The notes beneath the pieces were generated by a model. It ran no database searches. It was not told where the DNA came from and was given only the letters and a program-made list of their open reading frames with translations. Positions 1 to 64,000 of a stretch of 64,000 nt of DNA are shown here, piece after piece (position 1 is the stretch's first letter; the number at the start of each line of letters is the position of its first letter). The DNA comes from Candidatus Levyibacteriota bacterium. Its GTDB lineage: Bacteria > Patescibacteriota > Microgenomatia > Levybacterales > UBA12049. Made by a program: the position numbers and the translations under genes. The DNA is taken from contig CAVRKE010000002.1 of assembly GCA_963722305.1 (NCBI GenBank), positions 123,878 to 187,877 on the forward strand, in the 5' to 3' direction.

Positions 1-1171
1 TTGAAATATTTGAGTCTCTAATTGAAGTCCAAGCTCTGGAAAAACCCAGCTCGATGGCTGTTTGATGGGATTTTCCTTGCCTTAATTCTTCTTTCATTCT
101 TTCGAAGATTAAAATGTTGGCGTCAACTGCCATGCCGATGGAAAGAATAAATCCGGCAATTCCGGAAAGGGTCAGCGTTATTCCGTAGGGCGTAATCGAA
201 CTTAATTTGAAAATGCTTAAAACAAACAAAGTGTACAAAGTTAAAGCCAAACTGGCAATTAATCCCAATTTCTTGTAGAGAGACGTCATAAAAACAACGA
301 TTATAACAAAACCGAGTATGCCTGCAAAAAGGCTTTTTGCAAGCGAGGAACTGCCTAAAGTTGGCTCAATAACACTACTCGATAATATGCTTAAAGGGAC
401 CGGTAAGGCACCGGCATTTAGTTCCGTACTTAATTGAGTGGCTTGATCCAGAGTAAAATTTCCTTCAATCACAGCATTACCACCAACTATTGCTTGATTT
501 ACTCTGGGTGTACTGATAATTTGGTTGTCTAAAGCAATTGCCAAGATTTTTCCAACTAGCCTTTGTGTAATATCGGCAAATTTCTTAGAACCCGCAGAAT
601 TAAAAACAAGTTGCACTTCCGGCTTGCCGGTATTTTGACTAAAAGCAACACTTGTTTGCTGTAAATCCGAACCGGTTAAATTCGTTTTTCGATAATCTGC
701 CGGGTTAAATGTTGCCGAATTAGTACCAACTTGTTCCCAAAAAGTTAACTGGGCAGTTGTCCCGATTAAGTTTCTGATTTGGTTGACATCCGTGACCCCG
801 GGAATCTCAACGATGATTCTGTAATCGTTATTGTTTGTCACTGATGTTTGGACCAGCGGTTCGGAAACACCGAATAAATTTACCCTGTTTTCAATTACGG
901 TTTGTGCGGAACTTAACGCAGCTGTTCTTTGAGCTTGAGCAATACTGGACATATTTGCCTTAAGTATTAAACTCGTTCCGCCCTTTAAATCCAATCCTTC
1001 TCTAAAAGTTAACGTTTGATTTATTTTTAAAGCGGCAAAAATAGAATTCGGATCAAAATTATAAGTTTTGTCGGCAAAATGAATATTGGAAATCTTTGGC
1101 AAGTTAATAAAAACCGCCACAACAGTTAAACCAATAATTAACCACAAAAGATACCGTGGACTTTTTCTCAT
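1..1171 (-). CDS. secD: Protein translocase subunit SecD (3' end runs off the window edge)
   Basis: Translation of the minus strand from the ATG at 1171 gives MRKSPRYLLWLIIG...VSEPLVQ...AGILGF...AVDANILIFERMKEE. These are SecD hallmarks. Not in the ORF track because it is partial. Confidence 0.85.
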   Translation of the reverse strand, partial: MRKSPRYLLWLIIGLTVVAVFINLPKISNIHFADKTYNFDPNSIFAALKINQTLTFREGLDLKGGTSLILKANMSSIAQAQRTAALSSAQTVIENRVNLFGVSEPLVQTSVTNNNDYRIIVEIPGVTDVNQIRNLIGTTAQLTFWEQVGTNSATFNPADYRKTNLTGSDLQQTSVAFSQNTGKPEVQLVFNSAGSKKFADITQRLVGKILAIALDNQIISTPRVNQAIVGGNAVIEGNFTLDQATQLSTELNAGALPVPLSILSSSVIEPTLGSSSLAKSLFAGILGFVIIVVFMTSLYKKLGLIASLALTLYTLFVLSIFKLSSITPYGITLTLSGIAGFILSIGMAVDANILIFERMKEELRQGKSHQTAIELGFSRAWTSIRDSNIS

Positions 1172-1189
1172 AGATTCGATTTACTCACT

Positions 1190-1218
1190 ATGACACTGAG
1201 AAAAGTCGAACGTGTCAT
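1190..1218 (-). promoter_or_regulatory. Conserved intercistronic hairpin E1 (stem ATGACAC/GTGTCAT, loop TGAGAAAAGTCGAAC) between the regulator stop codon and the secD ATG
   Basis: Perfect 7-bp inverted repeat. The TGA stop of the upstream ORF lies inside the stem. The whole 1172-1218 spacer is about 85% identical to the ftsE-ftsX spacer. Confidence 0.6.
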
Positions 1219-1790
1219 GAAAGCATTGCTTCCTCGTCGCCCAAAAGCATTACCCTGGACCCGGAAAGGATTGAAATAATAAATGGATCTCGTTTTTTCT
1301 TTCTGAAACCAAATTCTTCTTCCGTCATCACCGTATAGTTAATTTCCGTACTTAGTCTTTTTTCTTCCTCTCTTACTAAAAGAGCCAGTTCCGGTAAAAC
1401 TACACTTCCAACCACCAAAAGGTCTACCTCATCGGGTTGCTCTTTCATTTTTCGAAGAAAACGGCCCGAAAACATCGCGTATTTTATTCTGCCAAGCTTG
1501 ACTTTATTTTTGAGAATATCCGCACCGAGTCCAATATTCTTTGAGCCAATCCTTAAAAGATCAAAGTAATACGGATAAGATTTCGAGAGGGAATAATAGA
1601 CCCTGTTTGCCCTTGGTTCCCTGATTAAAATTCCTTTTTTCTCTAAAAACGCCAGCTCTCTTCTAACCGCATTGATTTCATCTGCTGTCCTTCTGACTAG
1701 CTCCCTGACATGAAACATTTCATTTGGAGAACCCAGGAAAACGTTCAATAATTTTACTCTGGATTTAGATGTAATTAAATCTGAAAACAT
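1215..1790 (-). CDS. Putative winged-helix transcriptional regulator (unknown family)
   Basis: 191-aa ORF with an N-terminal wHTH-like segment (VRELVRRTADEINAVRRELAFLEKKGIL). No specific family recognised. Confidence 0.4.
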   Translation of the reverse strand: MFSDLITSKSRVKLLNVFLGSPNEMFHVRELVRRTADEINAVRRELAFLEKKGILIREPRANRVYYSLSKSYPYYFDLLRIGSKNIGLGADILKNKVKLGRIKYAMFSGRFLRKMKEQPDEVDLLVVGSVVLPELALLVREEEKRLSTEINYTVMTEEEFGFRKKKRDPFIISILSGSRVMLLGDEEAMLS

Positions 1791-1860
1791 AAATTGTTCT
1801 ATTTATCTCCGCTGACTAATATACATCAACAATTATTGAATTGGCAAGTGGTAAAATAGG

Positions 1861-3033
1861 TTATTTTACGTTCAAGACTCCGTCAGTTGGAAGAACTTCG
1901 AACCAAATAAGTCCTCGATCAAATTTTATTTCGTTACCGTTTGCATCCGTAATAATTGTTCTTGAAGTTCTAGTGTCTTTGGTCCAGGTTCCGTTTATTC
2001 TCTTTCCGTCTTTAAATACCACCGCTTTACCCGAACCTTTATCTTCGAATAGCAAATGATCGTTAGCAACATATCCGTCATTAGCATTATCCTCAATCAT
2101 CTCTAAAACTACCACGTTTTTGGCAGTTAACTGCTTTCCTGTATCTTTATCCATGTGCGGTTTTCCTCCATTTGCCCTTGCGTAAAGATTTGTCTTTGGA
2201 TTATATGTCCAGTCAACAAAGTAATCGCTTCCGGCCGATTCCCAAAATTCTAAGTGGATTGACTGGCTGGCCGGTCTTGCCGACGCCGGAGCGTCATCGG
2301 CAAATTTATAAGAAACAAAATTGGTATCCCATGAATTTCCCTGTTTATCGACATTCGTAAGCCCCCTGGTAGTTGCGGCATAATCCCATAATTTATCAAC
2401 AGACGAATACATTGTGTGCTCGGTGGCAACGTTTGGTAACCTTCCATAGTCTCTCCAAAACGTCGGAAATCCGATTGAAAACTGGTTTAAATCATTGTAA
2501 CCTGTCCATCCATAGGTATCTAGCTGCCCAAGTGCATCTGCCGGCCCCGGCTGATTTGCACCACCCACATGCGCATACAAAGGAGAATCACCATATTCCG
2601 AAGCAAAATCAACGAAATACGTTCTTGCCGACCTCACCGGACCAACCTGCCCCGCATCCTGACAATAGAAAATAGCCAAAAACCTGGTGATACCACCTTC
2701 TGCAACTGCTTCATAAATGGTGTCTGCTCCGGAAAGTCCGGATTGAGGCCTGGCATCAACGCTGTTTTCAATCATCACCCCTAAGGGTCTATGTTTTTGC
2801 CACCATTGCTCTTGCTGTTTTGAATACAAAACCCCATTTATGGGACAAGCCTCTGTCTTTGGAAGACTATTACTAAACATCAAGTTGCCTCCAGCGCTAA
2901 TTGTCGGTGTCGGCAGTGAAGAATTTAATGTATTTCCCGAAGATGTTCTCGCAAAAAACAAATAGGAAGCACCGAAGGAAACTAAATAAAGTATTACTCC
3001 CACTATCAAAATTAATGTTTTATTTCTATCCAT
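1861..3033 (-). CDS. DUF3048 (YerB-like) secreted or lipoprotein
   Basis: N-terminal TM or signal segment. GITRFLAIFY and HVGGANQPG motifs resemble YerB/DUF3048. Confidence 0.55.
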   Translation of the reverse strand: MDRNKTLILIVGVILYLVSFGASYLFFARTSSGNTLNSSLPTPTISAGGNLMFSNSLPKTEACPINGVLYSKQQEQWWQKHRPLGVMIENSVDARPQSGLSGADTIYEAVAEGGITRFLAIFYCQDAGQVGPVRSARTYFVDFASEYGDSPLYAHVGGANQPGPADALGQLDTYGWTGYNDLNQFSIGFPTFWRDYGRLPNVATEHTMYSSVDKLWDYAATTRGLTNVDKQGNSWDTNFVSYKFADDAPASARPASQSIHLEFWESAGSDYFVDWTYNPKTNLYARANGGKPHMDKDTGKQLTAKNVVVLEMIEDNANDGYVANDHLLFEDKGSGKAVVFKDGKRINGTWTKDTRTSRTIITDANGNEIKFDRGLIWFEVLPTDGVLNVK

Positions 3034-3045
3034 AATATTTATCTG

Positions 3046-3510
3046 TTATTTACTGATACTTGCTTCTTTTAAGGCCTTCTTTTCTTCTTCTGACAATTCG
3101 TATTCTACCCCCTTACCCTGCGCAACTTTCTTTGCATACCATCTTGTTCCGGACCTTGAATAGAGACCTGAGATAATTACGCCCGTATCGTTTCCGTCAA
3201 TTAATGACAAAATGAAACTTTGGTCTCCTCCGGTGTCTTTAAAAGGATTAAACCTTACTAAGCCCACCTTCTGAATATGCAAAAGGCCATCCTTTTCTAT
3301 TCTAGCAGAATATTCTTTTAAATACTCAATATCTTTTTTACTGAGCTCCGAGTCTTTTAACAAACTCTCTAAAACGGACTTTAATCCCTTTTCGCTCACT
3401 CCCTTTGTCAGCTTATTATAGTGCTGTAAAATCCTCCAGAAAAAAAATGAGAGAGATAAAAGCCAAACAACAATCAGCGCCAGAATTAAAAACAAAAGAT
3501 TTGTTGGCAT
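3046..3510 (-). CDS. DUF4446-like membrane protein
   Basis: N-terminal TM helix followed by a charged coiled region. Architecture resembles DUF4446. Confidence 0.45.
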   Translation of the reverse strand: MPTNLLFLILALIVVWLLSLSFFFWRILQHYNKLTKGVSEKGLKSVLESLLKDSELSKKDIEYLKEYSARIEKDGLLHIQKVGLVRFNPFKDTGGDQSFILSLIDGNDTGVIISGLYSRSGTRWYAKKVAQGKGVEYELSEEEKKALKEASISK

Positions 3511-3530
3511 GATATCTTTTTATATTAGCC

Positions 3531-3559
3531 TCTTGACAGCCATCGTGTCAATAGTGTAA
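3531..3559 (+). promoter_or_regulatory. Sigma70-like promoter TTGACA-N16-TGTAAT abutting the ATG at 3573 (leaderless-type)
   Basis: TTGACA at 3531-3536 and TGTAAT about 16 nt downstream. No SD before the ATG. A TGACA...TGTCA inverted repeat overlaps the promoter. Confidence 0.35.
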
Positions 3560-3572
3560 TCTAGGCTCACTC

Positions 3573-3899
3573 ATGGCTAAAAAAAGAAAAACCCGGGAAC
3601 AGAAAAAATTAGCCGATTTGCGTCATACATTTCGACATAACATTGTTGAACAAATAAGCTCTGCGGCAAAAATTACACCGCAAGTGAGTGATCGACTGAA
3701 AGCGGGACAGACTGAGTTAGGAACCCTAATTAGCAAATCATATCGGCCCAATCCTCAAGCTGCAACAATTCAATACCCCTATCTGGTTAAGGATTTATCT
3801 AAAACGGGAATTTTAAGTCTGAGTATTTTACTATTTCAAATAATTCTTTTTGCCTTACTGAAAAACCATCTATTAATGATACCCGGAATTAATTATTGA
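3573..3899 (+). CDS. Hypothetical small membrane protein
   Basis: 108-aa ORF with a basic N-terminus and a C-terminal hydrophobic segment. Confidence 0.35.
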   Translation: MAKKRKTREQKKLADLRHTFRHNIVEQISSAAKITPQVSDRLKAGQTELGTLISKSYRPNPQAATIQYPYLVKDLSKTGILSLSILLFQIILFALLKNHLLMIPGINY

Positions 3900-3920
3900 C
3901 GAAGGGAGGTGAACAAAATT

Positions 3921-4064
3921 ATGGCATCAATGTATTGTGTTAAGTGTCGAGCAAAGAGAGATGATCCAAGCGCAGTAAAAGTTACCATGAAGAATGGTAA
4001 ACCAGCTCTCAAGGGAAAATGTCCAGTCTGTGGTACAGGAATGTACAAGATTGGCGCTGCCTAA
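3921..4064 (+). CDS. Small zinc-ribbon protein (DUF5679-like), 47 aa
   Basis: GGGAGGTG SD 9 nt upstream of the ATG. Translation is MASMYCVKCRAKRDDPSAVKVTMKNGKPALKGKCPVCGTGMYKIGAA, with a CxxC...CxxC arrangement. Below the size cutoff of the ORF track. Confidence 0.55.
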   Translation: MASMYCVKCRAKRDDPSAVKVTMKNGKPALKGKCPVCGTGMYKIGAA

Positions 4065-4106
4065 TTCTTGAAGATCCTTCGAAGGAATATTATCCTTCAA
4101 GAGATA

Positions 4107-4144
4107 ATAAAAAACCCCTCGCCGAATTTGGAAGGGGTTTTTTA
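4107..4144. terminator. Bidirectional rho-independent terminator between convergent genes
   Basis: A-run, then the CCCCT...AGGGG hairpin, then a T-run (aaaaaaCCCCTcgccgaatttggaAGGGGtttttt). Confidence 0.55.
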
Positions 4145-4172
4145 TACCAAAAAAATATTCTTATTAAAGGCT

Positions 4173-5771
4173 CTACTTTACTTTGTGGTGAATTAGTTTG
4201 TAGATTTGGACTACTGAAACGTCCCAGTGCCCGGCAATGTCTGCCTGACCGAAGCCGGCGATTTCCCACAATGAATTGCCTAAAGGATGGCAGGGAAGGC
4301 TTTCACAAACCACCAGCAGTTGACTGGTGACCGTTTTTCTTTGCGGATCGTTCTGTGAGTTTTGGATTATTACCGGCGGATGTCCCCAAATCGTAAAAAA
4401 ATACCGATACGCATAATCGGAATTACCACCGGTTATTAAAGCGAAGTTAAAAGGCTTTCCCTGCGTTTTGTCGTTAACAAACTGAGCAATTGTCTCCATT
4501 TGATTTAACTGCCGGTTGGCAGGATACCGAAATGGAATACCTTGAAGATTCAAGAGGATTACAATAAATAGTATTAATGCCGCCGATAGTCTTCCGATCT
4601 TTTTCAACTCATAAATTTGAAATATGCATCCGCCAACTAAGATAAACGGCAGCGGAAACATGAACGCAAAATAATAATCATAGATTGACTTTTTGTAAAA
4701 ACCGAAAAGCAGAACTCCGATGAAAAACCATAAAGAGAGTAAAAGATATGGTTTAAAATTTTCCTTTTTCAACTGAAAGCTTTTGTAAAGGTTTTTCAGA
4801 AGAAAAACCATACTTAAAACCGCCAGCAAAAGAATCAGTATTGTCCATAAGTTAACAACGCTCAAGCTATATAGTTTCAACTGTTCTTTCGCGGGGAAAT
4901 AAAAAACAAGTCTCCCGAAAATTCTGAAAAACACATCATAAACAGTGAAAAAAAAGTTCGGGTTTACTCCGGTATTACCGGAGTGAAGCACAAAATTGAA
5001 TATATTTTTAAAATCCGGAAAGTTATGCCTTATCTCAAAAGCTAAAAAGGGAGACCAACCGACTATAAAGCCCAGAAAGATTAAAAAGTTTTGTTTAGCC
5101 GCTTCTAAAAATACTTTTACCCATTCGCGTTTTTGTTTGTATATTTGAATTGTAATTACATAGGCGAAAACAACTACTCCCAAGAAGAGCGCCAAATAAT
5201 GCAGCTGCATGGCAATACCCAGCAACAATCCAACTATAAAAAATAGCTTTTTGCTGTTTTTGTTTGCAGCTTTATAAAGCACGTATAAGGCGAGCAAAGA
5301 AAAAAATGGCAAAGGATTTGGATTCCAGGACGAACGTGAATAAGAAATCACCAATGGCGAAACCGCATAGAGACTTGCCGCAATAATTCCAATTTTACTA
5401 TTAAATAAATCGCTACAAAACTGATAAATTAACCAAACGGTGGCAATACCAAAAAGCGCCACCATTACCGCAGGACCAACAGGATTATAATTGAATAACA
5501 GAAGAAATGGCGCCATAAAATAATAATAAATTGGGCCCAAGAAAAACCCTCCGACCGAAGATGTGGGGCCTAAGAGCGTCAAATGACCGTGTAAGATATT
5601 GTAGGCAACCAAAACATCTCGCCCCTCATCCCCCAAAAAAGTCATGTAATCCTGAATCCTGTAGAGCCTTAAGAAAGCCGCTATGGCTAGAATAATCCCC
5701 ATGGCAAAAAATTGAAAATTGAAAATTGAAAATTGAAAATTTCTTTTCATTTGTGGGGTTTTTTTCGCCAA
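4173..5771 (-). CDS. ArnT/PMT-family GT-C glycosyltransferase (polyprenyl-phosphate-sugar dependent), multi-pass membrane
   Basis: More than 12 predicted TM helices and GT39/GT83-like N-terminal loop motifs. An alternative start at 5702 gives MGIILAIAAF. Confidence 0.7.
   Translation of the reverse strand: MAKKTPQMKRNFQFSIFNFQFFAMGIILAIAAFLRLYRIQDYMTFLGDEGRDVLVAYNILHGHLTLLGPTSSVGGFFLGPIYYYFMAPFLLLFNYNPVGPAVMVALFGIATVWLIYQFCSDLFNSKIGIIAASLYAVSPLVISYSRSSWNPNPLPFFSLLALYVLYKAANKNSKKLFFIVGLLLGIAMQLHYLALFLGVVVFAYVITIQIYKQKREWVKVFLEAAKQNFLIFLGFIVGWSPFLAFEIRHNFPDFKNIFNFVLHSGNTGVNPNFFFTVYDVFFRIFGRLVFYFPAKEQLKLYSLSVVNLWTILILLLAVLSMVFLLKNLYKSFQLKKENFKPYLLLSLWFFIGVLLFGFYKKSIYDYYFAFMFPLPFILVGGCIFQIYELKKIGRLSAALILFIVILLNLQGIPFRYPANRQLNQMETIAQFVNDKTQGKPFNFALITGGNSDYAYRYFFTIWGHPPVIIQNSQNDPQRKTVTSQLLVVCESLPCHPLGNSLWEIAGFGQADIAGHWDVSVVQIYKLIHHKVK
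5709..5743. repeat. Heptanucleotide tandem repeat (AAAATTG)x4-5 in the 5' end of the GT-C gene
   Basis: aaaattgaaaattgaaaattgaaaattgaaaattt. Encodes NFQFSIFNFQFF if translation starts at 5771. Confidence 0.8.
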
Positions 5772-6876
5772 ATGATTAATCGGTAAACTGTAAAATTATA
5801 TATTAGAAGGATTGCAGTTCCAAACACAAAGTAAATAAAATAATATTTTTTTCCAAATAATTGGTCTCCCAAGAATATTATTCCCGTCTGGATAAAGATA
5901 ACTCCGATTGCAGACGTTGCGTAAAAATTGAGAAGTTTCCAGAAGTACTGACCAACGCTTTTTACCCGTTCGGTATTAAATGTCCAATAATTATTTAAAT
6001 TAAAGTTTGAAAATATTGCCGCAACTGCTCCGGTGAGATTCGCAACTGAAGGATCAACTTTAAAAAATCCAACCAAAACTCTCAGTATTACTGCTTGGAT
6101 AACAAATCCTGTCCCTCCGACAACCAAAAATTTTCCGAAAGGGCCAAATAATTTCTCTTTAATGCTGGCACCGATTACATATTTTAGAACGTCGATAATA
6201 TATGCCATCGGTGCGATTTTTGAATTGCCCAAGGTTCTATCGTCAAAATGAAAGGGTACTTCCGCAATTTTAAAACCGTCTCTGACTGCTTTATTCAAAA
6301 ATGAAACTTGAAACGTATAGCCTTTAAAATTAGTCAACTCCGATTTTTCTTTAAGAAAAACCTCTTTCTTTAACGCCCTGTATCCTCCGGTCCAATCGTG
6401 AATTGAGAATTTGAGTAGAATCGTCCTTATCAAAAGATTACCAAAAACCGAAAACATCTTTCTTTGAATCGGCCATTCTTTCGGTATAGAGCCGCCCTGA
6501 CTATACCTTGTCCCGATTACCATGTCGTATCCTTCATCAATCTTTTTGAGAAACTCGGGAATTTTTTTGGGATCATGCTGCAAATCCGCATCCATCTCAA
6601 AAACAACGTCCGCTCCCCCATGGTCTATCGCATACGTCATTGCCCTAATGTAAGCCGCCCCCAAACCGTGCTTTTCCCCGACGTTAACATCCAGGTTCTT
6701 CCATTTCTCCATTAAGCCTTTAACCGCGTCTGCAGTTCCGTCGGGAGAATTATCGTCCGCCACCAGAATATGCATTTCGTGATTTGAAACTTGAGGAAAG
6801 ATTTCTTCTTCGAGTATTTTTATTAACCGTTCGATATTGCCTTTTTCATTGTAAGTTGGGATTATAACTACGGCTT

Positions 6877-6880
<4 letters not shown>
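5747..6880 (-). CDS. GT2 polyprenyl-phosphate glycosyltransferase (Dpm1/ArnC-like) fused to a GtrA-like C-terminal membrane domain
   Basis: N-terminal VVIPTYNE...DDNSPDGT GT2 signature. C-terminal four-helix GtrA-like segment. Confidence 0.75.
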
Positions 6881-8809
<1,929 letters not shown>

Positions 8810-9763
8810 CTAAATTATCTGCCTCCAATAGTCTAGTGTATCATTAAGGGTTTGCTCGATGGGAATTTCAGGCTTCCAACCCAGTTTATTTAATTTACTC
8901 GCGTCACAAACAAGCTCAGGGTCGTCAATGGGTCTAAAGAGAGATTTATCGATTTCAATCTTGATTTTTGCATTTGAAAAAGATAATAATTTATCCAAAA
9001 TGTCCGAAATCTTATGCGAAACGCCAGAACCAACGTTGTAAACTTCACCGAATTCTCCTTTATCCATCAACAGCGAATAAGCTCTGACAACATCTCTAAC
9101 ATCCGTAAAATCACGCTTCGCTTCCAAATTACCCACCGGTAAAACCGGCTCCCTTTTCCCCTTTTCCACCTCAACTATCTTTTGCGCAAAGGATGAAACG
9201 ACAAAGTTGGGTGCTTGTTTTGGACCAACATGGTTAAACGGTCTGACTCTAACTGTTTTTAAACCATAGGATAAAAAATACTGTCTGCCCAAGAAATCTT
9301 GGGCAAGCTTTGAAACCGCGTAGGGGTTAGTCGGATTTAAAGGTGTCTCTTCATCCATCGGCAAATCATCTTTCCTGACACTGCCATAAACTTCAGCCGA
9401 AGCAACTACTAAGGTTTTCGTATTCAATAAATTACTTTTCCGCATCGCCTCAAAAACATTTATCTGACAGGCAATATTATTTAAAACTGTTTCCCGCGGT
9501 GATTTAAAACTGTCTGCCGCTGAGGTAAATGCCGCCAAATGGTAAATAATGTCGGGCTTGACGTGGTCAATCAAATTATAAACTTCTTCTTCGCTACGAA
9601 GATCAACCGTAAGCCACTTCGCTTTTTTATTGTCCGAATTTTGCGAGGTACCTTTAGAAAATATAGTTCCAAATAATTCATTGGTTGAATCTAGGCTCAG
9701 ATAATCTACTAAATAGTTCCCCACAAAGCCGGAGGCGCCCGTAATCAGTATTTTTTTGGCCAT
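8810..9763 (-). CDS. NAD-dependent epimerase/reductase, probably GDP-4-keto-6-deoxy-D-mannose reductase (Rmd-like) or GDP-fucose synthase
   Basis: ITGASGFVG Rossmann motif and YxxxK. Adjacent to gmd. Confidence 0.5.
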   Translation of the reverse strand: MAKKILITGASGFVGNYLVDYLSLDSTNELFGTIFSKGTSQNSDNKKAKWLTVDLRSEEEVYNLIDHVKPDIIYHLAAFTSAADSFKSPRETVLNNIACQINVFEAMRKSNLLNTKTLVVASAEVYGSVRKDDLPMDEETPLNPTNPYAVSKLAQDFLGRQYFLSYGLKTVRVRPFNHVGPKQAPNFVVSSFAQKIVEVEKGKREPVLPVGNLEAKRDFTDVRDVVRAYSLLMDKGEFGEVYNVGSGVSHKISDILDKLLSFSNAKIKIEIDKSLFRPIDDPELVCDASKLNKLGWKPEIPIEQTLNDTLDYWRQII

Positions 9764-9769
9764 ATTGCA

Positions 9770-11062
9770 TTATGCTCTACCAATGCCAATGTAGTTAAAC
9801 CCTTTGGCTCTCATTTGCTCTGGCGTGTAAAGATTTCTTCCGTCAATAATATTAGGGCTCTTCATCATACCTTTAATGGTTGAAAAATTAAGTTCCCTAA
9901 ATTCATTCCATTCGGTAAGTATAATGATTAAATCCGCGCCTTCGGCAACTGCGTAAGCATCCTTTTTGTAATCGACGTCTTTTAGCACCGCGGCAGCAGT
10001 ATCCATCGCTTTTGGATCAAAGGCGCAGATTTTTGCGCCGTCATTCTGCAGCAAATTAATAACATCAATCGCGGGAGCATCTCTCATATCGTCAGTGTTT
10101 GCCTTAAAAGCCAATCCCAATATCCCGACCTTTTTATTACGCACCTCTCCAAGCATTTTCCTGGCTTTTCTCACAATATCTCTCCTTGACTGATGATTAA
10201 TATTTTCCACTTCCTCAAGCAGTGAAAATGGATAATCATTGTCTTTGGCAATTGAAATAAGCGCCCTAACATCTTTTGGAAAGCAGCTTCCTCCGTAACC
10301 GGGACCGGGAGAGAGAAACATATTACCGATTCTTTTATCCGTACCAATTCCCTCCAGCACTTTCAAAGCGTCTGCTCCGAGCAGTTCTGAGAGTTTTGCG
10401 ATGGCGTTGGCATAGGAAATCTTCAAAGCCAAGAACGCATTTGAAGCATATTTGATAAGTTCAGCCGTTTCAAAATTGGTTAAAACCAAAGGAGCTTTAA
10501 TCGGCTCGTGCAGTTTAATTAATAATTCCTGTGCCCGCTTACAATCCGTACCGATAACAATTCTGTCCGGATTGGTTGTGTCGGAAATCGCGCTTCCTTC
10601 GCGTAAAAACTCGGGCACGGAGGCATAATCGACTTGCGTCCCCTGCGGTTTTGATTCCTCCAGAATCCTTTTGACTTTTTTATTCGTGCCGGCAGGAACT
10701 GTACTTTTGGTTGCAACTACTGTGTAACCCTTAAGATTTTTCCCTATTTCCCCCGCAACTTTTAAAACAGTTGATAAATCGGCATCGCCCGTTTTAGTAG
10801 TGGGAGTACCAACCGCAATGAAAACGACGTCTGAATCGGGAATAGAAGGCTTGTAGTCAAGGGTGAATATCAATCTTTTGGCGCTAATATTTTTTTTGAC
10901 TAACTCTGTCAGTCCCGGTTCATAAATGGGTATTATTCCACGCTTTAAATTATCAATCTTGTCTTTGGTATGACCAATGACATACACCTTATTCCCAAAA
11001 TCTGCGAATATTGCCGCAGTGACCAACCCAACGTATCCATGTCCGACAAATGTAATTGTCAT
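9770..11062 (-). CDS. ugd: UDP-glucose 6-dehydrogenase
   Basis: GHGYVGL N-terminus and the catalytic GGSCFPKD motif. Confidence 0.8.
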   Translation of the reverse strand: MTITFVGHGYVGLVTAAIFADFGNKVYVIGHTKDKIDNLKRGIIPIYEPGLTELVKKNISAKRLIFTLDYKPSIPDSDVVFIAVGTPTTKTGDADLSTVLKVAGEIGKNLKGYTVVATKSTVPAGTNKKVKRILEESKPQGTQVDYASVPEFLREGSAISDTTNPDRIVIGTDCKRAQELLIKLHEPIKAPLVLTNFETAELIKYASNAFLALKISYANAIAKLSELLGADALKVLEGIGTDKRIGNMFLSPGPGYGGSCFPKDVRALISIAKDNDYPFSLLEEVENINHQSRRDIVRKARKMLGEVRNKKVGILGLAFKANTDDMRDAPAIDVINLLQNDGAKICAFDPKAMDTAAAVLKDVDYKKDAYAVAEGADLIIILTEWNEFRELNFSTIKGMMKSPNIIDGRNLYTPEQMRAKGFNYIGIGRA

Positions 11063-11991
11063 ATGTGTATCCTATCCATTTGATTTCTAATTTCAATCAA
11101 TCCCTTATCAAAACTGGACATTTCAATTCCTAATTTACTTATTTTATCATTTTTAAGATAAAGACAAAAGGGTCTTGGTGCTTTCGCGGCAAAATATTCC
11201 CGGCGTGTAGTTTTAAAGACACATGTTTGATCTAAATCAAACACTTCGGCAATTCTTAAAGCCGCATCATACGGGTTTATTTTTTGGCTGCCAACCACGT
11301 GGAAAATCCCTCTCTGGTTTGTCCTGATTAAAATGTCTAAAGCATTAATAATGTCATCAATAAATGTCGGAACCATAATATGGTCTGTCACCATATTTAG
11401 TTTTTCACGCTTCTGAAGTTTCCCAATTAATCCTCTGACAAAATCGCTCCTTTCAAATAGTGCCCGGTAAGGGTAAGCAATTCGGGCGATAATATAATCT
11501 AAACCTGAGTTTTCCACTATTTTTTCTCCTTCGTATTTTGTTCTTGCATACCAATTGATTGGATCCGGCTGGCTATTTTCTAAGTAGGAACTTTTTTTGC
11601 CGTCGAAAACAAAATCCGTGGATATATAAACTATTGTTTTATTTGTCTTTTGACAGGCTTCAATCACATTCTGTGTTCCAAAAACATTTACCCCCCAGGC
11701 TGTTTTTTCTTCTTTCCAAGCATCCTCTGCCTCCTCAGAATTTTTAAACTCTAATATTTCCTTATCCCTTTCCTTATCGCTTTCGCAGCCGTCAACATTA
11801 GCCTTAGCAGCCATGTGAATTACTATGCTTGACTGCGAACCGGAGATTTTATTGAAGACTGCCTGCTTATCAAGAATGTCTATGCCATTATCTAAACTGA
11901 TGTGCTCAAATTCATAAACCTCATTCAACAGTTCCGTAAACCGTGAACCGACCAAGCCGGTCAAACCTGTTCCAAGAATTTTTGTTTTCAT
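11059..11991 (-). CDS. rfbD: dTDP-4-dehydrorhamnose reductase
   Basis: RmlD-like (ISTDFVFDG, ARTKYEGE). Confidence 0.75.
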   Translation of the reverse strand: MKTKILGTGLTGLVGSRFTELLNEVYEFEHISLDNGIDILDKQAVFNKISGSQSSIVIHMAAKANVDGCESDKERDKEILEFKNSEEAEDAWKEEKTAWGVNVFGTQNVIEACQKTNKTIVYISTDFVFDGKKSSYLENSQPDPINWYARTKYEGEKIVENSGLDYIIARIAYPYRALFERSDFVRGLIGKLQKREKLNMVTDHIMVPTFIDDIINALDILIRTNQRGIFHVVGSQKINPYDAALRIAEVFDLDQTCVFKTTRREYFAAKAPRPFCLYLKNDKISKLGIEMSSFDKGLIEIRNQMDRIHI

Positions 11992-11996
11992 ATTTT

Positions 11997-12479
11997 TTAC
12001 ACTTTTCCAATTACTGGAGTTTCAAATTTTTCTCTAAGGTACCTCAAATAAAGCTGAATGTCCTCATAGTGATCAAAAGCAAAATCTTCCTTAAGTGGTA
12101 ATTTATCTAAATCAAACCATGTTACCTCAGTCGATTCCCAATCTTTTTCTCCGCTCTTACCAATAACTTCTGCAACGTAAACAAAAGAAACGTTTTGTCT
12201 ATCTTCAGCCGGTCTATCCGGATTATCAGCAATTCTTAAAAGAAGAGTTGGTTTAATATCATAACCTGTTTCCTCTTTTACTTCTCTAACGCAAGCGTCT
12301 TTTGTATTTTCGCGGCGTTCAACAAATCCGCCAATGATTGCATATTTTCCGCCATTTGTAAGCTGGGGTGCTCTTTTGACCAAGAGGATTTTGTGTTGAT
12401 CAACAACTAAAATATCTACTACAACATGTCTTAATCCGCGATTTGCTTTATTGCCGTTTTCAAAAATGCACTCAATCAT
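11997..12479 (-). CDS. NUDIX hydrolase
   Basis: Nudix box GGFVERRENTKDACVREVKEETG. Confidence 0.7.
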   Translation of the reverse strand: MIECIFENGNKANRGLRHVVVDILVVDQHKILLVKRAPQLTNGGKYAIIGGFVERRENTKDACVREVKEETGYDIKPTLLLRIADNPDRPAEDRQNVSFVYVAEVIGKSGEKDWESTEVTWFDLDKLPLKEDFAFDHYEDIQLYLRYLREKFETPVIGKV

Positions 12480-13489
12480 TTGCCGTATTGTTTTTGGTAG
12501 TAGTCTTTATATTCTCCGTTTTTAACATTTTTCCACCAATCGGCATTCTCCCGGTACCACTGAACAGTTTTGGCAAGCCATTCGTCAAATCCGTGCAGCG
12601 GCTGCCAACCAAGTTCATTTTTTATTTTTGACCAATCGATAGCGTATCTTCGGTCATGTCCCGGCCTGTCCTTAACGAATTCCAGATAATTTTCTGTTTT
12701 TCCAACCAGCTTAATAATTTTTTTAAGAATTTCAAGGTTACTCAAATCTTCGGTTAAGCCGCCTACGCAGTAGGTTTCACCAACTTTACCTTTTTGCAAA
12801 ATAGTCTCAATTGCCCGGCAATGGTCTTCTACATACAACCAATCTCTAACGTAAAGTCCGTCTCCATATACCGGTACTTTTTTATCTTCTAAAAAATTTG
12901 TTATTGCCAATGCAATAAGTTTTTCCGGAAATTGGTATGGGCCAAAATTATTTGAACAGTTAGAAATAGTCACCGGTAAACCGTAGGTATAAAAATAGGC
13001 TCTTACTAAATGGTCTGAGCCGGCTTTACTGGCTGAATAAGGGCTTCTGGGGTTATAAATTGTTCGTTCATTAAAAATGTTCTTATCTTCAAGATTAAGG
13101 CTTCCAAACACCTCATCCGTTGAGATATGATGGAACCGCTTTACTTTATTTTCAACTGCTGCATCCAGAAGAACTTGTGTCCCTAAAACGTTAGTTTTAA
13201 CAAAATTACTGGGATCTATAATGCTTCTGTCCACGTGTGATTCGGCGGCGAAATGAACAACCGTATCAACGCTTTCCGACATTACTTGCTGAACAATTTT
13301 CGGGTCACAAATATCTCCCTGAACGAATTTATAATTCGGATTGTCCTGAACGCTTTTTAGATTTTCCAGATTTCCGGCATAAGTCAGTTTATCGAAATTG
13401 ACAACTGAGTCCTCCGGATGGTTTTTCAACCAATAAATAATAAAATTTGAGCCGATAAACCCGGCTCCACCTGTTACTAAAAGTTTCAT
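12476..13489 (-). CDS. rfbB: dTDP-glucose 4,6-dehydratase
   Basis: MKLLVTGGAGFIGSNF and a canonical RmlB layout. Confidence 0.9.
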   Translation of the reverse strand: MKLLVTGGAGFIGSNFIIYWLKNHPEDSVVNFDKLTYAGNLENLKSVQDNPNYKFVQGDICDPKIVQQVMSESVDTVVHFAAESHVDRSIIDPSNFVKTNVLGTQVLLDAAVENKVKRFHHISTDEVFGSLNLEDKNIFNERTIYNPRSPYSASKAGSDHLVRAYFYTYGLPVTISNCSNNFGPYQFPEKLIALAITNFLEDKKVPVYGDGLYVRDWLYVEDHCRAIETILQKGKVGETYCVGGLTEDLSNLEILKKIIKLVGKTENYLEFVKDRPGHDRRYAIDWSKIKNELGWQPLHGFDEWLAKTVQWYRENADWWKNVKNGEYKDYYQKQYGK

Positions 13490-14229
13490 TATTTCAATTC
13501 TCCCTGTCGCACTTTCTCTGCAACCAAATTATTTGCTCTAAGTAACTCGTCGAAAGAAGTGCCTGCATCTATCCACCAATCAATCAATGAACAAGTCATT
13601 GTCCCCTCCCTTACATAAAAATTGTTTAAGTCCGTTACTTCTAGTTCGCCTCTTGCCGAAGGCGTGAGATTTTTGATGAATTGAAAAACCCTTTTATCAT
13701 ACATATATACACCTGTTTGGGCGATATCCGACTTTGGATGTTCCGGCTTTTCCTCAATAGAAATTACTTTCCCATTTTTATCCATTTCTATCACGCCATA
13801 CTGTCCCGATTCGGTTGGCATCTTTATTCCAAAGACCATCGCTCCTTTATCTCTCTTTTCAAATTCTTCAACTGCACTTTTTAAGTCAAATCCAAAAATG
13901 TTATCACCGAGAACTACTAAAATGTTTTCGTCCTTAGTAAAATCCTCCGCCAGCATAATTGCATCGGATATACCGCCTTTGGGATTTTCCTGAACAGCAT
14001 AATATAGCCTAAGACCAAAGCTTTCTCCCGTCCCGAGTAAGTTTTCGAAATGTCCTGCGTGGTCTGGTGAGCTGGTTAATAAAACTTCTTTTATGCCTGC
14101 TCTTGCCATTGCCTCAACCGGGAAATAAATCATCGGCTTATGGTAAATTGGCAACAAATGCTTATTGGTAACCGAAGTTAAAGGTCGAAGTCTGGTGGCT
14201 AACCCCCCCGCTAAAATCATTCCTTTCAT
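13489..14229 (-). CDS. rfbA: Glucose-1-phosphate thymidylyltransferase-like nucleotidyltransferase (short form)
   Basis: GMILAGGLATRLRPLT sugar-nucleotidyltransferase motif. Confidence 0.7.
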   Translation of the reverse strand: MKGMILAGGLATRLRPLTSVTNKHLLPIYHKPMIYFPVEAMARAGIKEVLLTSSPDHAGHFENLLGTGESFGLRLYYAVQENPKGGISDAIMLAEDFTKDENILVVLGDNIFGFDLKSAVEEFEKRDKGAMVFGIKMPTESGQYGVIEMDKNGKVISIEEKPEHPKSDIAQTGVYMYDKRVFQFIKNLTPSARGELEVTDLNNFYVREGTMTCSLIDWWIDAGTSFDELLRANNLVAEKVRQGELK

Positions 14230-14498
14230 ATTAATCCTCCCGAGAGCATAAAGAATAAAATTGCTACTCCTAATGCTCCAATAAGAACATATTCTACCAC
14301 AATCCTTAAGGTCAATTCATGATTTATCAGGTGGTGCAATATTCCCCAAAGAACGTAAAAAATTACCATTACCAAAATTACTAAAGTTTGTAAAACAATG
14401 TTGGGCCTCGTGAGAATTATTAAAATCAGACCCAAAACTAATATGCTAATGAGCGAGAAATAATATGCCAAGTGGTTTTTCAGCTTTTCAAACATCAA
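14226..14498 (-). CDS. Small two-TM membrane protein (hypothetical)
   Basis: 90 aa with two hydrophobic helices. Overlaps rfbA by 4 nt. Confidence 0.4.
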   Translation of the reverse strand: MMFEKLKNHLAYYFSLISILVLGLILIILTRPNIVLQTLVILVMVIFYVLWGILHHLINHELTLRIVVEYVLIGALGVAILFFMLSGGLI

Positions 14499-15445
14499 AC
14501 AATCACTCCTTTCACCAAGATTAGAACAATAATCAGTATTAGGCTAAAGAAGATAACGTGGTCAAGATTGTGTCCGACGAAACGGACTATTTTTCTTCTT
14601 TCAATGATAACCATATCTAAAATTAGTACGGCGATGAATGCAAAAAGCACAATTTCGGTCAAAGTCAAGGAAAAGTTCTGGCTATCAATCAACGGCTTTA
14701 TGATTGGTAAAGAATTTATCCCTAACAACTCTTGGGTAACCGGTTTGGTTGCGGTTTGAACTTTAGGAACAGCAGGTGAGTTAGCGTTAGTATTGGCGTT
14801 AGTGACTGCCAATTTAACGGCTGGTGAACCAACAGCTACAGCCGCGATTGGCTGGCTTTTTGCTTCGGCTACAACCGGTGCTATACTTGTACTACCAAGC
14901 ATCTCGACGACCAAAACCGTATCTTCTCCGCTAAGCTTACCAGTTGCAACCGCAAATCCGACGTTTTGGTAATTTGGCGATAACACATTTTGCCGGTGCT
15001 CGGGGCTATTCATCCAGGCAGTAATTACGTCCTGCGCACTGGTAAATCCTCTGGCCAGATTTTCTCCGGCGTAAATGTAGTTATAGCCGGCAGCCTTAAT
15101 AAACACCCAGGGAGTTGTTCCGTCCGGCGCGTTATGCGCCCAGTAATCTTTAGCAAACATATCCGCCGCTTTATTGGCAGCTGCCTGGTCAAGCTCCCCG
15201 TTATCTGTTAGAGATGGCAAATTATTGTTTTGTCTTTGCTGGTTGGTAAGGATTAATAGCTGTTGATTGGTTATATCGGCAAAAGTACCAAGAACTGAAG
15301 GGAAGTTTGTTCGGGCAAAAGACAAAAGCAGTCCTGCGGAAAAAAAGAATAAAGTAAAGGCGAGTAAAAATTTGTGCGAAAGTATGGCGGGCCGGAAATT
15401 ATTTTTTTCCCTTGGCAAAAAAAGATGGTGCAGAAAATTTTTCAT
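14495..15445 (-). CDS. CAP/SCP (YkwD-like) domain membrane-anchored protein
   Basis: CAP signature (HNAPDG...GENLA...AWMNSPEHRQN) with N- and C-terminal TM segments. Confidence 0.65.
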   Translation of the reverse strand: MKNFLHHLFLPREKNNFRPAILSHKFLLAFTLFFFSAGLLLSFARTNFPSVLGTFADITNQQLLILTNQQRQNNNLPSLTDNGELDQAAANKAADMFAKDYWAHNAPDGTTPWVFIKAAGYNYIYAGENLARGFTSAQDVITAWMNSPEHRQNVLSPNYQNVGFAVATGKLSGEDTVLVVEMLGSTSIAPVVAEAKSQPIAAVAVGSPAVKLAVTNANTNANSPAVPKVQTATKPVTQELLGINSLPIIKPLIDSQNFSLTLTEIVLFAFIAVLILDMVIIERRKIVRFVGHNLDHVIFFSLILIIVLILVKGVIV

Positions 15446-15450
15446 AAGCC

Positions 15451-15771
15451 TTATTCATTATATACTGGTTCTTCCAATTCGCCAATGTTTTTCCCGTTTA
15501 CCGGAATTTTTAGCAAAAACCCCAAAGCGTTAGCAATTGAGACTCCCACTCTTAAACCCGTGAATGACCCTGGCCCTTTATTGACTCTAATTTCGCTTAT
15601 TTCATGAATATCTATTTTTCTTTGTTTAAGCAGTTTATCTATAGTTGGCAGTGCCAGCTCGGAACGAAAAAGTGTTGAATCTTCTGTTAGCTTACTTTTT
15701 TCTCCGTTAACCTCAACCCAAACCGTTATTTTTTTATTATCGGAAGTATCTATCGTCAAGATTTTAGCCAT
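15451..15771 (-). CDS. tsaB: tRNA t6A biosynthesis protein TsaB (truncated, N-terminal domain only)
   Basis: GPGSFTGLRVGVSIA motif. 106 aa. Confidence 0.65.
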   Translation of the reverse strand: MAKILTIDTSDNKKITVWVEVNGEKSKLTEDSTLFRSELALPTIDKLLKQRKIDIHEISEIRVNKGPGSFTGLRVGVSIANALGFLLKIPVNGKNIGELEEPVYNE

Positions 15772-15773
15772 AG

Positions 15774-16355
15774 TTATATCTTAAACTTTATTGCTCCCTG
15801 ACGCAAAATGACCCAAGGGATTTTAGTACAATCAATGACCGTTGAGGAACTTTTTAACGCACATTCACCTCGAACAACATAATCAACCAATGGAACTAAC
15901 TCTTTATTTAAATCCTTGAATTCGTAGGGAGTATTCTCTCCATGAAAATTTGCCGACGGACCTAAAATCGGTACGCCAACTTTTTTGATAATCTCTAATA
16001 CTACCGCCTGGTTTGGCATTCTTAGTCCGACTGTTTCTCCGCCTCCACGAACCAGCGAGGAAACCCTTTCTTTTTTGGCTTTCAAGACGATTGTCAACGC
16101 CCCCGGCCAATAAGGAATAATCAGTTTTTGCACGACGTCTTCCGGAATTTCTTCCAGATACTCTTTTGCCATTTCAATATCCGAAACAAGCACCGGAACA
16201 GCCTGAGACTGCGGTCTTTTTCTAATTTTGAACAATCGCTGAACTGCCCTTTCGTTATCTATCCTGCAGCCTATCCCAAAAGCGGTATCGGTCGGAAAAA
16301 TTACAATTCCGCCCTGGTTTAGAATCTTGACGGCTTCTTCAATTTGATTATCCAT
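15774..16355 (-). CDS. tsaC: L-threonylcarbamoyladenylate synthase
   Basis: YrdC/Sua5 motifs PTDTAFGIG and GPSANFHG. Confidence 0.85.
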   Translation of the reverse strand: MDNQIEEAVKILNQGGIVIFPTDTAFGIGCRIDNERAVQRLFKIRKRPQSQAVPVLVSDIEMAKEYLEEIPEDVVQKLIIPYWPGALTIVLKAKKERVSSLVRGGGETVGLRMPNQAVVLEIIKKVGVPILGPSANFHGENTPYEFKDLNKELVPLVDYVVRGECALKSSSTVIDCTKIPWVILRQGAIKFKI

Positions 16356-16367
16356 AATAATTAGAAA

Positions 16368-16814
16368 TTAGAAATTTTTGATTGTTATCTTTCTCTCATT
16401 ATCTTCCATATATTCACAATGAACATCGATTCTTTTTTTAGGCAGCATTTCTCCCATTTTCTCTGCCCACTCCAGGGCAATAACATTTTCCTGGTTATTG
16501 ATAATCTGGTCCAAACCTATTCCCAATAAATCATGTTTACTTTCGGTTCGATACAAATCTACATGGTAAAAGGATTTGGGACTGGGGATTTGGGACTGGG
16601 GATTTATTACATAATGCCTAACTATGATAAAAGTGGGTGAAATAATTCTATGAACAATGCCTAAGCCTTTGGCCAACCCTTGAATAAAAGTGGTCTTACC
16701 GCTGCCTAAGTCTCCGTAAAAAGCCACAAAATCTCCACCCTTTAACTTTCGGGCAAGTTCTTGTCCTAATTTTTTGGTTTCCTCACTTGAATTGGTAATA
16801 TATTCCTCATTCAT
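16368..16814 (-). CDS. tsaE: tRNA t6A biosynthesis ATPase TsaE
   Basis: Walker A GDLGSGKTTF and HVDLYR. Confidence 0.85.
   Translation of the reverse strand: MNEEYITNSSEETKKLGQELARKLKGGDFVAFYGDLGSGKTTFIQGLAKGLGIVHRIISPTFIIVRHYVINPQSQIPSPKSFYHVDLYRTESKHDLLGIGLDQIINNQENVIALEWAEKMGEMLPKKRIDVHCEYMEDNERKITIKNF
16572..16605. repeat. 14-nt tandem repeat (ggatttgggactgg x2.4) inside tsaE
   Basis: Direct repeat visible in the sequence. Encodes NPQSQIPSPKS, which looks inserted. Confidence 0.7.
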
Positions 16815-17592
16815 GCCGATATTTGTTGATTAATTTTAATATATAAGGATAGAAAAATACTATAGCACAAGCCCCAAGAAATACAACTCCGATGAGGATA
16901 AGCATTTTGGCCATCACGTTGCTGGCTTTGGCCGAAAAGGTTTCGATTTTTTCGGGTTTTGGAGTGGGAATTTGCAATTGTCCACTATCACTGCTTTCAC
17001 CAAGTACGGCTGAATTAGTTGAAGATATTATCGGTGTTACCGGTAGTGTGGGTTTTATGGTCGGAGTTGCAGTTGGTTTAAGAGTTGGTGTTGGTGTATT
17101 GGTCGGGGTTGGCTTTTGGGTCGGGGTTGGCGTGTTGGTTGGTGCGGTTGTAGGGGTTGGCGTTGGCCCGGAAATGGCAACAGTTGTTTCCGAAGACCAC
17201 AAGGGAGAACTGCAACTTGAAGTATAGCGGCCGACTTTAAATAAATATTCTCCCGGCCCGTTATAATAGGTACTGGCAATATCGGGCTTAAAACTTAATT
17301 TTCCGCTCCAACTACCTAAAGGGTTCAAATCGGCTTGCGCAATTTTAAAAAACGTCGTGCAATTTCCTCCGGACGCATTGCTCCAATTTCCGCTGTTGTC
17401 CTCGGTGTATCCAAAATAACTGCTGCCGCTTGGGTAAAACACGCCCCGAAGGTATGAGTCGCTGGTGCAGCCGGGACAGGCAAAATTGACGTCAACCTGA
17501 AACTCTTGGGCCCCATCAATCGTTGCGGGAACATTGTCTATGGACAGCGACATTGCGGCAAAAATACTTCCCGGGCAAAGCAGGCCTAACAA
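16807..17592 (-). CDS. Secreted/surface protein with a Pro/Thr-rich linker and a C-terminal TM anchor
   Basis: Signal-like N-terminus, a (PTPT)n linker, a C-terminal hydrophobic anchor. The start is uncertain: the ORF track uses TTG. Confidence 0.5.
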   Translation of the reverse strand: MLGLLCPGSIFAAMSLSIDNVPATIDGAQEFQVDVNFACPGCTSDSYLRGVFYPSGSSYFGYTEDNSGNWSNASGGNCTTFFKIAQADLNPLGSWSGKLSFKPDIASTYYNGPGEYLFKVGRYTSSCSSPLWSSETTVAISGPTPTPTTAPTNTPTPTQKPTPTNTPTPTLKPTATPTIKPTLPVTPIISSTNSAVLGESSDSGQLQIPTPKPEKIETFSAKASNVMAKMLILIGVVFLGACAIVFFYPYILKLINKYRHE

Positions 17593-17640
17593 TAAAACAA
17601 GATAAATAATTAGGGCAAATCTTTTTATCTTAAGTTTTAG

Positions 17641-18897
17641 CTACATTGAAACTTGATCTATTTCAAAAATACTCGAAGTTGAATAATGATCCGTAAAGGA
17701 GATGTCTTTACCGCTTTCGATAAACGGATCATCCATTACATAATTTCCGCCGGAGCCACTTTTAATTACCACAAAATGCGTTCCTCCGTAAGCATACATA
17801 CCGACTATCACCGGTCCGTTTTGCAAGGCAGCATTCAAAGACGAAACAGTGTTTCTGGAAATATTAACACCCTTAACGCTAATCGTATATCTAAGCATGG
17901 CCGTGTCGACAGCAAAATTACTGCCTGAAGAAACGGCGATATCGGACGGCAAGATATCTCGATGGCCCATATGACTAGCTACCATGGCGACTGAAGTTAT
18001 CAAGCATCCATATCCGGCCATCGAATATCCGGACTGTCCGTTAATCAAAATGTTTCCCCATTGAGAATCCCTTTGGTTGTAATAGCAACCCCAATCGTCG
18101 CAACTGGTCTGGTTGGAGAGTATCGAAGCTCCGCCCTGACTGGTAACAAATCTTGAGAACCCTGCCAATTCGGCTACGGCCTGATTATATTCTTGCTCCG
18201 CTGATGCCTCGTTCTCCTGTACTTGGGACAATAAATCCTGTTGAGCCTGTTTTTGCTGGGCCAGTTGGTCATTGTAAACTTTAAGCTGCTGCTGTAACTG
18301 TTCAACCTGTTGTTTTTCATTTTCCAAAATATTTTTCTGGTTGGTGTAATCAACTTTCGCTTGTTGGGTATCATAAATTAATTGTTTATCATGCTCTTGA
18401 GCCAGCTTTAGATAATTAAGCCTGGTAAAAAAATCGGACGCGGTAGTGGAGGTTAGCAATATTTCCACCGGCTGGATTGTACCCACTTCATAAGTTGCCA
18501 CAATCCGGTTGATAAGAACGGCTATTGATGTCTCTAAAGCATTTTGCAGATTAGTTATTTTTTTTATAGCGGTATCAATGTCCAAGGTTATACTGGTAAT
18601 TTGTTCCTGCGTTGCTTCTATTCGCGCTTGAGTTAGATTTATTTGACTTTGCATTAAGTCAATTTTTTCTTGCAGAGTATCGGCCTGACCGCTTAGTCCG
18701 TTTATCTTGTTCTGCATGTAGGTGGGACAATCGGCAACGCTGATATTATTATTTGCACAATCCGGGATATCGCTGGTTGCAGATGATGCATTAGCGGTTG
18801 GGGTTGGAGTTGTTTGGGAATAAACCAAATGCCTAGCAAGAACTAAAAATACAACCGCCAATAAAAAAATTACTATTTTCTTTAGTCTTAAATTCAT
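17641..18897 (-). CDS. Secreted coiled-coil protein with a C-terminal papain-like (Peptidase_C39_2-like) domain; a PcsB/CwlO-type FtsEX-coupled hydrolase candidate
   Basis: Signal peptide, a long Q/E-rich coiled coil, and a C-terminal GYGCLITSVAMVASHMGH Cys-His motif. Lies immediately downstream of ftsEX. Confidence 0.55.
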   Translation of the reverse strand: MNLRLKKIVIFLLAVVFLVLARHLVYSQTTPTPTANASSATSDIPDCANNNISVADCPTYMQNKINGLSGQADTLQEKIDLMQSQINLTQARIEATQEQITSITLDIDTAIKKITNLQNALETSIAVLINRIVATYEVGTIQPVEILLTSTTASDFFTRLNYLKLAQEHDKQLIYDTQQAKVDYTNQKNILENEKQQVEQLQQQLKVYNDQLAQQKQAQQDLLSQVQENEASAEQEYNQAVAELAGFSRFVTSQGGASILSNQTSCDDWGCYYNQRDSQWGNILINGQSGYSMAGYGCLITSVAMVASHMGHRDILPSDIAVSSGSNFAVDTAMLRYTISVKGVNISRNTVSSLNAALQNGPVIVGMYAYGGTHFVVIKSGSGGNYVMDDPFIESGKDISFTDHYSTSSIFEIDQVSM

Positions 18898-18924
18898 AAG
18901 TCATACATTTTGAATTTATAAATT

Positions 18925-19791
18925 CTATTTAAGATATCTTAGAACCGCTAAAAAGCTTGAGACAATACCCAAAAATACCGCAAATAAAACTTCCAGGCCA
19001 AGCAATAACAGAAGCGAAAAGTAAGAAACCGGCAAAACCGGAATTCCTTTTAAGAATGACTCCAAAAACGGCGAGGCATACAATAGTCCGGCAGTGGCAA
19101 TTAGCCAACCGATGACCGAACCAACAACCCCATAAAAGACTCCCTCATATATAAACGGCCAGCGGATATACCAATTTGTTGCTCCAATCAGTTTCATGAT
19201 TTCGATATCTTCTTTTTTCTGGGAAATTTTTACTCCGATTATTGTTACCATAATAAAGATGGAAACCAAAGACAAAAGGACAATTAAAACTATGCCAATT
19301 TTTCTTATCGCACCTGTCCATGCGCTTAGGGTGGAAACAACGTCTTTTTGGTAAACAACATCCGACACTAGCGGTGACTTTGTGAGCATATTGGAGATAT
19401 TTCCTAAATCTTCTATCTTAATCGTGGAGATTTCAAATGACGAAGGTAAAACGTCGGCGGTAACCAAATCCAAAAGCAGCGGGTCATTCTTATTTTGTTC
19501 TCTGTAAATTTTGAGGGCATCCTCTTTTGAAACAAATTTAATTGAGGCAACCTTACCGGTTGCTTTTAACTGATTTCCTAAAGCATCAATGTCCGCCTGT
19601 TTTGCCTCGTTTTTGAAAAAGGCTGTCACCTGAGGTTTTGACTCAAAATAATTGATTATTGTTGACGATCCGGCCAAAAGGAAGACAAAAAAGGATACTG
19701 CCAAAAAAGTTAAAGTCATGATTAGAATTGCCGCCAACGCCTGATACGGCGACCTTCGAATATTTTTCCAGGCAGTTTTAGTAATGTTCAT
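18925..19791 (-). CDS. ftsX: Cell division protein FtsX
   Basis: Four-TM permease-like topology with a large periplasmic loop. Confidence 0.85.
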   Translation of the reverse strand: MNITKTAWKNIRRSPYQALAAILIMTLTFLAVSFFVFLLAGSSTIINYFESKPQVTAFFKNEAKQADIDALGNQLKATGKVASIKFVSKEDALKIYREQNKNDPLLLDLVTADVLPSSFEISTIKIEDLGNISNMLTKSPLVSDVVYQKDVVSTLSAWTGAIRKIGIVLIVLLSLVSIFIMVTIIGVKISQKKEDIEIMKLIGATNWYIRWPFIYEGVFYGVVGSVIGWLIATAGLLYASPFLESFLKGIPVLPVSYFSLLLLLGLEVLFAVFLGIVSSFLAVLRYLK

Positions 19792-19808
19792 AGATTCGAT
19801 TCCTCACT

Positions 19809-19837
19809 ATGACCTTGAGCAATGTCGAACAGGTCAT
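19809..19837 (-). promoter_or_regulatory. Conserved intercistronic hairpin E2 (stem ATGACCT/AGGTCAT, loop TGAGCAATGTCGAAC) between ftsE and ftsX
   Basis: Same loop as E1, with two compensatory base-pair changes in the stem. The ftsE TGA lies in the stem. The spacer 19792-19837 is near-identical to 1172-1218. Confidence 0.6.
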
Positions 19838-20550
19838 TTCTTTTCCCCTCCCCTGTCCTCCGAAGCCGCCAATTTGGCGTGCGAAGGAGGATTTTCATCT
19901 TTGATAATCTTCCCCTTTTCAATATGAACTACTCTTTTCCCCAAGCTTTTCACAATATCTGTATTGTGGGTAGCCATCACCACGGTTGTTCCCTTTTTGT
20001 TGATATCCGACAGAAGTTTTACTATTTCCCATGAAGTTGCCGCATCTAAGTTACCCGTTGGCTCATCTGCCAAAAGTATTTCGGGGGACAAAACCAAAGC
20101 TCTGGCTATGGCCGCTCTTTGCAGCTCTCCCCCCGAAAGCTGCACGGGAAATTTATCTTTGTGTTCCGAAAGCCCAACTTGAGCTAAAATTTCTTCGACT
20201 GTCTTCGTGGCCTGGTCCAGTTTCACTCCGGCCACTTCTAAAGGCAACACAACATTCTCAAAAACAGTTCTGTCTAAAAGAAGCTTTAAATCCTGGAAGA
20301 CAAAGCCGACCTTTTTCCTTAAGCTGGAAATTTTATTTTTAGGAAGCTTAACCACATCCCAATCATTAACAATTACGTTTCCTTCCGTCGGCAAAATATC
20401 CCTTATCAAAAGCCTAAAAATTGTGGTTTTTCCGGCACCCGTCGAACCAACTAAAAAAACAAACTCTCCTTTTCCAATATCGAGAGAAACTTCAGAGAGG
20501 CCAAATGTACCTGTCCCGAATTTCTTGGAAACTTTATCAAGTTTTATCAT
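19834..20550 (-). CDS. ftsE: Cell division ATP-binding protein FtsE
   Basis: ABC ATPase with Walker A GSTGAGKTT, LSGGELQR and Walker B. Confidence 0.9.
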   Translation of the reverse strand: MIKLDKVSKKFGTGTFGLSEVSLDIGKGEFVFLVGSTGAGKTTIFRLLIRDILPTEGNVIVNDWDVVKLPKNKISSLRKKVGFVFQDLKLLLDRTVFENVVLPLEVAGVKLDQATKTVEEILAQVGLSEHKDKFPVQLSGGELQRAAIARALVLSPEILLADEPTGNLDAATSWEIVKLLSDINKKGTTVVMATHNTDIVKSLGKRVVHIEKGKIIKDENPPSHAKLAASEDRGGEKK

Positions 20551-21032
20551 TACTCAACTTCAACCCTGCCCACATCCATCAGCCATCCGGCGTGTTGGGC
20601 TGCTTGGGTTTGTCCCCAAACCTTAATTTTTTGATTGATAAATTTAGATAAGTCTACAATCGAAGATGTGAGGTAAACAGTTTGGCTGTCTCCACCCGGC
20701 CTGACCAAATGATAGGCACCTTCGCCGTCAATTCCTCCCGCCTGAAGTGTCCCTTCGGCAGTATCACTAAAAGTTTTCGTGTCGGTTGAGCCAACAACTG
20801 TTCCTTTTGCAACACTACCGGATGAGGTGTTCAAGATTCCTCCGGACGTAGTTCCAGTGGTTGATCCGCCTTTGTTTGAAAAGAAATAGCCGCTAACAAC
20901 ACCAACCAGAACCACCACCAAAAGCAAGGTAATCACTTTTGGCGTAAAGGCCGCTTTAATACTTTCCTTATTGAAATCATGGACCAACGGTGGCTTATTT
21001 ACTTCTTTACTTATTTCTGTTTTTTTATCCAT
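20550..21032 (-). CDS. Hypothetical membrane-anchored Gly/Ser/Thr-rich protein
   Basis: GGAGGTGA SD 9 nt upstream of the internal ATG (MDKKTEISK), so the start is refined from 21086 to 21032. Confidence 0.45.
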   Translation of the reverse strand: MDKKTEISKEVNKPPLVHDFNKESIKAAFTPKVITLLLVVVLVGVVSGYFFSNKGGSTTGTTSGGILNTSSGSVAKGTVVGSTDTKTFSDTAEGTLQAGGIDGEGAYHLVRPGGDSQTVYLTSSIVDLSKFINQKIKVWGQTQAAQHAGWLMDVGRVEVE

Positions 21033-21097
21033 CCTTATTAATTCACCTCCTTTATTAAGTAAACCATATTTTTCTCTCTTTGGCAACCGTTTTCGGA

Positions 21098-22102
21098 CTA
21101 CAACTTTCTTAGCTCTTCATCAATAAACTCATCTAAATCCCCATCTAAAACGGCCTCGGCGTTGGATGTCTCGTAGTTAGTCCGGAGGTCTTTGACCATT
21201 TTATAAGGATGTAAGACGTAGGAGCGGATTTGATTGCCCCAACCCGGGGTCTTGTACCCGCCTTTTAATTTTGCCTCCTCTTTTTTTCTTTCTTCCTCTT
21301 GCAAAAGCCATAACTTAGCTCTTAACATTTTTAAAGCGTATTCCCTATTTTGCCCTTGATAACGCTGCCCTTGGGCTGTGATGATGATTCCTGACGGTTT
21401 ATGCGTGAGCCGAACTGCGGTAGAAACCTTGTTGACGTTTTGCCCACCGTGGCCGCCGCTTCGGAAAAAATCCCACTCCAAATCCTCATCTTTTATTTCG
21501 ATGTCGGCGTTTTCCTCAATCTCCGGCATTACTTCCACCAAAGCAAATGACGTTTGTCTTAAATTGTCGGCGTTAAAAGGCGACTGTCTGACCAAACGGT
21601 GAACGCCGGCTTCTCCTTTTAGAAATCCATAAGCATATTCACCGCTTACTTCAATAACAATGCTTTTTAAACCGGCTTCTTCACCCGGAGTTTCTTCCAG
21701 CGTTTGATAACCCCAATCTTTTTTCTCAAAATAGTGGCAGTACATCCGATAAAGCATGTTCGTCCAATCCATTGCCTCAACCCCGCCCTGACCGGCGTGC
21801 AGGGCTAAGATGGCCGATGATAAGTCGTAGGGGCCGGAAAAATATAACAGCGTTTCAAAATCATTAAGAATTCTTTCCGCCTCTTCAAACCGGCCGGTTT
21901 TTTCCAGCTCCAAAAGTTTTTCCGCTTTCTGAATTTCCTCCGAAATAGTTGACATCTCCTTCATTTTTTGCGAGGCGGTTTTGTGGTCTTTCCAAAAATC
22001 TTGATGCGAGCTTTCCGCTTCGATTTCCCGAAGTCTCTTTCTTTTTTCGTCAATATTGAATTTTTCCAGAGCTTTTTTTATTCTTGTTTTAATCTCGTCC
22101 AT
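21098..22102 (-). CDS. prfB: Peptide chain release factor 2
   Basis: GGQ and SPF motifs. The ORF is contiguous with no +1 frameshift site. Confidence 0.9.
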
Positions 22103-22111
22103 AATTTTAAG

Positions 22112-22519
22112 TTATAAACCGCTGCAAATTTTTTCGCAGGTTGACTTTAATTGATTCTGCGGATAATTCTGAATCGCTTTTAAGTCATTAATGACCTTTT
22201 GTACTTGCGGCGAGGAAGTAGCAATATCAACCATATTGATATTCTGCGCTTCATTTTTTAAGTTGTCTATTTGGTTTTGGATACTTTGCTTAACATCCGG
22301 TAATGCGGGAAGGGATTGAGTACTGGCTCCTTTGACTGCCGTAGTTGATGATGGAATTAACGCTTGACCACCAACCATCATCTGCCTAAACACCAATGCA
22401 ATAATTATTAACAAGATTGCGCCGATGACAAATAAAATAATTTTCTTCTTGTCCCACTCAAATTTTTCTTCCCGTTCTTTCATGAGACAATTGTAGATTA
22501 AACTAACACTATTTTGCAA
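22112..22519 (-). CDS. Hypothetical single-TM protein
   Basis: ORF with one hydrophobic helix and a Q/N-rich C-terminus. Confidence 0.35.
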   Translation of the reverse strand: MQNSVSLIYNCLMKEREEKFEWDKKKIILFVIGAILLIIIALVFRQMMVGGQALIPSSTTAVKGASTQSLPALPDVKQSIQNQIDNLKNEAQNINMVDIATSSPQVQKVINDLKAIQNYPQNQLKSTCEKICSGL

Positions 22520-22546
22520 ACTTACTGAATGATATAATTATCAATA

Positions 22547-23320
22547 ATGAATATTATACAAGCATTAATGATGTCCGCGGTTGAAGGAATTTCGGAATTT
22601 TTGCCGATTTCCTCCACCGGGCATATGATTTTAGCCGCAGATATTTTAAAAATCGCCCAGACCAGTTTTGTTAAAGATTTCGAAATTATTATCCAATTTG
22701 GGGCAATCCTGGCAATTGTGGTTTTATATTGGAACAGTTTGTTTAAAAGTCTCGAGGTCTGGAAAAGAATTATTGTCGCTTTTATTCCCACCGGAATTAT
22801 CGGCCTGCTTCTTTTTAAGCTTGTCAAGAATTATTTGTTGGGGAATTTGTATATAACTTTAATTTCTCTTTTCGTCGGAGGAGCTGTCCTCATAATACTT
22901 GAGCTAATCTACAAAGAAAAAGAACACCACCTTGAAGATATTGCCAAAATGAGTTTTCCGAAAGCTTTTGTCATTGGCCTTTTCCAGTCAATTGCCATCA
23001 TTCCGGGAGTCTCGCGGTCCGCCGCCACCATTGTCGGCGCCATGTTTTTAGGTACCAAAAGAAAAGCGGCCGCGGAGTTTTCTTTTGTTTTGGCTGTTCC
23101 GACCATGCTGGCTGCCACCGGACTTGATTTGGTCAAAACCAAATTTGACTACACACCAGCGGAGTGGTTTATAATGGCAGTGGGATTTTTTGGCGCCTTT
23201 GTTGTTGCCTTAATTTCCGTCAAACTTTTCTTAAAATATGTGCAGCGAAATAATTTTATTATCTTTGGCGTATACAGAATAATTGCCTCTATTCTGTTCT
23301 ACCTGATTGTAATTAGATAA
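22547..23320 (+). CDS. uppP: Undecaprenyl-diphosphatase
   Basis: BacA motifs (SEFLPISSTGH). Preceded by an extended -10 TGaTATAAT close to the ATG. Confidence 0.85.
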   Translation: MNIIQALMMSAVEGISEFLPISSTGHMILAADILKIAQTSFVKDFEIIIQFGAILAIVVLYWNSLFKSLEVWKRIIVAFIPTGIIGLLLFKLVKNYLLGNLYITLISLFVGGAVLIILELIYKEKEHHLEDIAKMSFPKAFVIGLFQSIAIIPGVSRSAATIVGAMFLGTKRKAAAEFSFVLAVPTMLAATGLDLVKTKFDYTPAEWFIMAVGFFGAFVVALISVKLFLKYVQRNNFIIFGVYRIIASILFYLIVIR

Positions 23321-23326
23321 TTTAAA

Positions 23327-23689
23327 ATGACACCGTTTGAAAAAGTTTACAAGGTTGTTTCTTTTGTTCCCAAAGGCAAGGTCATGACCTACAAGAAAAT
23401 TGCCGAAATTACCGGTATTAAAGATGTTAGGGTGATTGGTTATGCTTTAAATAAAAATAAAAATCCCAAGAAAATCCCTTGCCATCGGGTTATTAAAGAA
23501 GACGGAACCTTTGCCAAAGGTTATGCTTTCGGTGGCAGGAGAGCACAAAAACAAAGACTTATAGATGAAGGGGTGAAATTTTTAAATCAAGAGACTGTTG
23601 ACTTGAAACGCTCATTATATAGAATTCCTTTGAATATGGAAGTCTACTTACGACTTGTTTTCTTGCGAAAGCCTTTCCGCAGAAGCTAA
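23327..23689 (+). CDS. Methylated-DNA--protein-cysteine methyltransferase family protein (MGMT/Ogt DNA-binding domain)
   Basis: PCHRV active-site motif and an HTH region. Confidence 0.6.
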   Translation: MTPFEKVYKVVSFVPKGKVMTYKKIAEITGIKDVRVIGYALNKNKNPKKIPCHRVIKEDGTFAKGYAFGGRRAQKQRLIDEGVKFLNQETVDLKRSLYRIPLNMEVYLRLVFLRKPFRRS

Positions 23690-23995
23690 ATCTTCAAGCA
23701 TTTCAAACTTTGTTTTTTCAACCGCATCTTTAATTTTTTCTTCGAGTTTTTCTATTTTAGATTTTAAATGCTCCAGGGTTTCCTGATGGTTATCGGAAAT
23801 CAAATTTTTTAAGAAAGTTTTTTTGTCTTCCTCGGTAAGTTCGGAAAGGATAATGTTCACGACCGTGCTATGAATATTTGCTTCCAAAAGCGAAGTTAAA
23901 TGCGCTTTTTCGTCTCTAGATAATTTCATTTCCGAAAGTCGAATAGAGACGTCTGTCGTCTCTATGAGATGGCTATAAAAAAACTGGTGATTCAT
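23648..23995 (-). CDS. Hypothetical coiled-coil protein
   Basis: 115-aa acidic, helical ORF. Confidence 0.3.
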   Translation of the reverse strand: MNHQFFYSHLIETTDVSIRLSEMKLSRDEKAHLTSLLEANIHSTVVNIILSELTEEDKKTFLKNLISDNHQETLEHLKSKIEKLEEKIKDAVEKTKFEMLEDLASAERLSQENKS

Positions 23996-24867
23996 AAATT
24001 AACCGGCCCCAAAGGAATTGTATCATCGGGATCATCAATAAAAAAATAGAGCACTCCGGCTCTTTGTTGCCCGTCGAATCTTTCCAGATAATTCATTACC
24101 TCCGGTGAGCCTCCCAATTGTTTACCTGTCCACGGTGATGGGCCGGCGTCAGCAATGTCTGCCACTACCGCTTTGCCATTGTCAGGATTAACCACCAGCA
24201 TTTTTCGGTACTTAAAAAAGTCAAGGTAGGCTTGTTTATTTTGGTCAAAACCCGGAGCGAGAAAAGTCTGCACCGCAATGTAATATTTTTCCCTGTCAAT
24301 CCCTTGTTGAGTAAGCTGTCCTGACGAATCGGTGAAATATCCCCATCCGCCCAGTCCCGGCGCCATTCCGTAAGACCAGTATCTTCCCGCATCCTGATTA
24401 TTTTCAAAATGTGTAAACATATTATCGCCCGGATACCTGACCAGATGCTGCTCCTGACCGATTATGCCGTAAGTGGTGTTAAGTCTTTTTCCATCCAATT
24501 CCGGAACAACAGTGAAGCTAAAGTTTTGCGATAAAATTTCGCTGACCTGTTTTTCTTCGTCCGGCGTCAAAGGTCGAACTTCACTCGGCAAAACTTTTTT
24601 TAAATCGTAAATGAGAAAAATTCTCTTATCGATTGTTTGCGCGGCTTGCGCTGAGCCTGAAGAAATAGTTTGGGGAACTTTATCCAAAATCGGCGAGGTT
24701 AATAACAAAACTCCGGCCAGTGAACCGATAATGAGTTGTTTTGAATTATCGGCCAGCCACTTGAATGCTTCCCTGTGGTTTTTGAATATTTCCGTTTGGA
24801 GCTCTTGGTGGCGCTTAGTCCATTTCTCGGCGAGGAATTGATAATATGAATTACTATTCCCGGGCAT
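23992..24867 (-). CDS. Membrane-anchored protein with a possible RlpA-like double-psi beta-barrel C-terminus
   Basis: N-terminal TM. C-terminal GKAVVADIADAGPSPWTG...GGSPEVMNYL resembles DPBB. Confidence 0.35.
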   Translation of the reverse strand: MPGNSNSYYQFLAEKWTKRHQELQTEIFKNHREAFKWLADNSKQLIIGSLAGVLLLTSPILDKVPQTISSGSAQAAQTIDKRIFLIYDLKKVLPSEVRPLTPDEEKQVSEILSQNFSFTVVPELDGKRLNTTYGIIGQEQHLVRYPGDNMFTHFENNQDAGRYWSYGMAPGLGGWGYFTDSSGQLTQQGIDREKYYIAVQTFLAPGFDQNKQAYLDFFKYRKMLVVNPDNGKAVVADIADAGPSPWTGKQLGGSPEVMNYLERFDGQQRAGVLYFFIDDPDDTIPLGPVNL

Positions 24868-24926
24868 ACTTAAATCATAGCAGATTTAGATAAGTTAAAA
24901 AAAATCTTGAGAACAGGTAAATTGTC

Positions 24927-25406
24927 TTAATATGGGTTTCCCTGGCGAGGCAATAGCCCGACGACAACTGTTTGCTCTCCTGTTTGAATCATATGGCTTA
25001 CTAAGTCTCCCTCGGGAAATGCGGGAGTGATACTGCCTTCCATCTCAACTGTCCCAGAATAAGCTATGCTCGGAGCGCAATCTGAACGCATGTGGAAGAA
25101 TAAATCTTCTCCTTTTTCATTAGCTCCTTCACCAACAGGACCAGGAAAAATTAACCTTTCACATGTTCCGCAAATTGGGGCAACTGGGGCATATGCTGTA
25201 AACCATTCTTGAAATTGTCTATATGTTCCCCTACGTGTAACCTGATATTCTTGACCCCTAAATGTTGCTGAGAAATATCGACGATTGGGCTGAGTCTCGG
25301 GGAATGTGGGGACTTCAGGTTGTTCCTCTTCTGGCGCAACCAACGATTGGCCTTCTTTTGTACCGCTTCCCCTGTGTAATAATCTTTTTAATCCCTCAGG
25401 AAACAT
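24927..25406 (-). CDS. Hypothetical protein (no recognisable family)
   Basis: 159-aa ORF, Pro/Gly/Glu-rich, with a CGTCE...C motif. Confidence 0.35.
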   Translation of the reverse strand: MFPEGLKRLLHRGSGTKEGQSLVAPEEEQPEVPTFPETQPNRRYFSATFRGQEYQVTRRGTYRQFQEWFTAYAPVAPICGTCERLIFPGPVGEGANEKGEDLFFHMRSDCAPSIAYSGTVEMEGSITPAFPEGDLVSHMIQTGEQTVVVGLLPRQGNPY

Positions 25407-25433
25407 AAGAAAAAGGCAGTTTTTGTATTATAA

Positions 25434-25457
25434 ACACGCTTTTTTAAAAAAGCATGT
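25434..25457. promoter_or_regulatory. 24-bp palindrome (acacGCTTTTTTAAAAAAGCatgt) in a divergent promoter region
   Basis: Perfect 16-bp core palindrome between divergent genes. A TATAAT at 25527-25532 precedes the plus-strand gene. Confidence 0.4.
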
Positions 25458-25556
25458 GCGATTCATTTCCTATACTCGTCCCAGAATTTGATGGCGGTTT
25501 TATTTTAAGCCACTTCTCAGAAAAAATATGCTACTATAATCTTATATCCAAAAGGT

Positions 25557-26603
25557 ATGCACCAAATAAAAAACAGGTTTCTGGTCTTTATTTGCGCTCT
25601 GTTTGTTTCTTCATTTTTTTTTACTTCACCGGCGTTTGCGGGTAATCCTCCTGACTCCGGCCAATCCAGTCTTTCCACATCAGGTCAAGCACCGGCAGAC
25701 GGACAAACAACAATAACCATCACGATTACTCTAAAAGATAATTCAGGCAATACATTATCTGGAGATACCGTCAGCATTGCAGATTCAAGTAATAGCAGTG
25801 CTGTTATTAGCCCAAGCTCGACAACGCTCAATTCATCGGGGCAGGCAACTTTTACCATTACCTCAACCAACGCAGAGACTGATAATATTTCTGTTACCGA
25901 TACCTCTACTAATACCACTTTAGATAATCTTGGGCAGGTCACTTTTACTGCCATAGGCACTCCTACTCCAACGCCTGGCTCCTGTAACGACGGGGCGCCT
26001 GGCAGTACGCCGCAATTGACTTCTGCCGTAGCGGATGGAGATACCCAAATAACCTTGACTTGGGCAGATGCAACCGATCCCGTCAGCTATTATTTGGTTG
26101 CTTATGGATTGACGTCAGGACAGTATATTTATGGCAATCCTAATGTTGGCGGACAGGGAGTAACTTCCTATACGGTTAGTAACTTAGCCAGAGGGACAAC
26201 TTACTATTTTGCGGTCAAAGCGGTTAACGGCTGCAATCCAGGAAGTTTTTCCAACGAAGTTTCTGCTACTACCACCGGTGGAGTGATAGCTGCTCCTGTA
26301 ACTTCAACGGATACGTCTACGGATGTCACTGACGTTCCACCTACCGATACCCCAACTCCATCACCCGAAGCGCAACCGACTGTAACTCCTATTCCTGTAC
26401 AAACCTCAGCTGCGGGCATTTCGAAAACTCAAATGCTAATCTATATTCTCATACTTATCGTGGTCGTTGGCGGTGGCGGAAACTTTATTTACTGGAAATA
26501 TCGAAAAGGCAAAGAAAGCCCCATAAAATATATTGAACAGCATCAACCCCAAGAAAGTTTAAAGCCAGAAGAACCAGAAGAACCAGAAGAAAAGAATAGT
26601 TAA
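25557..26603 (+). CDS. Secreted surface protein with Ig-like and fibronectin type III domains, a Pro/Thr linker and a C-terminal TM anchor
   Basis: Signal peptide, FN3-like block (QITLTWADATDPVSYYLVAYG...YYFAVKAVNG), PT-rich linker, TM segment and a PEEPEEPEE tail. Confidence 0.6.
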   Translation: MHQIKNRFLVFICALFVSSFFFTSPAFAGNPPDSGQSSLSTSGQAPADGQTTITITITLKDNSGNTLSGDTVSIADSSNSSAVISPSSTTLNSSGQATFTITSTNAETDNISVTDTSTNTTLDNLGQVTFTAIGTPTPTPGSCNDGAPGSTPQLTSAVADGDTQITLTWADATDPVSYYLVAYGLTSGQYIYGNPNVGGQGVTSYTVSNLARGTTYYFAVKAVNGCNPGSFSNEVSATTTGGVIAAPVTSTDTSTDVTDVPPTDTPTPSPEAQPTVTPIPVQTSAAGISKTQMLIYILILIVVVGGGGNFIYWKYRKGKESPIKYIEQHQPQESLKPEEPEEPEEKNS

Positions 26604-26624
26604 CTTCGCTAAAAGCGAAGTTAA
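26600..26624. terminator. Perfect 10-bp-stem palindrome (TTAACTTCGC-taaaa-GCGAAGTTAA), a bidirectional terminator candidate
   Basis: Overlaps the TAA stop of the surface-protein gene. Lies downstream of both convergent genes. Confidence 0.45.
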
Positions 26625-26652
26625 CTATAAAAAGTTTCACGATAAACTATCG

Positions 26653-26799
26653 TTACTTTTCTCCCAACTTTTCCTTTACCCACTCCAGTTTTTCTTCCAA
26701 CATCTTCTTTTTCATTTCCAGATGTTCCTTAGACATTTTATGGGCCTGGCAACATTCCGGCATATCATGTCCGCCACAATTACATTTTTTATCCATCAT
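26653..26799 (-). CDS. Small Cys/His-rich protein (48 aa), unannotated
   Basis: GGAGGTGA SD 6 nt upstream. Translation is MMDKKCNCGGHDMPECCQAHKMSKEHLEMKKKMLEEKLEWVKEKLGEK. Confidence 0.45.
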   Translation of the reverse strand: MMDKKCNCGGHDMPECCQAHKMSKEHLEMKKKMLEEKLEWVKEKLGEK

Positions 26800-26884
26800 C
26801 TTATTTCACCTCCCCTCAGTTATTTAATTATACTCTATATTGATAGTGCCCTATTTTTCTGAGAGGATACTGAAGAGAAAAATA

Positions 26885-29800
26885 CTAAGACTTTGTGAAC
26901 TCTGCCCAGGATTTTATCGCAATTTTGTTTAAATCTTTTTCGCCAATCGCTTTGACGAATAGTTCTGCTTTTTGTAAGTTTGTAAATAGCGGAATATTCT
27001 GGTCAACGGCGAAACGTCTGATGTAATAATCATCATCAATGTCTTTTTTTAAATTTGTGTCGGTGATATTAATTGCCATATCGACTTTGGCTTTCTGAAA
27101 GTACTCGAGAATGTTTGGCGATTTTTCCTCATGAATTTTATAAAGCATTTTTGTTTTTACACCATTTTTATTTAGATACGCCGCAGTTTTTTCCGTAGCG
27201 TATAATGGTAAACTGAGGCGTAGCAGAAGTCTTGCGCTCTCCAAAAACTTAATTTTATTTTCATCACCGGAAAGACTAATAAAAATTCCTACTTTAGGAA
27301 TTCTTCCACCGACGCTTAGCTCCGCCAGTAAAAAGGCTTCCTCAACATCATTGCCAAAACAAGCCACTTCTCCGGTTGAGGCCATTTCAACGTCCAACAC
27401 CGGATCTGCTCCGAAAAGCCTGGCAAAAGAAAATTGGGCAACTTTGGAGGCGACAAAATCATAATCCAAAGCGTTAATATTGACTGTTTTTATTTGCTTT
27501 CCGAACATTACATCTGCTGCCATCTTAATTAAATTAACGCCTGTCACTTTGGAAATAAACGGAAAAGTACGGGAAGAACGAAGGTTAACTTCAATCACCG
27601 AAACGTCGTTATCCCGCGCGAGGCATTGCATATTAAACGGTCCGGTAATGCTCAAGGCTTTTGCCAGAGCTACTGTAATCTTTTTTAATCTGCGCTGAGT
27701 CTCGCCATATAATTTTTGCGGCGGGAAAACAATTGAGGCATCACCCGAATGGACACCGGCGTTTTCGACGTGTTCGGAAATGACAAACACTTTTACTTCA
27801 CCTTTTTCCGCTACCGCATCGACTTCTATTTCTTTAGCATTTTCGATAAATTTAGAAACAGTTACGGGATGCTCTTTGGAAATCGCTGTTGACATAAGAT
27901 AATTTTTTAAGTCGTCCTTTGTCCGGCAGACCTTCATATTACTACCCGACAAAACATAGGAAGGACGGATCAGCACCGGAAAGCCGACGCTTTGGCTAAA
28001 ACTAAGCACTTCAGAAAGTTTAGTGAATTTACTCCAGGCCGGCTGAGAAATTTCTAACGAATCCAAAAGTGCCGAAAATTTTCGTCTGTCTTCCGCTTTA
28101 TCAATATCGTTTGGATGGGTTCCGAGAATTTTACAGCCGTAATCTTTTAAAGCTTTCGCCCGGTTGTTCGGCGTTTGTCCTCCAACCGAAACAATTATTC
28201 CGTACGGATTTTCAAATTCATAAATATCGGTTATCCTTTCAAAGGTCAACTCTTCAAAATACAGCCTGTCGGAAATATCATAATCGGTGGAAACAGTTTC
28301 GGGATTACAGTTAACAACAATCGTTTTTTTCTTATTTTCCTTGACCGCAATTACCGTATTCACACAAGTCCAATCAAATTCTACCGATGAACCGATGCGG
28401 TATGGCCCGGAACCAAGTACAATCACACCGCCATCGGCAAATTTCTCAACGTCATGATGGCTTCCTCCGTAAGTCAAATAAAGGTAATTTGTTTTGGCGG
28501 GAAATTCACCTGCCAAAGTATCTATCGAAAAAACAGACGGCAAAATACCATATTGCTTCCTTAAGGTTCTGATCTCAAGTCCTCTTTTTCCAACTAATGA
28601 ACCAATCCTTTTGTCCGAAAAGCCAAGAATCTTTAATTTGAGAAGATTTTCTTTTTCAAGTTTTTTTGTTGCCAACAATTGCTTTTCCTGCGCCACAATA
28701 TTTTTAATTCTGTATAAAAACCAGGGGTCAATTCCGGTCAAGGAATAAATTTCTTCAACTGGAACATTTTCATAGAAAGCCTTGGCGATGGCAAACATTC
28801 TGTTTGGCGTGGGCCGCCGGAGTAAGGCTTTCGTGTCTTTTTTGCTATTCTCGTTTTTAAAAATATTTTCATCGACCGCTCCCTCGAAATCCAAATCCAA
28901 CATGCGAATGGCTTTTTGGTAGGCTTCTTCAAAACATCTGCCAATCCCCATCACTTCGCCTACTGACTTCATGCTGCTGCCGATTTCCTCTTGGGCACCC
29001 TTAAACTTGTTGATATCCCATCTGGGAATTTTTACGGTCACATAATCAAGCGCCGGCTCAAAACAGGATTGAGTGACTTTTGTAACTTTATTCTCCAGCT
29101 CTGTCAAGCTTTTGCCAAGCGCCAGTTTCGCCGCGACATACGCCAGCGGATAACCGGTGGCCTTGCTGGCTAGCGCCGAACTCCGGGAAAGACGGGGGTT
29201 AAGCTCAATGACATAATATTCCAAAGCGCCGGTTGAAGGATTCGTCTGCCCGCCATCAGCTTTCGCTTCAGGCGATTGCGGGCGGGGGTTTAAAGCAAAC
29301 TGGACATTGCATTCCCCAACCACATTTAAACTGCGGACAATTTGGATTGAGACTGAACGGAGTGTGTGGTATTCGTAATCTGTCAGAGTTTGGCTTGGAG
29401 CAATGACAATTGACTCCCCGGTGTGAATTCCCAAAGGGTCCATATTTTCCATGTTACAAACCGTAATGCAGTTATCGAATTTATCCCTGACCACTTCGTA
29501 TTCAACTTCTTTATAGTGATGTAAATATTTTTCAATCAGGATTTGCGAAACAAAAGAAAAGGCAACGTTGGCAATATTTTTTAATTCTTCCTCATTTTGC
29601 GCAATTCCCGACCCCTGCCCGCCCAGGGCAAATCCCGACCTCACCATTACCGGAAAACCTAACTCTCTGGCGATTTTGAGCGCTTCTTTCTGGTTTTCCG
29701 CGGCCCGGCTTTTGGGAGTTGAAATTCCTTGTACTCTTAAATGGTCGGCGAATTTTTGCCTGTCCTCCGAAAGAATTATGGTGCTTATCGGACTGCCTAA

Positions 29801-30136
29801 TATTTCAACCTTGTATTTTTTGAGTATTCCTTTTTTATAAAGCGACAGTCCGCAGTTTAAGGCGGTTTGTCCGCCAAAAGAAAGGAAAATTCCGTCTGGC
29901 CTTTCTTTGGCAATAATTTTTTCGACAAAAAAATCGTTGATGGGCAAAAAATAGACCGTATCGGCAAGATAATCTGAAGTTTGGATGGTGGCAATATTCG
30001 GATTGACCAAAACCGTTTTTATCCCTTCTTCTTTTAAGGCTTTTATCGCCTGAGAACCGGAATAGTCAAATTCTCCGGCTTCGCCGATTTTTAAAGCTCC
30101 CGAGCCTAAAACTAGCACTTTTTTTATATTCTTCAT
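26885..30136 (-). CDS. carB: Carbamoyl-phosphate synthase large subunit
   Basis: Two ATP-grasp halves and a C-terminal MGS-like domain. Start refined to MKNIKKVLVLGSG (30136). Confidence 0.95.
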   Translation of the reverse strand: MKNIKKVLVLGSGALKIGEAGEFDYSGSQAIKALKEEGIKTVLVNPNIATIQTSDYLADTVYFLPINDFFVEKIIAKERPDGIFLSFGGQTALNCGLSLYKKGILKKYKVEILGSPISTIILSEDRQKFADHLRVQGISTPKSRAAENQKEALKIARELGFPVMVRSGFALGGQGSGIAQNEEELKNIANVAFSFVSQILIEKYLHHYKEVEYEVVRDKFDNCITVCNMENMDPLGIHTGESIVIAPSQTLTDYEYHTLRSVSIQIVRSLNVVGECNVQFALNPRPQSPEAKADGGQTNPSTGALEYYVIELNPRLSRSSALASKATGYPLAYVAAKLALGKSLTELENKVTKVTQSCFEPALDYVTVKIPRWDINKFKGAQEEIGSSMKSVGEVMGIGRCFEEAYQKAIRMLDLDFEGAVDENIFKNENSKKDTKALLRRPTPNRMFAIAKAFYENVPVEEIYSLTGIDPWFLYRIKNIVAQEKQLLATKKLEKENLLKLKILGFSDKRIGSLVGKRGLEIRTLRKQYGILPSVFSIDTLAGEFPAKTNYLYLTYGGSHHDVEKFADGGVIVLGSGPYRIGSSVEFDWTCVNTVIAVKENKKKTIVVNCNPETVSTDYDISDRLYFEELTFERITDIYEFENPYGIIVSVGGQTPNNRAKALKDYGCKILGTHPNDIDKAEDRRKFSALLDSLEISQPAWSKFTKLSEVLSFSQSVGFPVLIRPSYVLSGSNMKVCRTKDDLKNYLMSTAISKEHPVTVSKFIENAKEIEVDAVAEKGEVKVFVISEHVENAGVHSGDASIVFPPQKLYGETQRRLKKITVALAKALSITGPFNMQCLARDNDVSVIEVNLRSSRTFPFISKVTGVNLIKMAADVMFGKQIKTVNINALDYDFVASKVAQFSFARLFGADPVLDVEMASTGEVACFGNDVEEAFLLAELSVGGRIPKVGIFISLSGDENKIKFLESARLLLRLSLPLYATEKTAAYLNKNGVKTKMLYKIHEEKSPNILEYFQKAKVDMAINITDTNLKKDIDDDYYIRRFAVDQNIPLFTNLQKAELFVKAIGEKDLNKIAIKSWAEFTKS
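29246..29288. repeat. GC-rich palindromic in-frame insertion element (copy 1) inside carB
   Basis: ctgcccgccatcagctttcgcttcaggcgattgcgggcggggg. Encodes RPQSPEAKADGGQT, replacing the canonical KNGRL. About 85% identical to the copy in kbl. Confidence 0.7.
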
Positions 30137-30137
30137 A

Positions 30138-30785
30138 TTATTTATTTTTATACCAAACTGCCCATGCCCATTTACCAAACATCATGTTTATTTTTGAATT
30201 ACTAGCATAAGGGCCAAAAATTTCTTCAAGTTCTTCTTTTGTATAATAATTTTTAATAACTTTGTATTTTTTATCGCCAACCTTTCTTATTCTGAATGTG
30301 TCCTTACCTTTCTTAATCAACTCCGCATTTTCCTCATGTAAAACATTGTCGCAAAGAAAAACCATCGAATCACTTTTCAAAACTCGATGAAATTCTTTTA
30401 GAAATTTTGTGATGTCCTTTCTTAGAATGTGAGAAAACCAAAAACAGGCAACTCCACCAGTAAAAGAATTATTTTTATAGTAAAGTTTATTTGCGTCTGC
30501 GATTTCAAAATCAACAGGACACAAATACTTTTTCGATTTAGCTAACTCAAGAACTTCCTGAACTGCATCTGTTGCCTTAATTGTTTTAGCGACTTTTGAA
30601 ATAATACCTGTCCAATAACCAGTACCGCAGGCTATCTCAATTATTTCCTTTTGTTTGAATAACTTTATTAAAATTGTATCTATCTTTTTGGCATCTTCGA
30701 TTCTGCCTGGTTCGTTTCGGAAATACATACTTTTGTCGTATTCCGGCGCCCTATCTTTATAATAAGTCTTAATATTCGTTATCAT
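30138..30785 (-). CDS. Class I SAM-dependent methyltransferase inserted between carA and carB
   Basis: SAM motif IEIACGTGYWT. 4-nt overlap with carA and 1-nt spacing to carB. Confidence 0.7.
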   Translation of the reverse strand: MITNIKTYYKDRAPEYDKSMYFRNEPGRIEDAKKIDTILIKLFKQKEIIEIACGTGYWTGIISKVAKTIKATDAVQEVLELAKSKKYLCPVDFEIADANKLYYKNNSFTGGVACFWFSHILRKDITKFLKEFHRVLKSDSMVFLCDNVLHEENAELIKKGKDTFRIRKVGDKKYKVIKNYYTKEELEEIFGPYASNSKINMMFGKWAWAVWYKNK

Positions 30786-31822
30786 ATTTTTCCTAAGAAA
30801 TAATCAAATATCCATTCCGTGTCTTGTGGGCCGGGAGTGGCTTCGGGATGAAATTGGGCCGACATAAAAGGCAAATTGTTATGAATTATTCCTTCATTGG
30901 TCTTATCGTTGGCGTTTGTAAACCAGGGTTTAAATCCCGCGGGAATTTTAGAAACTGCAAACCCGTGATTTTGAGTAGTAATAAAACAGCGGCTTGAACC
31001 TTCCATAATGCATGGTTGGTTTTGACTACGGTGTCCGTATTTTAGCTTTTGAGTATCTCCACCCGCTGCCAGAGCCAAGATTTGATTCCCTAAACAAATT
31101 CCTAAAATTGGAATTTTTCTATCCAATGCGCCTTTGGCGGTCTGAATTGTTTTCGTTGCCATCTTCGGATCTCCGGGTCCGTTTGAAATTAAGATGGCAT
31201 CAAATTGCTTACCGTCTTTCACGACAAATGGATTGTAATCCCAGGGAACGGTTATGAGGTTTACTCCTCTTTTTAGAAGCGCCCTTTGGATGTTATTTTT
31301 GGCTCCACAATCAATCAAAAGTATCGTTTTTGAACCCTCACTTTTGAGAAGAACCGGCTTTTTTAGCGAAACCTGGTCAACCAGATTATCAAGATTTGGG
31401 TCATAAAAGGCAATATCTTCTGCGAAAACTATTTTGCCAAGCATTGTTCCTTTTTCCCTTATCTTTTGCGTTAGAAACCTGGTATCTTTTATTTCCAAAA
31501 GAGGAATATTTTCGTCTTTGAACCACTGGGCTAGAGTTTTTTTGCTTTGGAAGTGTGAGGGAGTATCGTTATATGTACTGACAATCAAACCGGAAACCAT
31601 AATTTTATCCGATTCCCAGAACCTGCGGTCCGGCACTCCGTAATTGCCGATTAACGGGTAAGTAAGAACCAGTATCTGTCCTTTATACGAAGGGTCCGTT
31701 AAACTCTCCGGATAGCCCATCATTCCTGTCGCAAAAACCACTTCTCCGGCCGAAGCTTTTTGAGCACCAAAACTTACTCCCGAAATTTCTGTTTTGTCTT
31801 CTAAAATTAGTGTTCCGTTCAT
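30782..31822 (-). CDS. carA: Carbamoyl-phosphate synthase small subunit (glutamine amidotransferase)
   Basis: CarA N-domain and GATase with GICLGNQ. Confidence 0.9.
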   Translation of the reverse strand: MNGTLILEDKTEISGVSFGAQKASAGEVVFATGMMGYPESLTDPSYKGQILVLTYPLIGNYGVPDRRFWESDKIMVSGLIVSTYNDTPSHFQSKKTLAQWFKDENIPLLEIKDTRFLTQKIREKGTMLGKIVFAEDIAFYDPNLDNLVDQVSLKKPVLLKSEGSKTILLIDCGAKNNIQRALLKRGVNLITVPWDYNPFVVKDGKQFDAILISNGPGDPKMATKTIQTAKGALDRKIPILGICLGNQILALAAGGDTQKLKYGHRSQNQPCIMEGSSRCFITTQNHGFAVSKIPAGFKPWFTNANDKTNEGIIHNNLPFMSAQFHPEATPGPQDTEWIFDYFLGKI

Positions 31823-31830
31823 ATTTTTCT

Positions 31831-31856
31831 CAAAAAAAAACGCCCCCCAGGCGTAT
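31831..31856 (-). terminator. Rho-independent terminator (on the minus strand: ACGCC-tgggg-GGCGT followed by T9)
   Basis: GC hairpin followed by a poly-T on the minus strand, upstream of carA. Confidence 0.5.
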
Positions 31857-32012
31857 GTCTAGATCATAAATTGAGTAATAAGCATCTTCTTTGTCATAAA
31901 AAACCAGAACTTTTGGTTCTGGGATTTAACTTTAGCAAAAAAGGGCAAACTAATCAAGAGGGAAAATCAACAGACAGTAATTTTGATAGTAACATTTATG
32001 GGAACTGTACGT

Positions 32013-32828
32013 TTATTTGCGGCGCCAAATCCTATCGTCGTCGAAAAACTCAAAAAAACAAAGCGTACTTATTGCGGAAATTATTAACCAAAAGAAAAAC
32101 TCTTCATAAGGAAAACGACAATTCAGTATCGTAACCCAACCGATAAAGTCTTTTCCGGGGAATTGCCATTGGTTTAAATGCAATCCTGTCAATTCATCCA
32201 ATAAACCTAAATAAAAGAAGTACGGCGCTGTTTTTAGGAATTTGGAAATATATTTCGGGAATTCAATAAGAAATGCAACCGATGGAATTAAAAGCCCGAT
32301 AATTCCTCCTTTTAAATAAAGGTAATCTATTTTTAGTAAATTCGAATTGGTAAAGACAAGCAGCAAAAAAATAGTAAACGAAGGAATGGCAAAATACATA
32401 AAATATTTCATGCGTGAATCCACTAATTTATGTTTACCCTTGTCAAAAAAATGCTCATAAAAAATTACCACAGAATAAAATATTAGAAATCCTCCAATTA
32501 AATCTTCTATAGGTATTGTGTTGAAAATTCTGAACGGGAATATGGTGGTGGTGTACCAAGCATTATTAAGTATCGCCATGTGGTCTACGATTAATGTGCC
32601 CAAAACCGAAGCAGGAAGCGAAAAAATTAGGCTATGGAGAATCGCTTTTTGTGTTCTATAGGAAAGATATAAAGAAGGCATGCCAAAAAATAAAAGTGTG
32701 GAGATCAAATAGCTGGTATTAAATGCGAATGACAAAACAACTGCCAATATTGGGGAAAAGATTAAAAGAAGAATATCCAGCTTTCTTAAATCTCTTTTAT
32801 AGGAAGCCATATAAATAAATCGTAACAA
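32013..32828 (-). CDS. Lycopene-cyclase-domain (CrtYcd-like) integral membrane protein, duplicated domain
   Basis: Seven or eight TM helices with two PxE(E/D) motifs (TIPIEDLIGGF and RFPYEEFFFWL). Confidence 0.45.
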   Translation of the reverse strand: MLRFIYMASYKRDLRKLDILLLIFSPILAVVLSFAFNTSYLISTLLFFGMPSLYLSYRTQKAILHSLIFSLPASVLGTLIVDHMAILNNAWYTTTIFPFRIFNTIPIEDLIGGFLIFYSVVIFYEHFFDKGKHKLVDSRMKYFMYFAIPSFTIFLLLVFTNSNLLKIDYLYLKGGIIGLLIPSVAFLIEFPKYISKFLKTAPYFFYLGLLDELTGLHLNQWQFPGKDFIGWVTILNCRFPYEEFFFWLIISAISTLCFFEFFDDDRIWRRK

Positions 32829-32872
32829 TATTCAGGCAATTCGGCAAGACGTGAAGAATTATTTATCGAACC

Positions 32873-35572
32873 TTAATTGGGGTAATGACACTTCTTATAT
32901 TTCTTTCCTGAACCGCACCAGCAGGGATCGTTTCGGCCTAACTTTTTTCCGGTTGAGCCGGATTTTGTTTCGTTTGAAGTTGAACTACTAGTGTTTGTTT
33001 GAACATTTGCTGAAACCTCTCCGTTTGAGCTGGTTCCGGCGCCGGCCGGCTGAGCAATAATGTGCTGGTGTTGTTCTTGTGGCATCGGCGGTGCTTGAAC
33101 TTGAATTCTGTATATTCGGTGCACAATTTGGTCATCAATTTCATTTATTAATTTTTCAAACATTTTGAACGCTTCATTTTTGTATTCAACCAACGGATCC
33201 TTCTGCCCGTAGCCCCTAAGCCCAATTCCCTGTCTTAAGTTTTCTATTGCGTCCAAGTGGTCCATCCATAAACTGTCAACTACCGAAAGCATCACAAACC
33301 TTTCTACCTGTCTCATCAACTCTGTCCCCATCTGCTTTTCCCGTTGAGCATAAACATCCGTAGCAATATTGGTCATAAAATTTATCTTTTCTTCCGGAGA
33401 ACTAATCTGCTCTAATTGCATAACAATCTGTTTTTGTGAGGCTTCATCAAACGGAATCACCGTGGCAAATTCTTGAACTGTTTTTTCCGTTGGTGAACCA
33501 TCAAGGTAGTTTTCGCTATTCAAGGAAACAATGGCTGAAACCGAAGCTTGAATTTTTGCCAAAATTTCCTGCTTTAATTCTTCGGATTCCTCCGAAGCCT
33601 CTAAAATTGTTCTTCTCCTTGAATAAATTATTTCCCTTTGCTTATTTAAAACATCGTCATATTCAACCAAATGCTTTCGGATGTCAAAATTGTACCCTTC
33701 AACTTTTATCTGCGCTTGTTCAATGGCGCGGGAAACTAATGGGTGTTGCAGGGGGACATTTTCCGGCATATTGAAGCGAGTCATCAGCCCCGAGATTGTA
33801 TCGCCGCCAAAAAGCCGCATAATTTCATCGTCTAATCCAACGAAGAACTGTGATAAACCCGGGTCGCCCTGTCTTCCCGAACGACCCCTTAACTGGTTAT
33901 CTATCCTTCTTGACTCATGCCTTTCGGTTCCGATGACATATAAGCCACCCAAATCCAAAATCTCCTGGTGTTTTTTCTCCCAAGCTTTCAATTCTTTTTC
34001 ATTCGTTGGCGGTTCTCCGCCTAAAATAATATCAACACCGCGACCCGCCATATTGGTGGCCACGGTGACAGCTCCTTTTTCTCCTGCGTTGGCAATTATC
34101 TCTGCTTCCCGAAGATGGTTCTTAGCGTTTAGGATTTCATGCTTTATCCCCTTTCTTTTTAAGAGCTCGGAAATAATTTCATTTTTCTCAATTGAAGTTG
34201 TTCCAACCAAAACCGGCTGTCCTTTGGCATGAGCCTTTTCGATTTCCAGTGCCACCGCGGAATATTTGGCCCTGGCAGTTTTATAAATGGCGTCCGACAT
34301 GTCTTTTCTAATCATCGTTCTGTGGGTTGGTATTACCACCACATCCAGTTTATAAATCTTGTGAAACTCCTCAGCCTCCGTCACCGCAGTTCCGGTCATC
34401 CCGGCTAAACACGTATACATCCTAAAATAGTTCTGCAGAGATACCGTTGCCAATGTTTTTGATTCTTTTTGGATTGGCACATTTTCTTTGGCCTCAATTG
34501 CTTGATGTAATCCTTCCGAAAGTCTCCTGCCAACCATTAATCTTCCGGTGAACTCATCAACTAAAATTACTTCGTTATCCTTTACGATATAGTCTTTTTC
34601 TTTATGGAATAAGGTCCGTGCTTTTAAGGCTGCTTCCAAGTGATAAACAGTATCAAAATCCTTTTCATAGATATTGGCAATGCCATAAATTTTTTCGATC
34701 TTGCCTATTCCGTGTTCGGTTAAATGAGCCGTTCTTAATTTTTCATCAATTTTATAATCGATTTCCGGAGTCAGTTTATCGACCAATTTGGCATACTCAT
34801 AATATTTTTGCGTTGGCGCTTCATCCGGTGCGGAAATTATATGCGGAGTCCTCGCTTCATCGATTAAGACCGAGTCAACCTCATCAACAATTGCAAAGTA
34901 AAAACCGCGCTGAACAAGCATCGATTTGTCCTGGGCCATATTATCACGAAGATAGTCAAATCCAAACTCCGAATTAATTCCGTAAACGACATCTTTTTCA
35001 TACGCTTCTTTTCTGGAAATTGGTTTTAGGTGCGTGAGCCTTGGATCATGCGTTTCTTTATTGATAAACGACGGATCATACACAAAAGATTCTTCGCTAA
35101 TCATTGACGCTGTGGTTAGTCCCAGGAAATGAAAAATCGGTCCCATCCAACCGGCATCACGTCTGGCCAGATAATCGTTGACTGTCACCAAATGCACGCC
35201 TTTATCGGTTAAAGCGTGCAGATACAATGCCGGCGTTGCCGATAAAGTTTTTCCTTCTCCGGTTTTTTGTTCGGCAATTTTCCCTTCCGAAAGCGAAATT
35301 GCTGCCATCAGCTGGACATCAAAATGCCTTTGCCCGATTGTTCGATGAGCCGCCTCGCGAACCAGAGCAAAAGCTTCGGGAAGAATGTGTTCTAATGGTT
35401 CTCCTTCTTTTATCCTTTCTTTAAATTCTTTAGTTTTTTTCGGAAATTCGGCATCTTTTAGTTTTTTTGTCTTTTCTTCCAAAGAATTTATTTTTTCAAC
35501 AATGGGAGTCAACCTTTTTATTTCTTTTTCGTTTGAATCAAAAAACTTACTAAAAACATTTAAGCCTAACAT
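32873..35572 (-). CDS. secA: Preprotein translocase ATPase SecA
   Basis: DEAD motor and C-terminal zinc finger CWCGSGKKYKKCH. Start refined to MLGLNVFSKFF. The ORF-track extension reads through an upstream terminator. Confidence 0.95.
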   Translation of the reverse strand: MLGLNVFSKFFDSNEKEIKRLTPIVEKINSLEEKTKKLKDAEFPKKTKEFKERIKEGEPLEHILPEAFALVREAAHRTIGQRHFDVQLMAAISLSEGKIAEQKTGEGKTLSATPALYLHALTDKGVHLVTVNDYLARRDAGWMGPIFHFLGLTTASMISEESFVYDPSFINKETHDPRLTHLKPISRKEAYEKDVVYGINSEFGFDYLRDNMAQDKSMLVQRGFYFAIVDEVDSVLIDEARTPHIISAPDEAPTQKYYEYAKLVDKLTPEIDYKIDEKLRTAHLTEHGIGKIEKIYGIANIYEKDFDTVYHLEAALKARTLFHKEKDYIVKDNEVILVDEFTGRLMVGRRLSEGLHQAIEAKENVPIQKESKTLATVSLQNYFRMYTCLAGMTGTAVTEAEEFHKIYKLDVVVIPTHRTMIRKDMSDAIYKTARAKYSAVALEIEKAHAKGQPVLVGTTSIEKNEIISELLKRKGIKHEILNAKNHLREAEIIANAGEKGAVTVATNMAGRGVDIILGGEPPTNEKELKAWEKKHQEILDLGGLYVIGTERHESRRIDNQLRGRSGRQGDPGLSQFFVGLDDEIMRLFGGDTISGLMTRFNMPENVPLQHPLVSRAIEQAQIKVEGYNFDIRKHLVEYDDVLNKQREIIYSRRRTILEASEESEELKQEILAKIQASVSAIVSLNSENYLDGSPTEKTVQEFATVIPFDEASQKQIVMQLEQISSPEEKINFMTNIATDVYAQREKQMGTELMRQVERFVMLSVVDSLWMDHLDAIENLRQGIGLRGYGQKDPLVEYKNEAFKMFEKLINEIDDQIVHRIYRIQVQAPPMPQEQHQHIIAQPAGAGTSSNGEVSANVQTNTSSSTSNETKSGSTGKKLGRNDPCWCGSGKKYKKCHYPN

Positions 35573-35600
35573 AATACTAATTTTATCACAATTGAGGCAT

Positions 35601-35634
35601 AAAAAACCCCTCACATTTTTTAAATGTGAGGGGA
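35601..35634 (-). terminator. Intrinsic terminator (CCCTCACAT...ATGTGAGGG followed by T6 on the minus strand)
   Basis: 9-11-bp GC-containing stem followed by tttttt, 30 nt upstream of the secA start. Confidence 0.7.
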
Positions 35635-35683
35635 CCAATTGATCAATTGGCAATAATTGGTAATACTCCAAATTGCTTACCAA

Positions 35684-35722
35684 CTATTTCTTCTTTTTCT
35701 TTGCCTTCTTTTTCTTTGCCAT
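35684..35722 (-). CDS. 12-codon Lys-rich mini-ORF (MAKKKKAKKKKK) with a consensus SD; a leader-peptide candidate
   Basis: AAGGAGGTGA 7 nt upstream of the ATG. A TTGACA lies about 90 nt upstream. The ORF is followed by the terminator and then secA. Confidence 0.35.
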   Translation of the reverse strand: MAKKKKAKKKKK

Positions 35723-35883
35723 GGACAGATCACCTCCTTATAAATTCGCTCAAATTTAAAACAATAAAGATGAACGGCAATTACTTTTATCTTGTATTAT
35801 TTTGTTTGTCTTGTCAAGATTTTTTCTTTGCTTCAAAACCGAAAGTTTAGATTGATTTAACAACAAAAATCAAAGAGGCTATT

Positions 35884-37143
35884 TTATGCAATATTTTTAA
35901 TTATTTTTTTATTAATGTATTTTTGTAAAACTTTTGGAACTATTATACTACCGTCTTTTTGCTGATAGTTTTCCAAAATTGCAATAATCGGTCTGTTCAT
36001 CGAATAGGCTGTTCCGTTTAGCACATACAGATATTTTTTGGCTTGTCCGTCCTGATATTTCATATTTAATCTCCTTGACTGGAAATCCGTAACGGTTGAA
36101 ACCGATGTTACCTCACGGTATCTTTCCTGAGATGGGATCCAAGCCTCAATATCATATTTTCTGGCTGCCGGAAATCCTAAATCGCCACTGCACATTTTTA
36201 CTACCTGATAGGGAATTTCCAGAGCTTGAAAAAACTTTTCTTCCAAAGACAACAAATATTCATGCTCCTCGTCATCCTTACCTTCTTCAACAAACGAAAC
36301 CATTTCTACTTTGTCAAACTGATGAACCCGGAAAATACCTCTGACATCTTTTCCGTAACTTCCTGCTTCTCTTCTAAAACAAGTCGAAAATCCGACAAAT
36401 CGTTTCGGTAAATCTTTTTTACTAAGGACTTCATCTTTAAACATTGGCACAATTGATTGTTCGGACGTACCAACCAAATAAAACCCGTCTCTGTCCAAAG
36501 AAAAGATATTCTCGCCTTCCCCCATTTGCGTATAACCAAGCCCGTCCATAATTTCTTTTCTGATAAGCACCGGCGGAAGAACCGGAGTAAAACCTTCCTT
36601 AATCAAAGTTTCGAACGCCAATTGTTTTAGAGCAAACTCCAAGAGCACTCCGTCATTCTTAAGGTAAGTAAAACGCGGACCGGAAACTTTAGCAGCTGTC
36701 CTGACATCAATGATGTCAAGCGCTTCTCCCAACTCCAAATGGTCTTTCACTTTAAAAGTAAATTTTGTCGGTTTCCCATATTTTCTGACTACTTCATTTT
36801 CCGACTCATCTTTTCCGACCTTAACATCGGCTTTGGCTAAATTCGGAATTGACATCAGAGCCTTTTGATATTCCTGTCTGACACTATCAAGAACCTTTTC
36901 TTCTTTTTCCAGCCTTACTCTTATTTCTCTGCCTTTATTTATCGCTTCTTCTTTATTAGCGGCACTGGAGATATTTTTTGCCAATCTATTTCTTTCTTCT
37001 CTTAATTTTTGGGCCATTGAATCTATTTCTCGAAATCTTGCGTCGAGCTCGCTGATGTAGTCGATGTTAATTTTTATTCCTTTTTCCAGAGCCTTTTTTT
37101 CAACCAGTTTTGGGTTTTCCCTGATTAATTTTGGATCAAGCAT
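35884..37143 (-). CDS. serS: Seryl-tRNA synthetase
   Basis: N-terminal coiled-coil arm and class II core motifs. Confidence 0.95.
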   Translation of the reverse strand: MLDPKLIRENPKLVEKKALEKGIKINIDYISELDARFREIDSMAQKLREERNRLAKNISSAANKEEAINKGREIRVRLEKEEKVLDSVRQEYQKALMSIPNLAKADVKVGKDESENEVVRKYGKPTKFTFKVKDHLELGEALDIIDVRTAAKVSGPRFTYLKNDGVLLEFALKQLAFETLIKEGFTPVLPPVLIRKEIMDGLGYTQMGEGENIFSLDRDGFYLVGTSEQSIVPMFKDEVLSKKDLPKRFVGFSTCFRREAGSYGKDVRGIFRVHQFDKVEMVSFVEEGKDDEEHEYLLSLEEKFFQALEIPYQVVKMCSGDLGFPAARKYDIEAWIPSQERYREVTSVSTVTDFQSRRLNMKYQDGQAKKYLYVLNGTAYSMNRPIIAILENYQQKDGSIIVPKVLQKYINKKIIKNIA

Positions 37144-37152
37144 AGTTTAATT

Positions 37153-37782
37153 TTAAATTGAAGTTAAACCCAATTGCTTCTTCATAATTGGTTTTAACTT
37201 GTTTATTGCCTTATATCTATGATTATATAATTTTTGCTCGTTTTTTGAAAGCTCACTCTCATGGTAAAACTTATTTATCTTTGGAATAAAGAAAAAAGAC
37301 CGGTAAGGATAACCTTTTAAGATTTTCAATAATGGCTTTTCGGCAATTACACCGTCAACTTTCCCCTCAACGCTCCAAATCCTACCGTCTGGCAGGGCAA
37401 AAGAAACAATTGTCCTAAACACAGCTTTTCGATTATCTTTTGGCAAAGATTTTGAGATTTTTAACATATGATTGACTAACTCTTCATCTGTTGCTTCGTA
37501 ACCGAGCCAGCGTCTCGACCTTATCCCGGGTTGATTATTTAAGGCCGAAATTTCTATTCCGCCGTCGTCGGCAATTGTCGGTAAATCCGCTAATTTAGAA
37601 AAAAATATTGCCTTTTTTTGCGAATTTTCCCGGTAGGTTTTTCCGTCTTCTTCAATATCTTCCGTAATTCCTAAGTCATGAAGAGAAACTATTTCCAATG
37701 GCAAATCCTTTAAAAATTCCTTAAACTCTCCGACCTTTCCCTCATTTTTAGTAGCAATTAATAATTTATATCGAGGTTTCAT
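37153..37782 (-). CDS. rdgB: Non-canonical purine NTP pyrophosphatase (Ham1/RdgB)
   Basis: LLIATKNEGKVGEF and the conserved ITPase fold. Confidence 0.8.
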   Translation of the reverse strand: MKPRYKLLIATKNEGKVGEFKEFLKDLPLEIVSLHDLGITEDIEEDGKTYRENSQKKAIFFSKLADLPTIADDGGIEISALNNQPGIRSRRWLGYEATDEELVNHMLKISKSLPKDNRKAVFRTIVSFALPDGRIWSVEGKVDGVIAEKPLLKILKGYPYRSFFFIPKINKFYHESELSKNEQKLYNHRYKAINKLKPIMKKQLGLTSI

Positions 37783-39283
37783 TAAATCTTTTTTTCACAA
37801 ACTCCTTATCCAACGATAAAATTAACCAAGCCGCTTTTGGTCCGTGATCTTTACCGATTAAAGAAAGATAAATTGCCGCAAAAGACTGTTTTCCATTCAA
37901 TTTCAATTCTTTTCCGATGTCATAAATTCTGGTCTGAAATTCTTCACCGTTCCATTGCTTGTCTAATTCTTCGCTCAATTGTTTTAAGAATACTTTTTGC
38001 TCTTTAGATAAATTCTGAACTTGAGCCGGTAACTGTTTCTGAATTATGAATTTGTCTTCTTCCGGAGCAAATTGGTCCACCCAAACTCTGGCATATTTTG
38101 CCCATTCTTCAAGTCCTTCTTTTTTAATTTCCTCTTCCATGTTGGGCATCTGTATCCACTGGGATAAAACGGAAAATCTGATTTGTGGAGGTTTTTTAAT
38201 TTCGCTAACTTTGGACAGTTCAAACGCTCTAACTAAATCCTCATCGCCTTTATTGAAAAATGCATCGGCCGCTTTTTGGTAATCATCAAAAAGGCTTGGG
38301 ATCGCAGTTCTTTCTTGCGGATCAAAGTTGCTTTGTGATTTGAAACCGTTTCTGGCAAAAAGAAAACGGGCAACCTCGGGAGGCAATATTTTTACCAAAT
38401 CGTGGGCTTTTAGCCCCAAACCTTTTGATGAAGACATTTTTTTGCCGCCGATTAAAATAAATTCATAAGGTAACCTAAAGGGTTTTGGATAATCAAATAC
38501 TTCTTCACAAAGAGCCATGGCAATATCGTAAGAACCGCCGGCCGAAGCATGGTCTTTTCCCGCCCCTTCGATTGTGATGCCGATTACTTTCCAGTGCGCC
38601 GCCCAATCCACTTTCCAGGGAAGTTTGCCGGTTCCGCCAAAAGGAGTTATTCGGCCTTCATAGCCACAACCCTTAGCCCATTTCACGAGATTTGGTTCAC
38701 ATTTATAAGAAACCTCTTTACCGTCCCAGGCAAAAACTTTGGTTGTTCCAAGCTTGCCGCATTTTTCACAAATAATCTGCAAGGGTAACCAACCGGATGC
38801 TTTTTTTTGACTACCACTAATTGTTTGATAAATATCCTGAATTCTTTCGGCATTATCTAAAGCTTCTTTAATTACTCCATCAAATTTTCCTTGATGATAA
38901 AGTTCCCATGAAGAAAGGATTTTTGCTTCCACCCCTAAACTTCTTATTGAGTTAACAAAATCACCGGCAAAATAATCTGCCAAGTTTGAATATTCGGGAA
39001 CAGGAGATGGAACTTGCTTAAGAGACATACCCATATATTGCCTGAAATCTTCTTTTAATTCCGGAGAGAGTTCGTCCATAGCATCAAAATCATTAATCAC
39101 GAAAGTGAATTTCGGATTTTGACCCGCATCTCGAAGTGCTCTGAAGATCATGCTGTGGATTACCGGCCCCATTAATGAACCGACATGAGAAAAACCGGAG
39201 GGGGTTTTCATGTCGTCAACCCAGTAGGGTTTATGTTTGCCAGAAGCAATGATGTCGCTTGCAACTTTATCCGCCCAAAACAT
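37766..39283 (-). CDS. lysK: Lysyl-tRNA synthetase, class I (archaeal type)
   Basis: HVGS (HIGH-type) and KMSSSKG (KMSKS-type) motifs. Length about 505 aa. Confidence 0.8.
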   Translation of the reverse strand: MFWADKVASDIIASGKHKPYWVDDMKTPSGFSHVGSLMGPVIHSMIFRALRDAGQNPKFTFVINDFDAMDELSPELKEDFRQYMGMSLKQVPSPVPEYSNLADYFAGDFVNSIRSLGVEAKILSSWELYHQGKFDGVIKEALDNAERIQDIYQTISGSQKKASGWLPLQIICEKCGKLGTTKVFAWDGKEVSYKCEPNLVKWAKGCGYEGRITPFGGTGKLPWKVDWAAHWKVIGITIEGAGKDHASAGGSYDIAMALCEEVFDYPKPFRLPYEFILIGGKKMSSSKGLGLKAHDLVKILPPEVARFLFARNGFKSQSNFDPQERTAIPSLFDDYQKAADAFFNKGDEDLVRAFELSKVSEIKKPPQIRFSVLSQWIQMPNMEEEIKKEGLEEWAKYARVWVDQFAPEEDKFIIQKQLPAQVQNLSKEQKVFLKQLSEELDKQWNGEEFQTRIYDIGKELKLNGKQSFAAIYLSLIGKDHGPKAAWLILSLDKEFVKKRFNETSI

Positions 39284-39329
39284 AACCCTATTCTACTACA
39301 AATTAGTAATATAAGAAATAAAATTCTTT

Positions 39330-39581
39330 TTAACTTTGAACTCTTTCTCCCAGTTCGTTTATCCAGGGCACGAGTCGACGTGCTCTATCCGAAGTTCCTG
39401 GGTTAACTTCGTCCGCTTGAACAACTCTCGGTCTAACTATAATTTGTTCTGTTACTGAAGTTCTAAAAGAAATACCTGCTAGGTCTACTTTTCGCGATGA
39501 AGAAAAGCTATGTCTTCCACCATCCGGTTGACTTCCTTCCTGAGCTACTTCTTCTGGTGTCCTACCTGCTAATCTATCCAT
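39330..39581 (-). CDS. Hypothetical 83-aa protein (no recognised family)
   Basis: AGGAGGTGA SD 6 nt upstream of the ATG, preceded by hairpin E3. Confidence 0.45.
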   Translation of the reverse strand: MDRLAGRTPEEVAQEGSQPDGGRHSFSSSRKVDLAGISFRTSVTEQIIVRPRVVQADEVNPGTSDRARRLVPWINELGERVQS

Positions 39582-39600
39582 AATATTTCACCTCCTGACT

Positions 39601-39628
39601 TTAGTGGTGAGCATTGTCGAACCACTAA
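39601..39628 (-). promoter_or_regulatory. Hairpin E3 (stem TTAGTGG/CCACTAA, loop TGAGCATTGTCGAA)
   Basis: The loop matches the E1/E2 loops with a different perfect stem. On the sense strand it is followed by AGGAGGTGA and the ATG of the 83-aa ORF. Confidence 0.55.
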
Positions 39629-39760
39629 AAAACCCTTCCGTTTAGGGATATCTTTTCCGGTAATTGTTAATTACAAAAAGATTCCCTCAGAAGGGCTGCT
39701 TTTTTGCTAACTTTTCTAAATTTAATTTTTCAAAACTTGACATAATTATAAACACATTTA

Positions 39761-40156
39761 TTAAGCAGCAGCTGATTCAACACTTGACGGAAATAATCTC
39801 TGTAAAATTCCTTGAGGAAGTGATCTTCTGAGAAATGCTTCTTTGTCAACTCCACCAGAATAAGAACTTTCTAAAACGATCGCATGAGCGCCACAGTCCA
39901 AAATCCTTGCTGAGGCTGCTTCCACCCATGATTGATTTTCTCTAGCAGAGTCAAAATCGTTCGGATCCACCATACCCAACACTCTTCTGTCAGGACCGAC
40001 AAGCCACATTCTATTTGGAATATTACTACTTACCTGATGAGAAAGAACAGCTTCCAATTCACCAGGTTCAAGAAGCGCTAATGGTACGCCTACAGCTGCT
40101 TTTGCTCTTCCAGTAGGATTTGGTTCCATAAATTTTGCTTCAACTATATTTCCCAT
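39761..40156 (-). CDS. Hypothetical 131-aa protein (no recognised family)
   Basis: Driven by a perfect consensus promoter ending 8 nt from the ATG. No family recognised. Confidence 0.5.
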   Translation of the reverse strand: MGNIVEAKFMEPNPTGRAKAAVGVPLALLEPGELEAVLSHQVSSNIPNRMWLVGPDRRVLGMVDPNDFDSARENQSWVEAASARILDCGAHAIVLESSYSGGVDKEAFLRRSLPQGILQRLFPSSVESAAA

Positions 40157-40164
40157 ATTTGAAC

Positions 40165-40192
40165 ATTATAATGGCTAATTTGCATATGTCAA
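40165..40192 (-). promoter_or_regulatory. Consensus sigma70 promoter TTGACA-N16-TATAAT, 8 nt from the ATG (leaderless)
   Basis: On the minus strand: TTGACAtatgcaaattagccatTATAATgttcaaatATG. Confidence 0.6.
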
Positions 40193-40206
40193 CTTTTAAA
40201 CAATAT

Positions 40207-40235
40207 TTGACAAAAATTCATTTGACTGTTACACT
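40207..40235 (+). promoter_or_regulatory. Divergent promoter TTGACA-N17-TACACT abutting the ATG at 40242
   Basis: TTGACAaaaattcatttgactgtTACACTtgtcacATG. Confidence 0.45.
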
Positions 40236-40241
40236 TGTCAC

Positions 40242-40895
40242 ATGATAAGCACGACTTCCGTGGTTGAAAACTTAGTCAAAGCCTCTCCTCTTTTGGAGGA
40301 CGGACTTGCCAGAGGAATCATCAATTATTCCGCCTTGGCTAAAGATTTACGTCCTCAAATTGAAGAAAAACTCTTAAAAAAGGTTGGGCGGAGCGCCATT
40401 GTTATGGCTCTTAAACGAACCAGTAGTAAATTGAAAACAAAAAGAAAAGTTACTCAACAAATAATCAACCTAAGTGGGATAACTGCGCGCTCCAATTTGG
40501 CAGAGCTTACTTATCTTAACTCCGATACAATTATCGAAAAACACAAGAAAGTATTTTTCACTTCCGAAAAAAGAAAAGATATTTTTTGTAATTTAACCCA
40601 AGGCGTTAGAGAGACAATGCTGATAGTCGGAGAAGAAATCCTTACACCGATGGAAAAGCTTTTTGCAGATGAGAGACTGGTTGCAAAAATCAAAAATTTA
40701 TCATCAATCACTATCTTGCTGACAAAAGAAACTGTCAACACACCGGGCGTATATTATTCTATTTTAAAACTGTTGGCATGGAACGAAATTAACATTATCG
40801 ATGTTATCTCCACTTATTCCGAATTAACAATTATTCTCTCCAACAACGATATCGACAGAGCCTTTTCTCTTTTGAAGAACTACAAAAACAATTAA
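40242..40895 (+). CDS. ACT-domain-like regulatory protein (hypothetical)
   Basis: Two beta-alpha-beta-beta-alpha-beta-like segments. Weak assignment. Confidence 0.35.
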   Translation: MISTTSVVENLVKASPLLEDGLARGIINYSALAKDLRPQIEEKLLKKVGRSAIVMALKRTSSKLKTKRKVTQQIINLSGITARSNLAELTYLNSDTIIEKHKKVFFTSEKRKDIFCNLTQGVRETMLIVGEEILTPMEKLFADERLVAKIKNLSSITILLTKETVNTPGVYYSILKLLAWNEINIIDVISTYSELTIILSNNDIDRAFSLLKNYKNN

Positions 40896-41878
40896 GCGGA
40901 AATTTCGAATTTAGATACTAATTCGTGTGCTTTTTCTTTATTCTTTTCGGTGACGTCTATTCTGACCATTCCGACATTCGGCTGGCCATAGAAAGTCGAA
41001 AACCCTAGAGGTGAAACCAGTATTACCGGTAAAACCGCCAAATCTTCTTCCCCTTCCACTAAGATTACTTTTTTATCTTTAGTTTTAAAAGCCTCGGTTA
41101 CTGCCCGAAACAACTCCGGAGTAATTGTACCGTGGGGATTTTTTACTTTTTGGAAAATATGGTTATTAAAGCCCAATTCCGAAAGGTCATGGAATTTAAT
41201 TTGTCGCTGCACCAAAAAATCAACAATTGACAGAAACTGACCGACACCTTTTTGATTGAACATTTGTGTATTAATGTCACCGATGGTTATAGTTTTTGCA
41301 GCCTCAATATTTTCCGGTACCTCAAACAAAACTTCTCCCCAAGGTTTTTGCAACTCTGGGCGCAAATTTTCCGGGAGAATCAAAGTTTTATTCTGCCAAT
41401 TGGGATTTAGATAAAGCCTACCGTCTCTATTTATTTCTCCGTTTCTAATTCTAGTCGCAGAAATAATCTTTCCGTCCTCCGCAAGCCCTAGAGTAACTTT
41501 GACTATTTCAAGTTCCGGTAATTTTTTCTCTTGTCTTTTTTTGTTGATATCAACTGCCATTTGCTCCGTCTGTGAAGTGATGGCAATGGCTTGAGGATTA
41601 AATTCATTAGCCAAAAGCGGACCAAAATAATCATCGATTGAGACTATCTGAATTCTCTCCGAGGCATTAATTGAGTTTAAAAACTGTTCGAGTACTTTTT
41701 TTCTGCTTTCAAACGATTCAATTTCTTTTCCCTCTTTAAACGCCTGAACATATGCATCACTGGTTAAACCTAAAACAATTTTTTCGGAAACCCTTAAAAT
41801 ATTTTGTATGAAACTTTTATGCCCCGCATGCAGTAAATCGAAAGTTCCGCCGCAAGCAATCAGATTATATTTGGTCAT
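40892..41878 (-). CDS. Bifunctional archaeal-type phosphopantetheine adenylyltransferase / GTP-dependent dephospho-CoA kinase (DUF359) fusion
   Basis: N-terminal cytidylyltransferase motif GGTFDLLHAGH. C-terminal DUF359-like ITIGD...ILVEGEEDLAVLP. Confidence 0.6.
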   Translation of the reverse strand: MTKYNLIACGGTFDLLHAGHKSFIQNILRVSEKIVLGLTSDAYVQAFKEGKEIESFESRKKVLEQFLNSINASERIQIVSIDDYFGPLLANEFNPQAIAITSQTEQMAVDINKKRQEKKLPELEIVKVTLGLAEDGKIISATRIRNGEINRDGRLYLNPNWQNKTLILPENLRPELQKPWGEVLFEVPENIEAAKTITIGDINTQMFNQKGVGQFLSIVDFLVQRQIKFHDLSELGFNNHIFQKVKNPHGTITPELFRAVTEAFKTKDKKVILVEGEEDLAVLPVILVSPLGFSTFYGQPNVGMVRIDVTEKNKEKAHELVSKFEISA

Positions 41879-41887
41879 AAGAGGATT

Positions 41888-43123
41888 TTATAGCACTTTT
41901 AGTTCTTTTGCCACTTTTTTAAACGCAGCAATACCAATGTCTAAATCTTTTTTGGAATGGGCAGCCGACGGAATAACTCTAATTCTTGCTTTCCCCTTGG
42001 CAACCATTGGAAAAACTATCGGTGTTGCAAATACATTTTCTTCGAAAAGTTTAGCACTGAACTGCTTGGCTAATTCCTCATCTCCAAGCATTACGGGAGT
42101 AATCGGACTTTCCGGATGTCCCGTATCAAAACCCAAGTCTCCGAATCTTTCCCTAAGATACTTTGTATTATCCCACAGTTTTTTAACCAGGGCATCGGAT
42201 TCGAGTAAAATATTGATTGCCTCCAAAGCTGCGGCCGTATCCGGAATTGTTAAGGCGATTGAAAAGAGTCTCTGTCTTGCCTTTAGATTATAATAATCAA
42301 TTAAACTTTTGCGGCCGGCAATAAATCCACCGATGACGGAAAATGCTTTAGAAAGACTACCAATTTCTATATCAATTTTTCCCACCAAATCAAAATGGTC
42401 AACCACGCCTCTTCCACCTCGTCCCATAACTCCCTCACCATGAGCATCATCTACCATCGTTAGTGCGCCGTATTGTTTAGCAAACTTGACAATTTCAGGA
42501 AGCGGGGCCAGATCGCCGTCCATCGAAAAAACACCGTCAGTGACGATAAGAACCGTTGGCATTTGTCCGTCTAATTTTGCCTGCCCGCCATCGCTACGCT
42601 CAGGCGCTTGCGGGCGGGGCGTTTTTGCTAATTGGGAAGCTTCCTTTAATTTTTCTTCCAAATCATTTGCGTCTCCATGTTTATAAATGAATTTGTTTTT
42701 TACACCGGAAAGTCTCACCGCGTCGATAATCGACGCGTGATTTAGTTCATCTGAAATAACAATGTCTTCTTTGCCAATAATTGTTTGTATTGCCGCCGCA
42801 TTTGCCATATAGGCGCTGGAAAAAACAACTGAGGCTTCGGTGCCCTTAAATTTGGCGATTGCTTCTTCAAGCTGAAGGTGAAGGGTGTGGGTTCCGGCCA
42901 GAGTCCGGTAACCCGTTCCTAAACCGTATTCGGCAATTGCCTCTTGTGCGGCTTTTTTGAGTCTTTCGTCTTCAGCCAATCCCAGATAATGACTGGAACA
43001 AAAATTTAATTTTTTAACGCCACCGATTGTTAAATACGCTCCCTGTCCGGATTCAATCACTCTGGGACTGGCACCTGATTTTATCGCTTCTTCCAGTTGT
43101 TTGTAAAAATCGGCTACATTCAT
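41888..43123 (-). CDS. kbl: 2-amino-3-ketobutyrate CoA ligase (glycine C-acetyltransferase)
   Basis: PLP class-II aminotransferase motifs (SLSKAFSVIGG). Adjacent to tdh. Confidence 0.8.
   Translation of the reverse strand: MNVADFYKQLEEAIKSGASPRVIESGQGAYLTIGGVKKLNFCSSHYLGLAEDERLKKAAQEAIAEYGLGTGYRTLAGTHTLHLQLEEAIAKFKGTEASVVFSSAYMANAAAIQTIIGKEDIVISDELNHASIIDAVRLSGVKNKFIYKHGDANDLEEKLKEASQLAKTPRPQAPERSDGGQAKLDGQMPTVLIVTDGVFSMDGDLAPLPEIVKFAKQYGALTMVDDAHGEGVMGRGGRGVVDHFDLVGKIDIEIGSLSKAFSVIGGFIAGRKSLIDYYNLKARQRLFSIALTIPDTAAALEAINILLESDALVKKLWDNTKYLRERFGDLGFDTGHPESPITPVMLGDEELAKQFSAKLFEENVFATPIVFPMVAKGKARIRVIPSAAHSKKDLDIGIAAFKKVAKELKVL
42582..42622. repeat. GC-rich palindromic in-frame insertion element (copy 2) inside kbl
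   Basis: ctgcccgccatcgctacgctcaggcgcttgcgggcggggcg. Encodes KTPRPQAPERSDGGQAKLDG, which is absent from canonical Kbl. Confidence 0.7.
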
Positions 43124-44139
43124 GGTTGTAAAATAATTTTACCACACTTACCGGATTTCATCACTTTCATGGCTTTTTCAAATTCATAAAGACGAAATTC
43201 ATGAGTCACAATTTTACTTAAGTCTACTTTGCCTTTTGTCAAAAGCTCCGAAACTTTTTCCCAAGTTTTCCAAATATTTCTACCAAATATTCCTTTTATC
43301 GTCAATTCTTTATCGATGATATACTTGCCAAAATCAACAGCAATTTCGCTATCTGGAATTCCAAAAGCAATCACCTTTCCAGCCATAGCTACTATTTCAA
43401 AAGCGGCTGTAATTGCCTCCCTGTTTCCCGACATTTCAAAGATTACATCAACAGCGCCATAATATTTTTTGGGTAACTTCCGATATACTTCATCTACTCC
43501 CATTTCTTTTGCCAAATTTCTTCTGTACTCCCCTCTATTAATTCCAATTACTTTAGCCGCTCCAAAGGCTTTTGCGGCAACTATCGCACACAGTCCTGTC
43601 GGACCTAGTCCTATTATCGCTACCGTCTTACCCTTTACTTGGGCTTCGCTGACAGCATGCACGGCATTTCCGAATGGCTCCTGGGAACTCATTTCCACCA
43701 GGGGAATGCTTGAATTATTCTTCCAAGTTGTTTTTAGGGGAATGGTGGCATACTCGGCAAAACTGCCATTTCTACTTATCCCGAAGAGCTGCATCTTCTC
43801 ACAGATATGCCGGTTACCGATTTTACACTGGCGGCATTTTCCGCAAAAAATATGTGTTTCCGACGAAACTAAATCTCCAACTTTAATTTTTTGTGGGTTA
43901 TCATCTCCGTTAATTTCCAATACCTCCCCAACTATTTCATGACCGATAATCACCGGCGGCTTAATCTGTTCCTGGGCCCAAAGATTCCAATCGTAAATTC
44001 CAACGTCTGTTCCACAAATAGAGGCAAGCTTAACTTTAACCAGCACTTCTCCCTTTTTCGGCTTGGGGATGGGAACGTTTTTTATCAATATTCCCGGGGC
44101 TTTCTTTTCTTTGACTACCGCAAGCATTGTATTTTCCAT
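43120..44139 (-). CDS. tdh: L-threonine 3-dehydrogenase (Zn-dependent)
   Basis: Zn-ADH motifs (CGTDVGIYDWNLWA, GHEIVGEV). Confidence 0.85.
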   Translation of the reverse strand: MENTMLAVVKEKKAPGILIKNVPIPKPKKGEVLVKVKLASICGTDVGIYDWNLWAQEQIKPPVIIGHEIVGEVLEINGDDNPQKIKVGDLVSSETHIFCGKCRQCKIGNRHICEKMQLFGISRNGSFAEYATIPLKTTWKNNSSIPLVEMSSQEPFGNAVHAVSEAQVKGKTVAIIGLGPTGLCAIVAAKAFGAAKVIGINRGEYRRNLAKEMGVDEVYRKLPKKYYGAVDVIFEMSGNREAITAAFEIVAMAGKVIAFGIPDSEIAVDFGKYIIDKELTIKGIFGRNIWKTWEKVSELLTKGKVDLSKIVTHEFRLYEFEKAMKVMKSGKCGKIILQP

Positions 44140-44191
44140 AAGGCAATAAATATGAATTACTTGAATCTCTTCTGCTGTTTTGTTCTAATGA

Positions 44192-44662
44192 TTATTCTAC
44201 AGAAACAATCGTGTAGGAAACTGTGCCTGCCGGAGCTTCCACTTCTACTTTGTCCCCGATCCTTTTGCCAAGCAGCGCTTTGCCCAGAGGAGATTCGTGG
44301 GAGATTTTCTTTTCTTTGGGATCGGCTTCCCATTCACCGACAACTGTAAATACTTCTTTCTTGCTTTTAATATGGACAGTGACCGTTGAACCCAACTTGA
44401 CCACGTGATTTCCCTTGGCATGGCTTTCCTGAATTGGAACAGCTTGCTTTATTAACTCTTCCAATTCATCGATTCTTCCGTCAATAAACGATAGCTCTTC
44501 CCTGGCAGCCACGTATTCGGCGTTCTCCGAAAGGTCTCCCATGCTTCTTGCCTGGGATACTCTTTCCAAAACTTCCGGTCTTTTTACTTTAATTAACTCT
44601 TCGTACTCCTGTTTTAATTCTCCCAGTCCGGTTTTTGTTAAGTATATTTTTTTGGTGTCCAT
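44192..44662 (-). CDS. greA: Transcription elongation factor GreA
   Basis: N-terminal coiled coil followed by an FKBP-like C-terminus. 156 aa. Confidence 0.9.
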   Translation of the reverse strand: MDTKKIYLTKTGLGELKQEYEELIKVKRPEVLERVSQARSMGDLSENAEYVAAREELSFIDGRIDELEELIKQAVPIQESHAKGNHVVKLGSTVTVHIKSKKEVFTVVGEWEADPKEKKISHESPLGKALLGKRIGDKVEVEAPAGTVSYTIVSVE

Positions 44663-44694
44663 AGCCTATTCAAAATAAAATCCCTCACAGTATA
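44661..44694 (-). terminator. Intrinsic terminator (TCCCTC...GAGGGA followed by a T-run on the minus strand)
   Basis: Shares the CCCTCACA stem core with the terminator upstream of secA. Confidence 0.5.
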
Positions 44695-44793
44695 ACTAGA
44701 GGGAATAATAAAATAATTTCAATTAACCTTAAGCATGATATAGTAACCGAAATCTTTTGTCAATAACCTCTAGTAGTATATTAGGGGATATTT

Positions 44794-45672
44794 CTAAAGA
44801 TGGTATTTTAATAATTGGCGTTTATATTTTTTTAAAACAGCAGTTTTGTAATCAAAGGGGTGAAATTTCAAAAAACCGTCTTCTGTTATTTCGTTGGTAA
44901 TGTGGCTTTGCATATACTTTAATTGTAAGAACTTTGCTATTTTCTCCAATTGTGTAATGGTCAGAACTGTTACTAAAAATTCTTTAATCCATGTATTTTT
45001 GCAAGACGGAACGTTCTTAACGACGCTAAAGTTGGGTAGATAATTTTTAACCCAATTATTCTGTTGAAGGAAAGTTTGATAGGTATGTTCCTTATTAAAA
45101 ACTGGCAGCAGCTGCACAATTTCGTGGGCCGTATAAAGATCCCTGCTAGTCTGACTAAGGTCGATTCGAGTTTCGTCCAAGATAAGATTTAGGCAAATTT
45201 TATTGGCGTAATTTTTACTTTGTCTATTTCGATAAACGCCTAAAACTGATAACAGAATTACCAGAAATAATCTTGTTGTCCACGCCAAATTTTTTTTAGT
45301 GATAATAAAAAGGTCGATATCATCTTCCTCGTCGGAGTTTCGCATTGACAGCGCACCGCTGACACCGACGAATTTTATTGGTGGAATAAAGCTAACCCTT
45401 TTAATAATATCTTTGGCTCTGGAAAGCTTAGTGATACTTACCTTTTCTCTTCTTTCTCTCTTAGCAACCAAGTCTTGTTTTCCCCTGATGTAAAAATATT
45501 TTTTTGATCTTTCAATTGGCAAATGGCTATTTTTCAAGCTTTCTATTATCTCCGACAGGCTTACGCTTTTTTCCGAAATAAGGAATTTAAAAATTTCTTC
45601 TTTGGTCAGAGGATAATCGAAAAGATCGGCGTAGAGCAGCGTCTTTAGAATAGATTTTTCTCTACTGTCCAT
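44794..45672 (-). CDS. Hypothetical protein with a possible nucleotidyltransferase-fold motif
   Basis: GVSGALSM...DDIDLFIIT resembles a G[SG]...DxD NTase signature. Confidence 0.35.
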   Translation of the reverse strand: MDSREKSILKTLLYADLFDYPLTKEEIFKFLISEKSVSLSEIIESLKNSHLPIERSKKYFYIRGKQDLVAKRERREKVSITKLSRAKDIIKRVSFIPPIKFVGVSGALSMRNSDEEDDIDLFIITKKNLAWTTRLFLVILLSVLGVYRNRQSKNYANKICLNLILDETRIDLSQTSRDLYTAHEIVQLLPVFNKEHTYQTFLQQNNWVKNYLPNFSVVKNVPSCKNTWIKEFLVTVLTITQLEKIAKFLQLKYMQSHITNEITEDGFLKFHPFDYKTAVLKKYKRQLLKYHL

Positions 45673-47227
45673 ACTTTTGCATCACCTGTGAAATCCCTTG
45701 CGAAAGCGTGCTATAAGCCGACTGGGCAGACCCGCCACTCAAAATTGAATTAACAGCATTTTCAAGATACGTATTGGATTCCTGATTCAATCCGTCATCG
45801 TAGGTCTGATCAACCATATAAGATGAAAAAGCATCAGGCGCCTGCGCTATGAAAGGATAAATTATGGTATTTGTTTTTAAAGTATCTCCGAGGTCTACTC
45901 TTGCATAAAGTTCACCAAAAGCTCTGGTTTTAGCTATGTCTGCATAAAACTTTTCCTCGGTTTCTTTTTCTGCCAAATATTGCATAAACAACAACGCTTC
46001 TTTTTGGTGCTGGCTTTTGACCGAGGCCCCTTCCACCCAATAACTGGCGAGCGTAACGTTTTGATTTGGAAGTTGCGGAACAGGCACTATCTCAAAAGCA
46101 AGGCCGGGACCTGCGGCTTGCTTGATAGTAAAATAATCCCAAGAATAGCCAAAATACATTGCTAAGTTTCCTTTGGAAAATTCCAAGATTGACGGATCCA
46201 GCGTATCGTCCCACACATTATTCTGATCCGTAACAAAAGACGTATAAAAAGTCAGCGCTCCTGCACCTCGATCTGCTGAGCTTTGGAGATTATTAAGGTC
46301 TACGCCGTTTTGTAAAAGAAGCAAAGAAAGAATATCCGGAGCATGAGTAATATTTGAATATGAACCAATGGCTGCTCCGGCAGTTTTTATCTTCCCGTTT
46401 GTATCCTTTACTGTTAATTCTTTGGCATCGTTAGTAAAATCTTCCCAAGTTGTCGGAGGCCCAAGACCATCAGACTGGAATAGCTGTTTATTAATAAATA
46501 GCGACAACGTATCTATTTCAAGGGGTATGCCATAAATTCCGCCATTTTTAATTAAATCTTTTTGGGCAACGGGATAAAAGCTTTGATTAAATTCTTCTTT
46601 TGAAATTGTGTCACTAGGTAGCGGAAGTAAAACACTTGCCAGCATTGGATACCAAGAATTATGAAACCGGAAAATATCCGGTCCGGTTCCGTTAGCTATT
46701 CTGGTTAAAAGTCTTTCCCGGTATTGTTTTATATCTTGCTTTGAATAATTAATTGTTATGTTCGGATTGGCTCTTTCAAAATCGGAGATTATGCCCTGCA
46801 TGCTGCTACTATCTTCCCAAAGCCCCCAGTAGGTCAGAGTTACGTTCTTCGAAGAGCTTTTTGGTAAGTGCGGAATCACGACAAAAAAAGCCAATAAAAA
46901 AACCAGCAGGACAACCACCAACCCGATTAAAACTTTTACCACTCTTTTTATTACCGAGAAAGTGTTTCCCCCGGAATGGTTATCTTGTAAGCCTGAAGAC
47001 AAATCTACCACCGTTGAAGGCGGAGGCGGTGGAGCATCTAATGGTGGCTGTGGTGTTTGCAAATCCTGAGCATTTGCCTGAAGGGGAACTCCCTGAGCTT
47101 GAGATACCGGCGCAGAAGCAGCTGCCGCCGGTACAGTTGCTCCTGGTGTATTTTGAAAATTTTGGCCACTAGGATTTTCAAACAAGGTTTGATCATTATC
47201 CATAGCTATTTTATAGTATAATACCAA
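45662..47227 (-). CDS. Membrane-anchored extracellular solute-binding protein (ABC type-1 SBP) with a Pro-rich N-terminal tail
   Basis: SBP_bac_1-like domain after a TM helix. No adjacent permease or ATPase. Confidence 0.6.
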   Translation of the reverse strand: MVLYYKIAMDNDQTLFENPSGQNFQNTPGATVPAAAASAPVSQAQGVPLQANAQDLQTPQPPLDAPPPPPSTVVDLSSGLQDNHSGGNTFSVIKRVVKVLIGLVVVLLVFLLAFFVVIPHLPKSSSKNVTLTYWGLWEDSSSMQGIISDFERANPNITINYSKQDIKQYRERLLTRIANGTGPDIFRFHNSWYPMLASVLLPLPSDTISKEEFNQSFYPVAQKDLIKNGGIYGIPLEIDTLSLFINKQLFQSDGLGPPTTWEDFTNDAKELTVKDTNGKIKTAGAAIGSYSNITHAPDILSLLLLQNGVDLNNLQSSADRGAGALTFYTSFVTDQNNVWDDTLDPSILEFSKGNLAMYFGYSWDYFTIKQAAGPGLAFEIVPVPQLPNQNVTLASYWVEGASVKSQHQKEALLFMQYLAEKETEEKFYADIAKTRAFGELYARVDLGDTLKTNTIIYPFIAQAPDAFSSYMVDQTYDDGLNQESNTYLENAVNSILSGGSAQSAYSTLSQGISQVMQKYGQ

Positions 47228-47242
47228 ATATAAACCATATCA

Positions 47243-48694
47243 ATGAAGATTAATCTCCACAAGCTTAACAAACTTAAATTTGGCATCAGATTCAAGTACT
47301 CGAAACGTCTAATCCGCATTTCCCGGGTAGTCTTCTGGTTTTCTGTTGGTGCCATACTGTCATTTTTCTTTATCATCAGCTTTAGCTTTTTTGCATATCA
47401 AAAAATTTATGCAAACAAAGTTTATCAAGGAGTTTATGTTGATAATGTAAATTTTGGCGGCGAAACCAAACAGGCGGTAAGTGATTTCTTTACTGCAAAA
47501 AACTCCCAAATAAAAAACGCCCAGATTACTTTCGCAAGTGATTACGGGATTGCCACGGTTTCCGCCGGTCAAATCAGTCTTGGTTATGACCAAAATCTTT
47601 CTTCCGACCAGGCTTACAGCATCGGCAGATCGGGAAATCTGATTTCAGACCTAAGCATCATTCTTCAAGCTTATATCAATGGCATTTATCTTCCGGCAGC
47701 TTACTCCTATGATCAAAACACACTTTTAACTTTAATCCAGCCTGTTTCGCAAAAGATAGAAGAAAAACCTATTGATGCCCTGTTTAAATTCGAAAACAAC
47801 CGGGTAACGACTTTTCGGCCCTCTGAGAACGGGCAGACACTAGATCTTGACTTACTGGATAAAAAAATTGTTTCCGACATCCCCGACATTGTTTCCGCAG
47901 GAAGAAATTTAGCAGTCTCAATCACTATTCCTATAAAAATAATCCCACCCGACATTACTACCGAAAAGGTCAACAACCTGGGCATTAAAGAGTTAATCGG
48001 TGTTGGCCATTCTCTTTTTTATGACTCTATCCAAAGCAGAATCTTTAACATCAACCTTGCCGCTAACAGACTTAATGGCATACTGGTTGCCCCGGGTGAA
48101 ACTTTTTCCTTCGACAAAGCCCTTGGTGACGTCTCTGCCTTTACCGGTTATCAACAGGCTTATGTTATCCAGAACGGGAAAACCGTCTTGGGAGACGGCG
48201 GTGGAGTCTGCCAAGTTTCAACCACATTTTTTAGAGCTTTGCTTAACGCCGGCTTACCAATTGTGGAAAGACATGCCCATGCCTACAGAGTCGGCTACTA
48301 CGAGGAAGATTCTCCTCCGGGTTTGGATGCAACCATTTATGTACCCACTGTTGACCTGAAATTCTTAAACGATACCGGACATTATATTCTAATTCAAAGC
48401 AAAATCGACCTTGACAATTTGGCTTTAACCTTTGAGTTGTATGGAACAAGTGACGGCAGGCGGGTCATGATGACCACGCCGGTTGTCAGCAATCAAACGC
48501 CGCCGCCGCCGACTCTTTATCAGGATGATCCTACACTTCCAAAAGGACAATTAAAACAAACGGATTTTGCGGCTTGGGGAGCAGATGTCTACTTCACCAG
48601 AACCGTCACCAGAAACGGTAAAACAATAATTTTTGACAAATTTGTTTCCGACTACCAACCCTGGCAAGCGGTTTATTTAAGGGGGACGCAATAA
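47243..48694 (+). CDS. VanW-family protein
   Basis: VanW core with GGGVCQVSTTFF. Confidence 0.75.
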   Translation: MKINLHKLNKLKFGIRFKYSKRLIRISRVVFWFSVGAILSFFFIISFSFFAYQKIYANKVYQGVYVDNVNFGGETKQAVSDFFTAKNSQIKNAQITFASDYGIATVSAGQISLGYDQNLSSDQAYSIGRSGNLISDLSIILQAYINGIYLPAAYSYDQNTLLTLIQPVSQKIEEKPIDALFKFENNRVTTFRPSENGQTLDLDLLDKKIVSDIPDIVSAGRNLAVSITIPIKIIPPDITTEKVNNLGIKELIGVGHSLFYDSIQSRIFNINLAANRLNGILVAPGETFSFDKALGDVSAFTGYQQAYVIQNGKTVLGDGGGVCQVSTTFFRALLNAGLPIVERHAHAYRVGYYEEDSPPGLDATIYVPTVDLKFLNDTGHYILIQSKIDLDNLALTFELYGTSDGRRVMMTTPVVSNQTPPPPTLYQDDPTLPKGQLKQTDFAAWGADVYFTRTVTRNGKTIIFDKFVSDYQPWQAVYLRGTQ

Positions 48695-49218
48695 TGCGAC
48701 ACTTTGAAAAAGTTAGTCCCCGCGTGGGAAATAGAATTGTTAATATTCAAGAAGCGGCAAAAATCAGCCGCAGACTAAAAAAGGAAGGAAAAACTGTGGT
48801 TCTTACCGGAGGTTGTTTCGATATTCTTCACTTAGGCCACCTCAAATTCTTAGAGGCGGCAAAAAAAGGCGGTGACATCTTGTTTGTCTTTGTGGAAAGC
48901 GATGAAAACGTCCGCAGAGTTAAAGGCGAGAACCGGCCAATCAATACCCAGGATGAAAGAATCGGTTTACTGGCAGCAATCCGTTTCGTCGACTATGTAA
49001 TAAAATTGCCTCTTATGCACGACAACAACGACTACGACAAATTGACAAAAATGGTACAACCGTCAATTATTGCCGTCACCAAGGGAAGCGAGGTTATAAA
49101 ACATGCCCGAAGACAGGCAGAAAAAATCGGTTGCGAAGTTATCGAAGTAGTTGGCAGAATTCCCGACCGTTCTACCTCAAAAATTGCCGGGATTATCTCC
49201 GCAGAAAATAAATTATGA
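48694..49218 (+). CDS. Cytidylyltransferase-family protein (RfaE domain II / HldE C-terminus-like heptose-1-P adenylyltransferase)
   Basis: VVLTGGCFDILHLGHLKFL motif. Confidence 0.6.
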   Translation: MRHFEKVSPRVGNRIVNIQEAAKISRRLKKEGKTVVLTGGCFDILHLGHLKFLEAAKKGGDILFVFVESDENVRRVKGENRPINTQDERIGLLAAIRFVDYVIKLPLMHDNNDYDKLTKMVQPSIIAVTKGSEVIKHARRQAEKIGCEVIEVVGRIPDRSTSKIAGIISAENKL

Positions 49219-49247
49219 CCCAAGGAAATAGCGAATGAATTGAACCT

Positions 49248-49691
49248 ATGAAGATTACCTATTTTTTATTAGTAGCATTTATCATCCTCGTTGTTGTCCT
49301 TTTGAAAATCGATTATTTCAGTCCCCAACCACCAACCGCCGAAATCAATGGGCATGTATTTTCTCTATATCTTGCCAAAACGGAGTCTGAACAGGAAGTG
49401 GGACTAGCGAAATTTGATAGAATCGCCAATCATCAAGGTATGCTTTTCATTTTCCAAAAGCCCGATTACTATTCTTTTTGGATGAAAAACATGAAATTTC
49501 CAATTGATATTATTTTTATTAATAACGATAGAGTAGTCGACATTTTTCAGAATGTTCCCGTACAGAAAGACACTAATAATCTTCCGACCTACACCACCGG
49601 CGAAAAAGCCGATAAGGTACTGGAAATAAATGCCGGCTTGGCAAAGCAATACAGCATCAAGATCGGTACGGAAGTGGGGATTAATTTGTGA
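49248..49691 (+). CDS. DUF192 domain protein
   Basis: GMLFIF...FWMKNMKFPIDIIFI. Confidence 0.65.
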   Translation: MKITYFLLVAFIILVVVLLKIDYFSPQPPTAEINGHVFSLYLAKTESEQEVGLAKFDRIANHQGMLFIFQKPDYYSFWMKNMKFPIDIIFINNDRVVDIFQNVPVQKDTNNLPTYTTGEKADKVLEINAGLAKQYSIKIGTEVGINL

Positions 49692-50716
49692 CGATACTTG
49701 GCATTGAAACAAGTTGCGATGAAACCTCAGCGGCAGTAATCACAGCCGACAAAAATGATCAGCAAGTCAAGCTTTTGTCAAATATTATTGCTACCTCCTT
49801 AGCTCTTCACGCCAAAACCGGTGGTATAATTCCCGAAGTTGCCGCCAGAGAGCAGGTCAAATTTATAATTCCGGTGATTGAAAAATCGCTTGAGGTTTTA
49901 AAAAATCCGCAAAGGGAAATTGATGCCATTGCCGTCACTGTCGGACCTGGGCTAATCGGCTCGCTCTTGGTTGGAGTCGAAACTGCCAAAACCATGGCTT
50001 ATGTTTGGCATAAACCGCTTATCCCCGTCAATCATCTGTCTGGACACATCTACGCAAATTTCGTTAGCGAAATTCATAAATCTAAGGAGATTGAGTTCCC
50101 CGCCATCGCGCTGATCGTTTCCGGCGGACATACCGATTTGGTGTTAATGAAAAGTCATAATAATATCCAATGGCTGGGCGGAACCAGAGACGATGCGGCC
50201 GGCGAGGCTTTTGATAAGACAGGTCGACTTTTAAATTTGCCGTATCCGGCCGGACCGCAAATTGAACAGTTGGCAAAAGGCATAGAAAAAGACGTTTACC
50301 ATTTTCCCAGGCCGATGATCGGTACCGATGATTTTGATTTTTCCTTTTCCGGATTAAAGACCGCCATCTTAAGGGAAGTGCAAAAACTACAAACTCCGGA
50401 TTATGACGAAATTAGAAATATCAGTTTTGCTCTCCAGGAGGCGATTTTTGCGGTTCTCACTAAAAAAACTCTTCGGGCGGCAGAAAAGTTCAAAGCCAAA
50501 TCAATTCTCTTAGGTGGTGGTGTTGCTGCCAATCAGACGTTAAGAAAACGTTTTGAATTAGAAATTAGAAATTTGAAATTAGAAATTCCGCTTTTCATAC
50601 CCGAGAAGCGGTTGTGTACCGACAACGCTGCCATGATCGCCGCTGCTGCATTCTTTAACAACGAAGAAGCCGACTGGAAAAAAATTTCCGCCAACCCCGA
50701 ACTTTATTTTGATTAA
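49688..50716 (+). CDS. tsaD: tRNA N6-adenosine threonylcarbamoyltransferase
   Basis: Kae1/TsaD motifs (GIETSCDET, SGGV). Confidence 0.9.
   Translation: MTILGIETSCDETSAAVITADKNDQQVKLLSNIIATSLALHAKTGGIIPEVAAREQVKFIIPVIEKSLEVLKNPQREIDAIAVTVGPGLIGSLLVGVETAKTMAYVWHKPLIPVNHLSGHIYANFVSEIHKSKEIEFPAIALIVSGGHTDLVLMKSHNNIQWLGGTRDDAAGEAFDKTGRLLNLPYPAGPQIEQLAKGIEKDVYHFPRPMIGTDDFDFSFSGLKTAILREVQKLQTPDYDEIRNISFALQEAIFAVLTKKTLRAAEKFKAKSILLGGGVAANQTLRKRFELEIRNLKLEIPLFIPEKRLCTDNAAMIAAAAFFNNEEADWKKISANPELYFD
50692..50713. repeat. Direct repeat DR1 (CAACCCCGAACTTTATTT) at the 3' end of tsaD
   Basis: An identical 18-mer recurs at 51648-51665. Both copies encode NPELYFD-stop, with synonymous differences after the shared core. 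Confidence 0.8.
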
Positions 50717-50776
50717 GCGCCAACTCCAAGGACTAAAAACACTAGAATCGATAGAGTGGTATAATTTATTTCAACT

Positions 50777-51646
50777 ATGCCAATCCCTGTCAAAAAATTA
50801 AAGAATGGTTTTGAAATACCAGTTTATGGACTTGGCACTTGGCAAATGGGAGGAAGAGAAAGTCGTGATTTAAACAATGACGACCAAGCTGACATTCGAG
50901 CAATTAAAAATGCCATTGATTTAGGAGTTACTCATATCGATACTGCAGAAAGTTATGCCAACGGCTATACGGAAATACTGGTTGGAAAAGCAATTAAAAA
51001 TTATCAAAGAGAAAAACTGTTTCTTGTTTCAAAAGTTAAAGCTATCCATTTAAAATATGACGACCTGATTACCTCTTGTAAGGCAAGCCTCGAAAGACTG
51101 CAAACTGCTTATCTTGATCTGTATCTTATTCATCTCCCAAACCCGGATATCCCCATCAAAGAGACAATGAAGGCAATGGATACACTTTTTGGGCAAGGGC
51201 TGATTAAAAATATTGGAGTCAGTAATTTTACAACTAGTGAAATTGAAGAAGCACAATCGTCTACAAATAATAAAATCGTTGCTTGCCAATTACACCTTAA
51301 CCTTAAATTTCGTGAACCGGAAAGAAAAGGCATACTACAATACTGTCAAGAACACGATATGATACTTATCGCGTGGCGGCCTTTACAAAAAGGGGTTCTC
51401 TTGGAAGACAAAGAAAATATGGTTGTCGAAATGGCGGAAAAATACCATAAAACACCTGCGCAAATTGCAATTAATTGGTTAATTTCTCAAGATAATGTTG
51501 TGACTCTTTCTAAAACAAACGACATTGAACATCTTAAGGAAAACCTGGGAGCTATTGGCTGGGAGATGGACAAAGAAGATATTGAAAAATTAAGAAATAA
51601 CTATCCCAATCAAGAAGCTGTTTCAGATGCTGTACCTCTCCGCTAA
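50777..51646 (+). CDS. Aldo/keto reductase
   Basis: AKR signature. Bracketed by the DR1/DR2 direct repeats. Confidence 0.85.
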   Translation: MPIPVKKLKNGFEIPVYGLGTWQMGGRESRDLNNDDQADIRAIKNAIDLGVTHIDTAESYANGYTEILVGKAIKNYQREKLFLVSKVKAIHLKYDDLITSCKASLERLQTAYLDLYLIHLPNPDIPIKETMKAMDTLFGQGLIKNIGVSNFTTSEIEEAQSSTNNKIVACQLHLNLKFREPERKGILQYCQEHDMILIAWRPLQKGVLLEDKENMVVEMAEKYHKTPAQIAINWLISQDNVVTLSKTNDIEHLKENLGAIGWEMDKEDIEKLRNNYPNQEAVSDAVPLR

Positions 51647-51672
51647 TCAACCCCGAACTTTATTTCGACTAG
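51647..51672. repeat. Direct repeat DR2 (a displaced copy of the tsaD 3' end) downstream of the AKR gene
   Basis: tCAACCCCGAACTTTATTTcgacTAG. In-frame it reads NPELYFD followed by TAG. Confidence 0.8.
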
Positions 51673-51697
51673 AGAATAATTCTGCTACTATTATTGT

Positions 51698-52861
51698 GTG
51701 AAGGAAATTAGAAAAATTCACCTCATGCAGTTTATGGCCGGTTTGGCGAATATGGCCTCCGTAACCTTCACGCTATATTTTTTATCCCATGGGTTAACAC
51801 AGCTTCAAATCGGCGAGCTTTTCGGTTTCTTTATGCTTTGCATGTCACTTTTCAATATCCCCACAGGCACAATTGCCGACATTTTTGGACATAAAATATC
51901 TGTCGCAATTGGAGTATCTTTGCAAGCTTTATGCTTTTTAACATTTTTCCTTTATCCAAATTTTTACGGTTTTTTACTGGGCATGTTTTTTGATGGACTG
52001 GGTTGGGCATTCCAATCAGGAGCAATCTCTTCTTTAATTTACGAACTGCTGAAAAAAGAGGATCTTCACCAGGATTTTCAAAAAGTTTTTGGCAGAACGA
52101 ACGTGTATTTCTTAGTAGGGACTATTATCGGAAGCCCTTTTGGGTCTATAATTTACAAATTTTATCCGGGGTTACCATATTTGCTGTCTTTTATTTTTCT
52201 TTTTACCGCAGCTTTTTTCATCTTCATAATCAAATGGGAATTTAAGAAAAAACCTTACTCAATAAAATATTATTATCAGACTCTTTTTCATGGCGTGCGT
52301 TTAACAATTAAAAACAGAATTCTAATGGCTACCGTAATTATTGGAATCGCCCTGACGGTTAACAGAATGGTATTTAATCAAAATATCGCCCAGCCCTATC
52401 AACTTGGTATCGGAGTAGATGTTGCATATTTTGGACTTATTGCCGCTGCCATTTCTTTGATTGAAATACCCATTTATTTTTACGCGCATAAAATTACTAA
52501 AAAAATAGGGGAAAGTTTTTCTCTGCTTTTAATCGTCTTGATACCGAGCGCCTGCGCTATTCTTTTAAGCTTTATCAACACCTTGGTTGCAATACCAATA
52601 ATTCTAATTTTCTTTACGGGGCATGCATTTCGTGACCCTCTTTTCTCGCATATTTCCCAAAAAGAAGCCGACCATGATAAAAGAAGCACAATGGCATCAA
52701 CAGTAGGTTTCTTTATAAGCGTAATTGCGGCTTTGATGTTGCCGTTCTGGGGAAAAGGAATTGACCTGTTTGGACTCCACAATAGTCTTTTTCTCTTGGG
52801 AAGTTTCTCATTTATTGTCGGCGCCTTAGGTCTTATTTTATTTGAAACAAAAAAGACGTAA
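51698..52861 (+). CDS. MFS transporter
   Basis: 12 TM helices. Confidence 0.8.
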   Translation: MKEIRKIHLMQFMAGLANMASVTFTLYFLSHGLTQLQIGELFGFFMLCMSLFNIPTGTIADIFGHKISVAIGVSLQALCFLTFFLYPNFYGFLLGMFFDGLGWAFQSGAISSLIYELLKKEDLHQDFQKVFGRTNVYFLVGTIIGSPFGSIIYKFYPGLPYLLSFIFLFTAAFFIFIIKWEFKKKPYSIKYYYQTLFHGVRLTIKNRILMATVIIGIALTVNRMVFNQNIAQPYQLGIGVDVAYFGLIAAAISLIEIPIYFYAHKITKKIGESFSLLLIVLIPSACAILLSFINTLVAIPIILIFFTGHAFRDPLFSHISQKEADHDKRSTMASTVGFFISVIAALMLPFWGKGIDLFGLHNSLFLLGSFSFIVGALGLILFETKKT

Positions 52862-52890
52862 ATTTCTCCCAATAATGCTAGAATAGATGT

Positions 52891-53877
52891 ATGCAAACGG
52901 AACTGCTCGTTATTGTTGGAATTTTGATAGTAGGTTTCGCCGTAATACTCTACTTTCTGAACAAAAAACTCTCTGAACGTAAACCCGACCAGGCACTTTT
53001 GGAATGGCTAAAGACCATGCAGTCAACAATTAGTAATTCTTCTACTCAGACTGTCCGGACACTGCAGGAGAACACCAAACAACTGAATGAAAGACTTGAT
53101 ACTGCTGCCCGAGTCATCAGGGATGTCGAAAAAGAAGTCGGGCAGATGTCGGAAATCGGCCGCAATATGCGCGAACTGCAGGACTTTTTAAAAAGTCCGA
53201 AACTGCGGGGCAATATCGGTGAACAGGTCCTCAAAGATTTAATTGCCCAAATGTTTCCCAAAAGCAGTTTTCATTTACAGTACGAATTTAAATCCGGAGA
53301 AAAAGTTGACGCCGCAATTAAAACCGATGCCGGAATTTTGCCGATTGATTCCAAATTCCCGATGGAAAATTACCAAAAAATGGTTAAAGCAAACGAAAAA
53401 GCGGAAAAGGAAACGTTTGAAAAAGAATTTGTCCGGGATGTTAAAAAACACATTGATGCAATTTCCAAAAAATACATTTTGCCCTCCGAAGGTACCATGG
53501 ATTTTGCCCTGATGTACATTCCCAGCGAATCGGTTTATTACGAAGTTGTCAATGAAATCGAGCTCTTAGATTATGCCAGACGTGCCAGAGTTTACATGGT
53601 CTCTCCGTCAACTTTATACGCCCATCTACAAACCATTCTGCTGTCTTTTGAAGGAAAAAGAATTGAAAGTAAGTCCAGAGAGCTTTTCGCACTTTTGCGT
53701 AGCATGCAAATTGATTATGAGAAAATTGAAGAAAATATGGCCACACTTGGTAAACATATTAACAACGCCTATTCGCAATTTGGCAATGTCTTATCGGGTT
53801 TTTCCAGTCTTGGTCAAAAATTAAATTCCTCTAAAAATTTAGAATCTGAACATAAAAAGGAAGAAATACCCGCCTAA
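52891..53877 (+). CDS. rmuC: DNA recombination protein RmuC
   Basis: N-terminal TM, coiled coil, and RmuC nuclease-like C-terminus. Confidence 0.8.
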   Translation: MQTELLVIVGILIVGFAVILYFLNKKLSERKPDQALLEWLKTMQSTISNSSTQTVRTLQENTKQLNERLDTAARVIRDVEKEVGQMSEIGRNMRELQDFLKSPKLRGNIGEQVLKDLIAQMFPKSSFHLQYEFKSGEKVDAAIKTDAGILPIDSKFPMENYQKMVKANEKAEKETFEKEFVRDVKKHIDAISKKYILPSEGTMDFALMYIPSESVYYEVVNEIELLDYARRARVYMVSPSTLYAHLQTILLSFEGKRIESKSRELFALLRSMQIDYEKIEENMATLGKHINNAYSQFGNVLSGFSSLGQKLNSSKNLESEHKKEEIPA

Positions 53878-53956
53878 ACTTACCGTTAACCTTTTCAATT
53901 CTATTCGAATACGGTTTACGGAGCGTTTTAGCGGCGGGCGGGGAAGGAGGTGAAAA

Positions 53957-54379
53957 ATGAAGAAACAATCTCGTTTAATCTTTGGAGTTGTGGTATTGGT
54001 CGTAATTATTGTTGCCGGTTATTTAATTATCAGTACCGGTATCGGACAACAACACAAAACAGCGCAAACTCTCATTAATCAACAGCAAATTATAAATTCC
54101 CATGAGCAAAGGGCAACCGTTACTCTTACCGGTTCAGGCTTCAATCCTGCAACGTTAACCGTAAAACCGGGAACAAGAATTATTTGGTTAAATAAAAGCG
54201 GAACCAATGGAAGTGTAAACTCCGACAATCATCCGACAAATCTTTTATATCCTTTCTTAAACTTAGGACAATTTAATAATGGTTCAAGCGTCAGCGTGGT
54301 ATTTAAAAAAGCCGGAAAATATACTTACCATAATGAAGTAAATCCGGAGCAAAAAGGCACGGTTGTGGTTGAAGAGTAG
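53957..54379 (+). CDS. Cupredoxin-like secreted protein without the canonical copper ligands
   Basis: GGAGGTGA SD. Beta-sandwich pattern TLTVKPGTRIIWLN...YHNEVNPEQKGTVVV. Confidence 0.45.
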   Translation: MKKQSRLIFGVVVLVVIIVAGYLIISTGIGQQHKTAQTLINQQQIINSHEQRATVTLTGSGFNPATLTVKPGTRIIWLNKSGTNGSVNSDNHPTNLLYPFLNLGQFNNGSSVSVVFKKAGKYTYHNEVNPEQKGTVVVEE

Positions 54380-54413
54380 GTAACTTTTTTACGGCCTGTG
54401 ATACAATACCTGA

Positions 54414-57383
54414 ATGAGAGTAGGCACAGAAGCAGGTATTAAGGCAGGCATGAAAGTAAGCACGAGCAGAATACGAGTGAGGGAAAAGCGCCTAAAGCTT
54501 GACCAGAGCCAGCTTAAAGCAATCAGGCATAATCAAGGGCCACTGTTAATTATTGCCGGCGCAGGGACAGGCAAAACAACAGTTATTACCCAAAGAATAA
54601 AATATTTGATTTTTAAAAAAGAGATACTCCCATCGCAAATTCTGGCTTTAACTTTTACCGAAAAAGCCGCCTTTGAAATGCAGGAGAGAGTGGATGTTTT
54701 ATTGCCGTATGGATATGTTAATTTATGGATTAATACTTTCCATTCTTTTTGCGACCGGATTTTGAGGGATGAGGCCCACAATATCGGTCTTGACCCTAAT
54801 TATAAACTGATTTCCGAGTCGGAATCCGTTTTATTTTTACGCCAGCATCTTTTTGATTTGGGATTAAAAATCTTCAAGCCGCTTGGCAATCCAACTAAAT
54901 TTTTAGATGCGCTACTTATTCATTTTTCAAGACTGAAAGATGAGGACATATCGCCCACGGAGTATCTCCGATGGGCTCAAAATCAAAAATCAAAAATCAA
55001 AAATCAAAAGTTAGATGTTGGTAGTCAGAACTTAGAAGTTGAACAATACTTGGAACTTGCCAACGCTTACGAAATCTATGAGGAGTTGAAAGTTAAAAAT
55101 GGCGTGATGGATTTTAGCGATCTTATTTCCAATACGCTTTTGCTATTTAGAACCAGAAAAAATATCCTCCATAAATACCAAGACCAATTTAAGTATATTC
55201 TGGTTGACGAATTCCAGGATACAAATTTTGCCCAGAACGAACTGGCAATCCTACTGGCCGGCCGAAAGAATCAGAACATCAATGTGGTTGCCGACGATGA
55301 CCAATCAATTTATCGCTTTCGGGGAGCAGCAGTTTCCAATGTTTTGCAGTTTAAGAAAAATTTTCCCATTGCCCAAATTATCACTCTGACAAAAAATTAC
55401 CGTTCCACCCAAACCATTTTGGATGCCGCTTATAAACTTATCCAGAATAACAACCCGAACAGACTTGAAATAGTTGAACATATCAATAAAAAATTGCACA
55501 GTAAGTTCAAATCAAAAGGCAGGCCAGTTGAGTTAATCCATGAGCAAAGGGCCGATGATGAGTCGGACACGATTGCCAAAACCATTAAGACGCTTTCCAA
55601 AAAATACGATTACAAAGATATTGCCATTCTCGTTAGGGCCAACAACCACTCACAACTGATTACCGCTGCTTTACAAAGGCACAGAATTCCTTACCAGTTT
55701 TTAGGACCGGGCTATCTTTTCCAACAGGAAGAAATAAAAGACCTGATAGCCTACCTGACATTTTTGACCGATCTTTCCAATACGGTGGCGCTTTTTCGAG
55801 TGCTCTCGATGGATGTTTTCGAAATTCCGTATGTCGAGTTGAACTTTCTTTTGAATTTTGCCAAAAAACAAAATCTAAGCCTTTTTGAAACGCTAGAAAA
55901 TCTTAATCAACCATTCTTAACTAAACCCACCCAAAAAAAGTTAGAGGATTTTCGCAAGATGACCATCAGGCACTTGGAGAAAAGTAAGCAAGAGCAAGCC
56001 GGACAAATTCTTTACTATTTTTTAATTGATTCCAAACTTATCGAAACACTCGGTGAAGCGACTTCGCTGAAAGAAGAACGGAAAATCCAGAATATCGCCA
56101 AATTTTTCGACCGGATTAAGAATTTCGAAACGGAAAGAGAGGATAGCAATATTTTTGTTTTGGTCGAATGGCTAACTTTAATGATGCAGTTGGGAGATAG
56201 TCCAACCGCCGCGGACATTGACATTAAAGACCAGAATGCGGTAAATATTTTAACCATCCATTCAAGCAAGGGTCTCGAGTTTAAAGTTGTTTTCTTAGTC
56301 AATCTTGTTTCCGACCGCTTTCCTTCCCGGGAACGGGCTGAGAAAATTCCGCTACCGACAGCATTGATTAAAGAAAAATTGGTAAAAAATGTTGACTTCC
56401 ACTTGCAGGAAGAAAGACGGCTTTTTTATGTCGGAATGACCAGGGCCAAGGAACTCTTATATTTTACCGGTGCTGATTATTACGGCGGTGGAAAACGAAT
56501 GAAAAAACTTTCGCCCTTCGTCTTTGAAGCAATACCGCAGCTTCAAGCTAAAAAACGTGAGTTAAAATTGCTGAACAGTTCCCTTGATAACTCCTTATCT
56601 GCCTATCAGGAAAAAGAAACGAAAGAAGAAAAGGCGCCGCCGTTTAAAGTCACTTACATCAACTATTCAAACCTGCAGATGTTTGATATCTGTCCGTTGC
56701 ACTACAAAGCGAAAGTGATCTTAAATATTCCGACACCAAAATCATTTGTCCAAAGTTTCGGAATTTCTCTGCATAACACTCTTTATGATTTTTATAAAGA
56801 AGTGCGTGAGGGGTATACTCCGACATTACCCGAATTTAAAAAAATGTTTGATAAAGAGTGGATAAGCGAGGGATACGATAATAAAAAACATGAAAAAGAG
56901 CGTTACGAGCAAGGGCTAAAAATTCTAAAAACTTTTTATAAAAGTGAATGCCATCCGCCGGTCAAACCGTTAGGCATTGAGCTGAATTTTTCTTTTCTAC
57001 TAAAAAACGGCGTCAAAGTTTCCGGAAAAATCGACCGGGTTGATAAAAAGGGCAAAGGTATCGAAATCATTGATTATAAAACCGGCGAGGATAATCCAAA
57101 AGCCCAAGAAGCCCACGAGCTGCAATTGGCCATGTACGCTTTGGCCGCCACCCGTGTCAAAGACGAGATCTTAAACCGCAAACCCGAAGACATTACTTTA
57201 ACCCTTTATTTCCTGGAAGGCGGAACGAAAAAATCGATGACTTTTACAAAAGAGGACCTCGACCGGTTCGAAGATGAACTGTTGGAGAAAATTAAAGAAA
57301 TTGAAAACAGCGACTTTAAATGCAGCGGCAATGTTTTGTGCCTCAACTGTGAATATCGAATGCTTTGCCATTCGCAAAGATGA
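54414..57383 (+). CDS. UvrD/PcrA-type helicase fused to a C-terminal PD-(D/E)XK Cas4-like nuclease (AddA/AddB-like)
   Basis: Walker A GAGTGKTT and UvrD motifs. C-terminal four-Cys cluster (C...CLNCEYRMLC). An extended -10 TGaTACAAT sits 6 nt from the ATG. Confidence 0.8.
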   Translation: MRVGTEAGIKAGMKVSTSRIRVREKRLKLDQSQLKAIRHNQGPLLIIAGAGTGKTTVITQRIKYLIFKKEILPSQILALTFTEKAAFEMQERVDVLLPYGYVNLWINTFHSFCDRILRDEAHNIGLDPNYKLISESESVLFLRQHLFDLGLKIFKPLGNPTKFLDALLIHFSRLKDEDISPTEYLRWAQNQKSKIKNQKLDVGSQNLEVEQYLELANAYEIYEELKVKNGVMDFSDLISNTLLLFRTRKNILHKYQDQFKYILVDEFQDTNFAQNELAILLAGRKNQNINVVADDDQSIYRFRGAAVSNVLQFKKNFPIAQIITLTKNYRSTQTILDAAYKLIQNNNPNRLEIVEHINKKLHSKFKSKGRPVELIHEQRADDESDTIAKTIKTLSKKYDYKDIAILVRANNHSQLITAALQRHRIPYQFLGPGYLFQQEEIKDLIAYLTFLTDLSNTVALFRVLSMDVFEIPYVELNFLLNFAKKQNLSLFETLENLNQPFLTKPTQKKLEDFRKMTIRHLEKSKQEQAGQILYYFLIDSKLIETLGEATSLKEERKIQNIAKFFDRIKNFETEREDSNIFVLVEWLTLMMQLGDSPTAADIDIKDQNAVNILTIHSSKGLEFKVVFLVNLVSDRFPSRERAEKIPLPTALIKEKLVKNVDFHLQEERRLFYVGMTRAKELLYFTGADYYGGGKRMKKLSPFVFEAIPQLQAKKRELKLLNSSLDNSLSAYQEKETKEEKAPPFKVTYINYSNLQMFDICPLHYKAKVILNIPTPKSFVQSFGISLHNTLYDFYKEVREGYTPTLPEFKKMFDKEWISEGYDNKKHEKERYEQGLKILKTFYKSECHPPVKPLGIELNFSFLLKNGVKVSGKIDRVDKKGKGIEIIDYKTGEDNPKAQEAHELQLAMYALAATRVKDEILNRKPEDITLTLYFLEGGTKKSMTFTKEDLDRFEDELLEKIKEIENSDFKCSGNVLCLNCEYRMLCHSQR

Positions 57384-57385
57384 GA

Positions 57386-57408
57386 TGCTTTAAGCGAAAA
57401 TTAAAGCA
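57386..57408 (+). terminator. Hairpin TGCTTTAA-gcgaaaa-TTAAAGCA after the helicase stop codon
   Basis: 8-bp stem. No U-tract follows. Confidence 0.3.
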
Positions 57409-57488
57409 CAAGATACCTAAAGATTAGCCTCAAAATGACCTCAGAATTGGAAATTCAGCCTAATTTTTGCTAAAATACCAATGACCTT

Positions 57489-57829
57489 CGGAAGGAGAGT
57501 CACTACCCCGCCTTGGCGGGGAGGAAAGTCCAGACAGGATTAAAGCCGGGGACGGAACATAAGTTCCGACTAGTGATAGCTAGTGTCCCGATTTTTTACC
57601 CACATGTGAAATCGGGAACAGATTCTGAATTGACAGAATCTGAGAATAACAGAGACGAGTGGGAGTGAAACGGATAATCCTACCTGCTGTAACCTTTGAC
57701 AGATGCGTTACCACTCTGCTTTAGAGGAGCATCGAAAAAAGGGCATCCTGGTTAGAACAGGACGAAACGACCAATTATCGTATCGAGATAGATTGTGATT
57801 AGAACAGAATCTGGCTTACCACCTTCCGT
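57489..57829 (+). ncRNA. rnpB: RNase P RNA (bacterial type A-like)
   Basis: P4 halves GAGGAAAGTCCAGAC and ACAGAATCTGGCTTAC. P1 pairing GGAAGG/CCTTCC. Located in a 480-nt ORF-free gap. Confidence 0.8.
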
Positions 57830-57864
57830 CGGTCACAAATTTCGAAAATCGCAAATATTGAGGC

Positions 57865-58896
57865 TTAAGCTTTCTCCCTGATGTTTATCTTATTGAGGGA
57901 ATATTCAAACATAATTTTTACAATTCCCGCAATCGGTACCGCTAAAATTAACCCCAAGATTCCGGCAGTGTGCTCTCCGGCGACCACCGCAAAAAGGATT
58001 ATTAAAGGATGCAGTTGGGTAATTTTTCCCATCACCTGAGGAGTAACAAAATAGTCTTGGAATTGGCGAACCAGCGCATAAACAATGATGACTCCGATAG
58101 CAAGCTGCATTGGCGATAAACCAAAATTGGCAGTCCCGCCAAAAAAAGCCACCACTGCCGCTACCGCTGCCGCCACAATCGGGCCGATAATCGGCACAAT
58201 TTCCGCAAACCCCGAGAAAACTGCCAGGATAAGGGCAAACTTTACGCCAAGTGCTGTCAAAAGGACAAACAAAATCAGAGAAACAAAAAATACTAAGAAT
58301 ACCTGACCCCTTAAATAACCTCCAAGAATAGAATTGATTCTTCTGACCAAAATTTCTACCTCTATTTTGTAATTATTGGGGAAAAATTTTAACACCTTGT
58401 CATACATTGTTTTTCCTTCTTTAAGAAAATAGAAGGCCGAAAAAAGGAAGATTAAAAAGTCGATAATTCCCAAGAAAGCTTTGGGGAAAATTGAAAAAAG
58501 AGAAGAGTAAGAAAGCGCTCTTGTATTCTCAAGCGTTTTCAACGTATCGCTGATGGTTGGCTTGAGCCAGTCGGGCAAACTGTTTATTTGCGTCTTGGCT
58601 GTTTGGGTGATGACGGTTGCCTGTTTGCCCAACTCCGACGCTTCTTCCATTACCTGCTTTGATAAAGTTAGTCCGCTTAAAACTACAATTGAAATAATTA
58701 CCAGGTAAATAATCAGCACCGATAATGTTCGCGGAAGCTTCAAATGATGGGAAAAAAAGTTGACAACGGGGTTAAAAATGTAGGCAAAAATTGCCGCTAA
58801 AATAAATGGCGTCAAAATTGCTCTTTCGACGTAAAGAAACCATAAAACCAAAATACCCGTGGCAATTAAGAACGTAGTTCTTAGTCTTAAAGTCAT
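57865..58896 (-). CDS. AI-2E family (PerM/UPF0118) transporter
   Basis: Eight TM helices. Confidence 0.75.
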   Translation of the reverse strand: MTLRLRTTFLIATGILVLWFLYVERAILTPFILAAIFAYIFNPVVNFFSHHLKLPRTLSVLIIYLVIISIVVLSGLTLSKQVMEEASELGKQATVITQTAKTQINSLPDWLKPTISDTLKTLENTRALSYSSLFSIFPKAFLGIIDFLIFLFSAFYFLKEGKTMYDKVLKFFPNNYKIEVEILVRRINSILGGYLRGQVFLVFFVSLILFVLLTALGVKFALILAVFSGFAEIVPIIGPIVAAAVAAVVAFFGGTANFGLSPMQLAIGVIIVYALVRQFQDYFVTPQVMGKITQLHPLIILFAVVAGEHTAGILGLILAVPIAGIVKIMFEYSLNKINIREKA

Positions 58897-58937
58897 ATTA
58901 GGAATATTATACCAAATTTAACTCTGGGACCTTCGGA

Positions 58938-59210
58938 TTACCTTACTACTTTCTTCAAGGTTTTCCCCGGTGTAAATCCCGGTGCTTTGCGGGCCGCAAT
59001 GGTAATTTTTTCTCCGGTCTTTGGATTTCTTCCCGGCCTGGCGGCTCTTTTTCTAATGGAGAATGTGCCAAATCCGGTAATCACTACCTTCTCGCCTCTT
59101 TTTAAGGAGTCTCTGATGCCGTTTAAGAATGCCCCAACGGCATCTCTGGCTGCCTTATTGGTCATATTCCCTTTTTTGGCAACTAACTCTATTAAATCTT
59201 TTTTTGTCAA
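58938..59210 (-). CDS. hup: DNA-binding protein HU
   Basis: HU fold (GFGTFSIRKRAARPGRNPKTGE). TTG start with a GAGGTGA SD. Confidence 0.9.
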   Translation of the reverse strand: MTKKDLIELVAKKGNMTNKAARDAVGAFLNGIRDSLKRGEKVVITGFGTFSIRKRAARPGRNPKTGEKITIAARKAPGFTPGKTLKKVVR

Positions 59211-59417
59211 CTCAATTCACCTCGCTTTCCTAACAAATAGTCGAACTAATAACTAGTGGCTAATTGCTAATGGCTGATTATTAATTAGCTTAACAATACA
59301 ATGTAAATGAGAAGTTGTCAAGGGGCGAACAATTACTATTTCGCCCTGCGATCCTGAGCGAAATGAAGTCCTCCAAGGACTGAGTGGAGTCGAACGGGTC
59401 AAGCACCTTTTAATTAT

Positions 59418-60665
59418 TTACGAGGAAAATTCGGTGGCGGTGGCGCGGAATTCCCGAATGGCGGTCACTTTTATTTCTCCGGCTACTGCCTGAGATTTAC
59501 TGACTTCATCCCTGATTTTATTGGCGACCACTGTCGTTTGCGCATCGTCCAATTGTCCCGGATTGATGATGACCCGCAATTCTCTCCCGGCTTCAAACGC
59601 ATAAGCGTCCTCAACGCCTTCATATTTTTTGGCAATTTCTTCCATTTGCGCCAAGCGCTTACCGTAGTTTTCCACATCTTCATATCGAGCACCCGGTCTG
59701 GCTCCGGAAATCTGGTCGGCAATATGCACAATCACCGACTCAACCGAGGAAAACGGCTTATCTTCATGGTGTTCGGCCACACAATTAACAATTAAGTCCG
59801 GGATATTATTTTTCTTTAAGAAATCTACTCCCAAAGTGACATGGCTGCCCTCGCCTTCCAGCACTTTTCCGATATCGTGGAATAAACACCCCAGGCGGAC
59901 AATATTGACGTTGGCCCCGATTTCTTCGGCAATGTGGATTCCGATTTTGACGTCTTCCAAAGTATGAATGATTAAATTCTGACCGTAAGAAGTCCTGAAT
60001 TTAAATCTGCCTAAGACTTGCAGAATTTCGCGGGACAAATTAAACACTCCGGCTTCATGTGCCATTCTTTCGCCTTCTTCAAACATTATCCTATCGACTT
60101 CTTTTTTTGTTTCCTCAACAATTTCCTCTATGCGGAATGGCTGAATCCTGGTATCCCTGATTAATTTTTCCAAAGACCTTCTGGCCACTTCCCGTCTGAC
60201 CTGGTCAAAACTGGATAGCCTGATAACACCCTCTTCATCCAAATCAACGTCTACTCCGGTGGCCTGTTCAAAAGCCCGGATGTTTCTGCCTTCTTTGCCG
60301 ATGATGCGGCCTTTAATTTCTTCGTCGGGGATTTTCACTACCGAAACCGTGTATTCGGCAATAAACTTGAGGGCGCCAAAGCGCATAGCGTCCACCAGAA
60401 TTTCCTGGGCCTTTTTATCGGCGGTGGACTTGGCTTCGTCTTCCCTGTCCCGGATAATTTTAGCGGCTGTCTTAGCTTCACTTAATTCCAGTTGTTCTAA
60501 GAGCTCTTTTTTGGCTGCCTCGGCACTTAAACCGGAGGTTTTTTCCAGTTTTTCCTGATATTTATCTTTAAGCTCGGTAAGCTTCGCTCTTTCCTGTTCA
60601 AGTTTTTCTTCCCTTTCCAGAAGTTTTTTTTCTAATTGAATTAAATCCTGATTATCTTGTGCCAT
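59418..60665 (-). CDS. rny: Ribonuclease Y (lacks the N-terminal TM anchor)
   Basis: KH and HD domains. 415 aa. Begins with a coiled coil. Confidence 0.85.
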   Translation of the reverse strand: MAQDNQDLIQLEKKLLEREEKLEQERAKLTELKDKYQEKLEKTSGLSAEAAKKELLEQLELSEAKTAAKIIRDREDEAKSTADKKAQEILVDAMRFGALKFIAEYTVSVVKIPDEEIKGRIIGKEGRNIRAFEQATGVDVDLDEEGVIRLSSFDQVRREVARRSLEKLIRDTRIQPFRIEEIVEETKKEVDRIMFEEGERMAHEAGVFNLSREILQVLGRFKFRTSYGQNLIIHTLEDVKIGIHIAEEIGANVNIVRLGCLFHDIGKVLEGEGSHVTLGVDFLKKNNIPDLIVNCVAEHHEDKPFSSVESVIVHIADQISGARPGARYEDVENYGKRLAQMEEIAKKYEGVEDAYAFEAGRELRVIINPGQLDDAQTTVVANKIRDEVSKSQAVAGEIKVTAIREFRATATEFSS

Positions 60666-60773
60666 ATCTTAAATTTGAAGACAAAAAGAAGCCCCGGTTT
60701 AGCGGGTTGCTGGATGAGATAACTTTGTAAACAAAAATCTATCCATAAATTTCCTTTTGTCTTCCCTATTATA

Positions 60774-61274
60774 CTATTTAGCCAAAACCTGGTCAATGGC
60801 TTCTTTTACCGTATCCCAATCAAATCCCTTTGAAGCGAGGTATCGGCCGAGTTTTTCGTAGACTTTTCGTTTATCGTCTTTGTCATGAATCGTTCTGAGT
60901 TTTTTTTCTGCCAACTTACGCGCGCTTTCCGTGTCAAGGTTTTTGGTCATTGATAATTGGTCATTGGTCATTACGAAATCGATGATTTCGTCCGTAATTC
61001 CCTTCTGTTTTAGTTCGTATTTAATCACTCTCCACGCTTTTGGTTTTAATAAAGTCCGCTGCTTCACCCACATCCGCACAAATTCCTCATCGTTAATGAA
61101 CTTATCCCTTTTGAGACTCGCGATTATTCGTTCTATTATTTCATTCTTAATTCTTAATTCTGAATTCTGAATTCTGAATTTTTTAGTGAGGTAGTCCCGC
61201 ATCTCTTTTTCACTGCGCGGACGGAATGACAAAAAACGGATAGAGGCTTTGTAGAATTTTTCAAAATCGTCCAT
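60774..61274 (-). CDS. recX: Regulatory protein RecX
   Basis: Three-helix-repeat architecture, immediately downstream of recA. Confidence 0.7.
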   Translation of the reverse strand: MDDFEKFYKASIRFLSFRPRSEKEMRDYLTKKFRIQNSELRIKNEIIERIIASLKRDKFINDEEFVRMWVKQRTLLKPKAWRVIKYELKQKGITDEIIDFVMTNDQLSMTKNLDTESARKLAEKKLRTIHDKDDKRKVYEKLGRYLASKGFDWDTVKEAIDQVLAK

Positions 61275-61283
61275 CTTGCGATA

Positions 61284-62372
61284 TTACTCTTTGCTTTCCG
61301 CTTCGACGCCGACTTCAACCCTGGCCGGAGAGGTTTTGCTTTTGGTCATTATTTCTTCAACGATTTTTTTGGCAGTATCCGGTTTTTCTTTCAAAAAGAG
61401 CGCGGCCGCCTGTTTACCCTGGCCAAGCATAAGTTCGCCAAACCTAAAGAAGGCTCCGGATTTTTCAATAATGCCCATATCCACCCCGACATCCATGATT
61501 CCGCCCTCCCGCGAAATGCCGGTATCGGCCATCACGTCAAACTCGGCAATCCGAAAAGGCGCCGACACTTTATTTTTAACAATCTTGGCTCTGTGCCTAC
61601 TACCAACCACCACGTCTCCTTCTTTTAAGGTCTCTATTTTGCGAACGTCAATTCTTATCGATGAATAAAATTTCAGCGCCAAGCCGCCGGTGGTGGTTTC
61701 GGGGTTACCAAACATCACACCGATTTTTTGCCGCAGTTGATTGGTAAAAATCACCACGGTTTTTGATTTGGAAATAACCGCCGTTAATTTTCGGAGAGCC
61801 TGCGACATTAGCCTCGCCTGCAGCCCCATCATCGCATCTCCCATTTCGCCTTCGATTTCCGCCCTTGGCACCAAAGCGGCCACCGAATCGATAACCAGCA
61901 CATCAATTCCGCCGCTTCTGATTAAACTCTCAGCAATTTCTAAAGCCTGTTCGCCGGTATCCGGCTGGGAAATTAATAATTCATCTAACTTAACACCAAG
62001 ACGCTGCGCCCATAACGGGTCAAGCGCATGTTCGGCATCAATAAAGGCGGCTACGCCATTATGCTTTTGCGCTTGCGCAATAATTGATAAACAAACTGTC
62101 GTTTTTCCCGACGCCTCCGGTCCGTAAATTTCAATGATTCTCCCTCTTGGCACTCCACCTACTCCGAGTGCTAAATCTAAGGGAAGACAGCCTGTGGAGA
62201 TAACCGAGACGTCAAATTTCTGGCCGGTGTCGCCAAAGCGCATAATACTTCCGCGTCCGTACTGTTTTTCGATTTGTTCCATTGCCAGTTTGACTGCTTC
62301 CATTTTCTGTGAACCTTCCGAAGGACCGTTTGAAGTTTTTTCTGTCTTTTCCGAATTACTATGTCTTGCCAT
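61284..62372 (-). CDS. recA: Recombinase RecA
   Basis: Walker [10 protein letters not shown] and L1/L2 loops. The TTGATA-N17-TATTAT promoter ends 6 nt from the ATG. Confidence 0.97.
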
Positions 62373-62510
62373 AAAAGTATAATAAAAAAATTCTCGAACA
62401 ATATCAAGATATCAAAACAGGTCAAAGTAGGTTGAGCGTAGCGAAATCCTGAGTGGAAGCGAAATACTGAAGCTCCGAAGTACTGAGCAAAGCGAAGAAT
62501 CAATTTAAGC

Positions 62511-63500
62511 TCAAACAGATTTAACTCTATAGAAACTTCCTTTTGTTTCTCCACTTCTTTCAATAAGTCCTTTATCAAGTAACTTTTTAAGATCATACCT
62601 CAGTGTTCTTTCTGGTACTTTTAGAAAATGCCTTCGAATCATATCAAAAGATACAACCCTTTGGTCTTTAATGATGTTTAGTATTTCTTCTTGCCTAGGC
62701 GGCAAAAATATTAAATCTTTTTTACTGGACTCATTTTTAATATCCTCACGGATTTTCTCAATCTCGGAAAGAAAAGCGTTCAGCATAAAATACAAATATT
62801 CATCTGTATTTTTGAAACCCTGGTCTAGATAAAAATAATATTCCGACCGGTTATTATCCAAATACTCTTCAAAGGGAATCGCAAGAGTAAAATCCCAACC
62901 TTTTACTTTTAAAATTAAAGAGATCAGTAACCTTCCAACCCTGCCGTTTCCGTCCAAAAACGGGTGGATTTTTTCGAAACACAAATGCGCTACAAAGGCT
63001 TTAACCAGCGGAAATTTTTCCCCGCCTTCGTTGATATATGCCAACAGCTCTTTGATAAGTTTTGCTATTTGAAAAGGTGACGGCGGCATATATACAGCCA
63101 CTCCGGCTTCATTAAAAATTGCGCTCTGTTCTTTCCTGAAGAATCCCGCATCAGGACTAAGATTTTTTAAGACAAGTTCGTGAAGCTTTAAAAGCATCTC
63201 TTTTGTGACAATGTTTGTCCCTTCGGTATTTTTTTCGATGAATCTTGAAGCCTCGATGATATTAAAAATTTCCTGTTTACTTATATCTTTTGATTTTTCA
63301 AATGAAACTTCCGATAACTCAAGCGGATTTCCTTCGATGCGCGCAGAGTAAAGCGAACTCTTTAAAAGGCTTTTCCGCTGAATATTTTCTTTAATTTGGG
63401 AAGAAATTTCTAAAGAGGCAAAGTTAATTCTGTAGGACTCGATTTTTGCAATGAGCTCGATCATTTCCGGCGTAATTGAATAAGTTGGAGGAATCTTCAT
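62511..63500 (-). CDS. Fic/DOC family protein (DUF4172 N-terminus, Fic domain, C-terminal wHTH)
   Basis: Fic motif HPFLDGNGRVGR. The start is probably the ATG at 63500 rather than the track's GTG at 63518. Confidence 0.85.
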   Translation of the reverse strand: MKIPPTYSITPEMIELIAKIESYRINFASLEISSQIKENIQRKSLLKSSLYSARIEGNPLELSEVSFEKSKDISKQEIFNIIEASRFIEKNTEGTNIVTKEMLLKLHELVLKNLSPDAGFFRKEQSAIFNEAGVAVYMPPSPFQIAKLIKELLAYINEGGEKFPLVKAFVAHLCFEKIHPFLDGNGRVGRLLISLILKVKGWDFTLAIPFEEYLDNNRSEYYFYLDQGFKNTDEYLYFMLNAFLSEIEKIREDIKNESSKKDLIFLPPRQEEILNIIKDQRVVSFDMIRRHFLKVPERTLRYDLKKLLDKGLIERSGETKGSFYRVKSV

Positions 63501-63537
63501 GTTGCCTAATCTTACCACATGTTGCCTAATCTTGCCA
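63498..63537. repeat. Tandem 20-bp direct repeat (catgttgcctaatcttRcca x2) at the Fic start and promoter
   Basis: Two near-identical copies. The first contains the Fic ATG. Confidence 0.8.
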
Positions 63538-63606
63538 GATATTGTTGAACGAAGAGAAATCCTGAACGGTTTTAACGAATTAATTTTACGTGCTATACTA
63601 AATCAA

Positions 63607-64000
63607 ATGCTTGATAAACTCCTGGACAGTATTACACATAACCTCGGAGTGGTAATGGTCGGATTTATTTTGGCTTTTCTTTGCACGCGGCTCGATTTAT
63701 TCTTAAAACTGCCTAATCTCCAATCGCCTTTGACCATAAGCCTTGGCTTACTAATCTTAGCTGCCGGGTTTTTGCTAAGAACGTGGGCAACATACTATTT
63801 CTATAAACACAAAATGGCAGTGATTAAACTTGTCCCGCAAAAAACACTCATTACCGGCGGGCCTTACCGTTTTTCCCGAAACCCGCTTTATCTTGGCGGA
63901 AATGTGTTTATCTTTTTCGGGTCAGCACTTTGTTTTGGCTCGCCAACCGCACTTATACTGACCGTTCTCCATCTTCCCCTGGTTGAGTTGATGATTAGAA
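63607..64000 (+). CDS. Isoprenylcysteine carboxyl methyltransferase / phospholipid methyltransferase family protein (3' end truncated at the window edge)
   Basis: GPYRFSRNPLYLG motif. Confidence 0.6.
   Translation, partial: MLDKLLDSITHNLGVVMVGFILAFLCTRLDLFLKLPNLQSPLTISLGLLILAAGFLLRTWATYYFYKHKMAVIKLVPQKTLITGGPYRFSRNPLYLGGNVFIFFGSALCFGSPTALILTVLHLPLVELMIR

Follow-up and report, generated by a model that had tools for sequence, protein, structure and literature searches.

Probable origin of a hairpin upstream of lysS in a Levybacteria-like genome as a lineage-specific insertion belonging to a ~44-bp mobile palindromic repeat family of Patescibacteria

The lysS region

The window, by which we mean the whole 64-kb stretch of DNA that was analysed, encodes on its minus strand an ORF of 83 amino acids (39330..39581) upstream of a gene for class-I lysyl-tRNA synthetase (lysS). 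A word-indexed search with this ORF returned only its match to itself; an exhaustive search returned homologues of 77 and 73 amino acids (E-values of 2e-5 and 7e-4, both weak). These two small homologues are syntenic, both being encoded immediately before class-I lysS with the gene order conserved, so the ORF is not a complete orphan. A small-ORF family of 73-83 amino acids is common to the window, L113 and L114. The genomes L120, L122 and L123, with LysRS proteins 81-85% identical to that of the window, have unrelated ORFs of 68-96 amino acids behind the same GG(A/T)GGTGAAATATTATG.

Immediately 5' of a hairpin designated E3 lies a putative attenuator (39627..39743, minus strand) composed of an 18-codon leader ORF (39743-39687) with an AAA AAG pair of lysine codons, a long hairpin and a run of six U. 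This leader is conserved upstream of the small ORF in the window, L113 (~810-915), L114 (~1025-1113), L120, L122 and L123, with leader ORFs of 15-18 codons that contain two to five lysine codons and always place KK 3-4 codons before the stop (in the window, MSSFEKLNLEKLAKKQPF and then the stop). The leader hairpin with its six U has a folding energy of -30 kcal/mol (z -5.8) and an alternative inner 2:3 pairing; an RNAalifold alignment of the leader regions from all six sources placed the two clades out of register, and covariation could not be read from it. To judge from its sequence, the leader looks like a Lys-codon leader-peptide transcription attenuator adjoining the class-I lysyl-tRNA synthetase. 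lysS itself has an extended -10 box (TGTAGAATAG; 39284-39310, minus strand), conserved in all relatives, that ends 6 nt before the ATG, so a leaderless lysS mRNA is probably made as well, independently of the upstream attenuator.

The E3 hairpin

The E3 hairpin (39600..39629, minus strand) is real and consists of a 5' arm UUUAGUGG (39629-39622), a 14-nt loop UUCGACAAUGCUCA (39621-39608) and a 3' arm CCACUAAA (39607-39600); the plus strand accordingly reads TTTAGTGG (39600-39607), TGAGCATTGTCGAA (39608-39621) and CCACTAAA (39622-39629). The arms are 100% complementary over 8 bp, and the first and last bases of the loop extend them to a 9-nt inverted repeat, within which lies the perfect 7-bp stem (39601-39607/39622-39628) that a sequence-only reading of the window had described. 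That reading had also placed the ATG of the 83-aa ORF after the hairpin, and rightly so: on the sense strand E3 is followed by AGUC, the Shine-Dalgarno sequence (SD) AGGAGGUGA (39596-39588) and the AUG (39581-39579) of the 83-aa ORF, so that the minus strand from 39632 to 39579 reads UUUUUUAGUGG-UUCGACAAUGCUCA-CCACUAAAGUC-AGGAGGUGA-AAUAUU-AUG. Alone, the hairpin has a folding energy of -9.4 kcal/mol.

The E3 loop keeps a consensus found elsewhere in the window and, as had been noticed, differs by one base (13 of 14 positions identical) from the loop TGAGCAATGTCGAA (19816-19829) of a second hairpin, E2. The exact loop motif TGAGNNNNGTCGAA occurs four times in the window, in a single orientation, compared with 0.03 expected from 100 shuffles; with this ~130-fold excess, the motif is not due to chance. 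The excess disappears when one mismatch is allowed (7 observed, 3.3 expected). E3 is also recovered over its full length by a covariance model of 17 further members of the family (18.2 bits, E-value 0.006), a score to which host sequence near the start codon contributes; the 3' side of E3 that is aligned with the 3' half of the canonical element is largely host sequence and hence not countable as homology.

No match to Rfam 15 was obtained at the gathering score in the window and 14 loci, and searches of E1, E3 and the Bacteroidota elements (see below) at an E-value threshold gave just weak matches to miRNA-type hairpins, nothing meaningful. ARAGORN predicts no tRNA in the window. A terminator scan of 39200-40300 lists none at E3, which is followed by AAAGUCAGG and not by a U-run. 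A tRNA-like or T-loop origin was considered on account of GTTCGACTCCGCTCA, which by eye is the 3' part of an apparent tRNA T-arm in L045, but was rejected: the window has no tRNA and the arms do not fit a T-arm. A promoter, an integron attC site and an IHF site were considered too, but on inspection none of them suits the consensus.

A family of palindromic elements

Three further copies of the loop motif lie on the minus strand of the window. E1 (1168..1218) occupies the junction of a wHTH gene and secD and consists of ATGA, 44 bp (CACGTTCGACTTTTCTCAGTGTCATAGTGAGTAAATCGAATCT) and a second ATGA, such that the TGA on the left is the stop codon of the wHTH gene and the ATG on the right is the start codon of secD. 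E2 (19788..19837) is a full element at the ftsE/ftsX junction, with the stem ATGACCT/AGGTCAT and a length one base short of the common form. Both fit ATGA-CNN-G-TTCGAC-N4-CTCA-NNG-TCAT-AG-TGAG-N1-3-AATCGAA-TCT-ATGA, in which a 44-bp quasi-palindrome lies between two copies of ATGA. Its two modules have complementary 14-nt loops (TTCGAC-N4-CTCA and TGAG-N3-4-ATCGAA), and on the opposite strand the second half forms a mirror hairpin, TCATAG-TTCGAT..CTCA-CTATGA; the unit is therefore a pair of inverted hairpin modules with complementary loops.

E4 (59347..59402) is a decayed copy in the rny-hup spacer in which the loop and the 5' arm TTGACCC survive; between the loop and GATCGCAG lie 26 nt bounded by CTCAG...CTCAG. 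The sequence GTTCGACNCCACTCAGGATCGCAG is common to E4, where the CTCAG-bounded segment interrupts it, and to a site that precedes gyrB in a different Levybacteria MAG (L077:4613-4640), and the sites that bear it may constitute a second subfamily. On the plus strand, ATAGCGAATGAATTGAACCTATGAAG (49213-49253), ahead of the start of a DUF192 gene, resembles the 3' half of the element (18.1 bits) and has no first hairpin; whether as a remnant or by chance, either is possible.

Pattern scans, first of one genome per species and then of metagenomes, detected the element both in Levybacteria and in other Patescibacteria; 17 distinct canonical copies remained once duplicates had been removed. All 17 have the conserved stem (A)TGACNC/GNGTCAT, which includes the stop/start tetranucleotide ATGA. 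Compensatory changes occur at four positions of the stem (AC/GT, CC/GG, CT/AG, TGATCC/GGATCA, TGGCCC/GGGCCA), along with one G.U pair; judged from the aligned copies, they show that pairing in the family stem matters, and a DNA hairpin would explain this covariation equally well. The proposal that E3 exemplifies a conserved loop on free stems thus stands in part: the loop is common to E1, E2, E3, E4 and copies in other Patescibacteria, and the stem of E3 is indeed unrelated to theirs, but free stems are not the rule among canonical copies and, as described below, the 5' arm of E3 is not inserted DNA. One copy, in L110, has ATGG on both sides in place of ATGA. A degenerate copy is found at L056:4286, and another family member (L093:486-540), with the stem GAGCAG/CTGCTT, lies antisense within the coding sequence of rtcB (RNA ligase) and leaves the rtcB frame without an in-frame stop.

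At every locus inspected there is one unit and no tandem array. The genes 3' of the copies are unrelated (secD, ftsX, mltG, rplU, an MGMT-like gene, ftsL-like, and genes for a cyclase, a Zn-ADH, an epimerase and a glycosyltransferase), so the comparison of downstream genes that had been suggested as a check yields no common function. The elements are dispersed, some copies are decayed, and the elements are not tied to a gene function. Approximately 5 kb added from the window's own genome (short Logan contigs) contained no further copy, and a scan of viral contigs gave nine matches, all without stems and judged to be due to chance.

Occupied and empty sites

The wHTH/secD junctions of the nearest relatives were fetched through homologues of the wHTH protein. 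In three sister genomes (L115/L116, L117/L118 and L119) the junction, ...atgctttcATGAgaaaaa..., is a bare 4-nt ATGA overlap of stop and start with no element; the window has the same flanks plus 44 bases and a second ATGA. It is the pattern expected where an insertion has duplicated a 4-bp target, or where an element enters 3' of ATGA and itself ends in ATGA. The SecD N-termini of L115-L119 are visibly closer to that of the window than are those of more distant genomes (39-56% identity) that do have the element at this junction, a distribution that suggests either repeated insertion or precise excision in the sister lineage. Between genomes the element is 94-96% identical and the flanking coding DNA 60-75%, which recent copies of a constrained master fit better than does an old orthologous spacer. 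At the uppP/MGMT-like junction, L056, L095 and L099 have the element and the window has an empty site. Four copies, including the decayed E4, are present in the 64-kb window, versus none in 109 kb from the closest relatives. The relatives compared amount to a few hundred kilobases of related genomes, and comparison with the close ones at the E1, E3 and uppP/MGMT-like sites shows the elements to be insertions. Active mobilisation is probable; a Pfam scan of 24 window proteins detected no transposase or recombinase, and no Y1 transposase among them.

For E3, the lysS regions of the closest relatives were chosen by LysRS identity (L120, 85%; L122, 83%; L123, 81%). All three have in common with the window the short leader ORF, the long hairpin with its U-tract, and GG(A/T)GGTGAAATATTATG; E3 is absent from them, and from L113 and L114. 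L120 and L122 read GGGTTTTTTAGTGG(G/A)AAGGTGGTGAAATATTATG and the window reads GGGTTTTTTAGTGG-TTCGACAATGCTCACCACTAAAGTC-AGGAGGTGAAATATTATG: where relatives without E3 have TTTTTTAGTGG(G/A)AAGGTGG, the window has ~25 extra bases. Because the arrangement of leader, SD and lysS is otherwise the same, E3 is an insertion of ~25 nt in the lineage of the window (39597..39621, minus strand, the right boundary being accurate to 2-3 nt), made up of the loop of the family, 8 nt that are the reverse complement of the left flank, and AGTC. This flank, TTTTTTAGTGG (39622..39632, minus strand), is host sequence made up of the upstream terminator U-tract and AGTGG; it is present in L120 and L122, takes the form TTTTTTAGTG in L123, and its last 8 nt are the 5' arm of E3. 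The SD AGGAGGUGA and the AUG (39579..39596, minus strand) are likewise host sequence, conserved in relatives that lack E3.

E3 therefore represents the first module only, and has no left ATG, second module or 16-codon ORF of the kind described below. Its 5' arm (TTTAGTGG) was in place before the insertion, and the inserted 3' arm is the exact 8-nt reverse complement of it (chance ~1.5e-5, 4^-8). E1-type copies have ATGA on both sides; E3 has no direct repeat and instead has an inverted copy of its flank. A stem of which half is host sequence is not explained by ordinary transposition and, at the level of sequence, hints at target pairing. L123 has a different insertion of 78 nt (CCTGCCCGCC...TGAGCCGTGTTCGAATAG...GGCGGGGAAAC; ~2620-2700) at exactly the position of E3, between the terminator U-tract and the SD, which indicates that this position tolerates insertions.

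Start codons and a 16-codon ORF

The host ATG lies 40 nt after the G of GTTCGAC in 13 of the 17 copies, a distance that is kept through compensating 1-nt shifts of ATCGAA. Since the element and the duplication together measure 48 nt, the left ATG opens an ORF of 16 codons with a stop that overlaps the real start codon; in 12 of the 16 copies listed, this ORF ends exactly at the TGA of the right ATGA. The left ATG overlaps an upstream TGA in E1, E2, L043, L047, L056 and L084, and in L098 and L084 a -10 box precedes it by 6 nt, the same spacing as in the apparently leaderless genes of the window genome. The encoded mini-peptide, MTRST.L..IVS.., varies freely at codon 6; conservation is at the nucleotide level.

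Most genes of the window lack a Shine-Dalgarno sequence, and in many a TATAAT-like box precedes the ATG by 6-8 nt, which suggests that leaderless translation may be widespread in this Levybacteria-like genome; a perfect TTGACA-16-TATAAT (40165-40192, minus strand) lies ahead of a 131-aa ORF at 40156. The overlap of the 16-codon relay ORF with the host start codon would probably keep translational coupling intact and make the insertion tolerable, and the relay ORF itself is presumably translated. We infer that insertions at ATGA start codons survive by way of the relay ORF, which maintains delivery of ribosomes, and that insertions elsewhere are removed by selection.

Interpretation of E3 and its relatives

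E3 is most likely a lineage-specific insertion from a ~44-bp mobile palindromic repeat family of Patescibacteria and not a regulator of the small gene; on balance, the family is probably a tolerated mobile repeat and E3 a dead half copy without a dedicated role. According to this interpretation, a small, non-autonomous palindromic repeat would have spread in Levybacteria and other Patescibacteria, entering at an ATGA start codon that is often also the stop codon of the preceding gene, or at the first codon of a leaderless transcript. E3 would be a solo, truncated copy, of which the first module was inserted into the 5' UTR in the window's lineage, between the terminator U-tract and the SD of the small ORF, so that its stem would consist of host sequence paired with the inserted complement of that sequence. 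The conserved loop would be the probable recognition feature for a mobilising enzyme; should a protein read this loop, such an enzyme, working on the hairpin as DNA, is a likelier candidate than a regulator of translation. Points against mobility are that the 24 window proteins scanned include no transposase or recombinase, the lack of a direct-repeat duplication at E3 and the flank-mirroring 3' arm, which ordinary cut-and-paste insertion does not predict. The repeated ATGA, being also a start and stop codon, could have been kept for its function rather than made by transposition, and the very high conservation of the element could instead reflect selection on a host function.

One alternative grants the mobile origin but holds that the host now keeps the element as a translational relay, with the 16-codon mini-ORF bringing ribosomes to internal or leaderless genes that lack an SD. 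In an SD-poor genome where many genes start 6-8 nt after a -10 box, this fits the preservation of the 48-nt length by compensating indels, the 12 of 16 copies that end at the overlapping TGA, and a left ATG that is always usable as a start, through stop overlap or leaderless initiation. It is nevertheless unlikely: the empty ATGA overlap already couples the two genes, so a relay restores function and adds none; the frame rule is broken in 4 of 17 copies; the freedom of codon 6 locates conservation in the nucleotides; and E3, which has neither left ATG nor relay ORF, is left unexplained.

A second alternative is that the elements are cis-regulatory RNA hairpins, in which a protein or the ribosome reads the loop in the mRNA and controls the translation or stability of the next gene. 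The placement of every copy on the sense strand with constant spacing to a start codon, a stem that covaries and has one G.U pair that fits the sense strand only, and conservation far above that of neighbouring coding DNA are what such a regulator would be expected to display; moreover, the start codon is part of the second hairpin, TCATAG/CTATGA, which vies with the first (hairpin A) for TCAT, so that a switch can be drawn. We consider it improbable, because orthologous junctions in the closest relatives have a plain ATGA overlap and no element, the downstream genes are functionally unrelated, decayed copies lie in spacers and one copy lies antisense within a coding sequence, and no Rfam family matches. 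E3 in particular lacks the second half and any convincing pairing to its own SD. Its absence from the closest relatives with the same leader, SD, start codon and lysS means that the regulatory reading does not hold there; a functional tie of the hairpin to the small ORF is not supported, and the genes downstream of other copies are unrelated. A pseudoknot or SD-sequestering riboswitch was also rejected: the loop of E1 and E2 complements the downstream UGAG..UCGAA, but by geometric reasoning the linker is too short for both hairpin A and a CUCA/UGAG helix, E3 has no partner sequence, and the empty sites argue against a required function.

A third possibility addresses the half-host stem directly. 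The inner segment of the element is complementary to the DNA at its left (TCAT with ATGA, CCAT with ATGG in L110, CCACTAAA with TTTAGTGG in E3), but L112 combines CCAT with ATGA. Such complementarity resembles the pairing of guide and target in IS200/IS605 elements. The inner hairpin arm might thus be a guide that pairs with DNA left of the insertion, the free stem of E3 the product of a retargeted insertion by a hairpin-recognising single-stranded-DNA enzyme (IS200/IS605-like or new), and the loop its handle; on our analysis this extension of the mobile-repeat interpretation is improbable. It is scarcely credible that E3 formed by chance or belongs to the intrinsic terminator upstream of it. 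Its 5' arm does overlap the three final U of the U-tract, and the 81-nt region is of ordinary stability (z 0.22), but this origin is refuted by the loop shared with E2, the over-represented motif, the position of the hairpin after the U-tract rather than before it and without U following, and the 8-nt flank complement that relatives lack.

Implications

A regulatory-looking pattern, with a hairpin always just before a start codon, can arise without regulation from the choice of target (ATGA) and selection against harmful insertions. The mobile-repeat interpretation would add a very small repeat to the streamlined genomes of Patescibacteria, in which mobile DNA is thought to be scarce, and would provide a second, independent example of the strategy by which MIRUs hide behind a coupled mini-ORF. 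At junctions of this kind annotators may choose the left ATG or the right one as the start codon; at the filled site L133 the right ATG is called. The half-host stem of E3 could point to guide-directed insertion and, if that reading is true, to a mobile element of CPR bacteria that is minimal, directed by a guide and reprogrammable in nature.

Comparison with known systems

A literature search found no paper on such elements in Patescibacteria. The same combination of loop motif and layout occurs in a Bacteroidota repeat found in L004-L089 (Prolixibacteraceae, Draconibacterium, Mariniphaga and related MAGs), with the core CACAG-TTCGACTNCGCTCA-CTGTGACAG-TCAGRC-TGAGCGNAGTCGAA-GTCTGA and no Rfam match; in some copies an extra hairpin (CCCTGTCTGCCGACAGGCAGGG) splits GTC|GAA. 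The 58-bp core of Prolixibacteraceae and Draconibacterium, CACAG-TTCGACTNCGCTCA-CTGTG-ACAG-TCAGRC-TGAGCGNAGTCGAA-GTCTGA, resembles the Patescibacteria element in having two inverted hairpins with complementary loops, followed by AGTCAG. It differs in being located in spacers of any gene orientation and not at start codons, apparently (by eye) within longer inverted flanks of the form GGNGGAATTAA. The resemblance could be due to either homology or convergence. In soil metagenome sequences with PhoH-like and GroEL-like neighbours (L094:1925-2012 and L106), three TTCGAY-N4-CTCA / TGAG-N4-GTCGAA motifs, each with a short stem of its own sequence, lie in one spacer after a PDZ-protease-like gene, and this cluster implies that the loop motif may occur in repeats of further phyla.

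PATEs derived from IS200/IS605, and the REP/RAYT system, are as commonly described similar to the element in several respects: hairpins are recognised, the left tetranucleotide complements an internal segment (ATGA/TCAT; in E3, TTTAGTGG/CCACTAAA), and one orientation is kept throughout. The empty sites also match what precise excision in the manner of IS200/IS605 would leave, which does not imply that they originated by excision. On the other hand, the two hairpins of the element are inverted and not direct copies, no GTAG box adjoins any copy, as it would in REP/RAYT, and the window proteins scanned include no Y1 transposase. The guide-target contacts of IS608 are short and non-canonical and form no stem.

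Bacterial MITEs and small palindromic repeats (Correia/NEMIS, RUP, ERIC and Rickettsia palindromic elements; PMC2229807) are likewise non-autonomous, palindromic, dispersed and polymorphic for presence or absence. They also share with the element a short target duplication, apparent in its E1-type copies, and occasional in-frame insertion into coding sequences, the rtcB copy in L093 resembling the Rickettsia elements in this regard. The element differs in its length of 44 bp, compared with the usual 100-200 bp, and in an apparent duplication of ATGA rather than TA (PMC2229807). It differs further in that its termini are less conserved than its interior, its two halves are inverted copies of each other, and no parent IS was seen.

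The 16-codon ORF of the element, which overlaps the flanking stop and start codons in 12 of 16 copies and is missing from E3, makes MIRUs a close parallel. To our knowledge, MIRUs have not been described as quasi-palindromes with two hairpins, unlike the present element. According to PMC12548453 (citing Supply et al. 1997), the ORF within a MIRU shares 4 nt with the stop and start codons on either side, so that coupling is kept. The same source describes MIRUs as short repeats (~40-100 bp) that insert at start codons in or before operons, ahead of unrelated genes, as the element does; their sequence and phylum are unrelated to it, and they often form tandem arrays (VNTRs), whereas the element occurs as single units (PMC12548453). 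By these comparisons the element is a MITE/MIRU-like repeat.

Follow-up and report, generated by a model that had tools for sequence, protein, structure and literature searches.

The kbl gene of a Candidatus Levyibacteriota bacterium contains a short GC-rich segment that lies in frame, and a near copy of it lies in carB, a gene unrelated to kbl. We asked what this segment is, how it came to be in two genes and whether it is read as protein. Both copies are in a 64,000-nucleotide stretch of DNA (GCA_963722305.1 CAVRKE010000002.1:123878-187877), here called the window, in which positions are counted from the first base. In-frame palindromic repeats within protein-coding sequence are generally regarded as a peculiarity of Rickettsia and of some organelles. 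CPR bacteria have small genomes and depend on hosts.

Results

Two copies in unrelated genes

The 41-mer quoted in the original prediction, which was made from sequence alone, occurs once in the 64-kb window, at 42581-42621 on the + strand, and no shuffled sequence matched it. It had been placed at 42582-42622, one base too high; the sequence itself was confirmed. The two elements and their host genes are listed below.

41888..43123, - strand: host gene 1, kbl-type 2-amino-3-ketobutyrate CoA ligase, 411 aa; Pfam Aminotran_1_2 (class I/II aminotransferase)
42580..42618, - strand: kbl element, short-loop variant, 39 nt; exact match and covariance-model score of 68.1 bits
26885..30178, - strand: host gene 2, carB, carbamoyl-phosphate synthase large subunit, 1097 aa; Pfam
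29245..29286, - strand: carB element, long-loop variant, 42 nt; covariance-model score of 50.1 bits

Homologues of kbl are annotated as glycine C-acetyltransferase, and a tdh-like (threonine-dehydrogenase-like) gene at 43120-44139 adjoins it. On the gene strand the kbl element reads CCCGCCCGCAAGCGCCTGAGCGTAGCGATGGCGGGCAGG and encodes RPQAPERSDGGQ(A). The carB element encodes RPQSPEAKADGGQ(T), 14 residues. Both host genes are on the - strand, and the two copies have identical reading orientation and frame. When aligned with the family, the copies agree at 35 of 42 columns; 4 columns are mismatched and 3 are gapped. The identity is thus 83% with gaps counted and 90% without gaps, and the predicted value of about 85% held.

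Both copies rank among the most GC-rich 40-mers of the window, whose GC content is ~40%. The motif CCCGCC-N8-38-GGCGGG occurs at only 2 places in the 64 kb, both of them the copies described here, with 0.02 expected from shuffles. A covariance model built from the element family found no third copy in the 64-kb window.

The insertions are exact and lie in short connectors

The kbl insert is exactly 13 aa, or 39 nt (RPQAPERSDGGQA). The window reads ...AKTP-RPQAPERSDGGQA-KLDGQ..., and the closest kbl homologues, which are 398 aa long and without the insert, read ...AKTP|KSDGQ.... These homologues are 85-87% identical to the window protein by BLASTP, and 87-90% identical with the insert columns removed. 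The claim that 18-20 residues had been added to kbl failed; 13 aa are added and the rest are native. The estimate was too high because the native flanks KTP and K(L/S)DGQ had been included.

Filled and empty kbl differ at the DNA level by exactly 39 nt, and no flank is duplicated. The simplest placement is after the first base of a Pro codon, where ACN C|CN AAA becomes ACN C-[CCCGCCCGC...GCGGGCAGG]-CN AAA. Empty carB alleles read ALNP|NPKNG, and the filled alleles have 42 additional nt (14 aa) in the same phase as in kbl. No target-site duplication was found when filled and empty alleles of kbl or carB were compared. Terminal repeats were not seen at the element ends, either in the kbl and carB alleles or in the flanks of the copies. 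The sequence is therefore a discrete insertion, which entered after codon position 1 in both window genes.

The location of the inserts in the host proteins was deduced from alignments to solved homologues and not from the AlphaFold model. The model of the window Kbl is poor (mean pLDDT 62.6) and draws the insert as coil and nothing more. By alignment, the kbl insert lies in the linker between a helix ending ...LKEA and the strand LIVTDGVFSMDG, and Kbl residues 162-191 align to only 7 residues of the solved KBL/AONS chain. In CarB the insert occupies a beta-turn within the first ATP-grasp domain; human CPS1 (...FALHPT|SMEYCIIEVN) is contiguous where the window CarB has 18 extra residues. These alignments to solved homologues show that the inserts occupy linkers and turns, the short connectors of the host proteins.

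Hairpin structure

The kbl element can be drawn as a 9-bp GC stem with a 21-nt loop, and the loop of the carB element is 24 nt. The arms of the kbl stem are as follows.

42580..42588, + strand: 5' stem arm of the kbl element, CCTGCCCGC; pairs with 42610-42618
42610..42618, + strand: 3' stem arm of the kbl element, GCGGGCGGG; pairs with 42580-42588

One pair of this stem is T.G on the + strand, which is C.A on the gene strand, and a small inner helix is possible in the element hairpin. The commonest 39-mer, folded as single-stranded DNA, gave -14.3 kcal/mol (z = -3.85), and 0/200 shuffles were as stable. Elements end in CC(T/C)GCCC...GGGC(G/A)GG, and GTAG is found only within the loop of the short variant. 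The GC content of the element is 0.67-0.82 in loci of 34-57% GC. The family alignment contains no covariation for the stem, that is, no pair altered on both sides, because the copies are too alike and the search pattern fixed much of the sequence. Support for the stem is thus inferential and rests on symmetry only.

Two other interpretations of the hairpin were set aside. A tRNA-derived origin had been considered from CCTGCCC-G-CCA at the start of the + strand and from a D-arm-like GCTCAGG in the loop, and was dismissed as unsupported numerology. As for a terminator, a simple scan called neither window copy, and T-runs after the hairpin occur only in kbl orthologues.

A family in Patescibacteria

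We scanned a genome collection of 185,579 species, one genome per species, with the element pattern. The scan found 3 other Patescibacteria MAGs (unclassified, Uhrbacteria and Jorgensenbacteria); a match in a GC-rich alphaproteobacterium was rejected as chance. A scan of metagenome contigs gave 26 loci, 22 of which are true members of low to medium GC. The other 4, which are GC-rich, were chance matches. The covariance model added a second copy in locus L022 and a decayed kbl copy in L033. After duplicates and orthologues were merged, ~18 distinct sites were obtained with kbl and carB included, 11 coding and 7 intergenic.

Coding sites: kbl, carB, SAM methyltransferase, a large protein in L003, an unknown protein in L004, gyrB, Pro_CA_2 protein, trxB, POR_N oxidoreductase subunit, PMT_2 glycosyltransferase, HIT-like protein
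Intergenic sites: L005, L016/L025, L019, L020, two in L022, L026/L028

Thus other Patescibacteria contribute ~16 sites beyond the two of the window, and these add at least nine unrelated genes to the list of hosts. The count of host families was made from DNA patterns and is a lower bound. One identical 39-mer, CCTGCCCGCCATCGCTACGCTCAGGCGTTTGCGGGCGGG, is present in five host genes at seven loci: kbl (three genomes), gyrB, trxB, POR_N and PMT_2. The search pattern fixed much of the sequence, and the invariance of those positions is partly ascertainment. The closest named relatives of the window are annotated as Levybacteria or Microgenomates; Levybacteria belong to the Microgenomates group and Uhrbacteria to the Parcubacteria group. 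The range of the family covers at least these two groups.

The copy number is low, with 2 copies in the 64-kb window and one pattern match each in contigs of 574 kb and 863 kb. Per-genome counts are lower bounds, since diverged relatives exist.

The original prediction had called the two copies independent insertions of one repeat family, which would have been refuted if the similarity were limited to these two sites and due to gene conversion between them. It is supported, with the corrections given here. The refuting case is not met, and because ~16 further sites lie in other Patescibacteria, gene conversion between the window copies is excluded as the explanation.

Searches elsewhere were negative. 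Viral contigs had no match to the element pattern, and phage and plasmid collections gave none or chance-level matches only (E 0.04-0.5). Rfam contains no family for the element and called no RNA gene in the whole window. A match to HgcC in L022 was weak and below threshold. A profile of the 13-14-aa peptide in tandem triplicate gave only 3 irrelevant hits (E > 1). We found no description of such elements in CPR in the literature searched, nor is the element described in a survey of the insertion sequences that CPR rRNA genes carry. The family thus appears previously undescribed in the searchable literature, while the behaviour itself is known from other systems.

Reading frame, orientation and length

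All 11 coding sites have one orientation, in which the gene reads the CCCGCCCGCAA... strand (two-sided binomial ~0.001). Phase 1 is used at 9/11 sites and phase 0 at 2/11, and the stop-containing phase is used at none. The nine phase-1 sites encode RPQ(A/T/S)PE..DGGQ and the other two encode ARKRLSxAMAG. The predicted shared peptide RPQ(S/A)PE...DGGQ therefore held for 9/11 coding sites. Constancy of frame and orientation, proposed as the RPE hallmark, failed in part. Orientation is constant at 11/11 sites, and frame only at 9/11, with the two ARKRLSxAMAG sites as exceptions; in addition, a relative of the element in L012 has the opposite orientation. The PMT_2 copy is at the extreme N-terminus, and could alternatively be a 5' leader or the source of the start codon.

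All coding copies (11/11) are 39 or 42 nt long, and 4/7 intergenic sites are 40-41 nt (Fisher p ~0.011). Overall, intergenic copies range from 39 to 41 nt, and their orientation relative to neighbouring genes is mixed. Selection on the product is therefore a better explanation for the orientation bias of the coding copies than insertion linked to replication. The used frame, whose peptide is rich in Pro and Gly, is by far the most hydrophilic, with a GRAVY of -2.38 compared with -0.94 to +0.46 in the other frames. A length of 3n, a single orientation and an unused stop phase argue against splicing or ribosomal bypass. It is likely that the coding copies are read through as extra peptide, although this is inferred from the DNA.

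Gain, loss and conservation

Six of the 120 kbl homologues are filled: the window, P0020, P0022, P0044 and the pair P0024/P0028. Each filled lineage has empty nearest neighbours. On a neighbour-joining tree of the 120 sequences, from which the insert columns had been left out, Fitch parsimony gave 5 changes and an empty root. The flanks directly beside the element track each host lineage, which excludes long conversion tracts. Homologous recombination of whole kbl segments as the source of the scattered filled alleles was ruled out on the same ground. For carB there are three filled alleles, each closest to empty ones, and parsimony gave 3 changes. For carB, three separate gains and a single gain followed by several precise losses are about equally parsimonious, which counts against the selfish-element reading discussed below.

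Decayed copies also exist, in L033 and in P0024/P0028, with 35-36/39 positions identical to other kbl copies. Element identity and the identity of 4-fold sites in the host genes are compared below.

kbl, undecayed copies: element 38-39/39; 4-fold sites 0.31-0.43 identical
carB: element 39-40/42; 4-fold sites 0.37-0.42 identical
Pro_CA_2: element 37-39/39; 4-fold sites 0.48 identical (n = 31) in the sole full-length pair, of 57% aa identity

Other Pro_CA_2 pairs had too few 4-fold sites for counting. The element is 92-100% identical where synonymous sites are saturated. The copies in Pro_CA_2 orthologues have in common a private CAT variant of the element, a pattern that looks like vertical inheritance together with nucleotide-level purifying selection.

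These data can be read in two ways. In reading A, a sequence-constrained master is inserted recurrently and site-specifically, and copies are then lost or decay; the kbl data favour this reading. In reading B, old insertions are kept by nucleotide-level selection and there are many precise losses; the Pro_CA_2 data favour this one. A homing-like cycle would accommodate both data sets.

Target sites and intergenic context

The empty sites, when reconstituted, are rich in A on the gene strand. A pyrimidine follows the element in 21/23 copies, and C is commonest at +1 and A at +2. The kbl and gyrB sites (CTAAARCYC|CAAAAARTGA) match at 13-16/20 positions; among phase-matched random pairs, 16 matches have P ~1e-5 and 13 matches P ~9e-4. 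The PMT_2 target site resembles them too (13/20). Read on the + strand of the element, TTTG, TTG or ATG immediately precedes it at about half of the sites, and the others differ. Target sites thus suggest that insertion may be directed by sequence, and are not decisive.

Four of the 7 intergenic sites adjoin tRNA genes, and a fifth, L026/L028, is within a duplicated tRNA-Asn fragment. One copy directly follows a stop codon. Small GIY-YIG ORFs (Pfam PF01541) were found only in L005, L022 and L026/L028 among the 219 kb examined, and so lie beside 3/7 intergenic copies. The element of L026/L028 ends 22 nt before the ATG, and the hairpin proper ~25 nt before it; two GIY-YIG ORFs flank the tRNA-Asn there, each bounded by duplicated tRNA ends. 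One copy in L022 is ~260 nt upstream of the GIY-YIG ORF, and a different motif, TCATCCTGAG...CGAAGGATC, is 26 nt upstream of that ORF. Viral contigs contained no relatives of the GIY-YIG ORFs, and NCBIfam has no specific name for them. The link between the element and these ORFs is post hoc and may only reflect a common preference for the neighbourhood of tRNA genes.

The TCATCCTGAG...CGAAGGATC type of motif also occurs in the same kbl loop of homologue P0114. In L012, a diverged 36-nt hairpin adds 12 aa (AMLSLARRAGQP) to the gene beside kbl, in the opposite orientation noted above. Because of the second motif type in the P0114 loop and the hairpin beside kbl in L012, we regard the kbl loop as a hot spot for GC-rich hairpins of a broader class.

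Discussion

The copies in kbl and carB represent a family of palindromic, GC-rich DNA insertion elements that are extremely short (39 or 42 nt) and specific to Patescibacteria (CPR).

Comparison with known systems

The original prediction had likened the element to RPEs. The likeness is one of behaviour only, and membership fails on size, host and copy number. RPEs are ~150 bp long, form some ten families with dozens of copies per genome (44 in R. conorii) and are found in Rickettsia only (PMC10969869). Like them, the element is palindromic, lies in frame in unrelated housekeeping genes with a tolerated extra peptide, and also occurs outside genes (PMC10969869). Unlike them, it is 39-42 nt long, GC-rich in AT-rich genomes, detected in 1-2 copies per genome, and resident in Patescibacteria. 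It also differs from RPEs in being near-identical across CPR lineages and in having recurred in separate lineages at one and the same site.

Mitochondrial GC clusters are also short GC-rich palindromes of AT-rich genomes and can lie in frame in a gene. Forms of yeast var1 differ by in-frame insertions of GC clusters and are a classic case of unidirectional inheritance, and in Neurospora mitochondria GC-rich palindromes flank tRNA genes (PMC8811140). GC clusters are mostly intergenic. All of these palindromes are organellar, and those of yeast have AG/TAG terminal repeats taken as target duplications and diverge fast, above all in the loops; the element is in bacterial chromosomes, with no duplication and an almost invariant loop.

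The element resembles REP/REPIN (RAYT) and IS200/IS605 sequences in being an imperfect palindrome of the 20-40 nt class without target duplication. In those systems seamless excision is possible, and insertion is next to a short specific sequence. Insertion of IS200/IS605 elements takes place 3' of a fixed tetra- or pentanucleotide and makes no duplication. REPs lie outside genes in many copies, are specific to a species and have a GTAG or CGTC tag at one end (PMC3733652). In contrast, the present element ends in CC...GG, has no end tag, is mostly intragenic (11/18 sites) and is low in copy. Classical MITEs (Correia, ERIC) are likewise non-autonomous short repeats able to make in-frame fusions (PMC10969869). 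In MITEs, however, terminal inverted repeats surround a core that is not palindromic, and there are target-site duplications and a cognate IS. None of these features was seen for the element: the kbl and carB alleles have no such duplication, and no IS was seen in the loci examined.

A probable translated selfish element

We judge it somewhat more likely than not that the element is selfish DNA, a hairpin that inserts at preferred sites and is translated as a surface loop; both its mobility and its translation are inferred. On this model the element would be mobile and would pass through transcription and translation to form an additional loop on the protein surface, and selection would purge copies of the wrong length, orientation or frame. 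The near-invariant sequence would reflect recognition by a trans-acting enzyme. A preference for insertion at ~AAA.C.C|CAAA (gene strand) would cause conserved sites such as the kbl loop to be hit repeatedly, and copies would later be lost or decay, in a cycle of gain and loss that resembles homing. Putative enzymes are a small GIY-YIG nuclease or a hairpin-acting HUH transposase (IS200/IS605 or RAYT-type), neither of which has been shown to act on the element. The HUH transposase would fit because there is no duplication and loss is precise.

Several observations speak against the selfish reading. No mobilising gene has been shown to act on the element, and none was sought systematically in the window. 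The copy number is low for a mobile repeat. The purifying-selection pattern in Pro_CA_2 is not expected for a purely selfish element under neutral decay.

Alternative explanations

The main rival of the selfish-element reading is a conserved signal that benefits the host, either a site bound by a conserved CPR protein or a hairpin in RNA that acts in processing, stability or pausing, with mobility being only historical. We consider this possible. It is supported by nucleotide identity far above the neutral expectation, loop and synonymous positions included, by a private variant that is apparently vertical across deeply diverged Pro_CA_2 orthologues, and by a copy number as low as that of specific binding sites. 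The intergenic copies also lend it support, as 5/7 of these sites are beside tRNA genes or a tRNA fragment and one copy comes right after a stop codon. On the other hand, no filled kbl or carB allele has the element in its closest relatives, the host genes have unrelated functions, and the copies lie in either orientation to the tRNA genes. There is no terminator call and no Rfam match, and intact genes retain copies that have decayed. Nor is a ready-made 39-mer that enters coding loops over and over the usual origin of a binding site. It is unlikely that the insert is left untranslated, being cut out of the mRNA or passed over by the ribosome as in the 'byp' GC clusters of Magnusiomyces and in T4 gene 60. 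Like the byps, the element is a GC-rich hairpin in AT-rich coding sequence (PMC8811140). However, all coding sites (11/11) are 3n, stop-free and in one orientation, whereas intergenic copies include lengths of 40/41 nt. Such constraints on length and frame are expected only if the insert is read, and we therefore disfavour this explanation.

We give still less weight to the peptide as the selected unit, in the form of a short linear motif that arose by convergence or by exon-like shuffling. RPQxPE..DGGQ does recur in nine host proteins, but synonymous positions are equally conserved, the codons are GC-rich in genomes of 37-46% GC, two sites are in another frame and seven are intergenic. No instance was seen in which divergent codons specify this peptide elsewhere. 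Local gene conversion or duplication between the window copies, or an assembly or sequencing artefact, would fit the presence of only two copies in the window. It can be practically dismissed, as the element is present in independent assemblies (JGI, ENA, NCBI, Logan) and many host genes, and both orthologous copies and mutated derivatives exist.

A bolder version of the preferred selfish-element reading is that a homing-type, non-coding 39-nt hairpin has spread across Parcubacteria and Microgenomates, driven in trans by a small nuclease specific for structure or sequence (of the GIY-YIG type) or by a hairpin transposase, re-invading the same housekeeping codons and excising precisely. We lean against this version as it stands. 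If it is true, the element would correspond, in bacteria, to the mitochondrial GC clusters, and no smaller mobile element that remodels proteins would be known.

Significance

RPE-like behaviour is now seen in CPR bacteria, with an element about four times shorter. The element explains odd loops of 13-14 residues in CPR proteins, and the insert positions are natural 'permissive sites' in Kbl, CarB, GyrB and TrxB. CPR organisms are not yet genetically manipulable; the 39-mer is a ready marker for such events. The constancy of the sequence, together with its recurrence at identical codons, implies by inference that these bacteria may possess a specific insertion and excision machinery, or a binding partner, for the element.

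Elements at the kbl loop and in the adjoining gene

The following features were located in kbl homologues and in the gene next to kbl:

L037 782-825: GC-rich element unlike the main hairpin family, in kbl homologue P0114; GTCATCCTGAG-TGACCTGCCTGCCGGCGAGGCAGGAA-CGAAGGATC
L012 826-861: diverged GC-rich hairpin of 36 nt; GCCCGCCCGCCTCGCAAGCGAGAGCATTGCGGGCTGGC

The P0114 element occupies the same Kbl surface loop as the main-family hairpin. Its outer motif recurs in locus L022 (4070-4119), where a GIY-YIG ORF follows 26 nt downstream. Motifs of this kind are widespread near small GIY-YIG genes. The L012 hairpin, which is read in the orientation opposite to that of the main family, adds 12 residues (AMLSLARRAGQP) to the CTP_transf_like/DUF359 gene adjoining kbl. 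The window orthologue of this gene (40892-41878) is without the hairpin.

Other copies and possible relatives

Three more loci carry copies of the element or a similar palindrome:

L023 667-741: larger composite GC-rich palindrome with stems CCCGCCCGCC / GGCGGGCAGG as in the main family
L003/L013 1775-1816: long-loop variant of the element
L008 1077-1300: element-bearing Pro_CA_2 gene, a 71-aa ORF

The composite palindrome lies upstream of a 372-aa ORF and could be related to the hairpin family, as a longer form. The L003/L013 copy is found in a large surface-type protein, directly 3′ of an intein/Hint-like C-terminal motif (…VWDIEVEGTHNFVAGHLM). The Pfam Intein_splicing match in this protein has an E-value of 1.4e-7, yet falls under the curated cut-off. 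Compared with about 150 aa in its orthologues, the L008 Pro_CA_2 ORF of 71 aa seems to be cut short soon after the insert, which could reflect either a pseudogene or a sequencing frameshift.

GIY-YIG ORFs at tRNA-Asn

L028 1359-2134 (L026 185-640 as well): tRNA-Asn gene with a small GIY-YIG nuclease ORF on either side

Both ORFs are bordered by duplicated tRNA-Asn ends, GGTAGCTCAG at the 5′ side and CCCGAGGAGCT at the 3′ side. Possibly these are cassettes that integrate into the tRNA gene and restore it, as duplicated ends would be expected from such events. At this locus, the displaced 5′ tRNA fragment is split by a copy of the hairpin element. In the window itself (1-64000), no Rfam family, tRNA included, reached the gathering threshold.

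The carAB operon and the carB loop

30138-30785, - strand: SAM-dependent methyltransferase ORF, 215 aa (Pfam Methyltransf_25/11)
30782-31822: carA
equivalent to 29240-29290: carB beta-turn loop, with inserts in CarB homologues P0145, P0147 and P0216

The methyltransferase ORF is located between carA and carB. In three close relatives (L034-L036), no gene separates carA from carB, which share a 4-nt overlap. The ORF has the look of a lineage-specific gene insertion into the operon.

P0145, P0147 and P0216, which belong to other CPR lineages, have long inserts of about 18-30 extra residues in the element-bearing beta-turn. These inserts are unrelated; the loop is therefore generally permissive.

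Follow-up and report, generated by a model that had tools for sequence, protein, structure and literature searches.

Why does the 3' end of tsaD occur twice, once where it belongs and once immediately behind a neighbouring aldo/keto reductase (AKR) gene? The question arose from the window, i.e., the whole 64-kb stretch of Candidatus Levybacteria DNA that was analysed. A first-pass annotation had noticed an 18-mer at the end of tsaD and again after the AKR stop codon, had read the second copy as a displaced tsaD terminus (NPELYFD plus stop, still in frame and with synonymous differences), and had proposed the att-like insertion of a 935-bp cassette that rebuilt the end of its target gene.

The repeat pair and its surroundings

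The 18-mer, CAACCCCGAACTTTATTT, has exactly two copies in the window (50692-50709 and 51648-51665, both on the + strand), and no further match is found there at up to 2 mismatches, against a mean of 0.01 in shuffled sequences. A chance or low-complexity repeat was rejected on these grounds. Taken in register, the repeat extends from 18 to 24 nt, and the 3 differences between the 24-nt copies are all synonymous or stop-to-stop, bearing out both the pairing and the in-frame reading of the second copy. The copies are spaced 956 nt start to start and enclose approximately 931 nt of unique sequence (50717-51647), the second copy beginning 2 nt past the AKR stop codon. As would be expected of a site-specific element, 24-nt direct repeats thus duplicate the tsaD 3' end and bracket an insert. 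An assembly artefact is unlikely: the same gene order is present in a separate Logan assembly (sample ERR11594402), and the second copy, from here on the scar, was seen again in JGI, ENA and Logan assemblies of relatives. An extra microhomology upstream of the window scar, TCCGC, was judged to be due to chance because it is confined to the window; other lineages end in His, not Arg.

The features of the locus are collected in Table 1. The AKR match covers positions 3-287 of the 291 in the PF00248 profile, making it a full-length member of the family, and its homologues reach 83, 80 and 73% amino acid identity at the same site and 75 and 70% in other contexts. A homologous leader, TGaTATAATTTATTTCAgyT-ATG, precedes AKR in L163, L165 and L174 and also in the unrelated context of L176; with its extended -10-like element, it is a putative promoter. 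The MFS gene is found in L165 and L169 and is absent from L173, L174, L177 and L179. In the spacer behind it, the TAA plus TGCTAGAAT is homologous to the tsaD-stop-plus-rmuC-promoter sequence at empty sites. Neither AKR nor MFS has a foreign compositional signature, their GC content being approximately 1 sd below the mean of the window genes. RecA is encoded within the window at 61284-62372.

Table 1. Features of the tsaD-rmuC interval in the window, and tsaD-end scars at other loci.
Feature	Position or locus	Strand	Basis or remark
tsaD, 342 aa, functional and mosaic	49688-50716	+	Pfam TsaD, E=2e-87
Repeat copy 1, live tsaD terminus AACCCCGAACTTTATTTTGATTAA (NPELYFD*)	50693-50716	+	AAC CCC GAA CTT TAT TTT GAT TAA
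tsaD-AKR spacer, travels with AKR; extended -10-like TGGTATAAT at 50757-50765	50717-50776	+	Read from sequence
AKR, aldo/keto reductase cargo gene, 289 aa, full length	50777-51646	+	Pfam PF00248 Aldo_ket_red, E=1.5e-60
Repeat copy 2, displaced original tsaD terminus (scar) AACCCCGAACTTTATTTCGACTAG	51649-51672	+	AAC CCC GAA CTT TAT TTC GAC TAG; collinear with L169 empty site
Scar-MFS spacer, 25 nt; putative MFS promoter TGCTACTAT at 51683-51691	51673-51697	+	25/25 identical to L169 tsaD-MFS spacer
MFS transporter, second cargo gene of the island	51698-52861	+	Pfam MFS_1, E=1e-24
MFS-rmuC spacer; keeps TAA and TGCTAGAAT (52876-52884)	52862-52890	+	Spacer alignment
rmuC, conserved right flank	52891-53877	+	Pfam RmuC, E=1e-54
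tsaD-end scar	L012		~24 nt
tsaD-end scar	L014		20 nt, perfect repeat
tsaD-end scar	L019		At least 48 nt aligned, internal stop
tsaD-end scar	L089		At least 36 nt
tsaD-end scar	L146		72 nt
tsaD-end scar	L086		~100 nt

Empty and occupied sites in relatives

The first-pass annotation had suggested comparing this region with related genomes. Close and informative relatives were obtained only via exact-protein look-ups; alignment-based contig scans returned mostly distant relatives (at most 67% identity), and a scan of contigs with the single TsaD protein gave no match. One match of the nucleotide scan, in L108, was put down to chance, being located in an unrelated synthetase gene. The relatives are metagenome assemblies throughout, the closest differing from the window by approximately 15-20% in nucleotide sequence; L165, L166, L177 and L179 come from peat and other metagenomes (Ga0182027, ERZ27248448).

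Sites that lack AKR exist in several of these relatives. In L169-172, 25 nt separate tsaD from MFS, and this spacer in L169 is identical to the one that separates scar and MFS in the window (Table 1). In L173, L177 and L179, rmuC directly follows tsaD, and the tsaD-rmuC spacer of L179 is identical at 17/17 positions to the scar-to-rmuC spacer of L174. The empty sites prove that the AKR segment was inserted and that the second copy is the original tsaD end, as the annotation had proposed. Relatives with AKR and both repeats at this position also exist and go part of the way towards the counter-evidence that it had named: AKR sits at the same place in L163/164, L165-167 and L174/175 (73-83% amino acid identity), with the same remnant 2 nt after its stop codon. 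That junction is shared by the window, L163, L165 and L174 and lies ahead of 3 different neighbours (MFS, rmuC and a reverse-strand kinase-like gene). The comparison therefore supports insertion but not an insertion that is private or recent, given that 3 other Levybacteria lineages carry tsaD, AKR and the remnant with the same junction. The module is common to at least 4 lineages, and the event that created AKR plus scar is old.

Among AKR lineages, the scar is conserved beyond the neutral expectation for a 24-mer and varies at third positions only. Such conservation needs homology-guided refreshment or selection, e.g., through overlap with a promoter, both of which are candidate causes. The second of these would be the case if the scar were kept as functional DNA, the last bases of tsaD overlapping the promoter region of the downstream gene. 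In a consensus scan, TCGACT of the scar is indeed paired, across 18 nt, with a TATTAT that closely precedes the MFS start. The hexamer in place of TCGACT at the empty site is TTGATT, and AKR lineages have preserved the scar and the spacer behind it but not the tsaD-AKR spacer. However, the promoter-like match (51665-51694) is not above chance, with 9 found against 6.8 expected, and promoters here look to be of the extended -10 type, which would need no -35 element. Moreover, the scar in L163 is retained although the 3' end of a reverse-strand gene comes next, leaving it no promoter role. We regard this explanation as unlikely; it covers the retention of the scar, not its origin, and is compatible with the recombination route proposed below.

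The site is also variable well beyond the AKR lineages. Candidatus Levybacteria (Patescibacteria) have the conserved order VanW-CTP-DUF192-tsaD-rmuC-cupredoxin-UvrD, within which tsaD and rmuC are adjacent at 29 of 70 non-redundant tsaD-then-rmuC loci and separated by 0.15-4.5 kb of diverse cargo at the other 41. Close relatives of the window alone display 6 different states of this gap. The short tsaD-rmuC gap is a hotspot for different small accessory genes in different lineages.

At least 5 further independent tsaD-end scars, 20 to ~100 nt long, were found with other cargo or without cargo, and 2 of the independent scars enclose only 22 or 42 nt and no gene. The join lies 2-3 nt past the stop codon of the cargo in 2 independent cases, the window clade and L014. 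Between live ends and scars, there are 32 synonymous and 10 non-synonymous codon changes; in L089, 8/8 changes are synonymous, and in L146, TCT is replaced by AGC, encoding serine both ways. Since the differences are mostly synonymous, live end and scar evolved as functional alleles in different lineages. This bears on the possibility of duplication in situ, by which AKR, entering at a staggered break or via a replication template switch, would have copied approximately 24 nt of target on both sides in the manner of a target-site duplication, with the copies drifting apart afterwards. The repeat does bracket the insert directly, the L014 repeat is perfect over its 20 nt, and within the genomes of L163 and L174, the copies of the tsaD end differ at only 1 nt. 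Drift would nevertheless predict approximately 3/8 non-synonymous differences, at odds with the 32:10 ratio, the L089 changes and the preserved L146 serine. In addition, neither a transposase nor terminal inverted repeats were found, no transposase is known to make target duplications of variable length between 20 and 100 nt, and duplication would not account for a tsaD whose 3' part is of mosaic ancestry (see below). Duplication in situ is in our view very improbable. A transposon or insertion sequence was likewise rejected, given the absence of a transposase and of terminal inverted repeats and a 24-nt duplication that carries synonymous differences.

Mosaic ancestry and the route of insertion

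Sliding identity and max-chi2 analyses indicate that the 5' part of the window tsaD resembles that of its closest relative, L173, and that the 3' ~500 nt are of different ancestry. The left breakpoint maps to 50215-50221 (~50,220; max-chi2 25.7, window versus L173/L169, permutation p<=0.001), with 70/107 informative sites favouring L173 to its left and 29/97 to its right. A right breakpoint lies within the first 30-95 nt of rmuC (52,919-52,983; p<=0.002 with L173/L169 and p<=0.008 with L173/L174). L173 matches the window best to the left and right of the block but not within it; TsaD identities are flat at 75-80%, and those of the flanking genes range from 41 to 92%. A block of approximately 2.7 kb, which takes in AKR, the scar and MFS together with the 3' part of tsaD and the 5' tip of rmuC, is of an ancestry different from that of its flanks, the signature of island exchange via homologous recombination in flanking genes. 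The recombinant may be either the window or L173. The unit of foreign ancestry is consequently not the 935-bp cassette of the first-pass annotation, as it starts in the middle of tsaD and stops just inside rmuC.

We favour, with moderate confidence, an explanation in which cargo is swapped by homologous recombination in the flanks and the scar stems from an imprecise, illegitimate right-hand join, a process known as homology-facilitated illegitimate recombination (HFIR; defined in PMC3240628). The event would have started with recombination between related lineages following DNA uptake, with an incoming segment that supplied a new tsaD 3' end together with AKR and a promoter. One crossover would have been homologous, inside tsaD, and the second join imprecise and illegitimate, a few codons ahead of the resident tsaD stop. 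The last 24 nt of the resident tsaD would thereby have been pushed downstream of AKR and left as a non-coding scar. Because tsaD must stay intact, only products with a complete incoming 3' end would have survived. Later, the AKR-plus-scar module may have spread, or its downstream neighbours may have been replaced, with tsaD and the conserved tsaD end serving as homology. The data themselves show the repeat pair, the empty sites, the junction common to several lineages, the hotspot, the recurrence of scars of variable length, the mosaic breakpoints and the absence of mobility genes; that the first join was illegitimate, that DNA was taken up and that homology guided the spread, we infer. Genes for competence and for homologous recombination are reported from Patescibacteria, those for competence being common (PMC12455944).

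The position of the join sits less easily with HFIR. The join 2-3 nt past the cargo stop is tidier than expected of a random illegitimate join, and one insertion point lies ahead of 2 empty-site contexts, which a site-specific mechanism would explain equally well.

Such a mechanism would treat the 24-nt tsaD terminus as attB-like, a recombinase encoded elsewhere having inserted the recombinase-less AKR cassette in Campbell fashion, with the copy on the cassette rebuilding the tsaD end. The direct repeats and the rebuilt tsaD fit this account, as do the shared AKR/repeat junction ahead of 2 different empty-site contexts and the position of the join in the window clade and L014. Within the gene, synonymous codons are also most conserved at the tsaD terminus (0.74-0.82 versus 0.54 gene-wide, 8 close lineages). 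A formal parallel is provided by the SGI1 family, islands of ~42 kb that reside in the last 18 bp of trmE and have their own integrase and a fixed att site (PMC5397566); in these islands as in the window, the inserted DNA is flanked by direct repeats of ~18 bp that copy the 3' end of a conserved gene for tRNA modification. At tsaD, however, the insert has one gene, no recombinase was found in the window, and the boundary differs between events.

The searches for mobility machinery weigh against the att account. The 65 window ORFs of at least 70 aa have no match to integrase, transposase or resolvase families, confirming the annotation on this point; a tyrosine recombinase family member, IntI or an attI platform are likewise absent from the window, and there are no mobility genes among 25 listed of the 28 cargo families of relatives. 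DNA folding of both strands of both copies detected no attC-like hairpin (z-scores -0.18 to +0.92), leading us to reject an integron-like attC, and inverted repeats are absent from the cassette ends. Two scans for tsaD-end patterns yielded no exact match in 2.9 million viral contigs, which makes a phage or attP origin unlikely as far as these contigs go; the literature provided nothing relevant on tsaD as an attachment site. Instead of a fixed att core, the boundary varies between independent loci (20, 24, at least 36, at least 48, 72 and ~100 nt), several scar pairs have no identical run longer than 5-7 nt, the 22- and 42-nt inserts are gene-less, and arrays with several scars were not seen. 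Hence, of the att-like insertion proposed at the outset, what stands is the insertion of the AKR segment with the 3' end of tsaD preserved in full; the site-specific mechanism is not supported, and we consider the account improbable. As a variant, the terminal ~24-45 nt of tsaD could form a dedicated, integron-like gene-capture site at which a candidate trans-acting recombinase swaps single-gene cassettes. This would explain why AKR sits at the identical nucleotide in 2 empty-site contexts, why the join is so close to the cargo stop codon and why no other part of tsaD is as conserved at synonymous sites as its end; we give it a very low probability.

Known systems and meaning of the locus

SCCmec and pseudo-SCC elements, which lie at the rlmH/orfX 3' end and some of which lack a recombinase of their own, are also flanked by direct repeats of a gene's last bases. 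Both there and at tsaD, a cassette is bounded by repeats of the end of a conserved RNA-modification gene. SCC elements, however, need Ccr serine recombinases and have a fixed site of 15 bp; the tsaD locus shows no sign of either. Integron cassettes resemble the AKR unit in being single-gene units of ~0.9 kb with a repeat right after the stop codon and a fixed platform. They differ in that no attC-like hairpin, IntI or attI accompanies AKR, which appears to carry its own promoter, and in that the repeat is here a copy of the end of a coding gene.

The closer parallels involve ordinary recombination. As in HFIR, one homologous crossover, whose anchor in tsaD is supported, would be combined with one putatively non-homologous join, here at the AKR stop plus 2 nt, placing foreign DNA beside the anchor; the position of the recipient junction varies in both (PMC3240628). 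The difference is that the process at tsaD is read from comparative genomics only. Minimal mobile elements (MMEs), described in Neisseria (Saunders & Snyder 2002, cited in PMC1797815; also PMC3787668), are alternative cassettes of 1-3 genes at one syntenic position between conserved genes, without mobility genes, that are exchanged by homologous recombination in the flanks. The tsaD-rmuC interval likewise has alternative cargo at one syntenic site, with 41/70 loci occupied, and breakpoints inside both flanking genes. It differs in its host, an uncultured CPR phylum, and in its duplicated gene ends: such scars are not described for MMEs, while here, the scar of an essential gene marks at least 6 independent events. 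The tsaD locus does not represent a new kind of mobile element.

The scar, then, lies at a site where uncultured Levybacteria exchange small accessory genes again and again, most likely by ordinary recombination and with no dedicated insertion site. Because CPR bacteria (Patescibacteria) have tiny genomes and cannot be grown alone, their gain and loss of accessory genes is known mostly from bulk statistics. At the tsaD-rmuC hotspot, this turnover can be viewed at nucleotide resolution: sites with and without cargo are cleanly distinguished, each flank has a mosaic breakpoint, and imprecise recombination between co-occurring lineages is recorded in a series of scars. The duplicated tsaD end is a practical marker for such events in metagenomes, and the locus offers a testable site for recombination in CPR populations.

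The second repeat copy as a displaced tsaD terminus

The 18-mer CAACCCCGAACTTTATTT occurs exactly twice in the window (chance expectation from shuffles, 0.01), with no third match at up to 2 mismatches. In register, the repeat spans 24 nt (AAC CCC GAA CTT TAT TTT GAT TAA versus AAC CCC GAA CTT TAT TTC GAC TAG), and its copies differ at 3 positions, every one synonymous or stop-to-stop. The first-pass annotation described the repeat accurately. Copy 1 is the end of tsaD. The stop codon of the aldo/keto reductase (AKR) gene lies 2 nt ahead of copy 2 (hereafter the scar), downstream of which are genes for an MFS transporter and then RmuC. In the related loci L169-172 (TsaD 79% identical), tsaD is followed by a 25-nt spacer and MFS, and this spacer, agaataattctgctactattattgt, is identical (25/25) to the window stretch between copy 2 and the MFS start; in L173, L177 and L179, rmuC lies directly behind tsaD. 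Copy 2 therefore occupies the exact place of the tsaD terminus in an unoccupied site, bearing out the earlier proposal that it is a displaced tsaD end.

The AKR gene is present at the same place in 3 further lineages, with the scar 2 nt past its stop in each: L163/164 (83% aa identity; ctAATCCCGAACTTTATTTCGATTAA after the stop), L174/175 (80%; ctAATCCCGAACTTTATTTTGATTAA) and L165-167 (73%; atATCCCCGAACTTTATTTTGATTAA). The AKR insertion is old and common to several lineages. The scar is followed by MFS in the window and in L165, by a kinase-like gene on the reverse strand in L163, and by rmuC in L174. The 17-nt scar-to-rmuC spacer of L174 matches, at 17/17 positions, the spacer that separates tsaD from rmuC in L179, an empty site. 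AKR homologues set in different genomic surroundings, in L176 (75%) and L168 (70%), are without a scar; the promoter/leader sequence upstream of AKR is also found in L176.

In L174/L175, tsaD is interrupted by an in-frame stop (AAR*QVKF, against AAREQVKF in others), present in 2 contigs, 1 from JGI and 1 from Logan, so that gene callers give just a 189-aa product; the gene may be a pseudogene, the stop may be recoded, or both contigs may share an error. Every hotspot gene of the window has an extended -10-like TGnTAnnAT 6-12 nt ahead of its start codon, a placement that suggests mRNAs with a very short leader or none, and cargo genes that bring their own promoters.

Positions of features in the window and in related tsaD loci on other contigs (L-numbers)
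Sequence	Feature	Position	Strand	Details
Window	t6A-pathway genes	15451-16814	-	~33 kb from tsaD
Window	Short TsaD-family ORF		-	106 aa; matches only profile positions 30-85
Window	Sua5/TsaC	15774-16355	-	
Window	TsaE	16368-16814	-	
Window	tsaD	49688-50716	+	342-aa ORF; Pfam TsaD E=2e-87
Window	Left breakpoint, in tsaD	after 50,215-50,221		maximum chi-square, permutation p<=0.001
Window	Direct repeats in tsaD	50540-50590		
Window	18-mer, copy 1	50692-50709		
Window	-10-like motif, AKR	50757-50765		TGGTATAAT
Window	AKR	50777-51646	+	289 aa; E=1.5e-60
Window	18-mer, copy 2	51648-51665		
Window	-10-like motif, MFS	51683-51691		TGCTACTAT
Window	MFS	51698-52861	+	
Window	-10-like motif, rmuC	52876-52884		TGCTAGAAT
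Window	rmuC to UvrD-PD-(D/E)XK	52891-57383		
Window	Right breakpoint, first 30-95 nt of rmuC	after 52,919-52,983		p<=0.002 and p<=0.008
Window	RecX and RecA	60774-62372		
L012	Scar			~24 nt; insert 22 nt
L014	Scar			perfect 20-mer; insert one 0.69-kb gene, stop 3 nt ahead of scar
L019	Scar			>=48 nt aligned, TGG to TAG; insert Trp-repressor-like gene
L086	Scar			~100 nt, TGG to TGA; insert 2 kb
L089	Scar			>=36 nt; insert 42 nt
L146	Scar			72 nt; insert 1.19 kb
L012	tsaD-stop motif	3463-3484		
L019	tsaD-stop motif	6084-6120, 6843-6880		
L089	tsaD-stop motif	7054-7095		
L174	tsaD with in-frame stop	~290-1257		

An insertion hotspot between tsaD and rmuC

TsaD homologues assign the window to Candidatus Levybacteria (Patescibacteria). 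Across 162 related loci, judged only where the genes are on the contig, the order VanW, cytidylyltransferase, DUF192, TsaD, RmuC, cupredoxin-like, UvrD/PD-(D/E)XK is constant. All relatives compared are metagenome assemblies, the nearest differing from the window by 15-20% in nucleotide sequence. In 70 non-redundant loci rmuC comes after tsaD: the two are 12-150 nt apart in 29 of these and separated by 0.15-4.5 kb in 41. The cargo is varied (transporters, hydrolases, a Trp-repressor-like protein, a P-loop kinase, a beta-lactamase-like protein, NUDIX and HD proteins; topA/SpoU in distant lineages), with no recombinase family among those listed. One sample (Ga0182027 / ERZ27248448) yielded occupied tsaD-AKR-MFS-rmuC and empty tsaD-rmuC loci from different Levybacteria lineages (L165/L166, L177/L178, L179), indicating that donors and recipients co-occur. 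The hotspot directly adjoins rmuC and the UvrD-PD-(D/E)XK helicase-nuclease gene, with RecX and RecA 7-8 kb beyond. Other t6A-pathway genes of the window include a short TsaD-family ORF that is probably TsaB-like.

Six-frame motif and nucleotide scans downstream of tsaD revealed independent scars at six loci (Table). Live tsaD ends and scars differ by 32 synonymous and 10 non-synonymous codon changes; in L089 all differences (8/8) are synonymous, and in L146 a serine is retained through TCT to AGC. Both copies had therefore been functional tsaD ends, evolving in different lineages, before they were juxtaposed, which disfavours a simple target-site duplication.

Several Levybacteria carry a short related motif behind the tsaD stop, in live and scar copies (for example CCTTCGAAGCCTCGGCGAAGG, GCCGAAGCTTTAGCGAAGG, CCCTTTGAAGCTTTGG); it looks hairpin-like and may be a terminator or small repeat element, and nothing resembling it is found in the window. 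The TsaD homologues of L086, L088, L023, L027, L040 and L024 extend 1-5 codons beyond the usual ...LYFD (L086: ...LYFDTAQY*), which may be further junction traces.

Mosaic ancestry of the window island

In flanking genes, the closest relative of the window is L173 (VanW 86%, CTP 84%, DUF192 79%, UvrD 86%), which has neither AKR nor MFS. TsaD identity, by contrast, is flat at 75-80% to all relatives regardless of flank relatedness. Sliding nucleotide identity to L173 is 0.80-0.87 across DUF192 and the 5' half of tsaD and drops to 0.63-0.73 past mid-tsaD, where L169, L165 or L174 match best. Informative sites favour L173 at 70/107 positions left of the tsaD breakpoint versus 29/97 to its right; beyond the breakpoint in rmuC, L173 is again the top match up to UvrD. 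The two breakpoints thus delimit a ~2.7-kb block (tsaD 3' part, AKR, scar, MFS and rmuC tip) that differs in history from its flanks, as expected for homologous-recombination exchange in tsaD and rmuC, with either the window genome or L173 as the recombinant.

The C-terminus ANPELYFD is kept throughout the Levybacteria clade, and the last ~14 tsaD codons have the highest synonymous-codon identity of the gene (0.74-0.82 versus 0.54; 8 close lineages). Repeated crossovers could have homogenised this end; a DNA-level function is also possible. Within the recombinant 3' part of tsaD lie short tandem-like direct repeats (TTTTGAATTAGAAATT / TTTGAAATTAGAAATT; ATTAGAAATTAGAAA) coding for ELEIRNLKLEI, which is patchy across TsaD homologues, some lineages having unrelated residues instead.

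Origin of the scar

The first-pass annotation had proposed att-like insertion into the tsaD 3' end. As it noted, the window encodes no recombinase: none of its 65 ORFs of at least 70 aa belongs to an integrase, resolvase or transposase family. The ends of the cassette lack inverted repeats, and we found no hairpin around either repeat copy (z -0.18 to +0.92), no exact match to the tsaD-end site in viral contigs and no compositional anomaly of the cargo. Together with scar lengths that vary among independent loci, these results speak against the att-like model; neither a fixed att site nor a gene-cassette mechanism fits well with scars of variable length and with inserts of 22 and 42 nt that hold no gene. 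Two points favour a precise mechanism: the AKR insertion point is identical before two empty-site contexts, and the join lies 2-3 nt past the cargo stop in 2 independent cases. A trans-acting recombinase encoded elsewhere in the genome is possible but less likely.

Most likely, the scar arose by homology-facilitated illegitimate recombination (HFIR). A homologous crossover inside tsaD would be combined with a non-homologous join just within the resident tsaD end, and selection would retain only products with a whole tsaD. The AKR-scar module would then have tsaD to its left and, to its right, the conserved tsaD end as a 24-nt copy, flanks that could steer it into other lineages and also allow its precise loss. 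Such homology-guided transfer or loss would account for a scar varying solely at third positions.

The behaviour seen here is that of the minimal mobile elements of Neisseria (PMC1797815, PMC3787668) and of HFIR (PMC3240628). The likeness to SGI1, which occupies the terminal 18 bp of trmE (PMC5397566), is purely formal, since the recombinase and the fixed att core that define such elements were tested for here and not found. Our literature search turned up nothing on tsaD serving as an insertion site. Patescibacteria reportedly possess genes for competence and recombination and swap genes chiefly with one another (PMC12455944). The tsaD repeat is a real, well-explained feature and adds a case, from a phylum that has been little studied, to an already known type of genome plasticity.

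Follow-up and report, generated by a model that had tools for sequence, protein, structure and literature searches.

The stretch of DNA analysed here (hereafter the window) comprises 64,000 nt from a Candidatus Levyibacteriota (Levybacteria) genome, within the CPR/Patescibacteria, and the two spacers under study, rny-hup and fic-recA, lie in a neighbourhood where all genes are encoded on the minus strand (Table 1). Intergenic DNA amounts to 3,385 bases, or 5% of the window. With RNase Y as the query, reference genomes yielded 80 related loci at 67-88% identity, the named ones belonging mostly to Candidatus Levybacteria (Levyibacteriota) or to Patescibacteria MAGs, and the order recA-recX-rny-hup is conserved across them. 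Together with the window these loci, numbered with an L where they are mentioned individually, amount to 1.38 Mb, in which genes at the related loci were called crudely, as ORFs. Promoters given below for hup and recA are consensus predictions.

Table 1. Positions of the genes, predicted promoters and repeat copies in the window.
Feature	Coordinates	Strand	Remarks
secD	start 1171	minus	
Intact composite	1168-1218	minus	junction unknown gene/secD
ftsX	18925-19791	minus	
ftsE	19834-20550	minus	
Intact composite	19788-19837	minus	ftsE/ftsX junction
Single well-formed hairpin, TTTAGTGG[TTCGACAATGCTCA]CCACTAAA	39600-39629	minus	R1 25.2 bits, E 3e-4
hup	58938-59210	minus	
hup promoter, TTGACA-17-TATTGT	59293-59321	minus	predicted, conserved
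Lineage-specific insertion, ~81 nt	59323-59403	minus	between rny stop and hup promoter
Second fragment, TTCATTTCGCTCAGGATC	59350-59367	minus	nhmmer 4.0 bits, E 3.6, model positions 10-28
Truncated hairpin A copy	59380-59401	minus	nhmmer 9.5 bits, E 0.069, model positions 3-24 of 52
rny	59418-60665	minus	stop 59418-59420
recX	60774-61274	minus	
recA	61284-62372	minus	
recA promoter, TTGATA-17-TATTAT	62379-62407	minus	predicted, ends 6 nt before ATG
Tandem array, four stemless loop-word units	62433-62496	minus	fic-recA spacer
Fic/HTH gene (fic)	62511-63518	minus	

The element to which both spacers relate is found intact elsewhere in the window, at the secD and ftsX junctions, as a full cassette of about 50 nt that reads, in the mRNA sense, ATGAnnn-[TTCGRC-N4-CTCA]-nnnTCAT-AG-[TGAG-N4/5-CGAA]-(T)CTATGA and comprises two overlapping hairpins, A and B. 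The arms of hairpin A are 7 bp long, and the first of them contains the TGA stop codon of the upstream gene; those of hairpin B are TCATAG and CTATGA, the last one containing the ATG of secD or ftsX. Both hairpins use the same TCAT and are therefore mutually exclusive, and their loops are partly complementary (TTCGA with TCGAA, CTCA with TGAG). The secD junction reads ATGAcac-GTTCGACTTTTCTCA-gtgTCAT-AG-TGAGTAAATCGAA-t-CTATGA, that is, a hairpin A of ATGACAC[GTTCGACTTTTCTCA]GTGTCAT, whose TGA is the upstream stop, and a hairpin B of TCATAG[TGAGTAAATCGAA]tCTATGA, whose ATG is the secD start (loops in brackets). The ftsX junction reads ATGAcct-GTTCGACATTGCTCA-aggTCAT-AG-TGAGGAATCGAA-t-CTATGA. Two models were used to score such copies: R1, a covariance model trained only on hairpins from outside the window that were chosen for having stems, and an nhmmer profile of 52 positions built from 55 composites, likewise from outside the window. 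The secD composite scores 21.0 and 21.5 bits for its two hairpins with R1 and 52 bits (E 4e-15) with nhmmer, and the ftsX composite 23.5 and 13.6 bits with R1 and 46 bits (E 3e-13) with nhmmer. R1 recovers five hairpins in the window, namely both hairpins at each of these junctions and the single one at 39600-39629, which stands 26 nt upstream of an 83-aa ORF preceding a class I lysS.

In the related genomes the family is recognised by a loop word of 13-15 nt, TTCG-N5/6-CTCA (TGAG-N5/6-CGAA when the opposite strand is read), with stem arms that differ among copies yet remain complementary while the loop positions are conserved. Over the 1.38 Mb, the density of TTCG-N1-8-CTCAG is 17 times higher in intergenic than in coding DNA, and 34 loop words, almost all of them intergenic, are flanked by a stem of 5 bp or more, versus 7 in a reversed-sequence control. 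Beside 30 loop-word copies with a stem of at least 5 bp there are 32 stemless intergenic ones, versus about 12 expected from the coding-region rate. Stemmed copies at the related loci occur 2-5 nt 5' of start codons, directly 3' of a tRNA-Pro gene (where seven species share an orthologous copy whose stems covary), within RNase P RNA and between convergent genes. The distribution is patchy, since R1 matches only about 20 of the 80 related loci. At L067, the gene downstream of the copy resembles, to judge by its N-terminus, rplQ (L17) and not secD.

A scan of metagenomes with a pattern for hairpin B, TCATAGTGAG-N4/5-CGAA-N0/1-CTATG, gave exact matches in at least 120 stretches. Of the 116 distinct matches listed, 55 are preceded by a canonical hairpin A and a single one by a version with a flipped loop, so that loop orientation in the composites listed is strongly non-random (55:1), and about half of these distinct matches are full cassettes preceding real genes. 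Taking genomes and metagenomes together, the 7-nt arms are perfectly complementary in 50 of the 57 composites among the matches listed and fall into six types: ATGACCC/GGGTCAT (32), ATGACAC/GTGTCAT (9), ATGATCC/GGATCAT (5), ATGATAC/GTATCAT (2) plus two singletons. Since the search pattern left the variable arm positions free, the covariation is unbiased. Within the same listed set, the TGA of the arm closes an upstream ORF of 50 aa or more in 29 of 57, and the ATG of CTATGA opens an ORF of 60 aa or more in 50 of 57. The downstream genes in this set are mutually unrelated; named by their N-terminal sequences, they include ftsX, secD, adk, PIN toxins, yidC, dnaN, hisS, uvrC and radA, as well as genes for the ribosomal proteins L5, L23, L24, L25, L35, L36, S2 and S17. 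The other hairpin B matches listed belong to a plainer hairpin, GTCATAG[TGAGCYTGTCGAA]CTATGAC, within a longer multi-copy repeat on other contigs.

The copy in the rny-hup spacer consists of the 5' arm TGACCC (59401-59396) followed by the loop GTTCGACTCCACTCA (59395-59381), an exact match to TTCGRC-N4-CTCA. It thus represents the first 40% of the element, without the 3' arm GGGTCAT and all of hairpin B: the expected 3' arm GGGTCATAG is replaced by GTCCTTGGAGG, and the 3' side reads GTCCTTG. It occupies nt 17-38 after the rny stop, with about 170 nt and the predicted promoter still to come before the hup start, and does not fit exactly between a stop and a start codon as the cassette does. The second fragment in the same spacer is a loop word deprived of its middle (TTCG-CTCA) and followed by a GGATC arm, and its 14-mer ATTTCGCTCAGGAT is also found in L046. 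Both fragments fall within an insertion flanked by two copies of CTTGAC (59403-59398 and 59322-59317), which also holds the hairpins AGTCCT-TGG-AGGACT (59367-59381) and GGGCGAA..TTCGCCC (59323-59346). When 66 rny-hup spacers are compared, the closest relatives (L001, L005, L007, L012 and L013) turn out to lack the insert and to carry CTTGAC once, and no further copies of the insert were found in the 1.38 Mb. What is conserved in nearly all 66 spacers is the hup promoter, CTTGACAA...CATTGTATTGTTAAnCTAA. The word GGGTCAAG is the reverse complement of CTTGACCC, that is, an arm of the element fused to the duplicated -35-like hexamer.

The fic-recA spacer, whose mRNA strand reads ...TTCGCTTTGCTCAgtacTTCGGAGCTTCAgtatTTCGCTTCCACTCAggatTTCGCTACGCTCAacctac..TTTGACC..CTTGATATTGTTCGAGAATTTTTTTATTATacttttATG, carries three well-formed loop words (TTCG-N5/6-CTCA, here as TTCGC-N-CTCA variants) and one degenerate unit, all on the same strand: TTCGCTTTGCTCA (62496-62484), the degenerate TTCGGAGCTTCA, TTCGCTTCCACTCA (62463-62450) and TTCGCTACGCTCA (62445-62433). 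None of these units has complementary flanks, none is matched by R1 (E<=10) or by nhmmer, and nothing comparable to hairpin B is present there. The array sits between the fic stop and the recA -35, which is not a junction of stop and start codons. Its last two units align with positions 7445-7480 of L002, upstream of the recA of that locus (whose RNase Y is 87% identical); L001 retains only the remnant AAATCCTGAGTGGAA, and most other relatives have the tRNA-Pro gene where the array stands. Closer to recA, TCGAACAATATCAAG gives CTTGATATTGTTCGA when the opposite strand is read, the predicted -35 (TTGATA) plus part of the promoter spacer. The GTTCGA, or GTTCTA, at this spacer position is kept in only about five close relatives (L001, L005, L006, L044), and it is unrelated to the hairpin family because it never occurs with a CTCA partner. 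Another spacer, TwTAACAwAAAnnTGT-TACAAT, recurs in about 40 of the 63 Levybacteria promoters recovered for recA. The promoter types can be told apart as TAACA..TGTTACAAT versus CTTGATATTGTTCGAGAA.

The original prediction had described both sites as degenerate relatives of the element, and this description holds, given that the hup copy aligns to the 5' arm and loop A and that recA is preceded by tandem loop words. Its details at the hup site are borne out as well: CTGAGTGGAGTCGAACGGGTCA, at 59380-59401 of the plus strand, matches TGAG-N4-GTCGAAC-NN-GTCA with 0 mismatches, and the stem is indeed missing, with only GAC/GTC (3 bp) able to pair and no hairpin match by R1 at E<=10. The words said to be shared with recA are likewise there, ATCCTGAG and GCGAAAT at both sites and the 9-mer CTGAGTGGA at the hup site and at 62449-62457, and TCGAACAATATCAAG is found at 62394-62408 as reported. 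That the sites lie upstream of hup and recA is right as regards position only; both stand 5' of the promoters predicted for these genes and within the rny and fic 3' regions. What has to be given up is TCGAAC-N3/4-TCA(A/T)G as a core shared by the upstream regions of secD, ftsX, hup and recA. At ftsX the sequence, TCGAACAGGTCATT, does not fit the pattern, and the core mixes unlike parts, a hairpin arm and promoter-type CTTGA words: the GTCA of secD, ftsX and hup is part of the arm (the reverse complement of the TGAC in ATGAC/TTGAC), and the TCAAG of recA is the predicted -35, CTTGATA, read on the opposite strand.

Might the sharing of words merely reflect chance or a low-complexity composition, as the original prediction had allowed? 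The 9-mer taken alone is modestly unlikely (2 matches versus 0.21 expected, with 2 matches in 1 of 100 shuffles), and TRF makes no call on the recA array, both of which speak for such an explanation. The longer words do not. The 17-base consensus TGAG-N4-GTCGAAC-NN-GTCA has four matches in the window, at 1197, 19816, 39608 (with two mismatches) and 59381, versus 0.04 expected; TTCGAC-N4-CTCA occurs exactly four times, every one on the minus strand; and 9 of the 11 matches to TTCG-N4-6-CTCA are intergenic versus about 0.3 expected (P ~5e-11), three of these nine standing in tandem upstream of recA. Moreover, the same family was recovered independently in the 80 related loci and in at least 120 metagenome stretches. 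This reading, which we would give almost no credence, is already refuted by the enrichment statistics.

A regulatory meaning was also suggested for the GAAC words, which would be half-sites of an operator through which LexA or another repressor co-regulates recA and hup, and with them secD and ftsX. The LexA SOS box is, for example, CGAAC-N4-GTTCG in Firmicutes and Actinobacteria. For other phyla, direct-repeat LexA motifs are reported in PMC7739468, which also cites a paper on the SOS network of Patescibacteria. The likeness to such boxes is that a GAAC/GTTC word overlaps the recA promoter here, since TCGAAC falls in its predicted spacer and is kept at that position, as GTTCGA or GTTCTA, in the close relatives named above; furthermore, Levybacteria do have LexA homologues, which tblastn places directly downstream of recA in L055 and L076. 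With lexA beside recA at two loci, a LexA box may therefore exist in the phylum. The words flagged here are not one. A second half-site is missing at every LexA-like spacing: on reading 62373-62430 and 59380-59410, neither CGAAC-N4-GTTCG nor GTTC-N7-GTTC or similar arrangements are present, and a dyad or direct-repeat partner is absent at every site. Nor is there phylum-wide conservation, since most recA promoters of Levybacteria carry the other conserved spacer, and the hup word, which lies 5' of the promoter, is lineage-specific and absent from the closest relatives. In addition, the words at hup, secD and ftsX are loop interiors of the hairpin repeat, always accompanied by CTCA, and not promoter elements, whereas the recA word lacks CTCA; the secD and ftsX copies are intercistronic and do not stand at promoters; and no lexA is found within the 64-kb window. 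Taken together, we regard a shared operator as very improbable.

From sequence comparison, we consider it likely that the hup and recA sites are stemless decay products of a dispersed intergenic hairpin repeat, inert and without a part in the regulation of hup or recA. Partner arm, hairpin B and start codon are missing from both, and neither is well conserved among close relatives. Such remnants would arise by insertion or duplication of the repeat followed by decay, and the hup copy possibly entered via microhomology between the TGAC of the arm and the TTGAC of the promoter, leaving hup and recA to be driven by their own predicted promoters downstream of the remnants. Some points go against inertness: read-through from rny and fic could place the remnants inside the hup and recA transcripts; if a factor reads the loop word alone, stemless copies could still act; and the survival of the last two recA units in L002 amounts to some conservation.

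A different possibility is that the loop word itself is functional, as a site for a protein or for a complementary RNA loop, and that the stemless copies next to the ends of rny and fic are active; they might, for instance, stabilise 3' ends, mark processing sites or serve hup and recA as upstream promoter elements. The conservation of the loop positions while the stems vary would fit it, and so would the three intact words in tandem upstream of recA, the two units shared with L002, the 55 to 1 loop orientation among the composites listed, and the identical CTGAGCTTGCCGAAG in the tRNA-Pro trailers of Levybacteria and in the consensus of RF02901, a model from Aggregatibacter. However, the closest relatives lack the hup insert and the hup promoter of more than 60 species works without it, most relatives have a tRNA gene in place of the recA array, the sites have no terminator-like feature (none in 59211-59417 nor in 62373-62510), and the five regions folded gain nothing in minimum free energy over shuffled sequences (z -1.0 to +0.4), so that structure gets no support from thermodynamics alone. 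We thus hold activity of the stemless copies to be unlikely. A bolder version, to which we would give slightly less weight still, is that TGAG-N5/6-CGAA and its complement are read by a conserved cellular factor or by complementary RNA loops, that the cassette is a portable device setting translational coupling at dozens of junctions and that the stemless copies at hup and recA are weak but real sites. The loop word is found at mRNA junctions, in tRNA-Pro trailers and in RNase P RNA inserts in Levybacteria and in the Aggregatibacter sRNA model, and judging by spurious ORFs it occurs in other taxa too.

In the parent family, the conservation of loop positions at orthologous secD and ftsX junctions of diverged lineages, along with the 55:1 orientation among the matches listed, argues that intact copies are under selection. 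In them, the alternative hairpins A and B would probably tune how far translation of the downstream gene depends on termination upstream, with hairpin A involving the stop codon and hairpin B occluding or exposing an SD-like GAGG and the AUG. If the cassette does control translational coupling, it would be a compact and reusable regulatory part in tiny genomes with very little intergenic DNA. The finding at hup and recA is itself ordinary, decayed copies of a repeat and no operator; their words are not to be taken for an SOS box or for a site of a shared regulator, and the real signals there are the conserved promoters adjoining the remnants. More unusual than the two remnants is the family they come from, with its conserved loop, covarying arms and built-in stop and start codons.

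Several identities were considered for the element and rejected. The bulged-G signature of loop E (sarcin-ricin) is AGUA opposite GAA. The label of E-loop, which the original prediction had used, is not supported, as on reading the sequence the word presents UGAG opposite CGAA and no AGUA; UGAG and CGAA could give U-A, tandem G.A/A.G and G-C pairs. An intrinsic terminator, which would show a GC-rich stem followed by a U run, was discarded because nothing terminator-like was found in either spacer, and the defining signatures of a T-loop or D-arm (tRNA-like), a K-loop with L7Ae binding, a programmed ribosome bypass between two ATGA, group II intron domain V and integron attC are missing. Literature searches with the loop word, as DNA or RNA, and with its typical spurious peptides returned only unrelated papers, and none was found linking CPR to REP, REPIN or MITE. 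A description of the family was found neither in Rfam nor in the literature that was searched, and the family is unusual.

As for known systems, ATGA overlaps of stop and start codons and hairpins that occlude start codons couple or uncouple the translation of adjacent genes. The intact cassettes resemble such intercistronic structures in that they put the stop and start codons in alternative hairpins, hairpin B sequestering the AUG. They differ in being a portable cassette, repeated at dozens of unrelated junctions, and the hup and recA copies differ in lacking the stop and start parts.

The only Rfam relative of the family is RF02901 (AaHKsRNA41, from Aggregatibacter), and the resemblance falls far short of threshold: the plainer-hairpin repeat of the metagenomes matches it weakly, on both strands, and these relatives, of a different subtype, reach 20-30 bits versus a gathering score of 97, while no window copy has a hit to any Rfam family, RF02901 included, at the gathering threshold or at E<=10. 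The likeness resides in its consensus, where GCUGAgCUUGcCGAAGC, the family loop word, is paired with its complement, GUUCGgCAAGcUCAgC. The difference is that these two words pair in one long hairpin in RF02901, whereas the family forms local stem-loops. RF02901 was defined as an sRNA by RNA-seq, and the main text of its description gives no function (PMC5909427).

The closest known kind is that of REP/BIME/REPIN-type extragenic palindromes. Both systems consist of short, imperfect, multi-copy palindromes that are almost exclusively extragenic (PMC3116915, PMC2817692, PMC3733652), often in tandem or alternating orientation, patchy among related genomes and accompanied by decayed copies, and the composite described here, two inverted copies of one word, is reminiscent of a REPIN. 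Unlike REPs, whose stem sequence is conserved, the family conserves the loop and lets the arms vary and covary; the GTAG or CGTC tag of REPs (PMC3733652) is absent beside the window copies and the aligned copies; and no RAYT (Y1 transposase) gene, which in REPs is flanked by the repeats, is known to be linked to the family, nor was a transposase found among the 20 window proteins scanned against Pfam. Finally, and again in contrast to REPs, many copies carry stop and start codons in their arms, exactly at cistron junctions.

Upstream of recA, where the original prediction had offered an operator for a LexA-like or other regulator as one alternative reading, we compared the window with the corresponding regions of the related loci from the RNase Y protein scan (L001-L080), and in most Levybacteria loci only 6-12 nt separate the predicted -10 box from the ATG. 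This spacing implies that the recA mRNA would be leaderless or nearly so in most of them. Most Levybacteria loci also share a conserved spacer, TwTAACAwAAAnnTGT, followed by TACAAT, and the two together represent an extended -10 plus a possible operator half. Genes for LexA homologues lie immediately 3' of recA in two Levybacteria (L055 and L076); in the window recA is followed by recX, and no lexA is present there.

The dispersed intergenic hairpin family, with its conserved loop word and variable but complementary arms, also reaches into structural RNA genes. In seven loci an orthologous hairpin directly adjoins the 3' end of the tRNA-Pro gene, reading GAC(Y)(Y)-UUCGRCAAGCUCA-(R)(R)GUC on the tRNA strand, and its 5' arm takes in the 3' terminal bases of the tRNA itself; the loop is almost invariant, and the stem covaries (CC/GG, TC/GA, TT/AA). 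The TGAG..CGAA module is likewise inserted in the RNase P RNA of four loci (L020, L026, L052 and L059), immediately 5' of the 3' ACAGAAUCUGGCUUA strand, and the RNase P RNA of the window is without it. At one orthologous gene junction of two species (L016 and L067), upstream of a gene whose N-terminus looks like that of rplQ/L17, the ATGACC/GGTCAT stem is shared and the loops are opposite, and in the hairpin A-hairpin B composite of L106 loop A is flipped and the remainder canonical. Both are small hairpin-loop inversions.

A leader of ~75 nt, conserved and without a match in Rfam, has a long-range stem (CCCGCCTAAnCTTnCCGTT...TTCGAATACGGyTyACGGAGCG...AGCGGCGGG); it could be a cis-regulatory RNA or a further repeat element; the ORF downstream of its L165 copy looks like pth from its N-terminus. 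The hup 5' UTR of the window contains a period-14 repeat (CTAATTACTAATGG, 2.9 copies), and L002, L011 and L012 have similar AGCnnTTAGC words in their own hup leaders. The 83-aa ORF upstream of lysS, with a perfect Shine-Dalgarno (AGGAGGTGA) and no match in Pfam, is preceded by a terminator-like hairpin and T-run (CCCTAAACGGAAGGGTTTTTT) that directly adjoins the repeat hairpin. In the spacer upstream of serS, a TGAGCGAA word accompanies a tiny lysine-rich ORF.

Positions of the features in the window and in the other loci
Feature	Locus	Position	Strand	Remarks
recA upstream region	window	62373-62407
LexA homologues	L055; L076	5036-5653; 4178-4792		30-36% identical to the LexA proteins of E. coli and B. 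subtilis
tRNA-Pro-abutting hairpin	L016; L018; L028	7503-7520; 4547-4564; 7161-7178
tRNA-Pro-abutting hairpin	L040; L052; L057; L078	6866; 8045; 7578; 496
RNase P RNA (bacterial type A)	window	57487-57834	+	Rfam, 47 bits (below gathering score, 100), E 2e-11
Opposite-loop junction	L016; L067	4192-4243; 6702-6755
~75-nt leader	window	53878-53956	+	5' of cupredoxin-like gene (53957-54379)
~75-nt leader	L030; L042	~9300-9400; ~11240-11340		upstream of hup
~75-nt leader	L165	~850-960		5' of ORF starting MKLIVGLGNP
~75-nt leader	L180	~2680-2790		further copy
Period-14 repeat	window	59246-59285
83-aa ORF; upstream region	window	39330-39581; 39582-39760	- (ORF)	5' of class I lysS
Region with tiny lysine-rich ORF MAKKKKAKKKKK	window	35684-35883	-	5' of serS, after strong Shine-Dalgarno
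Multi-copy repeat (~100 nt or longer)	L082, L099, L108, L118, L137, L138, L146, L151, L167, L168, L177, L188, L199

Metagenome stretches of other organisms, matched by the scan for hairpin B, contain a multi-copy repeat of ~100 nt or longer, in which a GAGGCTCTTGCAAAAGTCTGAAAAAA..CTTTTCTG hairpin is followed by GTCATAG[TGAGCCTGTCGAA]CTATGAC and then by GTCACCC[TTCGACAAGCTCA]GGGTGAC. Spurious ORFs arise from it (e.g., MTINQMVISPFDKLRVTIQDF), and on both strands it weakly matches RF02901, the Rfam model of the Aggregatibacter sRNA AaHKsRNA41.
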